DNA of 64,000 nt from Lingula anatina (lineage: Eukaryota > Animalia > Brachiopoda). This document shows positions 1 through 64,000 of the stretch, piece after piece. The position numbers and the translations under genes were made by a program. Numbering within the stretch: position 1 is the stretch's first letter; the number at the start of each line of letters is the position of its first letter. The notes beneath the pieces are model-generated. The model did not search any database and was not told where the DNA came from. It saw only the letters and a list, made by a program, of their open reading frames with translations. The DNA is taken from positions 7,006,001 through 7,070,000 of the forward strand of contig CM120646.1 of assembly GCA_051362555.1 (NCBI GenBank), written 5' to 3'.

Positions 1-282
1 GACATCAATTTTCTCGATATTTTTGTTAAGATCATCCTTGGTTTTGAATAGGTTATACTGAGTCATAAAGAGAAAACATTTTGTTTTATATTTCTCAGTC
101 TAACACGCATTGCATTCTTTCTACTTAAAATTCAAATTAATTTGTAACGGCAAATATGATGCCGTGTCTAACATTTGTTCTGCAAACGTGGCAGTACATG
201 TACAACTCAAGTATTTAGTGTAATTATGATTGTTCTGATTGTTTTATTTGGACAGCTAGATATTGGGTGACACTGTACTTAC

Positions 283-911
283 TTTTGATCCTGATAGCCA
301 GTTTCATCAATATCCATACGGTAAGCGCGATTATACACAGTTTTCATGTCGCTAGCTTGAAACCAAACTTGACAAAATTTGGGATAATTTATATAGTCAG
401 ACGATCCAATGTAAATGGCATTTACTCTCACAATTGGATAGTGCCTAAGAACAGTTCTGTTATCTAGAAAAGCCGAGAAAACTAAGAAGTCTCTGACTCC
501 CGTGTTCCACCATGTGAAGTTTTCCTTTATATCTGGTGCCACCTTCGGAAGATCAGGACAATCCGATGATATATGATCACCTTTTGTCGTAGATCCCGAT
601 AATTCGGCTTTAACGCCTTTTGGTGGCGAGAACGAGATATATGTTGGCGGGTCATATGGTGTCGTTTTAGGCAATTCATCATCACTTCTTGAGGAGTGGT
701 TATCATGGTTATCACCTCTAGGTGACATCTTTCCCACTTCCAAAGTCGTTTGTGCTTCGATGGTTTGACTTGCAGTGTCTAGGTACCGCGACCGAAGGTG
801 TGGTGATTTTCTAGGCCAAAGCAATCCACTGTTCAGATATGATAAAACGGCAAGAGAACAGAGACCCAGGAGAAGTACTGCGTGGAAAAGCTGCCTGCTG
901 CTTGGAGCCAT
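283..911 (-). CDS. First coding exon of a type II membrane glycosyltransferase, GT92/DUF23-like; gene continues beyond the left edge
   Basis: ATG at 911, N-terminal TM anchor (LFHAVLLLGLCSLAVLSYL), S/T/P-rich stem, then VFSAFLDxR...IVRVxAI...CQVWF as in GT92-like proteins. GTAAG donor at 282-278 and tttcaatgcag acceptor near 946, so a 5' UTR exon lies upstream. Confidence 0.65.
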
Positions 912-1174
912 ATTGAAAACCTCGACTTGATTAATTATTGATTACCTGCATTGAAAGATGTCGGTAGTGTTCTGGAGTGGTGTCTAATAGTTGTTTAGTT
1001 TTTAATTGAATTTTTGATTTGCTTTTCAATATTATATACCACGACTTTTGGGTAGAGTTCAAAGCACCAATCACTCTACACTATAAAGAGAGTTAGATAA
1101 AGAGTATAAGAGTGTAAGATTTTCAGTAGATATATTTATGACACAACAACAACAAGGCAGTACCCACTCCTTAA

Positions 1175-3636
1175 AGGACAATGTTCATGTAAAAATCCAT
1201 TTCTCGAATTTTGAAGATACAGCACTCAATCTATACACTAGAGGTATGTTTTAATCGATCCCCGCCATTTAAAAATTATAAAAACAATCTATTAGTAGAA
1301 AAAAGCGTTTTAGTAAACCTCACCTCAATATGCAAAAATGAAGCAACAGATCTGGGTCACGTGGTACTGTGACGACAATCACGATAAAGGTCTATGAGAC
1401 TCAACTGAGCTGCATGGTGCATACAGACGGAGAAGTTAAGGAAAGTTGTGTTGAACGGAGTTGAGGAATTTTCGTTATGCCTCGGTGTGTTGCCGTGGGA
1501 TTCACCAAAATTGCAGCTCTCGTTGACAATCTTTCTTTGTCTGTGACGGTCTTCCGTGACTTACTTACTAACTTCGGTGACAATAGTTGCGATGCTCTAG
1601 ATCATGGTCACCTCAGGTGGTTTAGATCATATCAAGAGCTGGTAGTCTTTCAGATTAACTGTCATCAGTTGGCAAACTTACTGATTGCTGATGCATTTTA
1701 AATGCATTGTAGTTGACCAAAAGCTCGTTTACAACAAACCTGTTAATTATGCACCGCTGCAATTCCCAAGCCAGGTAATAACAGGTATGAAACTCGTCTT
1801 GGTGGGCTTTCATATTTTTCAATATATCTCATTTATTTCATGGGGTTATTTTATTGGTATTTGTAAATGACGTTAAATATCAATACTTAAACAATTAAGT
1901 TCAAACACGGTCGCGAACATTAATAAAAGAAATTGCTCTCAGGGTATCTTGAAGCTTCCGTGGAAGAAAACGTGTTGAGTAAAAACAGGAAAAAGAACGT
2001 TATATTAAAGAAAAAATGGGAACTGCTATAATAAAATGGTTCATTATCCTAATTCGTTTATGCTTTGAGGATTTGTTTCTGAAGATTATTTCATCTGAAA
2101 TATTAAATTATTTAAAAGATTGATAAATTTTTAACTTGAAACGCAAATTCTGCGTCAGTACGCAATTTTTTTTTTTTTGCAAATTTGTAAGCTTATAACA
2201 CCGTGCTATAAAGATCTACTCAAGAAAAAAATTTGCTTGGGTAAAATTGAGTACGGAATGAACTGGAGACACTTGGCTTGTCATTAAGTTTACACGAAAA
2301 TATGTCAGGTAACTTTATACTGTATTTGAAAGAGTAAAGATTGAAAGATAATTTTAGACAAACTTTGACGGGGGAAATACCTACAAAGAGTAATGGGCTA
2401 TTTCGCCAACATCTTGTTGAAAATTTTACACTGCAATTCTATTCAAATAAGCTAAGGAACTAATTGCCAAATTAATACTCTCATCACATAACAGGGGGGT
2501 AACCAGACCTGCAAAAATTGTACGCACATATTTAAAAAGATTACAAGCACATACAGCAAAATGTAGACTTACGCAAAACATGAAGGACAGCGTAATCACA
2601 GCAAATGTACCTCATATAGTAGCTTAATTTCCATTAATAATAAAATCATCATTTAAGTCAAAAATATTCTTGCGATTTAATAACTATTTTAATTTACCCA
2701 GAACGGTATATTTATTTTAAAGGCGGTTAACTGAAATATAGTTTTATGATTTGTTTGTGAAAATTGCCCATGTCACCCTGTTAGTTTGGAGGTCTAAGCT
2801 GGATCAAGTCCGTGTTAAAATTCCTATGAAGTTGTGCAGGAAAAATTCTTCCTTTCTTTCTCTAGCTCCTCGATAAACCTGGTGTTCAGATTTTATCTAG
2901 TACCCCCAGGTCTACGGGAGCTGCGCTTTGTAACTAACGCACAGGTAGATTTTTACCTGAGATAACTGGAGTAAAGCTTAGATAGAGAGTGCGTTCGATA
3001 CAAGCAAGACAAATTGAATGCCATTTAACCCTCTAATTAAGAGGTAAAGGAAGTTCCAGGTAGATGGATGATTAAGATAGGACTTGTAAAGGTAACGGGC
3101 ATTGTTTACCTCAGTTTAATAAAAGTATGCAAGACGGAGTGTCAGCGGTTTAATAAAATAAATTGAATTTCACAAATAACATGGACCTCATATGCAATAA
3201 TCAACATTTCCCTTAACTCATTCAAATGCAGTGTTTTATACAACTTGGGATAACCATAATGAAATGCTTGTTAAAGAAATGACTAGACGGGAAATGGTTT
3301 TACACAGCTTCTTGAGGATTTAGACCCCTCGGGTAAGAGATTTGAATGAGTATAAACTTTTATCAGAAGCCAGAGAAGTCATCTTACAGGTAGACAATGC
3401 AGCTCAGTTTGACAGCTAAGCACGCTCTGTTCTCCAGTGGCTCGATTGTCGTCATTGGACCACGTGACCACGTAGCTCATTAACTCCCAGGCCGAGCAAA
3501 TAGGACGTTTTTTAAAGCCAAATATTTACAAAATGAGCTTTTAATTTGTGTATTTGGATAAAGATATCGTTAGTTGGGCATGTTTTCTGAAGAATATGTT
3601 CCGTTCAGTCCATTCTGACGGCATGAAGCAAACCCT
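1175..3636. mobile_element. Kolobok-like non-autonomous DNA transposon, about 2.46 kb
   Basis: TTAA on both flanks (1171-1174, 3637-3640). Imperfect termini AGGACAATGTTCATG versus reverse complement AGGGTTTGCTTCATG. GTCACGTGG motif near both ends. No intact transposase ORF. Confidence 0.5.
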
Positions 3637-4009
3637 TTAAATAAGCCACTCCTGAAATCCAGTCGTGCTAATAAAGTAAATTCCTAACAACAACTCAGGA
3701 GAAAAATGCTTGGAAAAGTGCACATACATAAGCCAGAGACATATCTGTGCTGTGAATATCTAATGAAAAATAAATCTGTGTTTCTGGGAGTTGGGTAGTT
3801 TTCAGACCTAAAATTGTTTAAAGGCAGTGTATCTGTACTGTGACATGTTCAAATGACAATGCAAAGGCTGATGAAAAAAAAACGCAATAAATAATAAGAG
3901 ATACTGTATTGATTGAAACCCTGTTCTCAACATACACGTCAACGGCAATGATATATTTTTTAAATACTAAAAATGAAAGCATTCTCGTAACTTCTGCGTG
4001 ACGCAAGCG

Positions 4010-4135
4010 CAGACGTCATTTCCGTTCCGCATTACAGAGTCCTCCGTTGCCTAGCAACATGGCGGATTATTGAGGTGTGTTTGATATGCAGCCTGATGAT
4101 TGGCTGGCGATCAGGTCCCATGCGCATTGTAAGTA
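4010..4135. promoter_or_regulatory. CpG-rich promoter with RFX X-box, YY1 and CRE-like motifs
   Basis: GACGTCA at 4012-4018, GTTGCCTAGCAAC at 4046-4058, AACATGGCGG at 4056-4065, ATTGG at about 4099, CATGCGCA at about 4119, and a GTAAGT donor-like site at about 4128. Confidence 0.55.
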
Positions 4136-4535
4136 CATTATCCTAACCGCAGAGGTATTTTATGGATATTACCCACACGCTTTGGAATGCAGAGCCATAT
4201 ATCACTATATCGTAAGGTGGTTCACCACCTGCACATTTTATGTATGAATGGCATAACGTTTGCATTAAGAAATATAGAATACCAATAACATTTAAATATC
4301 CAGTTATTTTTTTCAAGAATACTCATTGCAAATGCTCTAGTATTTATTCTTCACTGATTATTAAGACGGTATAAACAAAGTAATCGTTAGCACATGTGTT
4401 AAAAGAACACTGTCATAAATTCGCGTCTCTTAATTACATGAACTGTATATTTCTTTTTATTCGTTTTAGATGTGTGACGTGATGACATTTGTAAGCAGCC
4501 TTGAGTCGTTTGTGTGGCGCTCAGTTTTAAAGAAT

Positions 4536-4547
<12 letters not shown>

Positions 4548-4597
<50 letters not shown>
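4548..4597. repeat. (TTA)n microsatellite, possibly the tail of an L2-type SINE/LINE fragment
   Basis: Direct reading. Preceded by a TTGTAAGCAGCCTTGAG... tail-like segment. Confidence 0.8.
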
Positions 4598-4934
4598 GTT
4601 TTAGCATAGCCAAAAAATATTATAACATTTTGTCCAAAACAAAACTGGCATAATTAAATTTGTATGATTAGATATTCAATTAACTGACTTTGCCGAATTG
4701 AATTCGGCAGCCATCGTAAGCTGTTCCACATCAATGATTATGTGTCGTTAAATGTTTAAACGTAATTTAGACTTTACAATTGATTTTTTGTGGAACATGC
4801 CAGACATGTCGTACAAAGTAACTATAACTGTTTTCGCGAGGTCAAAGGCCTTTTTTGCTACAGTTTAGATTTATGTTGCAGTTAACGCCTCATTCCAAAT
4901 GGACATTAAGAGTGCAAAGGTACTTAGCAAGGCC

Positions 4935-5085
4935 TGAGCACGTTCTTGGCACAAACTTGACGTGGTTTTACTGGTGCGCATGCGCTACCGATCAAGGTAT
5001 CATCGCGGCATCCAAACGTGTTGCTCATCGCGTAGGTTATGTCCCCGAGGAGTGCGTTTCCCCGGGCCTAGCGTATATAAAAGCC
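4935..5085 (+). promoter_or_regulatory. AOX proximal promoter: TATA box, NRF1 site, ACGTG cores
   Basis: TATATAAAAG at 5074-5083, about 100 bp before the ATG. TGCGCATGCGC at 4975-4985. ACGTG cores at 4939-4943 (-), 4960-4964 and 5016-5020. TGACGTGG at 4958-4965. Confidence 0.6.
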
Positions 5086-5180
5086 TTGCGTCAGATGGTC
5101 AGGTCAAGCGTCAGCCAGATCAGTCTAAGTGAATTGAGAGAGTGGATTTTTATTTCGGCTTTCGTCTCTTACGGAATAAA

Positions 5181-6275
5181 ATGGCTGCAAGGGGATTTCG
5201 ACAGTTGGCGGGCAGTTGTCGCACAGGGTGCCTACACTGCAGGCTGGGACTTGTGATGGAAATGCAGAGAATAACACCCGTCGTCTCTACCATACATGCC
5301 AGACAGGTAGGTTTGTTCTTTGTGTTTTTTTAAGGCAAATTTGCTCTATATGGAGCATTTTATTTTCTAGAAATTCAATCACCAAGTGCCCTTTTACTAT
5401 TTTCGGATATTTTCAAACAATGACCATCTATAAGCCCGCGTTTTTTGAAAAACAAAAACCTGAGAAAGCGAGGAAACATTAATCAGAATGTTTTGCTTGC
5501 GCCTAAATAATTTAAACCAGCAATATAGACGTAGACATTTATTGTAATTTGTAACGCATTTCTTCAACTTGTTGCGTGAAAAACGTGAATATTTTAGCTA
5601 TATCCGAAGGCGATTTAAAGATATTTTGTCATTTTCTTACTGGATTTTCGAAAAAAAAACTACAAATCTATATAACAATGATTATTGTATTTTAATGAAC
5701 ATCTAAGGATAAATTATTATTAAAACTTTTAGTAATAATGTGCAAAGGTAACACATTTGGACAGATCTTTTGAATACGCAGCCCCGTATGAATGGGCTTA
5801 GTTACATGTGCCATCAGAACTCAGAAATACAAATTCAGCAGATGGCTTGAAAAAGCACTAAAACTTGTCTAAAAGTTATGTTACTGAGCAGCTTCTATGT
5901 TGCAGAAAATTATATTTGGACTTTTTTTCTCTTTACTTATTATACCATTACTCTTAAGCTAAAATGATCTTTGTAAACTCGTATCGTATTTGTGAATTGT
6001 ACAGAACGTATTTTATGGATTTTAGACTTTAAATAGATTTATTTTAATTATAATTATTACATTAATTTAAACATAAATAGGCCTATATTATTAATTATTT
6101 TGTAACGAATTCTTGTCTTAACGGGAACATTGGTCACTTTCAGATCTGTTATACCCAACCCCGCCCTGCCGTTAGCGCAATTATTGCTGAAGCCAAAGAA
6201 CGGTCAAAGAGAGAAGACTACGAACATTTTCGGTGAGGAGATATAAAGATAGCATTAATTAATTAATTAATTAAT

Positions 6276-6314
<39 letters not shown>

Positions 6315-9300
6315 TTAATGATAATTAATCCTGGTCAGGCAGAGAACGATATTGTAAGTTTGATAGCACTCAGCGTCTCACACGGCAGCGGGGCTGTATC
6401 CTCCCCAGGGAGGCGAGATTGTACACAGCGTGTTTTGACCAGTTGTATACTTGTTATATGTATGTACATATTTGTAAAGTCTAACGAACATATTCATATG
6501 GAGTTTAGACTTAAAATAAATGTATTATTATTATGTATTATAAGCATTAATGAAACCGCATCAATCATTCTTCACCCGATCACATGTAGTGGAATCAGAA
6601 TTCGAAATGGACAAATACTGAAATGCTTGCTCGCATTTTTTTAGGATTAAAGAGTGACATTGGGTCTCTCTTGAACATATATAGGATCACGTTGTGGAAT
6701 CCTGCACCAATTCCACATTGTATAATCATAATAGTCAACATGTTATTATCTACTTTGCGTTTGTCCTGCATACATAAATATTATTTTCTGTAGAGGACCA
6801 TAGGTAGGCCTATGCCTGAAACAGATGCATATCACCTGTTAATATTGCACAACAATTAGTATGTTAATAAGTAGCAGTCACTTGTACGCCTAGATTCCCT
6901 GTAGATAGTGTGTATAAAATGTGAATGTTTTAAGGCTGGGTCACACTGCGCTTGCAACCTTTTGGCAACCTCTTTGCAACCACAAAATCTGGTGGTCGCT
7001 TGCGATCACTTTGCGACCTAATCTGCATATTTTGATCGGCAAGCAGTTGCTAACCGGTTGCAACAAGGTTACAGAATGGTATCTGCAACCTCGTACAGAC
7101 AATCTTCAAGTCAGAGGTTATCAGTCGCACACCGTTAGGCGAGCGAGAAACAACCTGTCAGCAACCACTTGGAGACTGAAAACCGGTTGCAGGACTGTAG
7201 CGATCGCTTGCCAACTGGTAGCAGCAAGGTTGCACAGACTATATATATTTTATAAGTTGTGACGATAGCTACCTTCTCGTAAATTTCCCTCTCGGATGAC
7301 AACAGAGGGAATATCTTAAATATTATTATACAATGATTGGATTCGTTCCGTAGCAGCTTCAAATGATTTAATATTTTGAATATTAAAGTATGATTCTGCT
7401 ATGAGATTCTGTTATAACGTCACAGTCGATTTCTGTACTACCAGTATTGTCAAACTTACAATAATAAATAAGAAATATATTTGTACTATATATTGGCATT
7501 TTGTACTATATATTGGCATTCAAACCAGTGGTGTAATAAAACACATATTTGGATGTTTTTCAGCCTAATTAATGTAATAATAGGCATGCATAGTTACTTT
7601 TTTCAATACTTGGGCTCTTCGAGGTCGCAAGGCCTGTGCAGTTACGGTCACACTGAACAAAAAACCTCCTTGCGACTTGCAACTGTCACCGGTTGCAGAA
7701 AGGTGGGCGACAAGTTGCAACAACTCGCAACGTGGTCTCCAAATGAACGCTGGGTTACTATCCGGTCGCGCCGGTTTTCGGTGCAGCACCGAAAACCTCC
7801 TGGCGACCGAAAAGCCTATTTGTGGTATCCAACCGGTTGCTAAAAGGTCGCCGACTGCTTAGCAACTGATTTGCGACCGATTGTGTGGTTTTCCCTTTGT
7901 CTTTGTAGCCCCAAGCGTTGCACTTACAATACAACATCATTAAATAGTGAAGGATCCTGCGCGTCATCAATTTGTTTCCGTCCTTGTGGTACGAATTCTA
8001 AGTACTGGGAGGAAGTTAAAATTTGTATTTATTTGACCTTCTTTATATTGGTGACACTGTTTCATTGTTATAAAAATGCCTGAAAATTAAATTTATTGTA
8101 AAAAGTATGAATCAAACTTTGCTATTTACTTTTTTTCTCTGCGCCCGCCTATTTGCTTATACCCCCTTTACACTGGACGGCGTCCTTTCTGCGACCATGA
8201 AATTTGGCATCGCTGTGGTCTTAATAAGGAGGCACGAGCATTAATTTTTTATCAGAATGAATGCTCAATGATCAGCCAGTTGTCGGCACGTAAAATATTA
8301 AAAAATTTTAACTCTCAAATGGGGCCGGACTGCTGGACGCAGAAAGGACGCCGTCCAGTGTAAAGGGGCCCTTAGTTTTTCTTCCATTGTGACTTGGCAA
8401 ATTATGACTTGGCAAATTAAAAAAGTAAGATATTTCCGGCTGCTTTAGTCATTAAAAAATGTTTCCAGTAAATTTGACAACAATAGTTGTCAGAAATTAG
8501 CCATGATATAGGAATGGATAAAAAGATAACAGTTTATCGTTTACATTGTGATCATCATTATTGATTGTTTTGGCACTTTTGTATTCCACTGATAACTGTA
8601 TTTAAAAATTATTATCAATAAACATTAAAGAAAATTATCCATTTATTTCGACTCATTAAATGTTATACTCGGAAGCCAATTGATGCTACAAACTAAATGT
8701 TACACTAAGTAACAAAATATTTAATTATAATACTAATTGTTTTGACGCTTTTGTACTCCACTGATAACTGCATAGAAAAATAATTATCACTTCACGTTAA
8801 ACAAACTAAATTGCCTTTTACTTTTATTTTTCAAACTTTCAATTTATTTCGACTCAGTAAATTTTATACTTGGAAGCCAATTGATGCTACAAACAAAACG
8901 TTGCACTTAATAAAATAATATTTAATTATAAAACTATTCTTATCTTAGACTTTATCAATTACACTGTTTTTATGAGACTGCATTTAGTAACATGATAAAT
9001 CATCAATAAAAACTCCATGTGTGCCCTGGTGTCAAATGCTGAGAAGTGGACGCGGGAGCAGAAAGAGCAGAAGTGGGTGTTGGGATAGAGAGAATGGTTA
9101 AAGCCGAAGTGTTCAATGGAGAAGGAAAAGATGTGTTTACTTGAGGGTGTTGAGGAGTAAACAAAAATGTAGGCCTGTAACTGAGTTTCGCCTTTTGGTT
9201 GCGTGCTTTTAGAATTAAGTCCATGCTCTGTTGTTGAAATATCGCCCACTGTTGCTCAGATAGATTGTCAACTTCCGTAGCTAAATAGGGACTCATACAT

Positions 9301-12300
9301 TTATTTATTTTATTGAAAAAAAAAATACTTATGAAAACCTTGTAAATAAATTAAAAAAGATGACAACAAATACAATCTACGTTTTAATTGAGAAATAACG
9401 ATTTTTGTCAAGATATTTAGAAGGCCTTAATGGCATTATATAAATGAAAAAGATATTTATATATTTATTGGCCACCATCCTACGCTTATTTTATCACGGT
9501 TGCTTGCAACCTTCTCGCGACATGTTTTCGAGTGCATGCGAGCTGTAAGAAACCTGTTAGAGACCAAGCGACTAAAGACCGTTAATCGACCATGAAGTTT
9601 CAACTGCAACCTGCTGGCGACCTGCTGCCCACCGCTTGCAACCGGTTAGTAACCTGTTTGCAACTAAGCGACTAAAGACCGTCAATCGACCGTGCAGTTA
9701 CAGGTGGTATGCGACTGGTTTTAGTCTGGTTACAGCGACCTACTGGCAACCAAGAGGATACCTATAGGCAACCTCTCAGTTACCAATCGTTTTTACTATC
9801 AGTCGCACTGGTTGTCGGTGCAAAAAAAATGGCCTTCGTGTGTCAACGATCGCAGGCGACCTGTTTGCAACCTAATGCGACCACTTTAAAACCTATGGCA
9901 ACCTTCTTGCGACTAAGGTTGCAAAGAGGTTGCCAAAAGGTTGCAAGCGCAGTGTGACCCAGCCTTTACATAATAAAGACACTTTACGCGACACATTTCA
10001 TGAACTTAGGGGCACCATGTATTTCTGAGAAAATGCGATGTCACGTGATGTGCTTTCGTTCAAGGACTTTCAGAAGAACTCCCATCACGTTTTCGTGGAG
10101 TAATTTATGGATGATGATATTTATTGATTTTGAGGTCATTTGGAGAATAAGCACCCGTCACGTCTGTGTGACGTTATTTATGGATGGATTTTTGCCATTT
10201 ATCGATTTGGCTTAAAAAGGCTGGAAAGTTTATTGGGAAAATTAATGGCCGTATATTATAAAGCTACATTTGTTACCTTTTTCAGTTCTTTTTTATTCAA
10301 ATTAATTACTCAGTCCATCTATGCTTCTGTTTGTTCTCCGATTGTCTGACCGTATTCATGTCCTTCCATGCTGTATATTTAATTATCTTATTATATGTTC
10401 ATTCAATTTTATATTTTATTGTTATTTATTTGTGATTTACATGTAATAATTCTAGGATGAAAGAGTACCGTGAAGCTGACGAGAAAGCAGGCAAACACAC
10501 GTCCGGAGACGACTACCTTCTACCGCACCCTGTCTGGTGAGCATTAACTGAGATTGGTAAGACTTTTAATAATGTGTAACGATCTCGACACGGCGAGTAT
10601 TTTCCAAATATTTTTTTTAATCTCACCTAACTAAACCTCCATTAAATGTGACACAGAGTTAAATGTTGCATCTTCAAGTACACCTCTAAATTCATTTCTT
10701 GAATAAATCCTCCCTTTCGTTTTATCGTTCACCTAAAACTATAATATTTTCAAGAAAAAAAATGACTGATTCAACGGGGTATTGTTGCAGGACCGAAAAA
10801 GAGCTGAAGTCTGTAGAAATTTCTCATCATATACCGGAGTGCATCACAGATTATGTAAGTGCAATTGTAGTGTTTTCACAGTTACCTGCGTTTGATTTTA
10901 GGACCCTTATAATCATCATAATTGTGTTTCTAGTATTATCTCTTTAAAATTTGTCGAAATAAAGATCGACAGTTCAAGTTATTTCTCAGTTCGTCAGCAC
11001 TCACCGGCTATTATACTACAGTATATGCCTTAATTTCGGAAACAATATTCATTATAAGCCGATAAATCTATATAACGTTTTTTGTTCCCATCATCTATTG
11101 CTCTTTTTTTTATTTAGATCGCATATTACACCATTCAAGGTATCAGAGGAGCATTTGATTTTGTCACAGGGTTCAACCGATCACGAACTGAACACAAATG
11201 GGTCAAGTTAGTATACTTTTATATTTCTAGGGTTACATATGTTGGTTTGCGAGGTATGGCCAGCGATATTACCCTATTTTGTTCCAAAAACAAAACAAAA
11301 AAGACAATAAATATATTTGCTTTTTTTATTTTATTCCCCCTTTTTAGAAGGGGGGGGGGGGACTAAAAACGGTTAAATTGGTAACGAGGATTACAGGTAA
11401 AGATGGTCTGATAATCACAAGATTTACATAATTATGGAATATTAACAAGATCCTTATTTTGAGCATATGTTTTATATTTTGATAACCCTTCCCATTTAAT
11501 AAATTTTTCGTACACATAAAATTTGGTAATATAAAAAATGTACTGGAGTGACACAAAATTTTTGGTAAAATCTATAAAAGGAAAGGATATTCCTGAAGGG
11601 GAAATTCTCTTACATAGCGGGTGTCATCATAACTCATAGTCCTTTTATATGCCTTAATTTTAAAAAAAAATTAATAATAAGCCGATAAATCTAGATATAG
11701 TGTTTTGTTCCTTTGACCCTATTGTAAGTTGCACTTTCATCTTTATAGCCGTATTATGTTCCTGGAAACCGTAGCTGGAGTTCCGGGAATGGTGGCAGCC
11801 ATGGTCAGACATCTGAGATCTCTTAGAAAAATGCTTCCAGACCACGGTTGGATACACACATTAATAGGTAACACGTGTTTTTTGTTTTAATTATTAGAAT
11901 AATGTGGCGTAAAACAAATTATTAATGCATTTCAAGTCCTGAACTTGTACAATGTATTTCTCAACATCTTATTCAGTATTTTAAATTTGTAATTTATTTG
12001 TATCTAATTTAGCATATTTGCAATCGAAATCAGGTCTGATTTGATAAAAACACACTTTCAGGGTACCATAGAGCGCATATGGCCGACCGAATGCTTCTTG
12101 CGTAATCCCCGTGAGGAATCTATTCAGTGTCTAACGGGAATTAAGCGACAAGCTTTTAAATGGGTCGTCATATTTGATCTGCGGATCTGTTAGTCCATTG
12201 TTCTGTATGCGCTCCTACATACATTAATCTATATCAATATAACATTTACTTCTCATATTGTAGAGGAAGCAGAAAACGAGAGAATGCACCTCATGACAGC

Positions 12301-12999
12301 CATACAACTAAGGCAGCCAGGACTGCCCTTCAGACTGGGTGTCATTGGAGCACAAGGTAGGAAACTGAAACCAACCTTACATCACCATGAAGAGAATACC
12401 ATGAAGATATTGCCATGAACAGAATACCATGAACATGTTGCCATGAACAGAATACAATGAAGTTATTACCATGAACACATTTCCCTGACTACATTACCAT
12501 GAACATCTAACTAGTTACACGTTACCATGAAGATATTACCATGAACACCAACGACATTCAGTTTGGGCATTATTATTTTTTTAATGATCTTTTTAGCATA
12601 TCTTTGTGAGTTTGGTGTAAGAATTAACTTTAAATTGTATCGAAAAATCATCGCTTTGTCTTGCAGGCGGGTTCCTGGTATTCTTTGCAGTAAGTTACTT
12701 GATCAGTCCTCGGTATTGCCACCGCCTGGTCGGATACCTCGAGGAGGAGGCGGTGAAAACCTATACAAAGTGCTTGAGGGTAAGCAGGGCGTTATGAAGG
12801 GGAAGCCGAGGTCATCGCTTATAAATACCGATATTTGATTGCTTACTTTTTCTTCTTTGGAGTTTCTTTCTTTGTAGATGACGTAATAGTATTTCGGGAA
12901 AAAAATGTTTTGAGATTTCAACTGCCAGAGAAGTAGCTGGTCGTATTGGAACATGATATTTCCTTCTTGATATTTTAAAAATATTTCGTTGGTTTGTAT

Positions 13000-13053
<54 letters not shown>

Positions 13054-13368
13054 AAGAGAGAGAGAAGTAATGAAGATGATTTTCTTTCAGGACATAGACG
13101 CAGGTTGTTTAACAGAATGGAACATAAAACCTGCTCCACCCATAGCCATCAAGTACTGGAATATGAGTGTAAGTCTTGATTTTGATTTATAGTCAGCCTG
13201 AATTATAATGTCATATAGGCCTAATTTGCATGTCCAGCAGACAGCCAAAATAGCCAATAGCGCCGGTGGAATAATGTTTATATTATAATTAATTTCCTCC
13301 GGCAGTTTTGTTTCCTTTAAAAGGCTATCACAACTGCCTTTTTTAACTTAAATCATTACGCACTGACA

Positions 13369-13416
<48 letters not shown>

Positions 13417-13626
13417 GTTATTATTATTATTATATTTCAGCCCAATGCCGTAATGCGTGATGTCGTTCTCAACCTTCGAGCAGACGAGACCACCCACCGA
13501 GAAGTGAATCACTCCTTTGCGAACAATATGAGGAACCCGCACGTACATAATCAATTTAAACCAGGAGACAAGGCCATCAATGCAGATCAGTGTAGACACA
13601 CGGGTCCTTGTAAATGTAAAGTTTAG
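5181..13626 (+). CDS. AOX: Mitochondrial alternative oxidase (ubiquinol oxidase), 345 aa, 10 exons
   Basis: Exons 5181-5306, 6144-6232, 10456-10536, 10791-10854, 11118-11206, 11749-11867, 12264-12356, 12667-12779, 13091-13168, 13441-13626, all GT-AG and in frame. Motifs [43 protein letters not shown] and [12 protein letters not shown] contain the diiron ligands. Arg-rich N-terminal targeting peptide. Confidence 0.97.
6350..6545 (+). mobile_element. SINE fragment (Nin-domain-like core with L2-like 3' tail)
   Basis: CAGCGGGGCTGTATCCTCCCCAGGGAG core, followed by TTGTAAAG...ATAAATGTATTATTATT tail. Confidence 0.45.
6933..9965. mobile_element. PIF/Harbinger-type non-autonomous transposon, 3033 bp, in AOX intron 2
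   Basis: Perfect 49-bp TIRs AGGCTGGGTCACACTGCGCTTGCAACC... (6933-6981 and 9917-9965). TTA TSD at 6930-6932 and 9966-9968. Dense subterminal GCAACC/GGTTGC/CGACC motifs. Confidence 0.9.
8160..8371. mobile_element. Harbinger-type MITE nested in the larger Harbinger element
   Basis: Inverted repeat of about 35 bp, CCCCTTTACACTGGACGGCGTCCTTTCTGCG / CGCAGAAAGGACGCCGTCCAGTGTAAAGGGG. TTA on both flanks. Confidence 0.8.
12381..12549. repeat. 14-bp minisatellite (TACCATGAACAGAA-like) in AOX intron 7
   Basis: CCATGAA recurs with 14-bp period, about 11-12 degenerate units. Confidence 0.85.
13002..13048. repeat. (AG)n microsatellite
   Basis: Direct reading. Confidence 0.95.
13369..13432. repeat. (ATT)n microsatellite abutting the last AOX acceptor
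   Basis: Direct reading. Confidence 0.95.
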
Positions 13627-15033
13627 TTGGAAAATAGGCCTACAAAAAACAAAACCAGTGATGGCAGATGAGGGGGTCACACCTAAGAAATAAGGCGGGC
13701 CCGCCATAAAAACCAGGGCCAGTTAAAGCGGAAGAGGGGTCACACCAAAGAAATAATAAAGGCCCGCCGTGACAGATCCGATTTGCAAATATCCAAGATA
13801 AAGCTACCCAAGTTTGAAGAAGATCACTCAGAAAATATCGTTAAAGAAAAAAGAAAATATCGTTCTATGGACAATGAGTGATCTAGCCTATGTAAAAGAT
13901 CTGTGGAAGAAACCGTTCCAAATCTGAACCTAAGACTATTACAACGTAAAAAGGACGACAAACATCAGCTTCAGTAGGTTCAATAAGACAGTTAGTCTTG
14001 TTATAATGCTCTTAAAAAATCTACCTCATAAACCCTGCGCTGTCAGCGACTGGACACTTAAACTTGCATTCTAAGAACTCAGAAAACGATAAGATCTGTA
14101 AGAAGCAGCATATAGGCTTTTATTTGATAGTGATATTGGTGAAAGCTGCACTAGGGCTTTAGACGTGGTCTAATTAACAATTAGATGTATCCGGGTCACA
14201 TTTATGTATTAATTTATTGATGTTCGAACGATATTGTTTATCCAAGAAAATATAGCCTACATTTTTCCTTTTTTTATTGATGTATTCCTATTTACGTTAA
14301 ACATGTTTATGCGACAATAAAATGTAATAAATATCAAGTTATGCAGTTTCAATTTATAATTTCCCGGGCAATGAAAACTTAAAGAAACTTTTTTATGAGA
14401 GTATCACGAATATATTTCCATTAATTAGTTAGCAGGAACATACGGAACAGGCTGCAAATATAAAATCTTGGAAGATCTTGTTTTAAAAGATATTTAAAAC
14501 GCAATTAAAAATTACAAATATGCGCATGCCACCCGTCTAAAAAAGGGTGGAGCCGGAGGGGAGGAGGGGGTGGAGGCACGTGGTAACTCTTTACGGTAAA
14601 AGTTTCCAAGTACGGGGTCGTGAGGTGCGTTGGGCAACTTTTTTTGAAAAAGAAAATTATTTGTTGAGATCTATATGATATGTCAGCCTTTTTTTCTTGT
14701 TTCTCAGTCAGTCGGAAGTCGCTTTTATTATCATAAAAGTTCTCCTTCAATCAGCGTGTAGATGAGTACCACAGGTGATACACAAAACCCACTTGTAAAG
14801 CAGGCATGGTTTAACGTTATAGAGGGTCCCCCATGATAGAGAGTCCGCTTTCATTCATTTGTACAGGGAAGCTTCACCCTATATTTTGACCCACTTAGGT
14901 CAGGCTAACCCTAACTATAATTAACTAAATGGAGAGAGGACTTTCTGTTACACAGACCCTGTTTCGTTACACCGGTCCGCCAGCCACCCAGCAATAATCC
15001 CTAAGCCTACGTCCTTGAACGATCTCTAGCTAG

Positions 15034-15195
15034 CAGGGCCGTAGCCTCCGGGGGGGCAGGGGGGGCAGCTGCCCCCCCTGGGATTTAGAATTTTCCACAC
15101 TGGTAGGGGGACACCCCCTCCCCCTTCGGGGGCTTTGCCCCCTCGTGTCCGCTTACTGCCCCCCCCCCTGGCATTTTGCTCAGGCTACGGCCCTG
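15034..15195. mobile_element. hAT-like MITE with 5-bp TSD
   Basis: TIR CAGGGCCGTAGCC / GGCTACGGCCCTG. GCTAG duplicated on both flanks. G/C-run interior. Confidence 0.8.
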
Positions 15196-16053
15196 GCTAG
15201 GCTGTTCTTTTAAGCTTAAAAATAAGCTATCCATGCATGACGTCAAAGGTATCGAAGAACAAGTGTTCTTTTCTAAAAGAAATCAAACAAAGGTGAGCAC
15301 AAAACTTAACACGCAGTGATTAAAACACCGATGCTTTATTTACACTAAGACATCTCTACATGATTGCACGTTCCAAAACTGGCAACTTTGTTCTCATTAC
15401 GGTAACGACTCGATGCTTTCCATGGGAAAAATTGTGAATATTTCAGATGCATTTCATCAAGTCAAATTCTTCAAATAGGTACATTAAGTGGTAGCAACAA
15501 TTCTGAAAAGCAGGTTGCCCTTCTGTGCTATTCTATACCATAAAAGCACCACGAAAACTATACAGAAATAAAATATCTATGATTTCAAAATTATGTAACT
15601 GAAAGATTGGTAATTTTGCCCGTTGAAAAAAATCGAGTCATTATCGTTAGCGACCCCCTTTTAAACAATAAATATACGTCCTTCCCTTTTCTTTACACTT
15701 TTTTAAAACATTTCTTAACTACACATACATTTATTATTCAAGATTGAATAATACCATACATATTCTCCATATATGAACAAATCCAATTTACTGCACTCTC
15801 TTCTTCTGAGCATCTTTCTCTAATCAAATCAAAATACGATTATTGTATTATAAAGTGATGTACAAATACAGAAAAAAGTATCTTTTTGCATGGCATTAAG
15901 AACTGGCAAATGTCACCTTTTTACAGTTAACCTTGTGTCAAGGGAATGTGTAAATAGTATCTCCATAATCATATCTGTCCACTCATTCAAGTGCATCACA
16001 CCATTCAGGTGGTAGAAACAATTCACATCTGTATGTCATGACTCCACAAAAAA

Positions 16054-16092
<39 letters not shown>

Positions 16093-16234
16093 AAGACACA
16101 ATGAGTCTATTCCACACAACTGCCTTGCATCCCAACAATAAACTAATATATAAGCTATGGGAATGGTCTTTGGATATTTCACTGGTCCAATCTCATCATC
16201 AAACATAGCTTAATAAATGACAGTGGTTGGTGAT

Positions 16235-20712
<4,478 letters not shown>

Positions 20713-22165
20713 CTTTGACTTTTAGTACCCACTGACATTTTTTGATGTCGTAATACCTATTATTGTCGTAATATTAGTAAGAAGCTGCTCTTATTGTGAT
20801 GATAATTAGCGTGATGGTAACTGATAAGAATAAGAATAAACTGATAAGAATAAAAGAAATACTAAGAATGATAAAAATACGAAGTTCCATTTAAAGTACG
20901 TAAAAGGAGAAAAATTAATGGGGGCGTGGCAAAGCCTCTTGAGAATACACAGAAGCAAGATATGCCATAGAAAAAACTTGCAACTTACAGTTGTCTTGGT
21001 CTGTTAATTATTTTCTATTAGCCTTTCTTTTCTTGTTTTTTTAAAAAAAATTGATTTTTCAAGTCCAGGACACGTTAAACCAAATGTACTGAAACTCAGG
21101 TACATGTATTCATTAATCAAAGCTACGAGTCCTACAGTACATGCGGTTCAAATACAGTGGAGTAAAATGACACATCTAACGTGTTCCTCATAAAACTTGA
21201 TATATGAGTGAAGTTTTCATCAGTTAAAGTAGTTGGCTATCTCTTCATTAAGTCAGAAAAACATGAATGTAGATGATGAGAATTTGAGGGGGCATGGTAT
21301 CAAACGTGGTAAACGTCAAAATTACGCCAAAAAACTCTTAACATTGCCTTGACACATCATAGATTTGTTCATTAAGTTTTTTTTTCTTTTCATTTCTTAA
21401 ACATTTTATATGTACTTTCAAGTATTGCAAAATAGTATCACAATCCACATTAAATTACGTTACTATTTATGTGAAATCAGTAAAGGTCTTTGGTAATCAC
21501 ACATTCAGGCCAGTACAAGTAACTATAATTTTTTATCAAGGCGATATAATATTTCTAGTTTAAAAAGTGCGTACCAAATTTAAGTAAAGCATATGTTTTA
21601 TACCCCAGAATGAGTTTCTCCTATCTTTTTCAGAATTTGGAATTTTATTTGGAATATTCAACATCTGACATTTATGTGCAGACTGTAAATACACGCACAA
21701 ACACGTACAAAAGTATAAGTAATGAAACAGACAATGCTTTTATAAAAAGGTTTATTTACAATTATCAACACTACCTTAATGCAACAGCCTTGTTATGCTA
21801 CTGTACAAGACACTGTCAAAACCAATTACAACATTGCAACCACCACAAATTCAATACAGTGGTCCAAATTCTTTAAGATATGTCACCAGTGTAACTGTGT
21901 TTAACTGTAACACCACTTCAACTGGGACTGCAGAAAAAGTGTCATCATTATCAACAAGAATCTAAGTTGGTTTTGCTTTTAACACATTTTGCTTTAATTG
22001 TCCCAACTCCTTTCCTGCTACTGAACAACAAAGACTTACATTCTGGGATATGCTCCAGAGCTTTAAGACAGGAAAAATTGTTTACAACAGGCATCTTATA
22101 AGGCTGAAGGACTGGGTGTTCCATGCACATGACACATAAATAAATGATGATGTATTTATCTGTTT

Positions 22166-25100
22166 TTAATGTTTTTTCAATGGCTTTGCATATATAGGCT
22201 CCATGACGTCAAACACAGCATAGGCACCAAGTCCAACTAGAAGAAAAATTCCAGTTATGGCCACAATAGCAGTCCTTCCCACAATTGTATCGTCATACTG
22301 AAAAAAGAGCATAAACAGTATTCAGTAATTCTCAGTTATCTGATTAGAGAAGAACAACATACTGATAATTCTAGCTAAAGGAGGGTGATTGTGTTTAACA
22401 AATTTCAATAATAAATGGTGATCAGTCATATATATTTACTGCAAGTTAATTTTGTTAGTACTACTTAGCATATCAACTGAATTAATTTTCAAGCAAAGCA
22501 ATGATGATTCAATAAAATGCTCAGTGCTTTTTATTTTTGGGGGCTAAATTTGAGAAACTTAAAATATATTACTTCAAATCTAATAAATAAATGTTATAAA
22601 TGTTGCTATTCACCAAAAACAAAACAAAAAAAATAATAATAATAAAATAATAATAATAAAATAAATAAATAATATTTATAGTTGTTAAAATCAAATAAAA
22701 AGAAAAAAAAACTGAAATATTTACAGGGAAAAAATTCTCCACAATGGATAGATTATAGCTTAACTTGAAGAAATATAAGAGATTCTTCCAGAAAAAAAAA
22801 ACAAAACAAAAAAAAAAAAAACAACGTTTACCTTTGTAACATCCTGAAGTGACAGGAAGAAAGAATACAACATCATGTTAGCAATGGCAAAGAAAAGTGC
22901 GCAAATTAATTTTTTCTACATCTAAAATATTAATAATAATGTAAAGATAAGAATGATATTATGACAAAGCAAAAGAAGCAAGTTAAAAAATAAAAATTTA
23001 CAAGAAATATGTCACAATCTGTGTATACATAAGGCACCATCCAGGGGCGGATCCAGAGATATTTTCTGACAGTCTTCCATATTATATTTGTTGGTCCATC
23101 CTCCATCTTTTGACCGTCTTCCGACAGAAAAAATTAGATACCCGTCAATGTAAACTTGAAAATCTGACCATCTTCCGGAAGACCCAGAAGACGGCCTAAA
23201 TCCGCCCCTGCCATCTATAGTCAATAACTGCTTTTCTCATGACATAAACATACATATACAGGGGCAGATCCAGATTATTTGAAGAGGTTTACCAGTACAG
23301 TTTTTGTAAGAATGAAAGGTCTTGATAGCGATGCCGAACCTTGCCCCCTAGGTGTGGGGTTCAATATTTTGGAGGGCAATTGGTACCATTTGGTGTACTT
23401 TAGAACTATGACTCAGCTCTTCAAAATCCTTATATCAAGAGGGGAATATTGGTGCGATTTTTTTCAAGACACCAAGTGGGAGTTCAGGACCCCCCTGACA
23501 CCCATCCTAAATCCGCTATTGCACACAGATGGCGCCTTATGTATACACAATATGTGACATGCATAACTGAGTTAATTTATCACAAAATATGCACAATATT
23601 GCCATTTAATAATTAATCAAAGCAATTAGGATGTTAAAATCAACACAAGTACATGTTAAGAAGCACACAATACTGTGGCACATACAGGATAGTATAATTC
23701 AAGCTGATATTAATGATGATCATGTAACACTTCAGACCAGGCATTTGTCTCTAGAAATCTTCCAGTACATATTGAATTGCATTTCAGAATTCACGAATAA
23801 TGATCGCAAATTATGACTGTCTACTTACAATACAAGACACTTTTCAACAACAGTGTTTGATTAAACAATTTCATTTTCTATTGTGTAACAGTAAGTAGAA
23901 GAAAATGAAACCATTTTCAAATTGTTAAAATTACAGAGACAAACCACTGAGCCTCCGTTAAATAAACAGACTAATGGACTGTTTAATAAATCCAGCCCTT
24001 ATTTTTCAACAAAATTTTGTCAAACACACCACGGTTATAGTGAAGCATATAAAATCAGATTCAATTTTTTTTCTTAAATCTAGATGACATTTAGACTTAA
24101 TAAAAATGAATTAATATTTAACTTTTATTACTATTCTTCCCAGTAACTATTAACAGATCTAAAGGAAAAACAATCTTTGATACCAATATTTACCTTGATA
24201 TCAGCGCGTACATCTTCAGGTGTTGTCAGAGGTAGAAATATCAATATGATGGTGATAATGATGGCTAGCAGAATCACCCCAGCTGCTCCAAACCTTCAAG
24301 GACAAATCAAAACATGTGATAAAGATATACTGGGGTTGTGCTAACACTTGCCAATTTACTAGTAGCCAAGTGCTAAAATTGACTTTACTTGGCTGAACAA
24401 AATAGGGTTGATTTGACTTATTTCAATCATATTTAAACCATTTGATGAACAAAAAAGTGATGAAAAAGTAGTAATTTGGCTAAATGAAAAAACAAGGCAG
24501 CAAAGCTGTCAAATGTACAGACAAAAAGCAGGAAATAACTATGCACAAAATAGGCTACTGTCAATTCTGATGCAAAAGTACATTATGTTAAACTGCAAAT
24601 TCAACATCAAATTTTAATTATGCTCAACAGGTAATACCAATGTAAGTAAAATGTGTAACAAGCATAAGGCTTCAGGCCCATGGGAGTTCAAGTTCGCACT
24701 TTGAAAATGTATAACTTCCAGAAAAAGAAGCCAATTAGACTGTTTTTCCAACTCAGGCTGCATTTTTAGTCCTGTATTTCTTTTTTGAAAGTTTGGCAAT
24801 CATAAGTAACATGGTTTTCCCATAATGGTCATCATGGCAGCAGCACCCAAAATTGTGTTTTCTTCTATTCTGATGCAATATTACATAATGGTTAACAGCA
24901 TAATAACCGTCAATTTTTAACTAGAGGATCAGAGAGGCGATACCGCCTCCGAATATTGTACCACCAGCTGGAGCAAGCGCATTCGTATAGACCCCCACAT
25001 ACACAAAAGAAGGGACACAGCCACCAGTCTTATGCTTGACAAGCTGTAAAAATGCAATCAACAAGAATTTTCAAAATATGCAAAAAATATATATAACTTA

Positions 25101-28100
25101 AAATGGTACAATCAAAGTTAAGTTCATCGTAAGGTAGGTCAAAGGTCAATTTCAAGGTCACAGTAAATTGCCAGTATATGACTTCCTATTCAACTTTAAT
25201 GGTAACTATGGACCTATCTCTGCCAGTTTTGTAGATAAAAGGGAAGAAAAATATGCAAAGTTCAGTTCATGGTGAAAAGTAGGTCAAAGGTCAATTTCAA
25301 GGTCACAGTAAAATTGCCAGTATATGACTTCCTATTCAACTTCAATAGTAACTATGGACCTATCTCTGCCAGTTTTGGAGATATAAGGGACTAAATGTTT
25401 TAATTTTGGAGTTACCATAATGTGCCATAAATTTCCTACAGAAAAAATTAATTAAAATAAAGAAAAGGTCATTTTGGTCAAAATTCTTGAAATAAGAGGT
25501 GTTCTGAAGTTCCAGATGTTCAAATTTGATGAAATAATGTCATTTTTGACCACAAGTTGTCTGCTTTGCCAAGCCTTATGTTTTATTTTTCCGGAGTTCA
25601 AAATTTATTATCCATTACAGTACTGCACATTTTGCTTTCACCACCAATATGTGCCAGTATATGACTTCCTATTCAAGTTCAATAAAAACTATGGACCTAT
25701 CCAGTTTTGGAGATAAAAGGGAAGCAAAATTTGCAAAGTTCAGTTCATGGTGAAAAGAAGGTCAAAGGTCAATTTCAAGGTCACAGTAAGATTGCCAGTA
25801 TATGACTTCCTATTCAAGTTCAATAGTAATTATGGACCTATCTCTGCCAGTTTTGGAGATAAAAGGGAACCAAAATTTGCAAAGTTCAATTCATGATAAA
25901 AAGTAGGTCAAAGGTCAATTTCAAGGTCACATTTAGATTGCCAGTATATGACTTCCTATTCAACTTCAATAGTAACTATGGACCTATCTCTGCCAGGTTT
26001 GGAGTTAAAAGAGAAAGAAATTAGCAGAGTTCAGTTCATGGTGAAAAGTAGGTCAAAGGTCAATTTCAAGGTCACACTTAGATTGCCAGTATATGACTTC
26101 ATATTCAAGTTCAATAGAAACTATGGACCTATCTCTGCCAGTTTTGGAGATAAAAGGGAAGCAAAATTTGCAAAGTTTAATTCATGGTGAAAAGTAGGTC
26201 AAAGGTCAATTTCAAGGTCACATTTAGATTGCCAGTATATGACTTCCTATTCAAGTTCAATAGTAACTATGGACCTATCTCTGCCAGGTTTGGAGTTAAA
26301 AGAGAAAGAAATTAGCAGAGTTCAGTTCATGGTGAAAAGTAGGTCAAAGGTCAATTTCAAGGTCACACTTAGATTGCCAGTATATGACTTCCTATTCAAG
26401 TTCAATAGTAATTATGGACCTATCTCTGCCAGTTTTGGAGATAAAAGGGAACCAAAATTTGCAAAGTTCAATTCATGATAAAAAGTAGGTCAAAGGTCAA
26501 TTTCAAGGTCACATTTAGATTGCCAGTATATGACTTCCTATTCAACTTCAATAGTAACTATGGACCTATCTCTGCCAGGTTTGGAGTTAAAAGAGAAAGA
26601 AATTAGCAGAGTTCAGTTCATGGTGAAAAGTAGGTCAAAGGTCAATTTCAAGGTCACACTTAGATTGCCAGTATATGACTTCATATTCAAGTTCAATAGA
26701 AACTATGGACCTATCTCTGCCAGTTTTGGAGATAAAAGGGAAGCAAAATTTGCAAAGTTTAATTCATGGTGAAAAGTAGGTCAAAGGTCAATTTCAAGGT
26801 CACATTTAGATTGCCAGTATATGACTTCATATTCAAGTTCAATAGAAACTATGGACCTATCTCTGCCAGTTTTGGAGATAAAAGGGAAGCAAAATTTGGA
26901 AAGTTCAGTTCATGGTGAAAAGTAGGTCAAAGGTCAATTTCAAGGTCACATTTAGATTGCCAGTATATGACTTCATATTCAAGTTCAATAGAAACTATGG
27001 ACCTATCTCTGCCAGTTTTGGAGATAAAAGGGAAGCAAAATTGGCAAAGTTCAGTTCATGGTGAAAAGTAGGTCAACAAAGGTCAATTTCAAGGTCACAT
27101 TTAGATTGCCAGTATATGACTTCATATTCAAGTTCAACAGAAACTATGGACCTATCTCTGCCAGTTTTGGAGATAAAAGCGAAGCAAAATTTGCAAAGTT
27201 TAATTCATGGTGAAAAGTAGGTCAAAGGTCAATTTCAAGGTCACATTTAGATTGCCAGTATATGACTTCCTATTCAAGTTCAATAGTAACTATGAACCTA
27301 TCTCTGCCAGGTTTGGAGTTAAAAGAGAAAGAAATTAGCAGAGTTCAGTTCATGGTGAAAAGTAGGTCAAAGGTCAATTTCAAGGTCACATTTAGATTGC
27401 CAGTATAAGACTTCCTATTCAACTTCAATAGTAACTATGGACCTATCTCTGCCAGTTTTGGAGATAAAAGGGAAGCAAAATTTGCAAAGTTCAGTTCATG
27501 GTGAAAAGTAGGTCAAAGGTCAATTTCAAGGTCACATTTAGATTGCCAGTATATGACTTCATATTCAAGTTCAATAGAAACTATGGACCTATCTCTGCCA
27601 GTTTTGGAGATAAAAGGGAAGCAAAATTTGCAAAGTTCAATTCATGGTGAAAAGTAGGTCAAAGGTCAATTTCAAGGTCACATTTAGATTGGCAGTATAT
27701 GACTTCCTATTCAAGTTCAATAGTAACTATGGACCTATCTCTGCCAGTTTTGGAGATATAAGGGACTAAATGTTATAATTTTGGAGTTACCTTAATGTGC
27801 CATAAATTTCCTACAGAAAAAATTAATTAAAATAAAGAAAAGGTCATTTTGGTCGAAATTCTTGAAATGGCAGGTGCTGTGAAGTTCCAGAAGTTCAAAT
27901 TTGATGAAATAATGTCATTTTTGACCACAAGTTGTCTGCTTTGCCAAGCCTTATGTTTTATTTTTCCAGAGTTCAAAATTTATTATCCATTACCGTACTG
28001 CACATTTTGCTTTCACCACCAATATGTACTTTTTGATACAGCGTAGCTCGAAAACTGTATGGAATACAAAAAAAACGGAGACCACCTCCAGTGTTGGGCT

Positions 28101-31100
28101 TTACATGCTCTACAAAATGCAAAAAAGAATGGGTCTCTAGCATTAACGGTTCCCGAATTAGAGACAGTTTTCAGTTTCGGTATCTTATGGCCGCTACTCC
28201 AGTGAAAATGCACTGATTGACCCCAAATTCACGGAGATGAAAGATGACCTGAAGGGTATCATTTTCCAATAATATTATTGGTTAAGTCTGTGTGGTGTCT
28301 GAATAACAGCGCAAATAATTTTTTTTTCGTAAAAAAAATTCATTTTTTTGAAAAATTTGGCCTGTTTGACCTTGAAATTAAGGTCAAAGGTCAAATCCAA
28401 GGGCATAATTGAAATCTACACATATGACTTTTGGAAAGCCGTCTGTAGAAATTTTTCCCATAATTCCTTCCGTAGGGTAGATAATTAGCATTTAATTTTG
28501 CCATTTTTGGACAAGGGTGCATTGCAATGAATGCCACACCTAGACCCCAATACCGACAAAGCCCAAATTTTACGTGGAACGAGTTGAGATTATAGGTGAC
28601 CTAAATCCAAGAGATGGGTATAGGGGCCCTTACCGTCTAGGAGGAGAAGCGGTAACGATGACATGGCGGCGGAGCCGGCGGAGCCGCAGGAGCCGGCAGA
28701 ACGGACCGGACGGGACTAAAACCATGTGTACCGCCAGCGCTAACGCTGGTGGTACAATCATTAAATATACGTATCATGTATTTTCAGAAAATGTGACTAG
28801 CATGGGTATTCAAGCCCGTGGAACTTCAAAGTCACACCTTGAAAATGCCAATATGTGAAAAATTAAAGTTTCACAAAAAAACTGTTTAACTGGCAGTAAG
28901 AATTACCAAACAGATTGCATTGCCTACTGAAGCTGTATTTTAGTCCCAGGTTTCTTTCCTGTAAGTTTAAGAACAGTAAGTGACATGGTTTTTCTGGAAT
29001 GGTCATCATGGGAGCAGTGCCCAAAATATGTTTTTTTCAAATTTTGATGCAATATTACATAATGTTTTAACAGCATAATGACCATCAATTTTTATTAATA
29101 AAATATTAGTATTATGGATATTCAGAAAATGTGATTAGCAAAGGTCTTCGGGCCCATTGAAAATGCCAAAATGTAAACAAGACAGCACTGTTCTGACATG
29201 GGTTTATTTCCATTTTTAACACTTTTTTTAACATAAAACAAAATAAACAGTTTACTGCCATTTTTATATGATCAACTAAGAAAATTGATGAGATGGGAAA
29301 AATATCAATAGAACAGTGTTAAATGTCCAATTTCCTCCATTCTGAGATTCTGAACATAGTGGATGATTGAATCTGACAAACTGCAATAATATGAGTTTAT
29401 TTCCATTTTTGACACTTTATTACACAAAACACGATAACAAGTTTACCATAATTTTTACATAATCAACTAACAATATTGTAAAGATGCAGGAAATGTCAAA
29501 CAAACACTTTTACGTATCTTATTAGTTCAATAATGAGACTGTTAAATGCCTAAGAATTGAATCTCAGGAAATGTGAAAAAAAACAGCATAACTTCTAAAA
29601 TAATGGCCCGATTATGCTGATTTTCAAACTCAACCTGCGTTTTAGTAAGATTGACCACTCCTGTGAGTATAATGACAATTGGCCTATCTGTTTTTCTTAT
29701 ATTGTGTTATCAGTGTTGCATATAAGCTGAAAAATACGTGAAAAATTAAATTTTCACAAAAACTTTAATTGCCAGAAAATTTACCAAACAGACTGCATTG
29801 CCTACTGAAGCTGTATTTTAGTCCCATGTTTCTTTCCTGTTAGTTTGAAAACAGTAAGTGACATGGTTTTTCTGAAAAGGTCATCATGGGAGCAGTGCCC
29901 AAAATAGGGGTTTCTTCAAATCTTGATGCAACATTACATAATGTTTAAACAGCATAATGACCATCAATTTTTAATAATAAAATATTAGTAACATGGACAT
30001 TCAGAAAACATGACCAGCAAAGGTCTTCAGGCCAATGGAACTTCAAAGTCACACCTTGAAAATGCCAAAATGTAAACAAGACAGCACTGTTCTGACATGG
30101 GTTTATTTCCATTTTTAACACTTTTTTTAACATAAAACAAAATAAACAGTTTACTGCCATTTTTATATGATCAACTAAGAAAATTGATGAGATGGGAAAA
30201 ATATCAATAGAACAGTGTTAAATGTCCAATTTCCTCCATTCTGAGATTCTGAACATAGTGGATGATTGAATCTGACAAACTGCAATAATATGAGTTTATT
30301 TCCATTTTTGACACTTTATTACACAAAACACGATAACAAGTTTACCATAATTTTTACATAATCAACTAACAATATTGTAAAGATGCAGGAAATGTCAAAC
30401 ATACACTTTTACGTATCTTATTAGTTCAATAATGAGACTGTTAAATGCCTAAGAATTGAATCTCAGGAAATGTGAAAAAAACAGCATAACTTCTAAAATA
30501 ATGGCCCGATTATGCTGATTTTCAAACTCAACCTGCGTTTTAGTAAGATTGACCACTCCTGTGAGTTTAATGACAATTGGTCTATCTGTTTTTCTTATAT
30601 TGTGTTTACAGGGTTGTATATAGTGTTGCAGTGTTGCATATATGCTGAAAAATGAAAAAACAGCATAACTACTAAAATAGTGGCCCGATCATGCCGATTT
30701 TCGAACTTGTCCTGCGTTTCAGTAAGATTGATTACTCCTGTGAGTTTCATGACAACAGGCCTAACGGTTTTCCTTAAAATGTGTTTACAGGGTTGTATAT
30801 ATGCTGAAAAGTGAAAAAACAGCATAACTTCTACTATAATGGCCCGATCATGCTGATTTTCGAACTTGACTTGCGTTTTATGAATATTCATCAGCTCTGT
30901 AAATATAAAAGCAAAAAATAAAACTGTGTTCCACTTATCGTGTTTACAAGGAAAGTGCACGGCATCGGCATCGGCATCGGCATCGGCATCGCCATCGGCG
31001 ACGACAGACGCAGGTGATGGCAATATGTACAGACACATCTGTGTCTGTACATAAAAATTACTAGCATCATTATGGTCAACAACTTACTGGCACACATCAA

Positions 31101-31336
31101 ACATTTAATCCTCATATGGCAAACATTTTAAATTTATGAATAACAAAAATAAAATTTTATTAATTAAATGAGATTTAAATAAAATGAAGTTAAAATTCAA
31201 AACACAGTGATGCAGTGGTTCAAGCTTACGCAAGGGGTCCCTCAGCTCTTGCCAATGCTAAGCAGAGTAGAATGCACAAAGTCCACAAAAACCCCAAGGT
31301 GAAAATACCACCTCCCAGGCCAAGTACTAGCGCCAT
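22166..31336 (-). CDS. TMEM218: Transmembrane protein 218 (ciliary transition zone), 112-116 aa
   Basis: Exons 31230-31336, 24194-24293, 22832-22843 (12-nt microexon) and 22166-22297. Protein MALVLGLGGGIFTLGFLWTLCILLCLALARAEG...YDDTIVGR...MEPIYAKPLKKH matches the TMEM218 pattern (VLGxGxGxF...EPIYAKPL). Probable non-coding exon at about 31909-32000. Confidence 0.92.
23009..23560. mobile_element. Older MITE carrying two nested hAT-like MITEs
   Basis: Outer inverted repeat GTCACA..GTGTATACATAAGGCACCATC / GATGGCGCCTTATGTATACAC..TGTGAC. Inner elements at 23042-23210 and 23259-23521. Confidence 0.65.
23042..23210. mobile_element. 169-bp hAT-like MITE with 5-bp TSD
   Basis: CAGGGGCGGAT...ATCCGCCCCTG with TSD CCATC. 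Near-identical to 36283-36451. Confidence 0.9.
24919..28758 (+). mobile_element. HINE-like element, family B, with satellite array, nested in family A
   Basis: 5' AACTAG with palindrome GAGGCG-ATAC-CGCCTC and TGTACCACCAGC. (CGGA)-like microsatellite. 3' hairpin TGTACCGCCAGCG-CTAA-CGCTGGTGGTACA at 28727-28756. The host repeat resumes across the insertion (compare 29071-29140). Confidence 0.8.
25125..27770. repeat. 145-146-bp tandem satellite, about 16 units, with 291- and 582-bp higher-order structure
   Basis: Unit AGGTCAAAGGTCAATTTCAAGGTCAC...CATGGTGAAAAGT. Interrupted once by a block at 25385-25650 that recurs at 27760-28030. Confidence 0.95.
28850..30605. repeat. Near-identical tandem duplication of about 900 bp inside HINE family A
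   Basis: 29160-29705 recurs almost verbatim at 30060-30605. Confidence 0.85.
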
Positions 31337-31994
31337 CTAGGCTGAATGCATTAGTAGTCTGTATCAATTTGTCAGCAGTTCAACAAGACCTTCAAAACAC
31401 ACAAAATATAAAGTACTAGTACTTATTACATTTAAATTATGATTAAATCTATGGAACATGGTAATAACATATAATTACAAATGTAATGGCATGAAAATGT
31501 ATGTACTTTGTCAATCGTGATTATTAGATAATTACATGTAGAAAGAATACACACCTTCTAACATTTTGTTATTTAAACTACTTTTTAAATTTACAAATGT
31601 CGAAGACCCCCACCTTTTCATGTTTTAAATATGCATTCTTGTGCAAGCACATATTTTAAACGATTATAATAAAAGTAAAATAAAAATAAAAGATTACGTC
31701 TGTAAATTTGACTAGTCTACACATTTACGGTATATTGTACATAATGCTAGCATCATACTCAAAACATTGCAGTCAATGATCAAATCAAGAGAACTAGAAT
31801 CGATAAATTAAAAGTTACTACATACGTTGCAATGTTTTCAACATATCTGAAAGTTTCAACAAGTACTGCCATTACAGTTATAAAATAAATAACCACTATT
31901 TATCTCACCTTATCAAATATCACATCTCTGTGGCAGTTTGCTCATACGAATTGATATAATTGACGAGTTCCCACAAAATGCAGCTTACTTGTTT

Positions 31995-32600
31995 GAAAAT
32001 GGCGGAAGTAGTAACAATGTGACTAGTTCCTTAATTTGAATACCAACTCATAAAAAGCAAAGAACATTGTAAATAACTTTTACATTGGTAAAACCATTAT
32101 ATTTATGATTTATATGAGTAAAATGCATAAATTTCTACGTTGCTATTTATAAAAGTTCAAGTTTGAGATTCAAAAAGAAACCACAAGGAACAAAGCATGG
32201 AATGCAAGTCTCTCGTCTCAACCCATTGCTCACGCAGTTTTTGTCTCAACTGTCACATTCCCTCATGGGCATTTTTCTTTCTTTCATTTAGAACTAATTT
32301 TTTATGGCATTGCAATGAATATTTTCGAAAAATAAAAATATGAAGTTATTCCCTCTTTTCGTCACATGCTGTCAGGTCCAATAATTTTATTAAACGTTCA
32401 TTAAACCAAAATTAAACTATGTTGCTTGATGTTAAGAGCACTGGTTAAGAGGGAGGGGGGAGGGGGAGACCATGAAAAAAGACCAATAATATCGCTATTC
32501 AGATTTGACGTCACAATTAAAAGCGTATAGCTGATGTCACCTTGGAACCCACTGTGACGTCATGATAGAGGTGATAGCACCCTATGTCTCCATAGTTGCA
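31995..32600. promoter_or_regulatory. Divergent promoter region of TMEM218 and the orphan gene: YY1, two CREs, X-box-like site
   Basis: AAAATGGCGG at about 31996-32005. TGACGTCA at 32506-32513 and 32555-32562. GTCTCCATAGTTGC at 32586-32599. Confidence 0.55.
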
Positions 32601-32620
32601 ACTGCTTGGACAAGAGAGAA

Positions 32621-32871
32621 ATGGCCACCAAACACAGCAATAAGAAAGCTATGCAACTGAGTAGCGGTGTGACATTTGGCAATGACTATTTCAAGCCTTA
32701 CACATCGTACAAGCATGACTACATGTCTTGTCCAGCTAACTACAGACCAACGCGATATTGTCCACCGCCATCTCCCGCACAGGTGAATTTTCTTTTCCAC
32801 ATATTTGAATTTGTTCTTTAATTATTGCTAATATTATCGTGTTCATTTACTCTTATAAAATATATCAATAT

Positions 32872-32922
<51 letters not shown>

Positions 32923-34135
32923 TTAAAATCGACGTATTAAAAGTCTATTTGGGTATTTGTTGGAAAAACCTACAGATTTTTACGTTGGTAGCAAAAAAAA
33001 GAAAATTCGACGATAACTTGATAAAGATATATAAACTGTTAAATTTTGTCAAGATTACCTTTTTCAGTCAGTTTTAATGTTGTCTGAATTGTTTCATGGT
33101 AAGTATATACATGGATCTATATCAGGTTCACAGCGGTGATCACCAGTTAGGGTTAATATAGAAAAACAATAAAAGCACACGTATGTATTGGGTACAGGAT
33201 GTGTGCACCGCTTTTGAAACTCCCTGGAAACCAAACAAATAAAAAAAAAACTACTTATCTTTGCTTAATTGTAATTAATTTTGCAGATAATACCAACTGC
33301 GACAGACCGTGAAAACTGTGACAACCGCTGTCGTCACCTGTCACTTCATAAAGATACGTATTCATATTTCGGGCATGAGGTGGCGAGGAACATCTATGAA
33401 GACAGGGTTCAAAATCTTAAGGAGATAAGATACATAAATACCAGTGATTATGTCGGGGCTAGCATGGTAGATTTCTTTCTTAAAATTTATATTTATTTGT
33501 ATGTTTGTCTTTACTTATTTTTTTAATCTTTTCATGTGATTTTTTTTTGTGTAATTTTTTCTATGCTCATTTGTTACGTGTAATTTGAATGGATCTATAC
33601 TCTCTTTCAGCCAATATTACTTTTAAATTAAAAGATATTAATATCTATACATAAGAAGCTCGTCTAGTTGTAACAGAGAGGGAAGACATTTCTTTTCTAT
33701 TGGTAGTATCAGAGTCCACAGATTATATATGCGACACGGGTCCCATATACTTTCAAAATTCAAAGTAAAATATTGTTGTCTAGTTCTTTTTGAAGCCTCG
33801 GGTTAAAGATAAGTTAGAATTCTGTATTAAGTGGCACTTGATCTTAAACCTTCAATCTTAAACCTTCACGATCATTATGTCATTTTTTCTTGTAGATCGG
33901 TAGGCCGCGAAAAATGTTGACTCGCTCCATGATAGACTACAGTAACCCGTTAGCCATGCTAAAGATGCCGTCCAAGATTTCCTATTTCCTTGTTCCGAGA
34001 TACGTGCGTAAAAAGATGTTTGAGCAAGACAGCGTTGGGCTCAGGTACGGTTATAACGTAGTCAACATAAACAGCCATAGCTTAAATTTTTATCCATCAT
34101 TTGAAAAACGACAAAAACATGTAAGAATAAAATGA
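32621..34135 (+). CDS. Uncharacterised basic 193-aa protein with Mn-like motifs (candidate axonemal microtubule inner protein)
   Basis: Exons 32621-32782, 33287-33466 and 33896-34135, phase-0 GT-AG and in frame. Repeated motifs YTSYKHDY, LSLHKDTY and LTRSMIDY. Confidence 0.75.
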
Positions 34136-35643
34136 AAATGAAAAAAATAAATAAAATTTCGACAAGCATTTTTAAAAGTAATCGTCATCGAGCGTCGATA
34201 GAGATATTGAGACCGCCCGGGAGTCGATAGCTTTAGGGGTCTTGTTTTTAGTCCCTGCTGATGTGGTACTATATTCTAAATTCTTTCACGTTTTTAGTAT
34301 GGCGTACCGAGGCTCTCGGATGGGAACGAGCACCGAGACTGGAGAATCGTTTGTATGGCCGTCTAGAAACCTGTACACTAACAAACATGGAAGAAGAAGC
34401 TACATTAAAAGTTAATGCTAGTAGCGATGATTTATATTTTGTTAATATTATTTCAGTTTTGACTTTACTTAATTCGACATAGAAAAAAAAAGCATGCTGG
34501 AACGTTGGTCAAATAGGTCTAAACAGCTGTACATGTAAGCTGTCTTAATATTTGTGTAAAAAAAACTACTTGAAACTTATATTTGTAATTGTGATAAAAA
34601 TTTTATGTGAAGTCTGACCATTCGTTTAACTCACTTCTCGTCAAAATATTTTTTGGTTATTGTTTTGTGCGTATAATGAAATACGATTGAGCCAGACACG
34701 ATGAGCTGCGTTGCACAAGGATGTAAATAAAACTTTTAACTGCTATTTTATTTATTGAAGATATATAATCAGATTTCAATTCTGTGGCGGTGTTTGCCTA
34801 ATATAACTCCATGATAATTTATATATACATATAAGACAGTAATATAATAAATGTTTGTTTAGTCTCACAGTGTGTATGTGTTTGATATTCAAGGTATTCA
34901 AGAAAATGACTGTAACATATCTATGGGTGATCTTAAAAATGTGGAATTATCATTTTCCTCTACAACATAGAGTACAGGTGACATTGATAATTTCATCAGA
35001 AAAGAAGGTGACATTAATTATTTCATCAGAAAACTGCCATTTTCTCTTAAGATCATTTATGTTTATTGAAAAATTACTGACAAAATTACATACATACACA
35101 CACACAAATATTCATGTATAAATATACTATAATATTTCTGAATCAAAGTTTTGAAGAAGGTCCAAAATTCAGTGTCAGAAACTTTAACACTCTACATGTA
35201 TGTCATGTACAGTGAAGGGGTTAACTGATACACTGAACTGAAACACATTCAACCTTTAACCCCTTTGGTAATTTTTTTTATGCAGTACCACATATACAGT
35301 GTATAGATCCCTTACTCTTTTCCCCACATTCCAATACTGCAGTGTGAACACAAAGCTTAGATACTACAGATACTATTCTCATTTCACAGCACATGATTTG
35401 CCCTCCGCACCAGCAGAGGGGGCTTTGGGCCAATTGTAGGCCAAATTTAAGTCACAGGTCAACAGAACCAGCTCTGTTTTGTGACCGAAAATGGAGTCAT
35501 TGTCCCTTTGTTTGCAGCTGCACAAAGCTGTTTTAGGTACCAACTTGTAGGTGTGACCCACCGCAATAGAAGTATAGAAACTTCTCAAAAAGTTGTGTTT
35601 AAGTACCCAATATATTATGAATGGAGCCATCTTATGGTGATAT

Positions 35644-35912
35644 TTAGGCTATTCCTCTTGGTATTATAAATGATATGTAGTCAGCTGTGGCTCCCCAGCT
35701 AGCTCTGTATAGTTGAAACAATGTCACCCAGGTAATGAAGATAGCTGTCCATATTATTGCTCCTATTAATGACTTGATTACATCTGAAATAACAAGGAAG
35801 AAAATAATGACAATAACATGCATGAGTGACAGAGGACATTTACTTGAGTAACTATGTTAGCTATTTGAGTGTCCAAATGTATTGAAGTGTGGGTGTGTGT
35901 GTGTGTGTGTGT

Positions 35913-35971
<59 letters not shown>

Positions 35972-36716
35972 GGGGGAGGGGAGAGAAGGAATATGCTTAC
36001 ATGATCTAATCTGTTGCTGCTGTTCATAGTGTTGTTTGATAAAGGCCTCTTTGAAAAACCACACAAAATTGACCACCCACAGGAAAGGAAGGAGTGCAAA
36101 ACCACCTGCAACACAATAACATAAATTTATATTCATTTACCATGGTCTACAACATACATTTACATGACAAAATAAATAAAAGGGTCTTTAATTAGAGATC
36201 TATGTAAAATATCAAGATTTATAAGTGAATGTTTTACTAACCAATGATTAATATCTATACTAGTATTATAGATTATGACTACCAGGGGCGGATCCAGAGA
36301 TATTTTCTGACAGTCTTCCATATTATATTTGTTGGTCCATCCTCCATTTTTTGACCGTCTTCCGACAGAAAAAATTAGATACCCGTCAATGTAAACTTGA
36401 AAATCTGACCGTCTTCCGGAAGACCCAGAAGACGGCCTAAATCCGCCCCTGACTACCATCTTCAAAATGAATTTAAGTAACATAACCCATTTTCTCTGGC
36501 TTTAGTCTCTCTTTAATCTAACTGATTAAAAACTTTCATTCTGACCCCATTCAATATTTAAAATACTAGTAATATTCCACTGTAATATCATTCTATACTT
36601 TAATGGTTGTATTCGAGAGAGAGTCTCTGACTTGGAATAGGTCTTGTTGTCTTACCATAGAAGTATTTTTTGCAAAGCTCCACTTTGTCCTCTACCTTCA
36701 TTTTCTGGAGATCCAT
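35644..36716 (-). CDS. PSENEN: Gamma-secretase subunit PEN-2, 101 aa
   Basis: Exons 36656-36716, 36001-36105, 35644-35783. [42 protein letters not shown]...[10 protein letters not shown]. Acceptor at 36723 and a donor at about 43320 imply a non-coding first exon near 43321-43430. Confidence 0.97.
36283..36451. mobile_element. 169-bp hAT-like MITE with 5-bp TSD
   Basis: Same element as 23042-23210, with TSD ACTAC. A decayed relative lies at about 37050-37215. Confidence 0.9.
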
Positions 36717-37453
36717 ATTTTCCTAGGATAATGAAATAGCATTAATATGCATGAAGCCTCGATTTGTAACACAATGAGTATTAATGTCAGCTCATAAACA
36801 ACTTAACACGAAGATGAAAATTAACATACACGAAGCATGAAATTTTCGTGGACAGTATTAGAAACTTAGAGGAAGTAATTAAACAAGGCAGCAAAGCTGT
36901 CAAATGTACAGACAAAAAACAGAAAATAAAGATGCAAAAAAGGTCATTTTGTTAATTTTGATGCAATAATAAATAATGCTTATAATAGCACTATCAGTCA
37001 ACACTGAATTTTATAATCATGCACAACAGGTAAAATGGTCAATAACATGAGCGGACCCAGAGATATTCTCTGACAGTATTCCAAAGTATCTATTTTGATC
37101 CATCCTCCATTTTGATGGTCTTCCAACAGAAGAAAAAATAGATACCAGGCAATATAAACTTAATAACCTGACTGTCTTCCGGAAGTCCCAGAAGATGGTC
37201 TCAATCTACCCTTTCAATAAGATTACAGTTTCAGGACCATGAGAGTTCAAATTCACATGATGTAAGTCTCAATATTTGAAAAATGATGACAGTGCATAAA
37301 ATAATATTACATAAGTAACATAATGTTTAAAGACATAAAAAACAATACAACTGCTTATGTGGAAATACAGAAATGTCAGAGTCTCAGGCGGATGAGAGTT
37401 AAAAGTCACAAATGCAAGTGTTTGAGAAAAAATTATAAAGGAAAACATAACAA

Positions 37454-37639
37454 AACTAGAAAAGCACTCCGAGAGTGCAGACCTCTGCCAAGGTAGCAAT
37501 TGTTGATTATTATTGATTTTTGTCCTCTTTGGCCCACTTCTGACAGTTCCTGAAAATTTCAGCAAAATCGGTCCATAACTTTTTGAGTTATGTTGATGAC
37601 AAACAGGGGTGAAAATATAACCTCCTTGGCAGAGGTAAA
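37454..37639 (+). mobile_element. Short HINE-like element, family C
   Basis: AACTAGAAAAGCACTC-CGA-GAGTGC start. Inverted repeat ACCTCTGCCAAGG / CCTTGGCAGAGGT. 3' hairpin. Confidence 0.65.
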
Positions 37640-37684
37640 TATAATTCCAATGAAGCTGCTATTCAAACTTTTAATCTTTCAGTT

Positions 37685-37686
<2 letters not shown>

Positions 37687-37774
<88 letters not shown>
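37687..37774. repeat. (AT)n microsatellite
   Basis: Direct reading. Confidence 0.95.
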
Positions 37775-37776
<2 letters not shown>

Positions 37777-38861
37777 CTTATTTGCAATATTAAACAAAAT
37801 TTACCTGCATAATTATCACTGCTTCCTTATTATTAATCTAGCAGAGAGCTTAACCTATGGGAGTTTACAGGGAAATATCAACAAGTGTGCTTTATGTAAT
37901 CTCAAATCACAAGTGTGCTTTATGTAGCCTATCAATTAGGCAAATTACTTTATAACTGAAATTAGCGAAGTGATACCCAAGGGAAATTTATAGACTGACC
38001 CTCTCAAAGGTCTTTCAGGCCCATAAGTCACAACTTAAGAAGAGCACAAAACAATAATGCACAAAATAGGAGACTACCACTTCTGATGCAATAATACATT
38101 ATGTTTAACTGCACAGTCAACATCAAATTTTAATTTTGCACAACAGGTAACACCGACGAAAGTAAAAGCATAAGGCTTCAGGCCCATCAGAGTTCAAGTT
38201 TATACTTAGAAAGTGCCAGAATGAGAAAAATGAAATTTCACACAAAATTGCATTAAATTCAATAATAAATGATAACCCAATTGACCTGGCTTTCTAATTT
38301 GAACTGCATGCATATCCTAAAAATCATACTCTTAAGTTAAATATAATAATAAATAACACAGTTTTCTTTTCATAATGTTTGCAGTAGCAGTGCAAAAAGA
38401 TTATTGTCAATTTTGATGTAACATTACATAATAAATTATAGAATAATTATCACCAATTTTTGATTATTGACTATAAATAGCATGAACATGTAGAAAATTT
38501 GATTACCATCCGGCTTCATGTCCATGGGAGCTCCGAGTCCCACAATGAATATGCCAAAAAGATAATGAATATTTCACTAAAATGTATAACTTCCAGAAAA
38601 AGAAGCCCATTAGACTGCTTTTCCAACTTGGGCTGCATTTTAGTCCTGTGTTTCTTTTTTGAAAGTTTGACAATCATAAGTAACACGGTTTTCCCATCAT
38701 GGTCATCATGGCAGATGTGGATGATTGAATCTGACAAACTGCAATGATATGAGTTTATTTCCGTTTTGGACACTTGATTACACAATACATGATAACAAGT
38801 TTACCATCATTTTTACATAATCAACTAACAATGTTGTAAAGATGCAGGAAATATCAAACAA

Positions 38862-40556
38862 CAGACATGCTGAAACTGTCGGTCCGATCGGTCATGACCG
38901 GCAAAATTTGTCTGGACCGGTAAAATATTGTACTTTGTCGGTCCAAAGGACCGACAAGAGTTTTAAGAGCCGCCATTTTGAATTAACAGTTAGCGTTCGA
39001 TGTGCTTCAGAAATAAAATTATATAAAATCCACATCATTTTTTCATCCATTTACTAATCTAGTGACACGTAAAAATGACCACATTTCGGTCACATTCACT
39101 TACAAAGTAGGCTAGCCAATCGTATTATCCCTCTCTCAAACGAATGGGTTCTTCCCCATGGGGAATCCCCCTGCTAGCCAATCGTATTATCCCTCTCTCA
39201 AACGAATGGGTTCTTCCCCATGGGGAATCCCCCTGCTCTCGATAATTACGCGCCCCGTCATTGGTATATTGGCCGCGACACACAGACAGCTATCACGAGG
39301 GCGGTCCACGCTGCCAAGCACATGTAAACATGCAGGAAAAAATGTTTACTGCTTAACTTGGACGCCTGACTCCTTTCTCAAGAACAATCATTCATATAGG
39401 AACCAAGGATAATGACGCCTGACCTTCGAAGGTACGTATACATCGTTATTCGTTCTTTTAGGGAGAAAAAAGCGTTGATAGTAGCCTACATGGAAATGAG
39501 GTCACCCGATTCACTCAGCAAAAACGATTTCAGAATTATAGGACTGAATATTATGCGTAATCAATGGTGATTGTAACGATATTTAACTAATGGGTACTTT
39601 CGTTTGCATTCAGCTAATATGCGGCAGTGCCTTCCGCATTGCGACGTTTTACGTAAAAAAAAGTTTGACAGTTCGGTCGCTTCCTCGAACCTACCGAAAA
39701 AACTCGATCCGTGGTGTATGAACAAAATGGTTCACAGATTTTAAATATCCCGTAAGCATAAACGCGATACCTGTTACCAGTACCAGTTACAGTTTTCATA
39801 TTATCAGTATGTACATTTTTATTATTTTAGATTATGATATCGTCGAGTCCTGACCGGGAAGCCGTTCGTTTCCATGCAGATGAGACAGATACAGTGAAGT
39901 GGCTAGCATGTTTCATGCATTGGCACTCCCATTCGGACTACAATCTTTACTGTTTGTGTAGCATCAAAATTTGCAAATTATTTTCAAGGAAAGGAGAAAT
40001 TGACCAAGAGCAAATTTTGCTACTGTTGAACAGTGGAAATGAGTTTTTGTTCATTTAATTTTTTATCAAATTCATTTCAATTTGAAACAATATTAATTTT
40101 TTTGAGAAATTGATCATGATAAAATTTATAATTAACCTAAATTTATGACAGGGATGTGAAATATATGATGAATTTCTTTAAGCCGTACGTGCACTATTGA
40201 ATTAAAGGACAAAGGACTAAGTGTGAAATTCAAGGACTTTCAAAGGAAGAAACAAAATCAAGCTCTTCTAAAGGCCTGTATGAACCCTGGAACTTGTGAA
40301 ATGAGTACAACAATAAAGCAGTGCTTCACAAGTGTGTGTTTTTGGTTTTTTTTAAATTTACAACATGTCCAAATTATTTAATAGTATTACTGAATATGTA
40401 TTTACAAGAGTTACTTCTCTGTACTACTATGCAAACAAAACGTTTCCATTATTGAATGGACATTTTCGGTCCGGCAAAAGTCCATTCGGTCCGGCAAAGT
40501 TTTCATCACTGCCGGTCCGAATGTCCGGCAGTTCTGAAAAGTTTTCAGCATGTCTG
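38862..40556. mobile_element. hAT-like non-autonomous element, 1695 bp, with 6-bp TSD
   Basis: 14-bp TIR CAGACATGCTGAAA. TSD AAACAA. Empty site visible in the paralogous repeat at about 29495-29510. Subterminal GGTCCG repeats and an internal tandem duplication of about 62 bp at 39111-39235. Confidence 0.88.
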
Positions 40557-42119
40557 AAACAAACACTTTTACGTATCTTATTAGTTCAATAATAAGACTG
40601 TTAACATGCCTAAGAATTGAATCTGAGGAAATTTGAAAAAACAGTACAACTTCTAAAATAATGGCCCGATAACGCTGATTTTCGAACTCAACCTGCATTT
40701 TTGTAAGATTGACCACTCCTGTGAGTATAATGACAATTGGCTAAGCTGTTTTTCTTATATTGTGTTATTAATGTTGCATATATGTTGAAAAAAGTGAAAA
40801 AACAGCATAAAAAAATTAAAAGAAAATGTAAAATAAAACATAACAAAAAATACCAATAAAGCTGCTATTCAAACTTTTAATCTAGCTGTACAATTACTAA
40901 CATGATATGAATAACCCTATTGAGTTTGAGAATAATAAGGCACTGTTATTCATCTTTAGCATTAATGTAAGCGTTACACAAAATTTTTTTTGTAAACTTA
41001 TTTTCCATATTAAATAACATTTACCTGCATAATAATCATCGATTCCTAATTATGTGACACAGTAAAGAAAGCTAAACCGATGGGACTTTACAATGAAATC
41101 TCAATGTGTGTTTATGTAATCTCATTTAATACCCACTTGAAAATTAATTAAGCAAATTATTTTATAACCCTGAAATAACTTGAAAATCAATTAAGCAAAT
41201 TATTTTATAACCCTGAATTAACTGCCTACTATCCATATACATTTATTGCACCAAATAGCACTGTACTGCATTGCTTTCAAAACAGAAAACAATTACGATG
41301 GTTTTCCAACACAAGCTGCACTTCAGTCTTTTCAGTAAGGTTGATTATCATAAGTAACATGGTTTTCCCTTAATTGCTATCCTGGCAGCAGTGTCCAAAA
41401 TAGGGTTTTCTTTAACTTTCATGCAATATAACATAATACTTAACAGCATAATGACCATCAAATTTTTTATAAAAAAATAAAAGTATCATGGATATTCAGA
41501 AAATGTGATATGGAAAGGTCTCCAAGGACATGGAAGTTAGGGTCACACTTTCAAAATGCCAAAATGTTAACAAGAGATAACTGTACTGAAATGATTTTCT
41601 TTCCATTTTCAACACCTTTTTTACATAAAACCATCATCAATTAACTGTCATTTTTAAATGATCAACTAGGAAAATTGTTGACATAGGAAAAATATCAATA
41701 GAACAATTTATAATGTCCAATTAGCTCCATTTGGAGATTCTGAACATAGTAAATGATTGAATCTGATGAACTGCAATGATGAGTTCCTTTCCATTTTTGA
41801 TACTTTATTACACAATGCAGGATAATAGGTTTACTGTCATTTTTATATAATCAACTAACAATATTGTTATGAAGCAGAAAATGTTAAAACAACACTTTAA
41901 CATATCCAATTAGTACCGTTATGAGACTGTTAACATGCTTAAGAATTAAATCTGAAGAAAAACCACTTATATACAAAAAGGCTAATAACTTCGTCAAAAC
42001 TTAACTGATCAAGCTTATTTTCAAACTTGATCTGTATACTGGTCAGATTGATCACTCCTGTGAGTTGCAAGACAAAAGGCTGATTGGTTTTCCTTAAAAT
42101 GCGTTATCAGTGTTGCATG

Positions 42120-43100
42120 TATGCTGAATAAAGGGAAAAAAAACAGCATTACTTTTGTAAAAATAGTCCAATCATGCCAATTTTCAAACTTGACCTGCGT
42201 ATTATAAATATTCACCAGTTCTGTAAATTTCAATCCAAGGAAAGGAAAAACATTTTTACACTTATCATGTTATCGGTGTTATAAAAGTGCTGAAAAAATT
42301 GAAAAAAAAAAAAAAAAAAACAGGATAACTTCCATAAAAATTGCCCGATCTTGCTGATTTTCAAACTTGACCTGCGTATTATGAATATTCATTAGTTCTG
42401 TAAGTTTCAAGCCAAATGAAAAAACTGTTTTCCACTTATTGTGTTATCAGTGCTGCATATATGCTGAAAAAAGTGAAAAAACAGCATAAATTCCCTAACA
42501 ATAATCGAATCATGCTGATTTTCGAACTTGACTTGCGTATTATGAATATTTATCAGTTCTGCAAGTTTCAAGCCAAAAGGTAAATTGGTTTTCCACTTAT
42601 GGTGTTATCGGTGCTGCATATATGCTGAAAAAAAGTGAAAAAACAGCATAAATTCCCTAAAAATGACCCAATCATGCTGATTTTCGAACTTGACCTGTGT
42701 ATTATGAATATTAATCAGTTTTGTAAGTTTCAAGCCAAAAGGTAGAATGGTTTTCCACTTATCATGTTATCGGTGCTGCATATATGCTGAAAAAGTGAAA
42801 AAACAGCATAAATTCCCTAAAAATGGCCCAATCATGCCGATTTTCGAACTTGACCTGCATATTATGAATATTCATCAGTTCTGTAAGTTTCAAGTCAAAA
42901 GGTACAATGGTTTTCCACTTATCGTGTTATCCGTGCTGCATATATGTTGAAAAAAGTGAAAAAACAGCATAAATTCCCTAAGAGTGACCCGATCATGCTG
43001 ATTTTCGAACTTGACCTGCGTATTATGAATATTCATCAGTTCTGCAAGTTTCAAATCAAAAGGCAAAATGGTTTTCCACTTATCGTGTTATCGGTAAAAG
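42120..43100. repeat. Tandem satellite units of about 160 bp within the HINE
   Basis: TGCATATATGCTGAAAAA...TTCGAACTTGACCTGCG recurs at about 42455, 42615, 42778 and 42938. Confidence 0.9.
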
Positions 43101-43320
43101 TGCACGGCGACGGCGACGACGGCGACGACGGCGACAGCGACGACGGCGACGGCGACGACAGACGCAGATGATGGCTATATGTACAGACACATCTGTGTCT
43201 GTACATAAAAATACAACAGTCTCAGTCTCACAAAATGTCTTTCATGAAGTATAATTTGATTTCCACCAGTAAGTCCGCTTAGTGCTCAGCTATTTTAACA
43301 AACCTTACAAGGTATCCTAC

Positions 43321-43654
43321 CTTACTGGACTTCTACTTGGAATTGAACGTGGCTTTTAATAGTTTCTACGAACAGTTTTATCGATAAGTAAAGTTTTAGA
43401 AGCCTGACTAACACTTCCACCTTGTGCTTCCGTGTGTAGTGTGAAGTACGTCATCAAATTGTGCTTACCCATGTTATTTTAACGAAAATAAGCGAACATA
43501 TTTAATGTAATAATTTAAGATCAAAATACACAAAAAAATCCGATTTAGATATTTTTTGCAGTGTTTCTTAATTTTCCAGTTAATTTTCTAAAATCTTCAT
43601 AATGGCATTAATTTCAACGAGAAAAAGCGAGATTTGTATTGGAAGCTTGGTAAA
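43321..43654. promoter_or_regulatory. Bidirectional promoter of PSENEN and U2AF1
   Basis: PSENEN 5' UTR donor at about 43320 (-) and U2AF1 ATG at 43655 (+). CTTCCG and TACGTCA motifs. AAAATGGCGG at the U2AF1 start. Confidence 0.65.
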
Positions 43655-46600
43655 ATGGCGGAATACCTCGCTTCGATTTTCGGCACAGAAAAAGACAAGT
43701 AAGTGGCATGCTTGGTGTCCTTGGATGTCAAAGGGACAGATTATAGACACTTTAGAATTTAAAGCATTAAATGCAGTGGAAGTCGCCTTATGCAATACCT
43801 TTATTTTTGGTAGAAATTATCCTTTACCTGTGCCGACTTGTAGGTCACAAAGGAGAAGGCATGGTTTTCGTATGAGAAATTTTGCTTGATGTCAGTGTAA
43901 CGAGTATTTCAGAATGGTTAGAGTTAATTGTTCTTTATTTTCACATATTTGTAAAAGGAGACGCTTGTGTTTGACTTAAAGTCCCGATAGTATTGGACCT
44001 TGCACTTGTTAAAAAAAAGCTTTGTTATGATGAAAAATGTATCGGTTATCGATTTTGCTGCTCGGCAGAGATGTGTTCATTGTCCATTCTTTCAACATGA
44101 AGTGTAGTTCTCTTTTTAGTAGAAGTTACAAAACAAATTTACATTTTTGCTCTTACATTTTTTCTCCATCGCAAAAAAAAATGACGCAGAGATATACAGC
44201 TGATTTGTTGGTGATCAATTAGCAAACATTTAGTTGGGTGATTTTATTCTGTTCAAGAATGTATTTTTTTTAAGAAGAACCTGTCTGACATTTATAAAGC
44301 AGTAAATTTGATAACCTTTCACATAAGTGCCTCTTATACAAGTAATTTGTTTTGAATATAATTTTCATGTTAAAGGTAGTCACCAAAATGGTAAGATACA
44401 CTCCAAAAACACATTTCAGTGGAAAAAAAAAAATAATAATGTTGATTTTGAAGCAGTTAAGTTGTACATTTCATGTTTAAAAACTATATAGTAACTTTTG
44501 TTGTCTTTAAGTTCTGGTTTAGATGTAATCTCAAGTTAAGAATTTTAAAAGAAAAAAAAAGAGCAGTGTCTTTTTCGATTTCTGTAGTTATTGATTTAGC
44601 TCAATTTGTACATGTTATGTCCTGTGGACTACATCATCACTGAAAGTTTAATATTATTTTGTAGAGTAAACTGCTCGTTTTACTTCAAGATAGGCGCATG
44701 CAAGCACGGCGAAAGGTGTTCCAGGTTACACAACAAGCCAACCTTCAGTCAGGTAAACTCACACTCAAGATTGTGCACACGATGCACAGGGTTACGACAT
44801 GTAGACTCCCTACATAAAAAAAAAGGTTTAAAACTTTCCAGGCTAGTGTCCTACAACTGTATTCTTTATATTCCAGAGTAAACTGCTCTTTTTACTTCAA
44901 GATTGGCGCATGCCGCCATGGAGAAAGATGTTCACGGTTGCATAACAAGCCAACTTTTAGCCAGGTAACCATAATTGATAAGTAGGGAGTCGCTTGTGTC
45001 CTCCGCGGCCTGCTACAATCAGGAGTAAGGTATTGTGGGTGGATCAAATGCCTGTTGATTTTTTCGTTTGTTAAATTGACAACTAATGCAATAATTTCTT
45101 TGACAGCTTTAATCTTCTGATTTGTAGCCCACAGAACACAATTTTGGTAGAATGAGAACGGGATGACCAATTAAGCAGGTTATTTTTTTGTAGAATTTCT
45201 TTTTCCATTCATTCTATTTATACAGACACAGGTCCGTATTGTAAGTTAACCTGTCACCTCACGTCACAAAGACGAAGCAGCAGTGTCCCCCAGGTTCAAA
45301 CTTTGAAGCTCAAACTCTCTTTGTTCTGTATTCTCTGTTTCAACAGGTACTTGTGCAGATACTCTCCTCAAAAGCAGTGTCCATATGCAGACTTGCTCAA
45401 AGAGAAGGCCATGAACATGGATCAGTATGGGAAGAATGACCTCTCCCCTGTCAACCTTATGAATTATACAGGATTTTTTATTTGTTATTCATTGATCTTT
45501 TCTCTATTTTATTTATTATTATAATTTTTTTTTCACATTAAAACCTCTGAAATTAAAATTTTTCTTGGATACATTGAGATTTCGTTCAGATATTGCTCTT
45601 TTTTATTTCCCTTTTGTTTTGATCTTTGAAAAAAATATTTGAAAAAAAAAATGCCAATTTAAGTAAACATTTTGAAAAAGAAAGTGCACCAACAATATTA
45701 AGATCACTGGGTTGCTCTATCCATGTGCCTGGTCTGGAATTTGACTTTCCCGTGCTCTGAATGTGGATACTGCATTTTGGTCAGAGTTGTGTGAGCCTTA
45801 TATTGTAGATCTGACCAATGAAACCTGGGAATGTCCGGCCCCAAAAGTGCATTAGCAGGGTGTTCTTAGACCCAACAGCCAATATTGTCGTGCCTTGAAT
45901 GCAGATACTTCTGAAAAATATGAAGAGTGGTTTGAGCCTTGCTTTGTAGATTTGACCAATGAATCCCCGGGTGCATATATGAAAGAATTATATTTTTTTA
46001 AACAACAGGACTCGTGTTCAACCAGTATTTATGGAATTGATTGTGTGATTGTCAGTTAATGGGTGCCATGTTTTCCTTTCTTTTATCAGACAATCCTGCT
46101 GGTGAATTTGTATCATAACCCACAGAATACAGCACAGACTGCTGATGGCTCACATAGTAAGTAGTGTGTAGACTTAAGAACTAATCTGGGCTTTTAATTC
46201 TCAATACTTTGCTCAGTTTATGTAGTAGTGAATCTGTTAGCGGAAACAAGTTTCTTTCACTTAGTGGAAGATGTAGATGATGATTCTGCAAAATAAATAA
46301 TTTATTCTGGACTGTAAGCAAGCAAATGTCTGTACATTTACACCATGGCAAGTGAGTAATGAGTCTGATATGAACATTAAAAGTATCCAGATTCCTGCCT
46401 TTCCTTGGACTAACTGGTTGTCTTGATTCATTTCAGCCAGTATCACAGATGTTGAAGTACAGGAACACTACGATGAGTTCTTTAATGAAGTATTCACAGA
46501 GGTCGAGGATAAGGTATGATATAAGGATTTTATAAATGCCGAGAACTTGAAAATTTTTTTGAGCATTTAACATTTTCTTTTGTAAATTGTTTTAAGTTCG

Positions 46601-48172
46601 ATTTAGGAGTTGGAAAAATTTAAAATTATCTGTTGTGTACAATATGGTAAGGAAAAAAACCCTGCAAGTGTTTGTTGTTTTGATAAAAACAAGTTAAATT
46701 TCTACCACAGTGATTGCTGCATTGTACTTAGCAGTAGAACTGGATTTTGACAGGATTTGAATAAGCAGAAAAGTTATTTTGTCACTATTTTACATGAACT
46801 TGTAGCTGGGGTTTTGCTTAAAGAGTATGTTTTTGATACCTTTCAGTATGGTGAAATTGAGGAAATGAATGTATGTGACAACCTAGGGGACCACTTAGTA
46901 GGCAATGTCTATGTCAAGGTGGGTCATGGGCTTTTTGTGACAACTTCACAAACATCACTTTATTCTAAAAATATAAAAAGTAATCAGTTATGGTTAAATT
47001 GTGGTGAAGTAGAGTTGTTTTTGTCTGTTGGGTAAATTTTGGTCAAAAAATTTTGAGTTTTTAGAAAGAAATATTGTGTAAGGTACTCTTGGAAATAAAA
47101 TTATTTTATCCATTTCAGTGACTTGAACTTGATTCAAGATTCATGTAGAAACTTGCATTTGTTTCTTGTATTTTCCTAGTTTCGTCGTGAAGAAGATGCA
47201 GAGAAGGCAGTGGCAGACCTGAACAATCGCTGGTTTAACGGTCAGCCTGTCCGAGCTGAACTCTCACCAGTCACAGACTTCCGTGAAGCTTGCTGTAGAC
47301 AGTATGAAATGGGGTGGGTGAACTTCACATCCAGTTTTTATTTTTATTTTTTCTTTCCTCTCTAATTTCCATTTTCCGTTTTATTAGGCGAATATTCTAA
47401 CCCATTTTGAGTAGAAATATTTTGAGAGAAAAGACAAAGATAATGTAGATGACTAGGTAGACGAGTGATAATGACAAAAAAAAGTTGATGAACCAAATGC
47501 CCTAAAATCCAAAGGATAAATTTTTGACGATTTTTGACATTGGTCAGCTGTGTCCACAAGCAATTTAATGGCCTGGAATAATCAACAGATTTCACACATT
47601 TCAGGGAGTGCACTAGAGGGGGCTTCTGCAATTTCATGCATTTGAAACCAATCTCCAGGGAGTTGAGACGGAAACTGTATGGGAGGCGGCGGCGTAGAAA
47701 CAGAGAAGTGGAGAAGATTTGTTCAGCAAAGTATGTACTATTTTTATTCTCATAGGGCCAATCTCCTGAAAAAAATAAAAGCAAATATTTAGATAGGAAG
47801 ACTTTTCTTATGAAGAATGATCTAAAATTATGTGTAACTTGGTAATTCTTTAGGTCAAACATTGCTTGAAATGCTTTTCTCTAGCTTTTGGTAAAGAATA
47901 GCTTGTAAGTCTTCTACTGAATGTTATCTGTAGTGTGACTAGTTACTAATACTTATGACAACAAGATTGGATTTATAGGCTTATATGCTTTTATTTTTTA
48001 TTTCAGGTCTCTTCCTTTTGACCAGTCCTCCCGTTCAAGGTCGCGCTCACCAGGGGGTCGTGGGGACAGGCGCAGTCGTAGTCGAGATCGTGACAGACAC
48101 AGAGACAGAAGTAGGAGTGGAAGTCGTGGGCGGGACCGACGTAGATCAAGAGAAAGATCAGGACGATTTTAA
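43655..48172 (+). CDS. U2AF1: Splicing factor U2AF 35-kDa subunit, 257 aa
   Basis: Exons 43655-43698, [44665-44752 or 44877-44964], 46090-46156, 46437-46513, 46847-46918, 47180-47313, 47605-47730, 48007-48172. [66 protein letters not shown] tail ending RERSGRF. Confidence 0.98.
44665..44752 (+). CDS. U2AF1: U2AF1 exon 2a (ZnF1, K28 variant)
   Basis: 88 nt with tag|...|gtaaac junctions. Encodes [29 protein letters not shown]. Confidence 0.88.
44877..44964 (+). CDS. U2AF1: U2AF1 exon 2b (ZnF1, canonical R28)
   Basis: 88 nt with ccag|...|gtaacc junctions. Encodes [29 protein letters not shown]. Confidence 0.92.
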
Positions 48173-49569
48173 TAAGTTTCAGGCTAGCTTTAGTATAGTT
48201 GCCATCCAACTGAATAGACATTGAGAACCCATTGAGAACCACTGGAGTTCTCTTTCATCACCAGGATCACTATCATTGCATTGTGATTTGTGACTTTGCT
48301 CCACCTGCGTACTGTGTATCTCAATCCATACAACTTAAAAAGACTGATACCCAGGAGAGTAATGCTCTCATTATTGCCCAATTACCCCCCATTTTCTTCC
48401 ATTTATTGGGGATGAGACACAGGAGCAGTGGTCTGGATAGTTTAAAATCTTTTCTTTTTTTTTTGTAAATTGATCTTTGAGTAACCTCATTTATCGATCA
48501 GATATAACATTCGATGTATGCAGATGTTGTTTTTAGTTGTTCACAATACACAACAAAGAAAAAAGAAATATCAGAGAATAGTTCATTTCATTCTCTTCGT
48601 AAAAATATTCTGAAATATAATGCAAGTTTGATAGTAACAATTTGAAGAGAAGACTTCAAATTTGTTTTGTATGTAGTAAGACATTTTTTACAGACAAAAA
48701 GTTAATAAATAATTGTACTCTAATATGGGCTTACTTTGTCAATGATTATCTGCGGTGATGTTAATTTGGTACTTCACTTCCAATCTGTTTTACAGACAGC
48801 ATTTTATCTGCAGAATTGCTGGATTCTGAGATCGTTAACTATGGTGGCAATCATACCCCCAGCAGATCATTTGTTTTGTGCAGCTCAATTTGGTCAGAAA
48901 ATTAAAAAAAAACACACACACACACACACACACACTCATGTCTGGTTTTAGAAATGGAGGCAATGAAAGTATCATCTTGTCACTTTATTCGAGCAGCTAC
49001 AAGATTGTACAACTATTGATATTTTTAAAATTATTTCCATCCTTATAATTTTCTCTTGTAATTGCATTATCATGTTCAAAAATGTCAATTTCAATTAAAA
49101 ATTACACTTATAGAAGTCAAGAAATTATTCAGAAACTAAACAAATGTAATATAACAAAGATAAATATCCTACCAATATATAATAAAACTTCACAAATGTA
49201 TACATATCAAATATAAAAACAAAAACTGACATGAAAGAAAAAGAGTAAAAAATATTGATAAATATCACTAGAAAGTCCTGTAAAACATTTTGATTTGTTG
49301 CTTTTGCAAACAAGCAAGTGCTTGGATAAGGAAGACCACAACAGATCTCTGCACTTGCATTATTCATCACAATTCTCAGAACTGTTTCTAAGCTCTGTAG
49401 TTACATGGTCACATCTTATCCAATGAAATGGCACTCTCATGGAAATCCTAGTCAACTAAGCCAGTTAACCGACAGCTTTCTCAGGATTTCATGTTTCAGT
49501 GTCAAATTCAATAGACCCCTCTAATATTTGTCATTGGCTAATTAAAATTTATACAATTATTTACATAAC

Positions 49570-49649
49570 GTTTTGGTCACCTCTTGACTAGGTTCAACCT
49601 GAAGCTTATCCCAGCTCTGGACAGAACCTAGCCAAGAGGTGACCAAAAC
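49570..49649 (-). other. 80-nt hairpin in the annexin-like 3' UTR region
   Basis: 26-bp stem GTTTTGGTCACCTCTTG(A/G)CTAGGTTC. The single mismatch is a G-U pair on the minus strand. Confidence 0.7.
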
Positions 49650-49969
49650 TAAGTCCATAACTGCTTTGTTACATATGTTCAGGAATTTCAAAGATAAGTG
49701 AAAATAATTAAGACACATCGAGAACTTGTGATTATGTGCAGTTAACTGTACCTAGCTCATGCAGTGGCCATCGAGGTCCAATATGGCAGAGTTGACTACG
49801 AGGTCATCTCACTGAAATAGCTGACCCCGCATGACTGCCTCTTGACCAATCAGTAAGGGTCAAAATTTGTTATCAATGATCATGTAACTTTGTCAAATAC
49901 TGCCCAGTTCAGACACAAAAAGTGTTCATGTATGGTCATTTGAAGATGAAGAAGCTGGTCAGCCATTCC

Positions 49970-52900
49970 CTAGTTCAGTAGTCCTGCCCTGTGTCTCTGT
50001 AGTATGTTCACCATCAGCTGTCTTGCCTCCTCGTTCTTACACTGGGCACGCAATTCCATCATCAGCTGAGTGAAGTGTGTGCTTTCATAGTTCTCCATCA
50101 CAGAGGTTAACATGCCCTGATTTATAAGATGTAATGAATTTTTAAAAGTTTCAATTTCTGGATTAATATATTTTTCTCTATGTGTAAAATGGTAATATGC
50201 AAAACACCAATTTAACTGATTTTGAATAAATTATATCCAAGGCCAAATTTTGGTTTTAAATAGTGATGACATTCTCAAACTTGTTGTCAATTATTATATA
50301 CCGGTGGTAACAACAGCAATTTTAATGAATGCACAAACTAATAAAATCAGTCAAATTTACCATTTTTAAGTCAAAATCAGTCCTTTATAACATGGTTTCT
50401 TTCTTGGTTAGAATGGTCACTGACAGCTTATAGCACATTTGACATATATTAAACAACACCTACCATAGAGCAATACCATAGATCTGTGTACATTATAACA
50501 TATTCACCAGTTTAAAGAGCCTCTAAGGAATAAAACAGATAAAGAATACCTTATGATGAGACCAGACTATGATGTACAGAGCTCTGTTAATGCTGTGGAC
50601 CTCCTGAGAAGGGAGCAGTCGCTGGAGTGTCTGGGCATAGTACAGGGGAGCTGTCCGGATCACTTGAGCTGAAGTAAAATTAGTATTTGCCAGGTACAAA
50701 ATGTATCTTAAAAAATCATCTTATGAATCTAAATCCTCTCCCCACATATTGTCACATTATCACACAAACACTCATTTGAATTTATTATAGGCAATCTGAA
50801 AATCAGCATCTGTAACTTAATTACAATATATATAATATGTAGCCATGTAAATTGCTTTTTCCATCTAAACAGGACTTCTGAATTTCACAAGAAAGGCTTT
50901 AGTTTATTATAACTATTATAACTAATAATAATAATTGACCATAGTCTATACTGACAAAAAAAAGACAAAGTATATATCTGACATATGATATACAAAAGTA
51001 ATGGCGTGCCATGGATATTTTTACTAATTTTACACTGTTTAAAAATTCAAATACAATATCCTTTACAGATACTTCAACATTATGTTTTCATTTCAAGAAA
51101 GATGTTTGGAATAAGAGTTCCAATACTGTAATTAAAACCTAGAGGACCACCCCTTACCTATTACAGACATGTTTTTCCTTGCCTCACTTTGGTTTGTATC
51201 ACAGTAATGCTTCTCTATCTCAACTGTTATGTCTCTCTGACATCTCTGCCATATGAAAAATATGTAATAAATGTATTTTTTTCATTGTCTAATGAAAATA
51301 ATTCCTCAACACTTTTGTAAGTTGTAACAATTATTTCTGTCAAATCGACTCAAATGGAAATTGATGGAAACCTAGCTCTTCATCTCTTTACTTTAATAAA
51401 TTTGAAAAAAAAAAAAAAAAAATGACACTTGGGGCATTTTGCAGCAAAATTTACCCGAAATTCTTCTCAATCTTAGCTTTATTCTCTACAAAAACAAATC
51501 GATATGCTGAGTATTAAAAAAATCTCACCTTTAAGTAAGACTCAAAGACCTCTTTGGTGTGTTTCCTGGTACTGTTAGATAATAATTTAAAGAAGACATT
51601 GTCTCCATGAAAGAGATTCCCACTTTCTACAGCTGATATGACAGTTTCAGTTTCCACGCACTCAGTGGATTCCATGCTACTCTGAAACTGAGAAAGAAAT
51701 CATCATTATTTTTGCTCATCTTCAAAGTACATGTTAATAGTATATGAAACAGAAAAAATTCAATATCATGCTGCAGTACAGATCTACTAGTATAATGTGA
51801 CTTTTTTATATAACTAATGTTTAGAGTTGATGATGATTTTTTTAAACAGAAAGTGTGCAGTTGTTTAAGACAAAAACGTTATCTTTTTTTCTCTTGGTAA
51901 TCACTCAATCACAACCTGACTGTCAAAGTTTGAAAAGCAAATTGACTGAATGAGGCAATGTTTGGAAATTATTAGCAACATTTTAAATAATTTGCATGAC
52001 ACTTCATGCCCCAATTTAAAGACAATGAACTGCAAAAAAAGTAAAAATCTGCCCTATTTTTTATTTTAAGCTGGACTCCAGGAGTTTCTGTGGAAAAAAA
52101 ATTAACAAGTGATGCATTCCAAGATATGCCCATTTTTCAGACTTCTTCTACTACTGCTACATGATGCTATAATATACAGATACCTCTATCAGTGACCTTA
52201 AAGCTTCAACAGTGTCTTCATCTCCAAAGTTTCCATTTTGTAATGCATCAGCCAGGGTTTGTCCTTCACACTGTTTTGTAAACTCAGCACTAAAACCCTC
52301 CACATCTTCCTCATCACAGCTCGCAAACATCTCACACAGACTTTCCAAATCCCTGTGTTCAATGCATTCTTTCAGGTAAACTGCACTGGCCTTGACTGTT
52401 TCCTCAAATAATAAAGTGAGTCCAAATTTCACAGGGTCTTGAAGTTTGTGGGCACATGCTTCTGGAATGCTCTGCTGGTATTTCTCTTTGAATGCTTCAT
52501 TCAGCGCAACTGGCATTTCTTTACAGGCACAGATGATACTCACTGCTGTTTTGCCTTCTCCTACGAAAGAAAAAAAAATCCAACACATTAAGACATTTTC
52601 TGATTGAGGTATCCCAGATCATAGGCTTATTGAAAAAAATTCTCTCATATTCTGCATCACATTTTTGAACAGGGATTTTTTATAATTAAAGTAATCTTAT
52701 CATTCACCGTGTCTATACTACACAAATTTTGGTGAAATAAATATCTAAAAGATTTAAGGAGAAATACAATATTAAACTGTGCCCATTACTACATTAAAGC
52801 AGTCATGTTCTCTTGAACCAGACGTACAAATTGTGGAGCAAATCTGATTTTCATTCACAGCCTAACATTAAAATGGAAATTAGTAATCTAAAGCAACAAC

Positions 52901-53154
52901 ATAATATCAGAGGCAGGCCACCTTTTTCACAAAGGAATAAAACACAATCTCATTAAAACTGTTTTTTTTTTTCGCAAAAAAAAAAAAAAAAAAAATTGTG
53001 ACCAATACCTATCCATATACTTACCTCTGTCAACAGCTGTTTTCAACTCCTCTGCCAGCTGTTCTGTTGACATGGATTTAAAATCTTTTTCGGCACTGCT
53101 GCTGGAATTAGGATTGCCGGCATTCCCGTTCTCCTTGGAATTAACACAGCCCAT
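49970..53154 (-). CDS. Divergent annexin-like protein, about 339 aa, with N-terminal MGC acylation motif
   Basis: Exons 53025-53154, 52184-52560, 51529-51687, 51158-51245, 50550-50668, 49970-50116, all in frame. Annexin-type helices AFKEKYQQSI, VFESYLKRCQRDITVEIEKHY, PLYYAQTLQ, VMENYESTHFTQL. No GxGT calcium loops. Confidence 0.75.
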
Positions 53155-53816
53155 CCTGGGGAGCTGCACCAAGCAGTGTCAGTCAAATGAGGGCAAAGTT
53201 TCCTGGGTTAATTACGGCAAAGTGTCAACTGCTGCTCATTGTCATCATGGCACAGGAATCAACACTGAGTACTGCAGCATGTTTCAACTACTAAATGCTG
53301 TAATGTTATAAAAGCACATAAGGTCAAACAAGCAAGCAAGCAAACAAACAAACAAACAAATAAATAAGATTTTTTTCATGAAACAGTACTGGAGGAATTT
53401 TGGCATATACACAAATCATATCTATTGCTATTTTTTAATCCAATGAATTTTCCACTCGAGTTCATTGACACTGCAATTCCCTTTGTGGGATACATAGTTT
53501 CACTGATGTCCAAGCTCTCCCTCATGTTGCAATGAGCACAAGTAATTAAGTGTCATAGTTTGACTTCACTCTGCTTACTAGTGCACACCCGCATGCACAA
53601 CACACAACACGCTCAACACAGAAACATAATAAAGCAGTTTACTCTCCTGTTTTCAAAGATTTTCATTTTAGTACTTTTAAATGTTTTAATATTTAAAAAA
53701 CCACCTAAATGTTCCCATCCTAAGAGTCATCCTCACCAGTTTACCCCGCCTATTTACCAGAACCATTTGGGAAAGAAATGCACGTACTAGTAAAATCCGA
53801 ATGGAAGCTCCGTTTC

Positions 53817-53864
<48 letters not shown>

Positions 53865-54289
53865 AATCATTCATTAATGAATTTCCAGCCAATCGCTTCT
53901 GAAATACCATGATATTTGATCACACTGTTACTATGCACAGAGTAATTGCTTGTTTATTTATCGTATTATTCCTCGTTTTCCGTTATTCCTAACAGTATCA
54001 ATTTATGAGAATTTCAATCATAAAATAAGTTCCAAATGTTCAGTTTAAATTAGGAAAAACACTTTTGCACAAATACTGAAAGCAATGTCAGACAACACAT
54101 GCTGTAGCTTACCAACACAGATGCAACTAGTAATATTTGCTAACACGAAAAGGGCAACGTATGTATGCCGATGCATCATTAGCCTGGTTTAGGCCTCAGA
54201 AGTGTTCAAAAGAAAACGAATCAAAGACCTCTAGTAAGCACGTTGGCTTGCACCCCTTTAATGTCTATATTGGTGTTGGTGAATAGTGT

Positions 54290-54327
<38 letters not shown>

Positions 54328-54551
54328 GGGGGGGGGGGGGGGCACGATGACCTTAATCTGACCGTATGGTGACCGTATGGTGACCTTGGCCTGGCGCGAT
54401 ATTCGTTGTGTAAGTAGGCAAGAGAACGTTGCTGACTTGTTGTTATAAGGTAACATCACTTAATATCAATGTTTTCTCCAACTTGGACCAATATTGACAA
54501 GAATTATTTCCCCAAGAATGAATGCGGTTCGGGTCTGTTAATAACGTTAAC

Positions 54552-54807
54552 CAGGGGCGGATCCAGCCAGGATTATTTGAAGGGGATGCGAAGCCTACTC
54601 TAGCTCCTCCTCCCCCCCCCCCCAAACTTGGCCCAGCTGAAGGACCCCGAAAAATGGGTATTTTAGAGGGTGAACTATACCATTTGGTGCGTTTTAGAAC
54701 TATGATTTAGCTAGTCAAGAGGGGTCCAGAAATCGAAGGGGGGTACGTGGGGGTGGGGGTAAGGATCGACGTACCCCCCCCCCCGACCCCCTCTAAATCC
54801 GCCACTG
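54552..54807. mobile_element. hAT-like MITE related to 23259-23521
   Basis: CAGGGGCGGAT...ATCCGCCACTG ends. Shared internal TACCATTTGGTG..TTTAGAACTATGA. TSD degenerate. Confidence 0.75.
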
Positions 54808-55274
54808 GTTATAACGTTATTTTGTGTTTGTGATACTGACAGGCTACCTGTAACCCTGTGTATGAGATGTATAATGGAGACATAGGCCTATTGCTCTGCC
54901 TGTGTTTTCCAAACAGCTAGCAGGCCTATAGGCCCTATAGGCCTATACCGGTAATATGTGCACACAACAAGAATTACAATAATAAATAAATAAATAAATA
55001 AATAAATGAAAGTGTAAATGAGAATAACCTGTAGGCTATATTTTAAAGTTTTGAAAAAAGTATACATTGTGCTTATGATTCAAATTAAAAGATGCCAGCT
55101 AGGCCTACATTATAAAGAATTGCCAGTACTGGGTAACATAATATTTTTGTTTCCTTATTTATTCATTTTTTAAATTTATTTATTTATTTATTTATTTTTG
55201 TTGTTTTCTCTCTTTTGTTTTTCAGTTGTTCAGGATCAGAGTAAACAAGACTGGCACATCCTAGATAAACAACA

Positions 55275-57163
55275 ATGGTCATCTCATACATTCAAAATTT
55301 CTTTAGGATGATTTATCTCTTCGTGGTAGACATGTACAATTTCCCAGATTTACGTAGATACATGTTGACGGTATTTAGAAAGAGAATCTTTGAGAGGAAA
55401 CACGTTGATACTCGGACAATATACGATGATGAAGGTAACCCATTAAGATCGGCTTGCGTCAAGGGGAAGTTCGTCCCCGATTGGCCACTAGTAGTTGACA
55501 ATATCGACAATTACGACAAGTTCCACGCCCGCGGTGACGACATATGGATTGTAAACTGGCCAAAATCGGGTAAGAGCTTGTTTTGTGTTAATTGTAAAAA
55601 CATGGGTATATTAATACCGGTATTTCGCCAACGAAAGAAATTATAAGCACGCAGCAGAGTAAGGATATATCTTTTATTATTAATTTATTTTAAATTGAGA
55701 GCATTGTTTGAGAACTGTTTTACAGTTTTTTCAAAATATGCATTTTCAATATGGATTTGAAACGTCCTATACGAATGATGACAAAGTAAAACTTACTTAT
55801 AGGAAAACTTATTACTAGATAATTAAAAAAAAATGTTTTTATGCGTCAGGCACTCACTGGATGTTTGAAGTTGTTACGTGTCTGACTTCCGGCAAAGCAC
55901 AGCTTCATGACGGTATCAAAGAAAACACCATGTTCCCCGAGTTCTGTCCGGTGGATATTTTAGACGACATGACGTCACCAAGAATTTTAGACACGCATAT
56001 TCAGCTGGAGCTCTTCCCAGAAGAGGCACTGAAGACGTCGAAGATCATTTACACAGTCCGAAACCCCAAAGACGCCTTTGTGTCCGGTTACTTTCACTTG
56101 TCAAGAGATAATTTAGTGGGCTTCCGTGGTGGTTGGAATAATTTTTTCAGGACATCTATGAAAGAAATCAAAGGTGAAGGTTTGAAAAAAAATTTAACAA
56201 AGATATACTTTCCGTGTTCTATAAGCTATTCGATTTCCTTGCCACATTAAACTTATGTTGGTTTCTATTATTGATGAAAGTAATGATTTAGATTTGAAAC
56301 AAATTTAGATTTTGTTTGATGTTGACCAATTTGAACGTTCAGTTTTTATTTATTTTACTGTATTTATTTATTGTTTCTTTTTTTGATAGATAGACAATAA
56401 GTTGTCTGCATTTTTGCTACTTGCAGAGGTTCCATACGGCACGTGGTATGATCACGTGAGAGGGTATTTAGCTGCGCTCGAAAACAAACCGAACGCTCTT
56501 GTCGTCAAGTATGAAGACATGATAAAGGTAGTCAAACATTGCTTGGCGTGGATCACTGTATAGAAGTAAAATTTCTGACTGCTTGATAGCTTAAATTTCC
56601 GTGAATTTTGGCATATTGCATTCGCCGTTTTATTTCGTTCCTGCTTTTGTTTTTAAAAGGGACATTAAAAGCTTTGTAGAATAATTCATTTATTTATTTT
56701 AAGGTACCTTTTCCGCCTAGTTGTAGAATCATTTAAATGCTTCCAGGATCTCAAGAAAGAAGTACGCCGCATTGCAGAATTCATTGGCCACCAAAATTCC
56801 GAGGAGTTTTATGATGAAGTGGCAAGAGTGTGTTCCTTTGATCACATGCAGAAATCAAAGAAAGAACTGAAGATTATATGGAAGCCAGGAGGATCCATGT
56901 ACAGAAAAGGTAGACTGGACTGCCATCTATCGTCAACCATCAAAATAATTTGTTGTAAAAGGGTCATGCTGAACCGTTTTTGCGCTTAACTCAAAGTGCT
57001 AAACTGGGACAGTCGGCTACGTAAACGTGACTTTGCCAAATGGCCAAGGACATTTAACGAACGGTTATCCAAAATTTTGTTGACTTAATTGTATGGATTT
57101 TGTCACCCATTGCTGTAAAAAGACTGTACAGGAGATATCAGTTTCTTCTACTGGTATGGGCAC

Positions 57164-57215
<52 letters not shown>

Positions 57216-57468
57216 GAAGTAAACGGCCTATCAGATTTTTTGTGTAAAGCGGCTTTATCAGTCAAAACTTTTCTCAGTCTATGTCTTAAAAGAATGATTG
57301 TCAGCAATTATTATACACGTGATGGTGTTTATTTCATTTTATTGTATTTCAGGTATAGTTGGTGACTGGAAAAACATGTTTACAGTTGCACAGAATGAGG
57401 AGTTTGACGCTATTTACAAAGACAGGCTAAAAAACCTGAACATTAGCATTGACTTTGAACTAGCATGA
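55275..57468 (+). CDS. Cytosolic (SULT1-like) sulfotransferase, 332 aa
   Basis: Exons 55275-55569, 55850-56173, 56427-56527, 56747-56909, 57353-57468. 5'PSB loop WPKSGTHW, SPRILDTH, 3'PB RNPKDAFVS, YEDM, RKGIVGDWKN. Confidence 0.95.
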
Positions 57469-58450
57469 TCACCCTCTTAACTTGCCCATGTTGCATTTTT
57501 ACAAACTTACGCACAGAGTGTATTTACGACTCAGAAATGCAGGATGCCAGTTAAAATGTTGTGGGAAACATTTGAAAGTAATACACTTAATTCAAAATGG
57601 TGCAAAGCACAATTCATGGGCAGAGACGGGTGGAGCAGTGATTTGTGGGTTGAACAAACGCCTTTAATATAGGCAATTCCCTTTATTCAGTGCGAACTGA
57701 TGAAAAATTTATGGTAAATTTTCGTCCCAAATTGAACATAGATATGTTTTGTCGTTTATTAAAAGAAATACCGTAAGAGTTGTTTCAATATTCTGTGAAG
57801 TATCGATAATGATTTTCTAGCGTGTGTGAGCTACTTGCCGAGACGAACTTTCAGCCTAACTGTCCTGTGCTGAACGACTTTTAAAAATGTATGTGCATTC
57901 TCTTTTGTAAACAAGGATTGTTCTCAACTATATTTCACCTTGTATCTTCAGAATTAAAAAAAATATATATTTGTCTGTTTTCATGGGAATAATAAAGATA
58001 AACTACAGTTTCCGCTTTTTATACATGACTTTATATGTAACATGTACAAGTTTGTGTTCATTACTTTGGAAAAGGGTTTCCCTCTGGCAAAGTTAAACAG
58101 TTGTATAACAAAGATCCATCCACGAATGACGGAAATACACTTTCTCGTTGCCTTTGCATTTAATTTGACAGCTGCCGTTAAAACTTCTTATCAAAATTTT
58201 TACACGCTTATACTAGTATGCTACGATGACATCAGGCGACAACTTCAAAAACAAGGCTGCAATAAATGGTATCACAAATAGCTCAAAGAAATTCAGTTTG
58301 TCACTAACATACACAGAGCGCATGTCGTCTGAATCAGTTATAATACATGTATGAATATCCCCGCGAAAATTCGCAATTGTAACGCCTGCAGTTCCATCAC
58401 AATATTGGTATAAACGTGAGGGCGTCACACAAGCCCAGATCGACCACAGA

Positions 58451-61400
58451 TTAAATTCCAATGTTAAATCTTCGTAGATGTTCTTTTATGATGATGCCTC
58501 GACAGCCTTCCAGAACTTTCTGAATATTGTCTGTGTTCACTGCGCATGTGTAGAAATAGTCACACGAGTGGTTTTCGTGCCAGTTAGCGCCGCCAGATGG
58601 CTTCCGAGATCTGCTTGCGATTTCCTGTAAAATACATGCAAAATATTATAGTAGAATTAAGTTTTTAGCAGATATCTCTATTAGAATAAAGGATGCAAAT
58701 ATAATCTTCGTTTTGCCAGTTATTCTTTCAATTATTGTTCCAGTAATTAAGTCACTCTGAAATATACGGATTATTTATACGCTACGCGATTAAAAATCAA
58801 TGACAAGCAAATTATTGCAAATATGTGAATTGCTTTTAGAAACACTTTTAACATAAAGTTTATTTCTTACGTAGTCAGAATAAACGTAAAAAGCAAGTAA
58901 GCATATTACCATAAATACAGTTTTGATGAAGGTTGCAGTTCTGATAACTTCTTCCCCAATTTCTGCAGCGATATCCTTGTAACTCTGCCGGTGTTTTCCA
59001 GGGTCGCTTATCGTCCTCTTTCTACTGACGTAAACTGAAGAATCTCGCATATTGTCATTATAGTCCGGAGAAATACAGGGCAACAGATTCCGATTAGATT
59101 TTGAATTGCTGGACGACGATCGTCTGCTTGCAATCCCCGTTGCGCATGGGCAAGTTTGGTCAGCGTCCATAGTATTTAGTTTTGGGAATGCTTCAACAAA
59201 TTCTTTTGCGTCTCGCTCTGAATTGACACAAATGAATATGTTAATTGATTGATAGATAAAAATAAAGACCATAAGAAGAGAAACAAGATCTACTATTTAT
59301 CTTCTACAATGATGCTTGGTGCCTTGCAAGACCGTCAATATTCCATAGCATAGGCCTACTTAAGCGCTGCGTACATTTTACTACACCAAAGTACATCGTA
59401 GTAAAAAAAATACATTATTTATGGCACATATATTACTTGTGCTTTGATTGAAGTTATGAAAAAATAAAACATCTTACTCACCTTTTAATTCATATGTAGA
59501 AAAATCTTGCAACCTACGAATGTAATCTTTCTGCTGAAATGCAGGAGACGAGTCTAATCCTTGTCTTCTCATTTCTTCCTCCTCGTTCTTCAATTCTTCT
59601 ACTAACGTGTTCAGCGATTTCTGCTGGTCTATTTTTTCTTTAAGCTGGTCAATTTTGTTGAAGAAGACAAGCACTGACGTGTTCTTTAACCACCTGGAAG
59701 TCGAGATAATATGTATTTTACCAGCGCTTAAGACGAGTTCGGTTATATTTCACTGTCCCAAAAGATAGATATTCTTTTGAAATTAAAGCGATTTCATGTG
59801 CAGCTCTCCAGCTTAAAAAAAAATATCACCTTGAAAAACCACATTTTACGACTTATAAGTTTTATAGGTCTAAGTTCATCTTTATTTGTGATACATGTAG
59901 ATTTTCAAGGAAAATATGAAATAGATAATTCTACAGATATAAAAAGAAAGAACACAAAATGTTCATTTAGAACAACTGTATATAAAAAACTATGGGTGTA
60001 TAGGTAACTTACGGATTATTCCAAACTTGGTCAAAATTTTCAAGCGCGTCCACTAGCCTGTTTTTCGTTTCATCTTCTCGCAGTTTCACGTCGAAGCTCG
60101 AGACGTCCACAACATACAAAATGGCAGTCACGCTGTCTGAGAATACTTGGATCCATTTTCTTCTCTCCCCTTTCTGTCCTCCCACGTCGAAAACACTGAA
60201 AATGAAAAAAAGCGTTACAAACATCTGCGTTATTGATTCTTATATACCAGTACTTGACATTTGGTTTTGACTCTGACGAGATCTACTCACAAATGCAAGT
60301 AGTACATTTATTTTTAAAAGATGAATAGACCCCTACATGTTCTAGGGCAAATCGTTCCTGAACAATGATGTACAGTTTCAATTACATATAGATGAATAGA
60401 ATAAGTCTTCCGTATTTTTTACCATGAGACAAAACCGTTTTCAACTGGGAAATGGTTTTGAAGATATTTTACAGCCGATTTGGAAATGCTCAATATGCGT
60501 AGATCTATTATAAACTGTGCGCAATTCCAATCGTATAAAAGATTCATACATGTATATCTTACCTAAATGGTATTGTGGCCCCGTGCTCCAGAACATCAAA
60601 ATCGATCTCATTGATAGAATTTGTCATCACGCGGCAACGTAAAATGTCCTGCAATAAAGATACAATGTAACTTCGATCCACCAGAGCTTATTGTACCTGT
60701 AAATATAACGATGCGATTTTTTTCCGACACACACACTTATAGACTTGAGCAATAAAACATTTTTTTATTTATTTCAAAGCGAATTTTGTGTTAATTAGAC
60801 TGGCTAAATTGGAATAATCTGCATACAGAACATTGTAAATATTCTTACATTAGTGAACAAAGTAGCCTACTCCTTAGGTGCGAGAAAGGTCATTTCTTAC
60901 ATTAATTCTGAGAACTGAGAGTTGTTATCTATACCTGATCACTGGGAACATAGGTGCGATTTCTGATTTCACCGAGTCTGTCCATGAAACTAAAAAGTAA
61001 ACAAAAACATTTATTTTTATGACATTAAAATGCACTTTGGATGCCCCTACTTCAGCGACTTTTGCTTAGCCGTCTCATGCACGATAAAATAAAAACAGAG
61101 TCGACGTTGCATCCTCACCACGCTTACATTACTAGAATACCTATGCTTTCTCTATGCGAAATTTGAAAGTCAAGTTAGATGATTAAAAAGAAGTTATTAT
61201 TATGTGACTGTTATCCTCAAGGAATATTTTATAAGCTTAAGAAACGTTTTACTCACTACTGCGTGCTGTCCAGCAGCTGGTATTCGTTGGATCTTCTGAA
61301 ACACGTCTGGACGCCGCCATCTTGCCATAATTTTGACGTGTGTAGAAAAAATTCCTGGGAAAGAATGAAATATCGACTGTTACGGAGATGGTTCTTATGC

Positions 61401-62600
61401 TCAAAGTTAAAAGGTAAATAAAGAGGTCGCTTTGACATTTTACTTAAGTTAAACTGTAAAGGTGAAGAAACAACTGAAAATGAAAAACGACTTCCGTCCG
61501 AAATAATTTAACCGAAATAATTTAAGAATTACCAAAATTAAATAACGATACGCCCCCTCCCCCCAAGTAAAAAAAAGGTTAAATATGAAAACAGACGTGG
61601 AAATAAACAAAATTTCAGCAGTTGTTGGGACGTTGGTAGATTACGAAAACAACCACATAAAAACAAATCATGTATACATGTACCTGTGGGAAATCAAAAT
61701 CAGGGCGATGCGTGTCCTTGCTGAGGATGTAGTCGTAGCAAGGCTGGTTATCACTGCGCTCTAGCGGAATACCTATTATCTGCATCGCACCGCATATTGT
61801 CTGATGACAGAATACAGTTGTTAATTATTTATCTTAATTAAATTAGCCAGTTATTAAATAAGGGATATGGCGTTATTTGTGATATTACGGTCTCAACTGT
61901 AAAATATACAGCTTTTATTTATATGCTAAATGTTAAGGTTTATTTTTCCAAAATCATGACATTATTATGATTGTTAAAAAATACTGAAAATTAAACAAAA
62001 CACTTGGAGATATATTGACTTATGCATTAAGCGGACAAAAAGAAAAGTTACCTAGTTAAACTTGCGACACTCAAGAGTGCAGGGAACCACAGGCTCCGTT
62101 CATGTTAAAGAACACGAGCCAAATTAAGAGACCAATATGTCACAAAACCTCACTCACCGCTATAGAATCTCTTATGTTACGTTTAATATCAATGACCTTT
62201 TCAATCCTCTCCCTGAAAAAAAAAAACATCGTTATTAAAAATGCAGTAAATAAATTCGTGACTTTATAAAGGTCATCAACTTTTACAATTACTATTATTG
62301 TGATATTTACTACCCCATCAATTCCCTATATGTCATTATGCTAACATAATATACTACATATCATATTATCGTAATTTACTTGAAACATGTTCCAGTAGTA
62401 TACTGTTCCAGTAGTAAAAGTGGTTAGAAACAAGGTGAAAATAAATTCCATCAGTGTATTGTGGCAGATGTGATGTCAACGCAATCGTTCTCTTTACGGC
62501 AATGTCACAAACGCGTGCGCTACTTACCCTCTGTCAAAACCGTTGATGTGAATAATCTTCATTTGCTTTGTGATTGTGCTTTTGCCCGCTTCACCGGTTC
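58451..62600 (-). CDS. Divergent Gs-like heterotrimeric G protein alpha subunit; first coding exon outside the window
   Basis: Exons 62528-62600, 62158-62212, 61684-61800, 61257-61354, 60935-60989, 60563-60648, 60013-60195, 59482-59693, 58910-59217, 58451-58624. G1 [10 protein letters not shown]2 RCRVMT, G3 DVGGQ, G4 NKID, G5 TCAV. Gs-type PDFDFP and RSNEYQL. Confidence 0.93.
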
Positions 62601-62659
62601 CTAGGAAAAGAAAAAAAATATAAATGACAGAAATAGACATTTAATGCACACAAGCACAA

Positions 62660-62662
<3 letters not shown>

Positions 62663-62738
<76 letters not shown>

Positions 62739-62745
62739 GAGAGGG
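62663..62745. repeat. (CA)n(GA)n compound microsatellite
   Basis: Direct reading. A similar compound repeat lies at 35893-35969. Confidence 0.9.
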
Positions 62746-63059
62746 AGCAACAAACCGCACAGAACCTTTTAATCATTTGTTTGGGCTTATTCGGTCAACG
62801 TGACCTTTATTACAAATTCTGCAGCCAACCAAATAAATGACATAAAAGCCTTATTCCCAGCAACGTTGCCGATTTTATCGTGTGTAAATCTTGTTAAACT
62901 GATGGCGATCTATGAATGTCAGCATAATTAAGGCGTGGATGGCGGTAACGACGCACAGTAAAAGACGGGTGCTTTAACCGGAACAAATACAGGCTTCTTT
63001 AAGGGTTACCGTTAGTGACGGAAAGGTGGACCGTCTGTCATTATTTTTTGGTTCTCTTA

Positions 63060-63285
63060 GGGTGCTTTCCCAGAGATTTAGATCGATCTATGGATTAAGT
63101 TTTAGATCGACCTAACTCCCTGGGGGTTCAGGCTAAATTGCAGTCAGCCGAGCGGACACCATAGTTAATTACCCCTTTACAGCTTTTAGTAGGCGGGACA
63201 GACGCTTAAGCCGGCCAAGCTGACAGTAATCTAGTGAGATTCCCCACAGGGATAGATCGATCTAAAAATCTATGGAAATGGGGTC
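63060..63285. mobile_element. Harbinger-type MITE
   Basis: Imperfect TIRs around TTTAGATCGATCTAT. TTA on both flanks (63057-63059, 63286-63288). Confidence 0.7.
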
Positions 63286-64000
63286 TTACACTATTTTTGC
63301 ATGCGTCAGCGTTCTCCAACTGACATCACTGCTAGTTGCTCGCAGCTGATAAACGGTTCTCTTAATATTTTTTCATTACGTTCTCTATACGAGAAGAAGT
63401 GAATTACCGATAAGCACTGCTGCAGACTTACTTACTAACAGCCTCTCCTTCATGTCCTTACTGGCCTCGGGAAATCAGTCCGTCGGACTCTAAATTGATT
63501 TTTAATTTCAGCTTGTAGAACGATGATTCATTGAATTATGTTGGCAAACACTTGAGATCTGGGTGAACGTTTAACTACTGAGACTTGGAAAGTTCCAATC
63601 ATCGAATCATAGATACGTGCAAGTAACTACCGTACTTAAAACTCTATATCGTTAGAATATCATTGTTTAACCAATGATTAATTTTCCGACGATTTCAACG
63701 TACTTCAAATCTGTGCCAAGGGCTTGTTGGAGCCGAATGGTGACACATAATCGATTTTGTGTTGAACCGACTGTAAGTTAAAATAATTTCAACTCAGCGA
63801 AAACGCCTTCTGATATACATACACGGGATGCTTAAGTAAGAGTTGCCTACAGAAACTAACATAGTTGTCATTCGCAGGGACTCTAGCAATAGATTACCAT
63901 AGGTTTACTTTTTTTGCGGACGAAAATGACCACCTGCAGTTCATTCTTTACAAAGTTCATTAGTCTGGTCCTGAGGAAGGCTCTTGAGTAGAGCCGAAAA

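What the first reader, a model, noticed from the sequence alone, without database searches (positions are those of the whole stretch)
44665..44964. Tandemly duplicated zinc-finger-1 exon in U2AF1: candidate mutually exclusive pair differing only at residue 28 (K/R)
Seen: two 88-nt copies of exon 2, 124 nt apart, each with intact splice sites. They differ in 12 synonymous codons and one non-synonymous codon (AAG versus CGC), while the flanking introns are unrelated. This indicates an old duplication with both copies under purifying selection. Including both or neither shifts the frame. Established: vertebrate U2AF35a/b isoforms arise from duplication of the next exon (67-nt exon 3, single here), and ZnF1 with residue S34 helps read the 3' splice-site AG. 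Inference: an independent, convergent U2AF1 isoform switch that alters the RNA-reading finger itself and could tune 3' splice-site choice by tissue or stage.
Basis: partly seen in the sequence, partly recalled or inferred. Interest (0 to 1): 0.88.

Follow-up and report, generated by a model that had tools for sequence, protein, structure and literature searches.

The report
Swappable zinc-finger exon in brachiopod U2AF1
A lamp-shell (brachiopod) gene for the protein that marks where introns end carries two old copies of one exon and splices in one or the other about equally often; the one amino acid that differs sits where the yeast protein grips the splice-site adenine, so the animal likely makes two versions that hold splice sites with different strength.

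Summary
Confirmed and extended. Exons 2a (44665-44752) and 2b (44877-44964) are 88-nt copies with 12 synonymous changes and K28/R28. The animal is a brachiopod, not a mollusc: both spliced products are identical to RefSeq Lingula anatina U2AF35 isoforms X1 and X2. In 5 of 5 raw RNA runs laid, both exons join exon 1 and exon 3 (2a-E3 285 reads, 2b-E3 219, 2a-2b 12). The 2a share was 0.47-0.77 with no significant switching (p=0.20), so tissue regulation is not shown. A related lingulid keeps both copies. It is Arg in 324 of 329 homologues, and Lys arose at least three times. Intron arms around 2a and 2b can pair with the middle intron, as in ATE1 (predicted only). Other invertebrates duplicated exon 3 or 4 instead. 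No paper and no earlier scan note on this locus was found. Verdict: a new variant of the vertebrate U2AF35a/b design; a functional K/R difference is untested.

The parts
43655..43698 (+). U2AF1 exon 1, coding part (codons 1-15, ends in phase 2)
   Evidence: junction reads from 43698
44609..44626 (+). Predicted upstream arm of stem A; pairs with the middle intron and would loop out exon 2a
   Evidence: prediction only
44665..44752 (+). Exon 2a, zinc finger 1, Lys28 (codon 44702-44704)
   Evidence: E1-2a 194 and 2a-E3 285 reads in 5 runs; product identical to P0121
44688..44690 (+). Minor acceptor inside exon 2a; joining exon 1 here gives a stop at codon 16
   Evidence: 19 reads in 4 of 5 runs; translation
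44785..44813 (+). Predicted docking region in the 124-nt middle intron: 44785-44803 for stem A, 44796-44813 for stem B, 44796-44803 shared; also a local hairpin 44799-44815
   Evidence: prediction only
44877..44964 (+). Exon 2b, zinc finger 1, Arg28 (ancestral residue)
   Evidence: E1-2b 142 and 2b-E3 219 reads; product identical to P0092
44982..45000 (+). Predicted downstream arm of stem B; would loop out exon 2b; lies inside an intron stretch (44978-45040) kept in organism A
45297..45327 (+). Intron element kept in organism A, complementary to 45918-45952
   Evidence: -20.6 kcal/mol, 7 of 2000 shuffles as good
45918..45952 (+). Intron element kept in organism A, partner of 45297-45327
46090..46156 (+). 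Exon 3 (67 nt, single copy; the exon duplicated in vertebrates)
46437..48172 (+). Exons 4-8 (46437-46513, 46847-46918, 47180-47313, 47605-47730, 48007-48172): UHM/RRM, zinc finger 2, RS tail

Best explanation
The Lingula U2AF1 gene splices in one or the other of two old copies of its zinc-finger-1 exon, making Lys28 and Arg28 proteins from comparable amounts of mRNA, and the Lys28 form likely holds the 3' splice-site adenine more loosely, with intron base-pairing predicted to steer the choice and nonsense-mediated decay likely removing mis-spliced RNA. Shown: the duplication, selection on both copies, either-or splicing in mRNA, early stops when both or neither are used, and retention of both copies in a related lingulid (odds about 0.97). 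Inferred from the S. pombe structure and mutant: Lys keeps the charge but cannot give the flat guanidinium stack on -2A or the same bonds to His29 and the -3 ribose, so affinity and -3 preference would shift (about 0.5). Predicted only: an upstream arm and a downstream arm pair with the middle intron and loop out 2a or 2b, in the ATE1 R1/R3/R4 layout (about 0.5). The cell would carry a mixed pool of a stricter and a looser AG reader; a tissue switch is possible but not needed.
For: Junction reads in 5 of 5 raw runs laid: E1-2a 194, E1-2b 142, 2a-E3 285, 2b-E3 219, 2a-2b 12. No E1-E3 skip was listed in the 3 runs laid on the whole gene. pS 0.68 vs pN 0.036. Organism A contigs join 2a and 2b each to exon 3, list no change at codon 28, and differ at no more than 3 of 176 exon-2 bases against 7 of 68 in the pieces of exons 1 and 3 seen (p=0.006, rough). 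Arg28 stacks on -2A and contacts His29 and the -3U ribose (PMC7505975); R28S raises Kd nearly 10-fold (PMC4536312). Arg in 324 of 329 proteins and 98 of 99 metagenome loci. Flanking-intron duplexes stand out for 2a and 2b (0 of 60 and 3 of 400 shuffles) but not for exons 3-7 (5-59 of 60); a repeat test gave 8 and 3 of 700, both together 0 of 700.
Against: No binding or splicing assay of R28K was found, and Lys is a mild change. Lys28 also occurs in other animals' U2AF1 sequences (P0182, P0220, P0334, P0233, L027), so it is tolerated and may be close to neutral. The 2a share did not vary significantly among runs (p=0.20; by study p=0.05). The stems compete only in part: stem A clashes with the 6-bp outer helix of stem B, while B's 10-bp inner helix forms at probability 1.0 in all 3 fold windows holding it and is compatible with A. 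That would predict skipping of both exons, which was not seen. Stem A's probability swings from 0.01 to 0.69 with the window. Whole-region folding is not unusual (z -1.5 and -0.2). No covariation could be examined.
Confidence: 0.55

Rival explanations
1. The two proteins are nearly equivalent. The duplicate is kept because it makes this region slow and error-prone to splice, giving a dial (retained introns, double inclusion, a cryptic acceptor, then decay) by which U2AF35 limits its own level.
For: Introns 1 and 2b-3 are selectively present in reads: intron 2b-3 mean depth 1.4/5.7/9.5 against exon 4 about 441/44/61 in X3/X6/X9, while later introns are 0.03/0/0. The cryptic acceptor in 2a (19 reads) and double inclusion (12 reads) both give early stops. 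Synonymous sites of both exons are nearly frozen against organism A, which points to RNA-level constraint. Lys28 is tolerated elsewhere. Vertebrate U2AF1 both/neither transcripts are decayed (PMC5224494).
Against: It does not explain why the single amino-acid change falls on a contact residue that is Arg in 324 of 329 homologues, nor why it is kept in organism A. Retention is under 1% in X3. No perturbation of U2AF levels was available.
Confidence: 0.3
2. A regulated switch: tissues, stages or stresses flip from R28 to K28 and so reprogramme 3' splice-site choice, as mTOR does for vertebrate U2AF1a/b.
For: Precedent in PMC6821156 (abstract). Study-level shares differ a little (P3 0.58, P4 0.77, P5 0.47; p=0.05).
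Against: No run was dominated by one exon; heterogeneity among 5 runs p=0.20 (exon 3 side) and 0.54 (exon 1 side). P5 animals also differ genetically from the window, which confounds the study effect. Only 5 of 9 listed raw runs were laid, 6-26% of each was read, and tissues are unknown.
Confidence: 0.13
3. One copy is a dead pseudo-exon, or two alleles were assembled in tandem by error.
For: The K28 protein is also recorded on a second contig (XP_013397553.1), so the assembly holds some redundancy.
Against: Both exons are spliced in 5 of 5 raw runs; reads join 2a to 2b and cover the middle intron; no read fitted both copies; synonymous divergence 0.68 is far beyond allelic.
Confidence: 0.01

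Closest known systems
Vertebrate U2AF1 exons 3 and Ab, giving U2AF35a/b (PMC5224494 passages; PMC6821156 abstract; PMC4494069 passages)
   Same: Same gene; tandem duplicated exon whose length is not a multiple of 3; one copy per mRNA; both or neither gives a premature stop.
   Different: A different exon (88-nt exon 2, not 67-nt exon 3) and a different domain (RNA-reading zinc finger 1, not the UHM). One residue differs rather than seven. Separate origin: the vertebrate event is dated to jawed vertebrates. No regulated switch is shown here.
Competing intron pairings in mutually exclusive exons: human ATE1 exons 7a/7b, R1 and R4 competing for R3 (PMC7797038 abstract); Drosophila serpent and Dscam (PMC4691838 passages); model in PMC6071210 (abstract)
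   Same: Complementary elements flank both copies and pair with the middle intron; an extra long-range pair lies further downstream.
   Different: Here only predicted; the overlap between the two stems is partial (8 nt); no covariation or mutagenesis.
U2AF1 zinc-finger variants S34F/Y and the S. pombe U2AF23 R28S mutant (PMC7505975 passages; PMC4536312 section 10)
   Same: A single change in the zinc-finger-1 pocket that reads positions -3 and -2 of the 3' splice site.
   Different: Those are disease or laboratory mutations; this is a natural, conserved, conservative change delivered by splicing, and its effect is unmeasured.
RefSeq models XP_013399964.1 (X1) and XP_013399970.1 (X2), Lingula anatina
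   Same: Identical proteins: the two isoforms already exist as automatic gene models.
   Different: No description, expression analysis or functional note was found in print.

Membership tests
U2AF1/U2AF35 small subunit | Two CCCH fingers around a UHM/RRM, with an RS tail | tested here: met
   Pfam zf-CCCH x2 and RRM_1; match to U2AF23 structures, E 8e-13; identity to named RefSeq proteins
Mutually exclusive homologous exons from tandem duplication | Adjacent homologous exons of the same length and phase with intact splice sites | tested here: met
Mutually exclusive homologous exons from tandem duplication | Each copy joins both flanking exons in mRNA, and the two rarely join each other | tested here: met
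   285 and 219 reads to exon 3 against 12 reads 2a-2b (1% in P3, 8% in P5)
Mutually exclusive homologous exons from tandem duplication | Both copies under purifying selection and kept in relatives | tested here: met
   pN/pS about 0.05; both in organism A. Depth beyond lingulids unknown.
Mutually exclusive homologous exons from tandem duplication | Both protein isoforms are made | not testable with these tools
   needs proteomics or ribosome profiling
Vertebrate U2AF35a/b (exon 3/Ab) event | The duplicated exon is the 67-nt UHM exon 3 | tested here: not met
   exon 3 is single, with no remnant in the neighbouring introns
Vertebrate U2AF35a/b (exon 3/Ab) event | Isoform ratio is regulated by tissue or signal | tested here: inconclusive
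   p=0.20 over 5 unlabelled runs
Competing-RNA-structure exon choice (ATE1, serpent) | Complementary intron elements around each copy, above chance | tested here: met
Competing-RNA-structure exon choice (ATE1, serpent) | The two pairings exclude each other | tested here: inconclusive
   8 shared bases, but the inner helix of stem B is compatible with stem A
Competing-RNA-structure exon choice (ATE1, serpent) | Conservation with compensatory changes | tested here: inconclusive
   the downstream arm lies in a stretch kept in organism A (58 of 63 bases); variants in P5 animals break one pair of stem A and close its loop, net energy unchanged; no alignment of the arms across species
Competing-RNA-structure exon choice (ATE1, serpent) | Disruption loses, and compensation restores, either-or splicing | not testable with these tools
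   needs minigenes

The most novel reading that the evidence does not exclude
An animal retunes the core 3' splice-site reader by splicing: swapping Arg28 for Lys, the residue that sandwiches the AG adenine, gives a second U2AF35 with altered -3 preference and perhaps altered tolerance of m6A at the AG, chosen by an RNA-structure switch. It is one of several independent U2AF1 exon duplications in animals (exon 2 in lingulids; exon 3 in vertebrates, a nemertean and an unnamed invertebrate; exon 4 across molluscs), so selection repeatedly builds two-isoform U2AF35.
Probability: 0.3. Interest if true: 0.8.

Novelty: new variant of a known kind. Interest (0 to 1): 0.56.

Why it matters
U2AF35 reads the AG at the end of introns, and single changes in this finger cause human blood cancers. 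A natural, conserved, half-and-half isoform pair differing only at the adenine-stacking residue is a clean one-residue experiment in how 3' splice-site reading can be tuned, and it can be tested at once in existing yeast or human U2AF assays. The wider pattern of different U2AF1 exons duplicated in different phyla suggests that two-isoform U2AF35 is a recurring solution, not a vertebrate peculiarity.

Tried and rejected
Mollusc origin: rejected by identity to named Lingula proteins. A third or decayed copy of exon 2 in the window: none. Remnants of exons 1, 3, 4 or 5 in the flanking introns: weak protein hits did not beat shuffles at DNA level (58-295 of 300). A known non-coding RNA in the gene: 0 Rfam matches at E<=1. 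Weak donors as something special: both lack G at +5, but so do 13 of 32 distinct exon-2 donors from other organisms. Absolute steric exclusion by a branch point near the 2a donor (a motif lies 9 nt in): 12 reads join 2a to 2b, so it is not absolute. A 12-base inverted match between 44556-44567 and the start of 2b: A-rich, and it pairs better elsewhere; dropped. A shared origin of all Lys28 forms: 0% of 200 bootstrap trees; the constrained test did not finish. The same duplication in other animals: 0 of 99 metagenome loci, of which only 21 (15 distinct exon sequences) show exon 1, an 88-nt exon 2 and exon 3 together; none is known to be a brachiopod or phoronid. No holder on record as RNA was listed in the run index. 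No whole genome was held, so the second K28 record and the rest of the L027 contig remain unexamined. No structure prediction was run: it cannot score RNA binding.

Full report
Observation. The gene runs on the + strand from ATG 43655 to the stop ending at 48172, in exons 1, 2a or 2b, and 3-8, all GT-AG. Exons 2a (44665-44752) and 2b (44877-44964) are 88 nt each, 124 nt apart and 73/88 identical. Of 29 codons, 12 differ silently and one changes the protein (AAG Lys vs CGC Arg, residue 28). The repeat barely extends past the splice sites. Using both exons stops at codon 67 and using neither at codon 20, 495 and 460 nt before the last junction; by established rule these are NMD substrates. pS is 0.68 and pN 0.036 (p about 1e-8): the copy is old and both versions have been held by selection.

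Identity. The two spliced products are letter-for-letter P0121 and P0092, which RefSeq names Lingula anatina U2AF 35 kDa isoforms X1 and X2. So this is a brachiopod, and the isoforms already exist as automatic models. Pfam finds two CCCH fingers and an RRM.

Expression. Nine raw RNA runs were listed; five were laid, and 6-26% of each was read. Reads for E1-2a / E1-2b / 2a-E3 / 2b-E3 / 2a-2b were: X3 76/56/124/91/2, X6 8/4/10/3/0, X9 15/8/14/15/4 (joints); X5 78/54/104/73/2, X10 17/20/33/37/4 (the first four as loose ends matching exon 1 or 3). No E1-E3 skip was listed in the three runs laid on the whole gene (listing needs 3 reads). No read fitted both copies. The 2a share is 0.58, 0.59, 0.77, 0.48 and 0.47 (X3, X5, X6, X9, X10), not significantly heterogeneous (p=0.20; pooled by study p=0.05). 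Tissues are unknown, so a switch is neither shown nor excluded. Double inclusion is commoner in study P5 (8 against 99) than in P3 (4 against 392; p=0.0008), but P5 animals also differ in sequence and library. A minor acceptor at 44690 inside 2a (19 reads, 4 of 5 runs) gives a stop at codon 16. Introns 1 and 2b-3 are partly retained while later introns have essentially no reads, which excludes DNA contamination and marks this region as slow to splice.

Conservation. Contigs of organism A (X1, X2; RNA is a guess, but they hold spliced joins) join 2a and 2b each to exon 3. No change is listed at codon 28, which lies at least 49 nt from the ends of the aligned piece, while changes 43 and 31 nt from ends were listed; I infer Lys28 is kept. 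Exons 2a and 2b differ at no more than 3 of 176 bases, against 7 of 68 in the pieces of exons 1 and 3 seen (rough p=0.006). Several intron stretches after 2b are kept too. This suggests RNA-level constraint. A scan of metagenome contigs for an intron-preceded exon 2 gave 99 loci. None has two whole copies, but only 21 show both flanking exons around an 88-nt exon 2. The duplication is so far lingulid-specific and its age is open.

Residue 28. In the S. pombe U2AF1-RNA crystal structure, Arg28 stacks on the -2A of the AG, contacts the 2'-OH of -3U, and holds His29, which stacks on -3U. The N6 of -2A is enclosed by Phe20, Cys27, Arg28 and Asn164, and m6A there blocks binding (PMC7505975, passages). 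R28S weakens binding nearly 10-fold, while R32S does nothing (PMC4536312, passages and section 10). Numbering matches the yeast protein directly. Of 339 proteins fetched, 329 carry the motif: 324 Arg and 5 Lys. Three searches used Lys-bearing queries, and 90% clusters can hide isoforms, so this is not an unbiased frequency. The Lys forms are Lingula X1 and four unnamed proteins that fall inside one of the two heterobranch snail paralogues (support 100/99); one intron-bearing locus, L027, also has Lys28. With residue 28 masked, the tree needs 4 changes, at least 3 forced by well-supported branches. Lys is thus rare but recurrent: tolerated, perhaps favoured where a second copy exists (not shown for those species). 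That Lys loosens the grip is inference from chemistry.

How one exon is chosen. The best duplex between the introns flanking each internal exon was compared with shuffles: 2a 0 of 60, 2b 3 of 400, exons 3-7 between 5 and 59 of 60; a second test gave 8 and 3 of 700, both together 0 of 700. Stem A (44609-44626 with 44785-44803, -19.7 kcal/mol) brackets 2a and is the middle intron's best partner in intron 1. Stem B (44796-44813 with 44982-45000, -25.7) brackets 2b and is its arm's best non-self partner in the window, though the arm was chosen after the fact. They share 44796-44803, the layout of ATE1 R1/R3/R4 (PMC7797038, abstract; related models in PMC4691838, passages, and PMC6071210, abstract). 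Against this: B's inner helix is compatible with A and forms at probability 1.0, A's probability depends on the window (0.01-0.69), a local hairpin overlaps both, and overall folding is ordinary. I rate the pairing at about even odds; decay of mis-spliced RNA could do much of the work alone.

Comparison with what is known. Vertebrate U2AF35a/b come from tandem 67-nt exons 3 and Ab in the UHM, differ at seven residues, and both/neither transcripts are decayed (PMC5224494, passages). The event is dated to jawed vertebrates (PMC4494069, passages), and the isoforms differ in splice-site preference under mTOR control (PMC6821156, abstract). The Lingula pair works like this but is not that event. 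Other invertebrates did it again elsewhere: named isoform pairs of six molluscs (limpet, scallop, Gigantopelta, clam, octopus, oyster) differ by a homologous exon-4 block, and Lineus X1/X2 differ within exon 3 (gene models only). Loci L080 and L076 carry two spliceable exon-3 copies, and L080 two exon-4 copies, at DNA level. Convergent tandem-exon events are well known in general (PMC9741552, passages; U2AF1 is not in its main text, supplements not seen).

Novelty. Searches for U2AF1 with duplicated exons, Lingula with U2AF (0 papers), U2AF1 with molluscs or lophotrochozoans, R28 variants, brachiopod splicing and U2AF small subunit alternative exons showed no description of this pair in the listings. 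The library lacks most subscription papers, and the MetazExp database (PMC8728262, listing only) may list the event unremarked. Earlier scan notes hold nothing on this locus or protein.

Verdict. Real, expressed and conserved; a new variant of a known kind. What raises it is that the only change hits the adenine-stacking residue of the core 3' splice-site reader and that U2AF1 exon duplication recurs across phyla. What holds it back is that neither a functional difference nor regulation is shown. Interest 0.56.

Noticed in passing
L080:2804-2870, 3652-3718, 4186-4268, 4622-4698; L076:524-590, 1095-1167: An unnamed invertebrate U2AF1 has two AG-GT flanked, frame-compatible copies of exon 3, and L080 also two of exon 4.
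   Followed up: partly
proteins P0336/P0285, P0274/P0289, P0053/P0049, P0032/P0031, P0166/P0067, P0020/P0018: Named mollusc isoform pairs (limpet, scallop, Gigantopelta, clam, octopus, oyster) differ by two homologous versions of exon 4; the Mytilus, Nucella, Mya and one Magallana models contain both in a row. Looks like a mollusc-wide mutually exclusive pair.
   Followed up: partly
proteins P0081/P0082: Nemertean Lineus longissimus isoforms differ only at residues 50-53, inside exon 3, as a duplicated exon 3 would give.
   Followed up: partly
L027:2504-2591; proteins P0182, P0220, P0334, P0233: Lys28 recurs: in an intron-bearing animal locus (single exon 2 in view, exon 1 not in view) and in unnamed members of one heterobranch snail paralogue; Lymnaea, Biomphalaria and Bradybaena have two U2AF1 genes.
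   Followed up: partly
window 45297-45327 and 45918-45952: Two intron elements kept in organism A are complementary (-20.6 kcal/mol, 7 of 2000 shuffles; picked from 44 pairs tested) and would shorten intron 2b-3 by about 590 nt.
   Followed up: partly
window 45783-45825 and 45924-45966: A 43-nt direct repeat (84% identical) in intron 2b-3, overlapping the conserved element; no Rfam match.
   Followed up: no
protein P0121: The Lys28 protein has a second RefSeq accession (XP_013397553.1) on another contig: a second locus or an uncollapsed haplotype.
   Followed up: no
window 42400-43170: Repeated blocks upstream of the gene ending in a CGACGG-type microsatellite; probably a mobile-element remnant.
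   Followed up: no
window 55269-56250 (+): Two open frames that resemble cytosolic sulfotransferase exons (recognised from memory, not tested).
   Followed up: no
L001, L013, L020, L025, L030, L043, L049, L061, L062: These loci have an extra short intron in the middle of exon 2, splitting zinc finger 1.
   Followed up: no

What the first reader, a model, noticed from the sequence alone, without database searches (positions are those of the whole stretch)
44609..45000. Competing RNA pairings around U2AF1 exons 2a/2b: a central docking site with upstream and downstream partners
Seen: the inter-exon segment 44781-44813 has two partners. (1) Downstream of 2b: GACUCCCUAC (44804-44813) is the perfect complement of GUAGGGAGUC (44982-44991), extended by GACAUG (44796-44801) pairing with UGUGUC (44995-45000). 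This would loop out exon 2b. (2) Upstream of 2a: UACAUGUU-AU-GU-CCUGUG (44609-44626) pairs with CACAGG-GU-UAC-GACAUGUA (44785-44803), plus CAUC/GAUG. This would loop out exon 2a and lies near its likely branch region. The two duplexes share 44796-44801, so they cannot both form fully. A local hairpin AUGUAG/CUACAU (44799-44815) also competes. Established: docking-site/selector pairing controls mutually exclusive exons in Dscam1 and 14-3-3zeta. Inference: a compact two-state RNA switch selects the U2AF1 ZnF1 isoform. I know of no description of this for U2AF1.
Basis: partly seen in the sequence, partly recalled or inferred. Interest (0 to 1): 0.9.

Follow-up and report, generated by a model that had tools for sequence, protein, structure and literature searches.

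The report
Twin zinc-finger exons in Lingula U2AF1
In the lamp shell Lingula, the gene for the splicing factor U2AF1 has two copies of one exon, RNA reads use one copy or the other, the two proteins differ only at a residue that touches the splice-site RNA in the solved yeast protein, and predicted RNA pairings around the exons likely help keep both copies from being used together.

Summary
The complementarities lie where stated. The gene is U2AF1; its proteins match Lingula anatina RefSeq isoforms X1/X2. Exons 2a and 2b (88 nt each) are mutually exclusive: four RNA runs gave 174 2a-to-3, 138 2b-to-3, 10 2a-to-2b and no listed 1-to-3 joints, too few for decay alone in the deepest run. The isoforms differ only at residue 28 (Lys/Arg), which stacks on the 3' splice-site -2A in yeast U2AF23. 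The central/downstream duplex beats shuffles (1 of 250). The upstream duplex is borderline (16 of 250; 1 of 250 in a second allele) and partly a by-product: upstream and central elements are duplicated copies of one palindromic stretch. A strict two-state switch is not supported: the upstream duplex and the 10-bp downstream core fit together in the best fold. No covariation test was possible, since no second species with both exons was found. Similar repeats in human U2AF1 had no effect when mutated. Best reading: srp/ATE1-like loop-out pairings acting in transcription order, untested. The scan's index held no earlier U2AF1 note.

The parts
43655..43698 (+). U2AF1 exon 1, coding part (residues 1-15, phase 2 end)
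   Evidence: RNA joints from 43698; translation matches P0112/P0121
44609..44635 (+). Upstream element U; predicted to pair with 44781-44803; direct paralog of the central element
   Evidence: block 44593-44651 aligns with 44769-44831, score reached by 6 of 2000 shuffles
44640..44644 (+). Candidate branch site of exon 2a (A at -22), 8 nt downstream of U; inferred from consensus only
44665..44752 (+). Exon 2a, 88 nt, ZnF1 with Lys28 (RefSeq isoform X1)
   Evidence: 112 reads 1-to-2a, 174 reads 2a-to-3 in four runs; P0121
44690..44752 (+). Short form of exon 2a from a cryptic acceptor 25 nt inside the exon; stop at codon 16
   Evidence: joint 43698-44690 in X15, X18, X19 (1, 6, 6 reads); 6 loose ends carrying exon 1 in X20
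44781..44803 (+). Central element, 5' part: partner of U
   Evidence: two fixed differences in the second allele lie here
44796..44813 (+). Central element, 3' part: partner of D (core 44804-44813, extension 44796-44801); also forms the local hairpin 44799-44815
   Evidence: no difference listed in X20 or X5
44877..44964 (+). Exon 2b, 88 nt, ZnF1 with Arg28 (RefSeq isoform X2)
   Evidence: 87 reads 1-to-2b, 138 reads 2b-to-3; P0112
44982..45000 (+). Downstream element D, 18-36 nt after the 2b donor
   Evidence: no difference listed in X20 or X5
46090..46156 (+). Exon 3 (67 nt, single copy here; the exon that is duplicated in vertebrates)
   Evidence: joints

Best explanation
Lingula U2AF1 carries a tandemly duplicated exon 2 whose two copies are spliced as either-or alternatives giving Lys28 or Arg28 in zinc finger 1, and two predicted long-range RNA duplexes likely help enforce the choice by looping out one exon each in the order in which they are transcribed, rather than as a strict two-state switch. 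Shown: both exons are used, double inclusion and double skipping are rare, both would shift the frame, and the isoforms differ at one residue. Predicted by folding: U can form as soon as the central element is made; a local hairpin then competes for the centre; D takes over once the sequence behind 2b appears. Inferred: when U holds, it sits just upstream of the 2a branch site and loops out 2a, so exon 1 commits to 2b before D can close. When the hairpin wins, 2a is used first, and D then loops out 2b with its acceptor and donor, which blocks 2a-to-2b joining and brings the 2a donor forward to exon 3. Decay of frameshifted RNA removes part of the errors. D is the better-supported half. U likely arose for free when a palindromic intron stretch was duplicated with the exon.
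For: Joints in four RNA runs of three studies: 174 2a-to-3, 138 2b-to-3, 10 2a-to-2b, no 1-to-3 row; X20 agrees (46 and 15 loose ends, no 2a-to-2b joint listed). Under independent inclusion, skip times double falls short at least 1681-fold in X12, needing at least 41-fold decay of both products; at least 36-fold (6-fold decay) in X18 plus X19. A product with a stop at codon 16 is visible in X18-X20, so the 1-to-3 product (stop at codon 20) should be visible too. D: 1 of 250 shuffles, pair probability 0.65-1.0 once transcribed, no change at its 32 positions in X20. U: three natural differences in the second allele break one pair and add others, net -21.4 to -26.7 kcal/mol, reached by 0.7% of 3000 random triples; that allele's U is matched by 1 of 250 shuffles. 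At 3 of 7 aligned positions the two paralogous copies differ on both arms so that pairing between copies is kept and pairing within a copy is lost or reduced to G-U. Precedent with the same logic: srp exon 4 (PMC4691838, sections 5, 8, 12) and ATE1 R1R3 and R2R5 (PMC7797038, section 14 and passages). A steric block is unlikely: 124-nt intron with AGs at -53, -37 and -32 before the 2b acceptor.
Against: No compensatory pair change was seen; G44789C breaks a U pair with no change at 44622. The elements are no more conserved than their flanks: 3 fixed differences in 79 nt against 3 in 206; invariance of D has a chance of 0.14-0.52. The allele test is symmetric: starting from the second allele, 49% of 2000 random triples are as stable as the window allele, so the window's U could be decaying. 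U in the window: 16 of 250 shuffles; a self-dimer of the central element is nearly as stable (-20.0 against -21.6), and chimeras of the two paralogs reach U in 122 of 2000 (core) and 234 of 2000 (block). U probability falls to 0.04 or less when other flanks are included. At equilibrium D is always formed, yet 2b makes up 138 of 312 downstream joints, so the model leans on kinetics that were not measured. The stronger-U allele does not lower the 2a share. In human U2AF1, conserved inverted repeats predicted to loop out exon Ab did nothing when deleted or swapped (PMC5224494, section 17).
Confidence: 0.45

Rival explanations
1. The pairings are incidental. Exclusion comes from proteins and competing weak splice sites, with decay of frameshifted RNA cleaning up, as for the vertebrate U2AF1 exons Ab and 3.
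For: No covariation seen; elements not more conserved than flanks; whole-region z -0.11; both duplex energies reached together by 87 of 2536 placements of real window sequence; human precedent of inert inverted repeats; in X18 plus X19 a 6-fold decay would be enough.
Against: A perfect G+C-rich 10-bp match 18 nt behind the 2b donor, unique in the window, 1 of 250 shuffles; X12 needs at least 41-fold decay, which rules out decay alone but not a protein-based block.
Confidence: 0.25
2. Only the downstream duplex works (it blocks double inclusion and tunes 2b); the upstream duplex is a leftover of duplicating a palindromic intron stretch.
For: U is not significant in the window allele; U and the central element are direct paralogs; 2 of the 3 element differences fall in the U-only half of the centre; a similar motif lies before a single exon 2 in L016, where no strong partner was found (-15.0 kcal/mol); 2a share unchanged with stronger U.
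Against: U is significant in the second allele (1 of 250); between-copy compensation at 3 of 7 positions; cryptic acceptor use in 2a is higher where U is stronger (18 of 77 against 1 of 84), though study and tissue are confounded.
Confidence: 0.2
3. One reading: the centre pairs either upstream or downstream, never both, and that choice alone sets the isoform.
For: The duplexes share 44796-44801, and the extension and U trade off in the ensemble (0.27 against 0.44); the 1-to-3 product expected from a double loop-out is not listed in any run.
Against: U and the 10-bp D core are nested, not crossing, and both stand in the best fold; the D core alone is -20.1 kcal/mol; the ratio does not follow U strength between alleles.
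Confidence: 0.1

Closest known systems
Drosophila serpent (srp) exon 4.1/4.2 bidirectional pairing (PMC4691838; abstract and sections 5, 8, 10, 12 read)
   Same: Two duplicated exons; an upstream duplex loops out the first and a downstream duplex loops out the second; both inner partners lie in the inter-exon intron.
   Different: In srp there are four separate elements whose pairings cross (a pseudoknot if both form), they are conserved across species, and mutagenesis confirmed them. Here the inner partners are in nested order with a 6-nt overlap, both can form, and nothing is tested.
Human ATE1 exons 7a/7b, elements R1-R5 (PMC7797038; section 14 and passages read)
   Same: U resembles R1R3 (upstream of the first exon with the inter-exon intron); D resembles R2R5 (inter-exon intron with the intron behind the second exon).
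   Different: In ATE1 the paralogous pair is R1 and R4, which compete for R3, and R2R5 spans 30 kb and sets the ratio. Here the paralogs are the two partners of U themselves, and D spans 168 nt.
Vertebrate U2AF1 exons Ab and 3 (PMC5224494; passages and section 17 read, supplements not seen)
   Same: Same gene, tandem exon duplication, either-or splicing, double and no inclusion carry stops.
   Different: Another exon (67 nt, UHM, seven residue changes) against 88 nt of ZnF1 with one change; there a local stem-loop and weak branch points govern, and the long inverted repeats were inert.
Dscam1 and 14-3-3zeta docking site and selectors (as summarised in PMC6071210, passages read)
   Same: Intronic complementarity next to mutually exclusive exons.
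   Different: Those have one docking site in a flanking intron and several alike selectors competing for the same bases; here the two partners are unlike and bind mostly different halves.
RefSeq Lingula anatina U2AF35 isoforms X1 (XP_013399964.1) and X2 (XP_013399970.1)
   Same: Both protein products are already annotated.
   Different: Automatic annotation only; no paper on the exon pair, the Lys28 form or the pairings came up.

Membership tests
Mutually exclusive exons from tandem duplication | Homologous adjacent exons of equal length and phase | tested here: met
   88 nt each, 73 of 88 identical, 12 synonymous and 1 non-synonymous codon differences
Mutually exclusive exons from tandem duplication | Each used alone in RNA; both or neither rare | tested here: met
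   174, 138, 10 and no listed 1-to-3 joint
srp-type bidirectional pairing | Downstream duplex that loops out the second exon, beyond chance | tested here: met
   as a prediction: 1 of 250 shuffles; weaker with whole flanks, 52 of 1000
srp-type bidirectional pairing | Upstream duplex that loops out the first exon, beyond chance | tested here: inconclusive
   16 of 250 in the window allele, 1 of 250 in the second allele
srp-type bidirectional pairing | The two duplexes cross, so only one forms readily | tested here: not met
   nested order; U and D core both in the best fold
srp-type bidirectional pairing | Elements conserved and covarying across species | tested here: inconclusive
   0 of 48 metagenome loci hold two exon 2 copies; one divergent allele only, no compensatory pair
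srp-type bidirectional pairing | Disruptive and compensatory mutations change and restore splicing | not testable with these tools
   needs a minigene
Dscam/14-3-3zeta docking site and selectors | Several alike selectors compete for the same docking bases | tested here: not met
   flank before 2a against flank after 2b: p 0.92; overlap of partners on the centre is 6 of 33 nt
ATE1-type module | Paralogous elements before each exon (R1, R4) compete for one inter-exon element | tested here: not met
   the paralog of U is the central element itself; only a 5-bp possible partner lies before 2b (44846-44850, read from the sequence)
Steric exclusion by a branch point near the upstream donor | Branch point within about 50-60 nt of the 2a donor (threshold recalled) | tested here: inconclusive
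   124-nt intron, AGs at -53, -37, -32 argue for a branch point near the 3' end; no canonical motif found there and none mapped; 10 reads show the intron can be spliced
Vertebrate U2AF1 Ab/3 exon pair | Duplicated 67-nt exon 3 encoding part of the UHM | tested here: not met
   the duplicated exon here is exon 2 (ZnF1); exon 3 shows one acceptor and one donor

The most novel reading that the evidence does not exclude
Lingula switches its core 3' splice-site reader between an Arg28 and a Lys28 zinc finger that read the AG and the -3 base differently. The switch is a kinetic RNA device born when a palindromic intron element was duplicated with the exon and the two copies co-adapted to pair with each other. 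Use of the cryptic AG in 2a and double inclusion feed back on U2AF1 level. It would be one of several independent U2AF1 exon duplications in animals (exon 2 here, exon 3 in vertebrates, a ribbon worm and unnamed loci, exon 4 in molluscs).
Probability: 0.15. Interest if true: 0.8.

Novelty: new variant of a known kind. Interest (0 to 1): 0.55.

Why it matters
U2AF1 reads the AG at the end of most introns, and single-residue changes in ZnF1 re-route splicing in human cancers. Here a natural either-or exon swaps Arg28 for Lys. In yeast U2AF23 Arg28 stacks on the -2A and positions His29 on the -3 base, and R28S binds about tenfold weaker. Lys28 occurred in 1 of 219 proteins fetched (this isoform) and 1 of 48 loci. 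If the pairings are functional, this is a compact (400-nt), easily mutated test of how tandem duplication creates RNA-guided exclusivity, with a geometry (nested, paralog pairing with paralog) that differs from srp, ATE1 and Dscam. It would also contrast with human U2AF1, where similar repeats were inert.

Tried and rejected
No whole genome is held for the window. The run search listed no RNA holder of the stretch; RNA runs came in by species label and were laid. X11 (another organism) laid nothing and X10 only 36 bases, so neither gave an ortholog; X5 is identical to the window but for one poly-A letter and may not be independent. The metagenome scan gave 48 loci with one exon 2 each within flanks of up to 1.5 kb, many cut short; 32 distinct ones had flanks long enough to compare. 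The records behind five loci could not be searched further. Rfam: 0 matches at E up to 1 in 43600-46200. I first read the joint to 44690 as misplaced reads (note); one search showed it is a real cryptic acceptor. Whole-flank duplex energies were a blunt test; the windowed test on fixed segments is the fairer one. The control on constitutive exons had correct borders for 2 of 5 exons only and is not used. Rejected: assembly artefact (both exons in RNA, 15 of 88 letters differ, whole stretch in one X5 contig); dead exon copy (both used, only 1 of 13 differing codons changes a residue); local repeat family behind D (each 10-mer once in 64 kb). Look-ups in the scan's notes returned nothing on U2AF1.

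Full report
Gene and organism. The region is U2AF1 on the + strand: exon 1 coding part 43655-43698, exon 2a 44665-44752, exon 2b 44877-44964, exon 3 46090-46156. The window's exons 2b to 4 match P0112, Lingula anatina U2AF35 isoform X2, letter for letter over the stretch compared. The other member of that cluster, P0121 (isoform X1), differs at one residue and corresponds to 2a. So both products are already in RefSeq. The two exons are 88 nt, 73 of 88 identical, with 13 differing codons of which one changes a residue: Lys28 in 2a, Arg28 in 2b.

The exons are mutually exclusive in RNA. Four runs of three studies were laid, 6 to 26 in 100 of each run read. Joints, in the order X12, X15, X18, X19: 1-to-2a 75, 8, 15, 14; 1-to-2b 56, 4, 8, 19; 2a-to-3 124, 10, 14, 26; 2b-to-3 91, 3, 15, 29; 2a-to-2b 2, 0, 4, 4. 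No 1-to-3 joint was listed (a row needs 3 reads from 2 starts in one run). A fifth run, X20, gave 46 loose ends from 2a and 15 from 2b carrying exon 3, and no 2a-to-2b joint. Double inclusion stops at codon 67 and skipping at codon 20. If the exons were included independently, skip times double should equal 2a-only times 2b-only. Taking at most 2 skip reads per run, it falls short at least 1681-fold in X12 and 36-fold in X18 plus X19, which would need 41-fold or 6-fold decay of both products. A product with a stop at codon 16 is readily seen in X18-X20, so early-stop RNAs are not invisible there. I infer an active exclusion mechanism on top of decay. Steric exclusion is unlikely but not excluded: the intron is 124 nt, holds AGs at -53, -37 and -32, and is spliced in 10 reads.

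The pairings. All blocks are as described. The downstream duplex D (44804-44813 with 44982-44991, extended by 44796-44801 with 44995-45000) is -26.9 kcal/mol, its core alone -20.1. On segments fixed beforehand (124 nt before 2a, the whole inter-exon intron, 124 nt after 2b; best pair of 34-nt windows) D is matched by 1 of 250 shuffles and the upstream duplex U by 16 of 250. A blunter test on whole flanks gave 52 of 1000 for D and 218 of 1000 for U, and real window sequence slid along both strands matched D in 5.0% and U in 46% of 2536 placements, both in 87. The region as a whole is not unusually structured (z -0.11). So D is a fair candidate and U a weak one on energy alone.

Not a strict two-state switch. 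U ends at 44803 and the D core starts at 44804, so they nest. The best fold of 44590-45030 holds both; in the ensemble D core is 1.0, U 0.44, U with D core 0.44, D extension 0.27. With wider flanks U drops to 0.04. Folding growing prefixes gives an order: U at 0.87-1.0 when the RNA ends at 44810; the local hairpin at 0.92-0.93 from 44880 to 44970; D at 1.0 by 45005. Since 2b is used in 138 of 312 downstream joints although D is always formed at equilibrium, any role for D must be kinetic: it can only act on transcripts that have not yet committed to 2b. This is inference.

Origin of U. The stretch before 2a (44593-44651) aligns directly with the central stretch (44769-44831); 6 of 2000 shuffles score as well. 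The duplication therefore took about 70 nt of intron with it, and the two partners of U are copies of one self-complementary element. At 3 of 7 aligned positions both arms differ between copies in a way that keeps pairing between copies and spoils pairing within a copy; the register is my choice, as the aligner places its gap elsewhere. Mixing the letters of the two copies at random reaches the observed energy in 122 of 2000 (core) and 234 of 2000 (block), and the central element pairs with itself almost as well (-20.0 against -21.6). Co-adaptation is thus suggestive only. [quoted passage not shown]

Natural variation. Runs X18-X20 (one study) carry other alleles. In 44570-45030, X20 shows six fixed differences at depth 5 to 7: 44589, 44631, 44767, 44768, 44789, 44795. 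None falls in D or in either exon. G44789C breaks a U pair with no partner change; A44631G and C44795T add pairs; net U goes from -21.4 to -26.7 kcal/mol, reached by 0.7% of 3000 random triples, and that allele's U is matched by 1 of 250 shuffles. Against this: seen from the other side, 49% of random triples leave U as stable as in the window; elements are not more conserved than flanks (3 of 79 against 3 of 206); and the 2a share is the same (86 of 145 in X18-X20, 124 of 215 in X12). The same runs use a cryptic acceptor 25 nt inside 2a more often (18 of 77 against 1 of 84, Fisher p 8e-6) and show more double inclusion (8 against 84 downstream joints, 2 against 228; p 0.0009). A masked or altered 2a branch region would fit, but allele, tissue and study are confounded.

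No cross-species test. The metagenome scan returned 48 loci with the same exon borders; 0 of 48 hold a second exon 2 in the DNA fetched. X11 laid nothing. Two loci resemble the stretch before 2a: L016 (0 of 300 shuffles) and L011 (2 of 300), out of 32 compared. L016 has one exon 2 in the DNA held and no strong partner behind it, so part of U may be an older sequence signal, perhaps tied to the branch region.

The protein difference. Residues 1-47 align without gaps to S. pombe U2AF23 (4yh8, 7c06). There Arg28 stacks on the -2A, contacts the 2' hydroxyl of -3U and holds His29 (PMC7505975, passages), and R28S binds nearly tenfold weaker (PMC4536312, passages). Lys28 was found in 1 of 219 proteins fetched, the Lingula isoform itself, and in 1 of 48 loci, L011. 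That Lys changes binding is inferred, not shown.

Comparison. It works like srp exon 4, if it works: upstream pairing favours the second exon, downstream pairing the first, and losing both gave skipping and double inclusion (PMC4691838, sections 5, 8, 10, 12). It is not a member by the crossing criterion. ATE1 offers the same two loops with other geometry. The main caution is human U2AF1, where invariant inverted repeats predicted to loop out exon Ab changed nothing when deleted or swapped (PMC5224494, section 17; its Supplementary Figure S9 was not seen). Searches for U2AF35 with Lingula, U2AF1 with R28K and brachiopod with mutually exclusive splicing and RNA structure found 0 papers; searches listed none on this exon pair by title or abstract. 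The library lacks most subscription journals. Rfam had no match.

Verdict. The exon pair and the single Lys/Arg swap at an RNA-contact residue are shown. The pairings are real complementarities; D is beyond chance, U borderline. A role in exclusion is likely for D and open for U, and the either-or docking picture should be replaced by an ordered, kinetic one. Interest 0.55.

Noticed in passing
window 44690: Cryptic acceptor 25 nt inside exon 2a is used with exon 1 (0, 1, 6, 6, 6 reads in X12, X15, X18, X19, X20) and gives a stop at codon 16; the matching AG in 2b (44902) shows no listed joint. A possible feedback route for an AG-reading factor.
   Followed up: partly
window 44965-46089: The intron between 2b and exon 3 is covered by RNA reads in X15, X18, X19 (depth up to about 19 against 18-60 on exon 3) but hardly in X12, while intron 3 has none: slow or held-back splicing behind the exon pair.
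   Followed up: no
L034:524-590 and 1095-; L036:1804-1870 and 2652-2718: Two unnamed animal loci carry a second, diverged copy of U2AF1 exon 3 with an AG before it (in L036 67 nt with a GT after it); Lineus longissimus isoforms X1/X2 also differ only in exon 3. Exon 3 duplication is thus not confined to vertebrates.
   Followed up: partly
P0051/P0046, P0078/P0075, P0095, P0206: Mollusc U2AF1 isoforms (Mercenaria, Gigantopelta) differ by two homologous versions of exon 4, and gene models of Mya and Tegillarca hold both in a row: a likely third duplicated exon. U2AF1 looks like a repeated target of exon duplication.
   Followed up: partly
L016:1461-1475; L011:1440-1490: Sequence before the single exon 2 resembles the window's element U (13 of 15 letters in L016). 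L011 also encodes Lys28. Possible old signal before U2AF1 exon 2.
   Followed up: partly
window 43716, 44618, 44847, 44997: The hexamer TGTCCT occurs four times within 1.3 kb around exon 1 and the exon pair, of 15 sites in the window; the copies at 44847 and 44997 share 10 of 11 letters. Could be a protein site or further partners of the centre.
   Followed up: no
window 45680-46055: Runs X18 and X19 differ from the window at 24 or more of about 376 intron letters (only 40 of 85 rows shown): a clearly diverged population under the same species label.
   Followed up: no
window 25900-26772: Three near-identical tandem units of about 291 nt show up as repeated reading frames.
   Followed up: no
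window 55269-56989 (+), 17191-18470 (-), 35861-36136 (-): Exon-sized frames that look like a sulfotransferase, a sorting nexin and PEN-2; names recalled from the translations, not tested.
   Followed up: no
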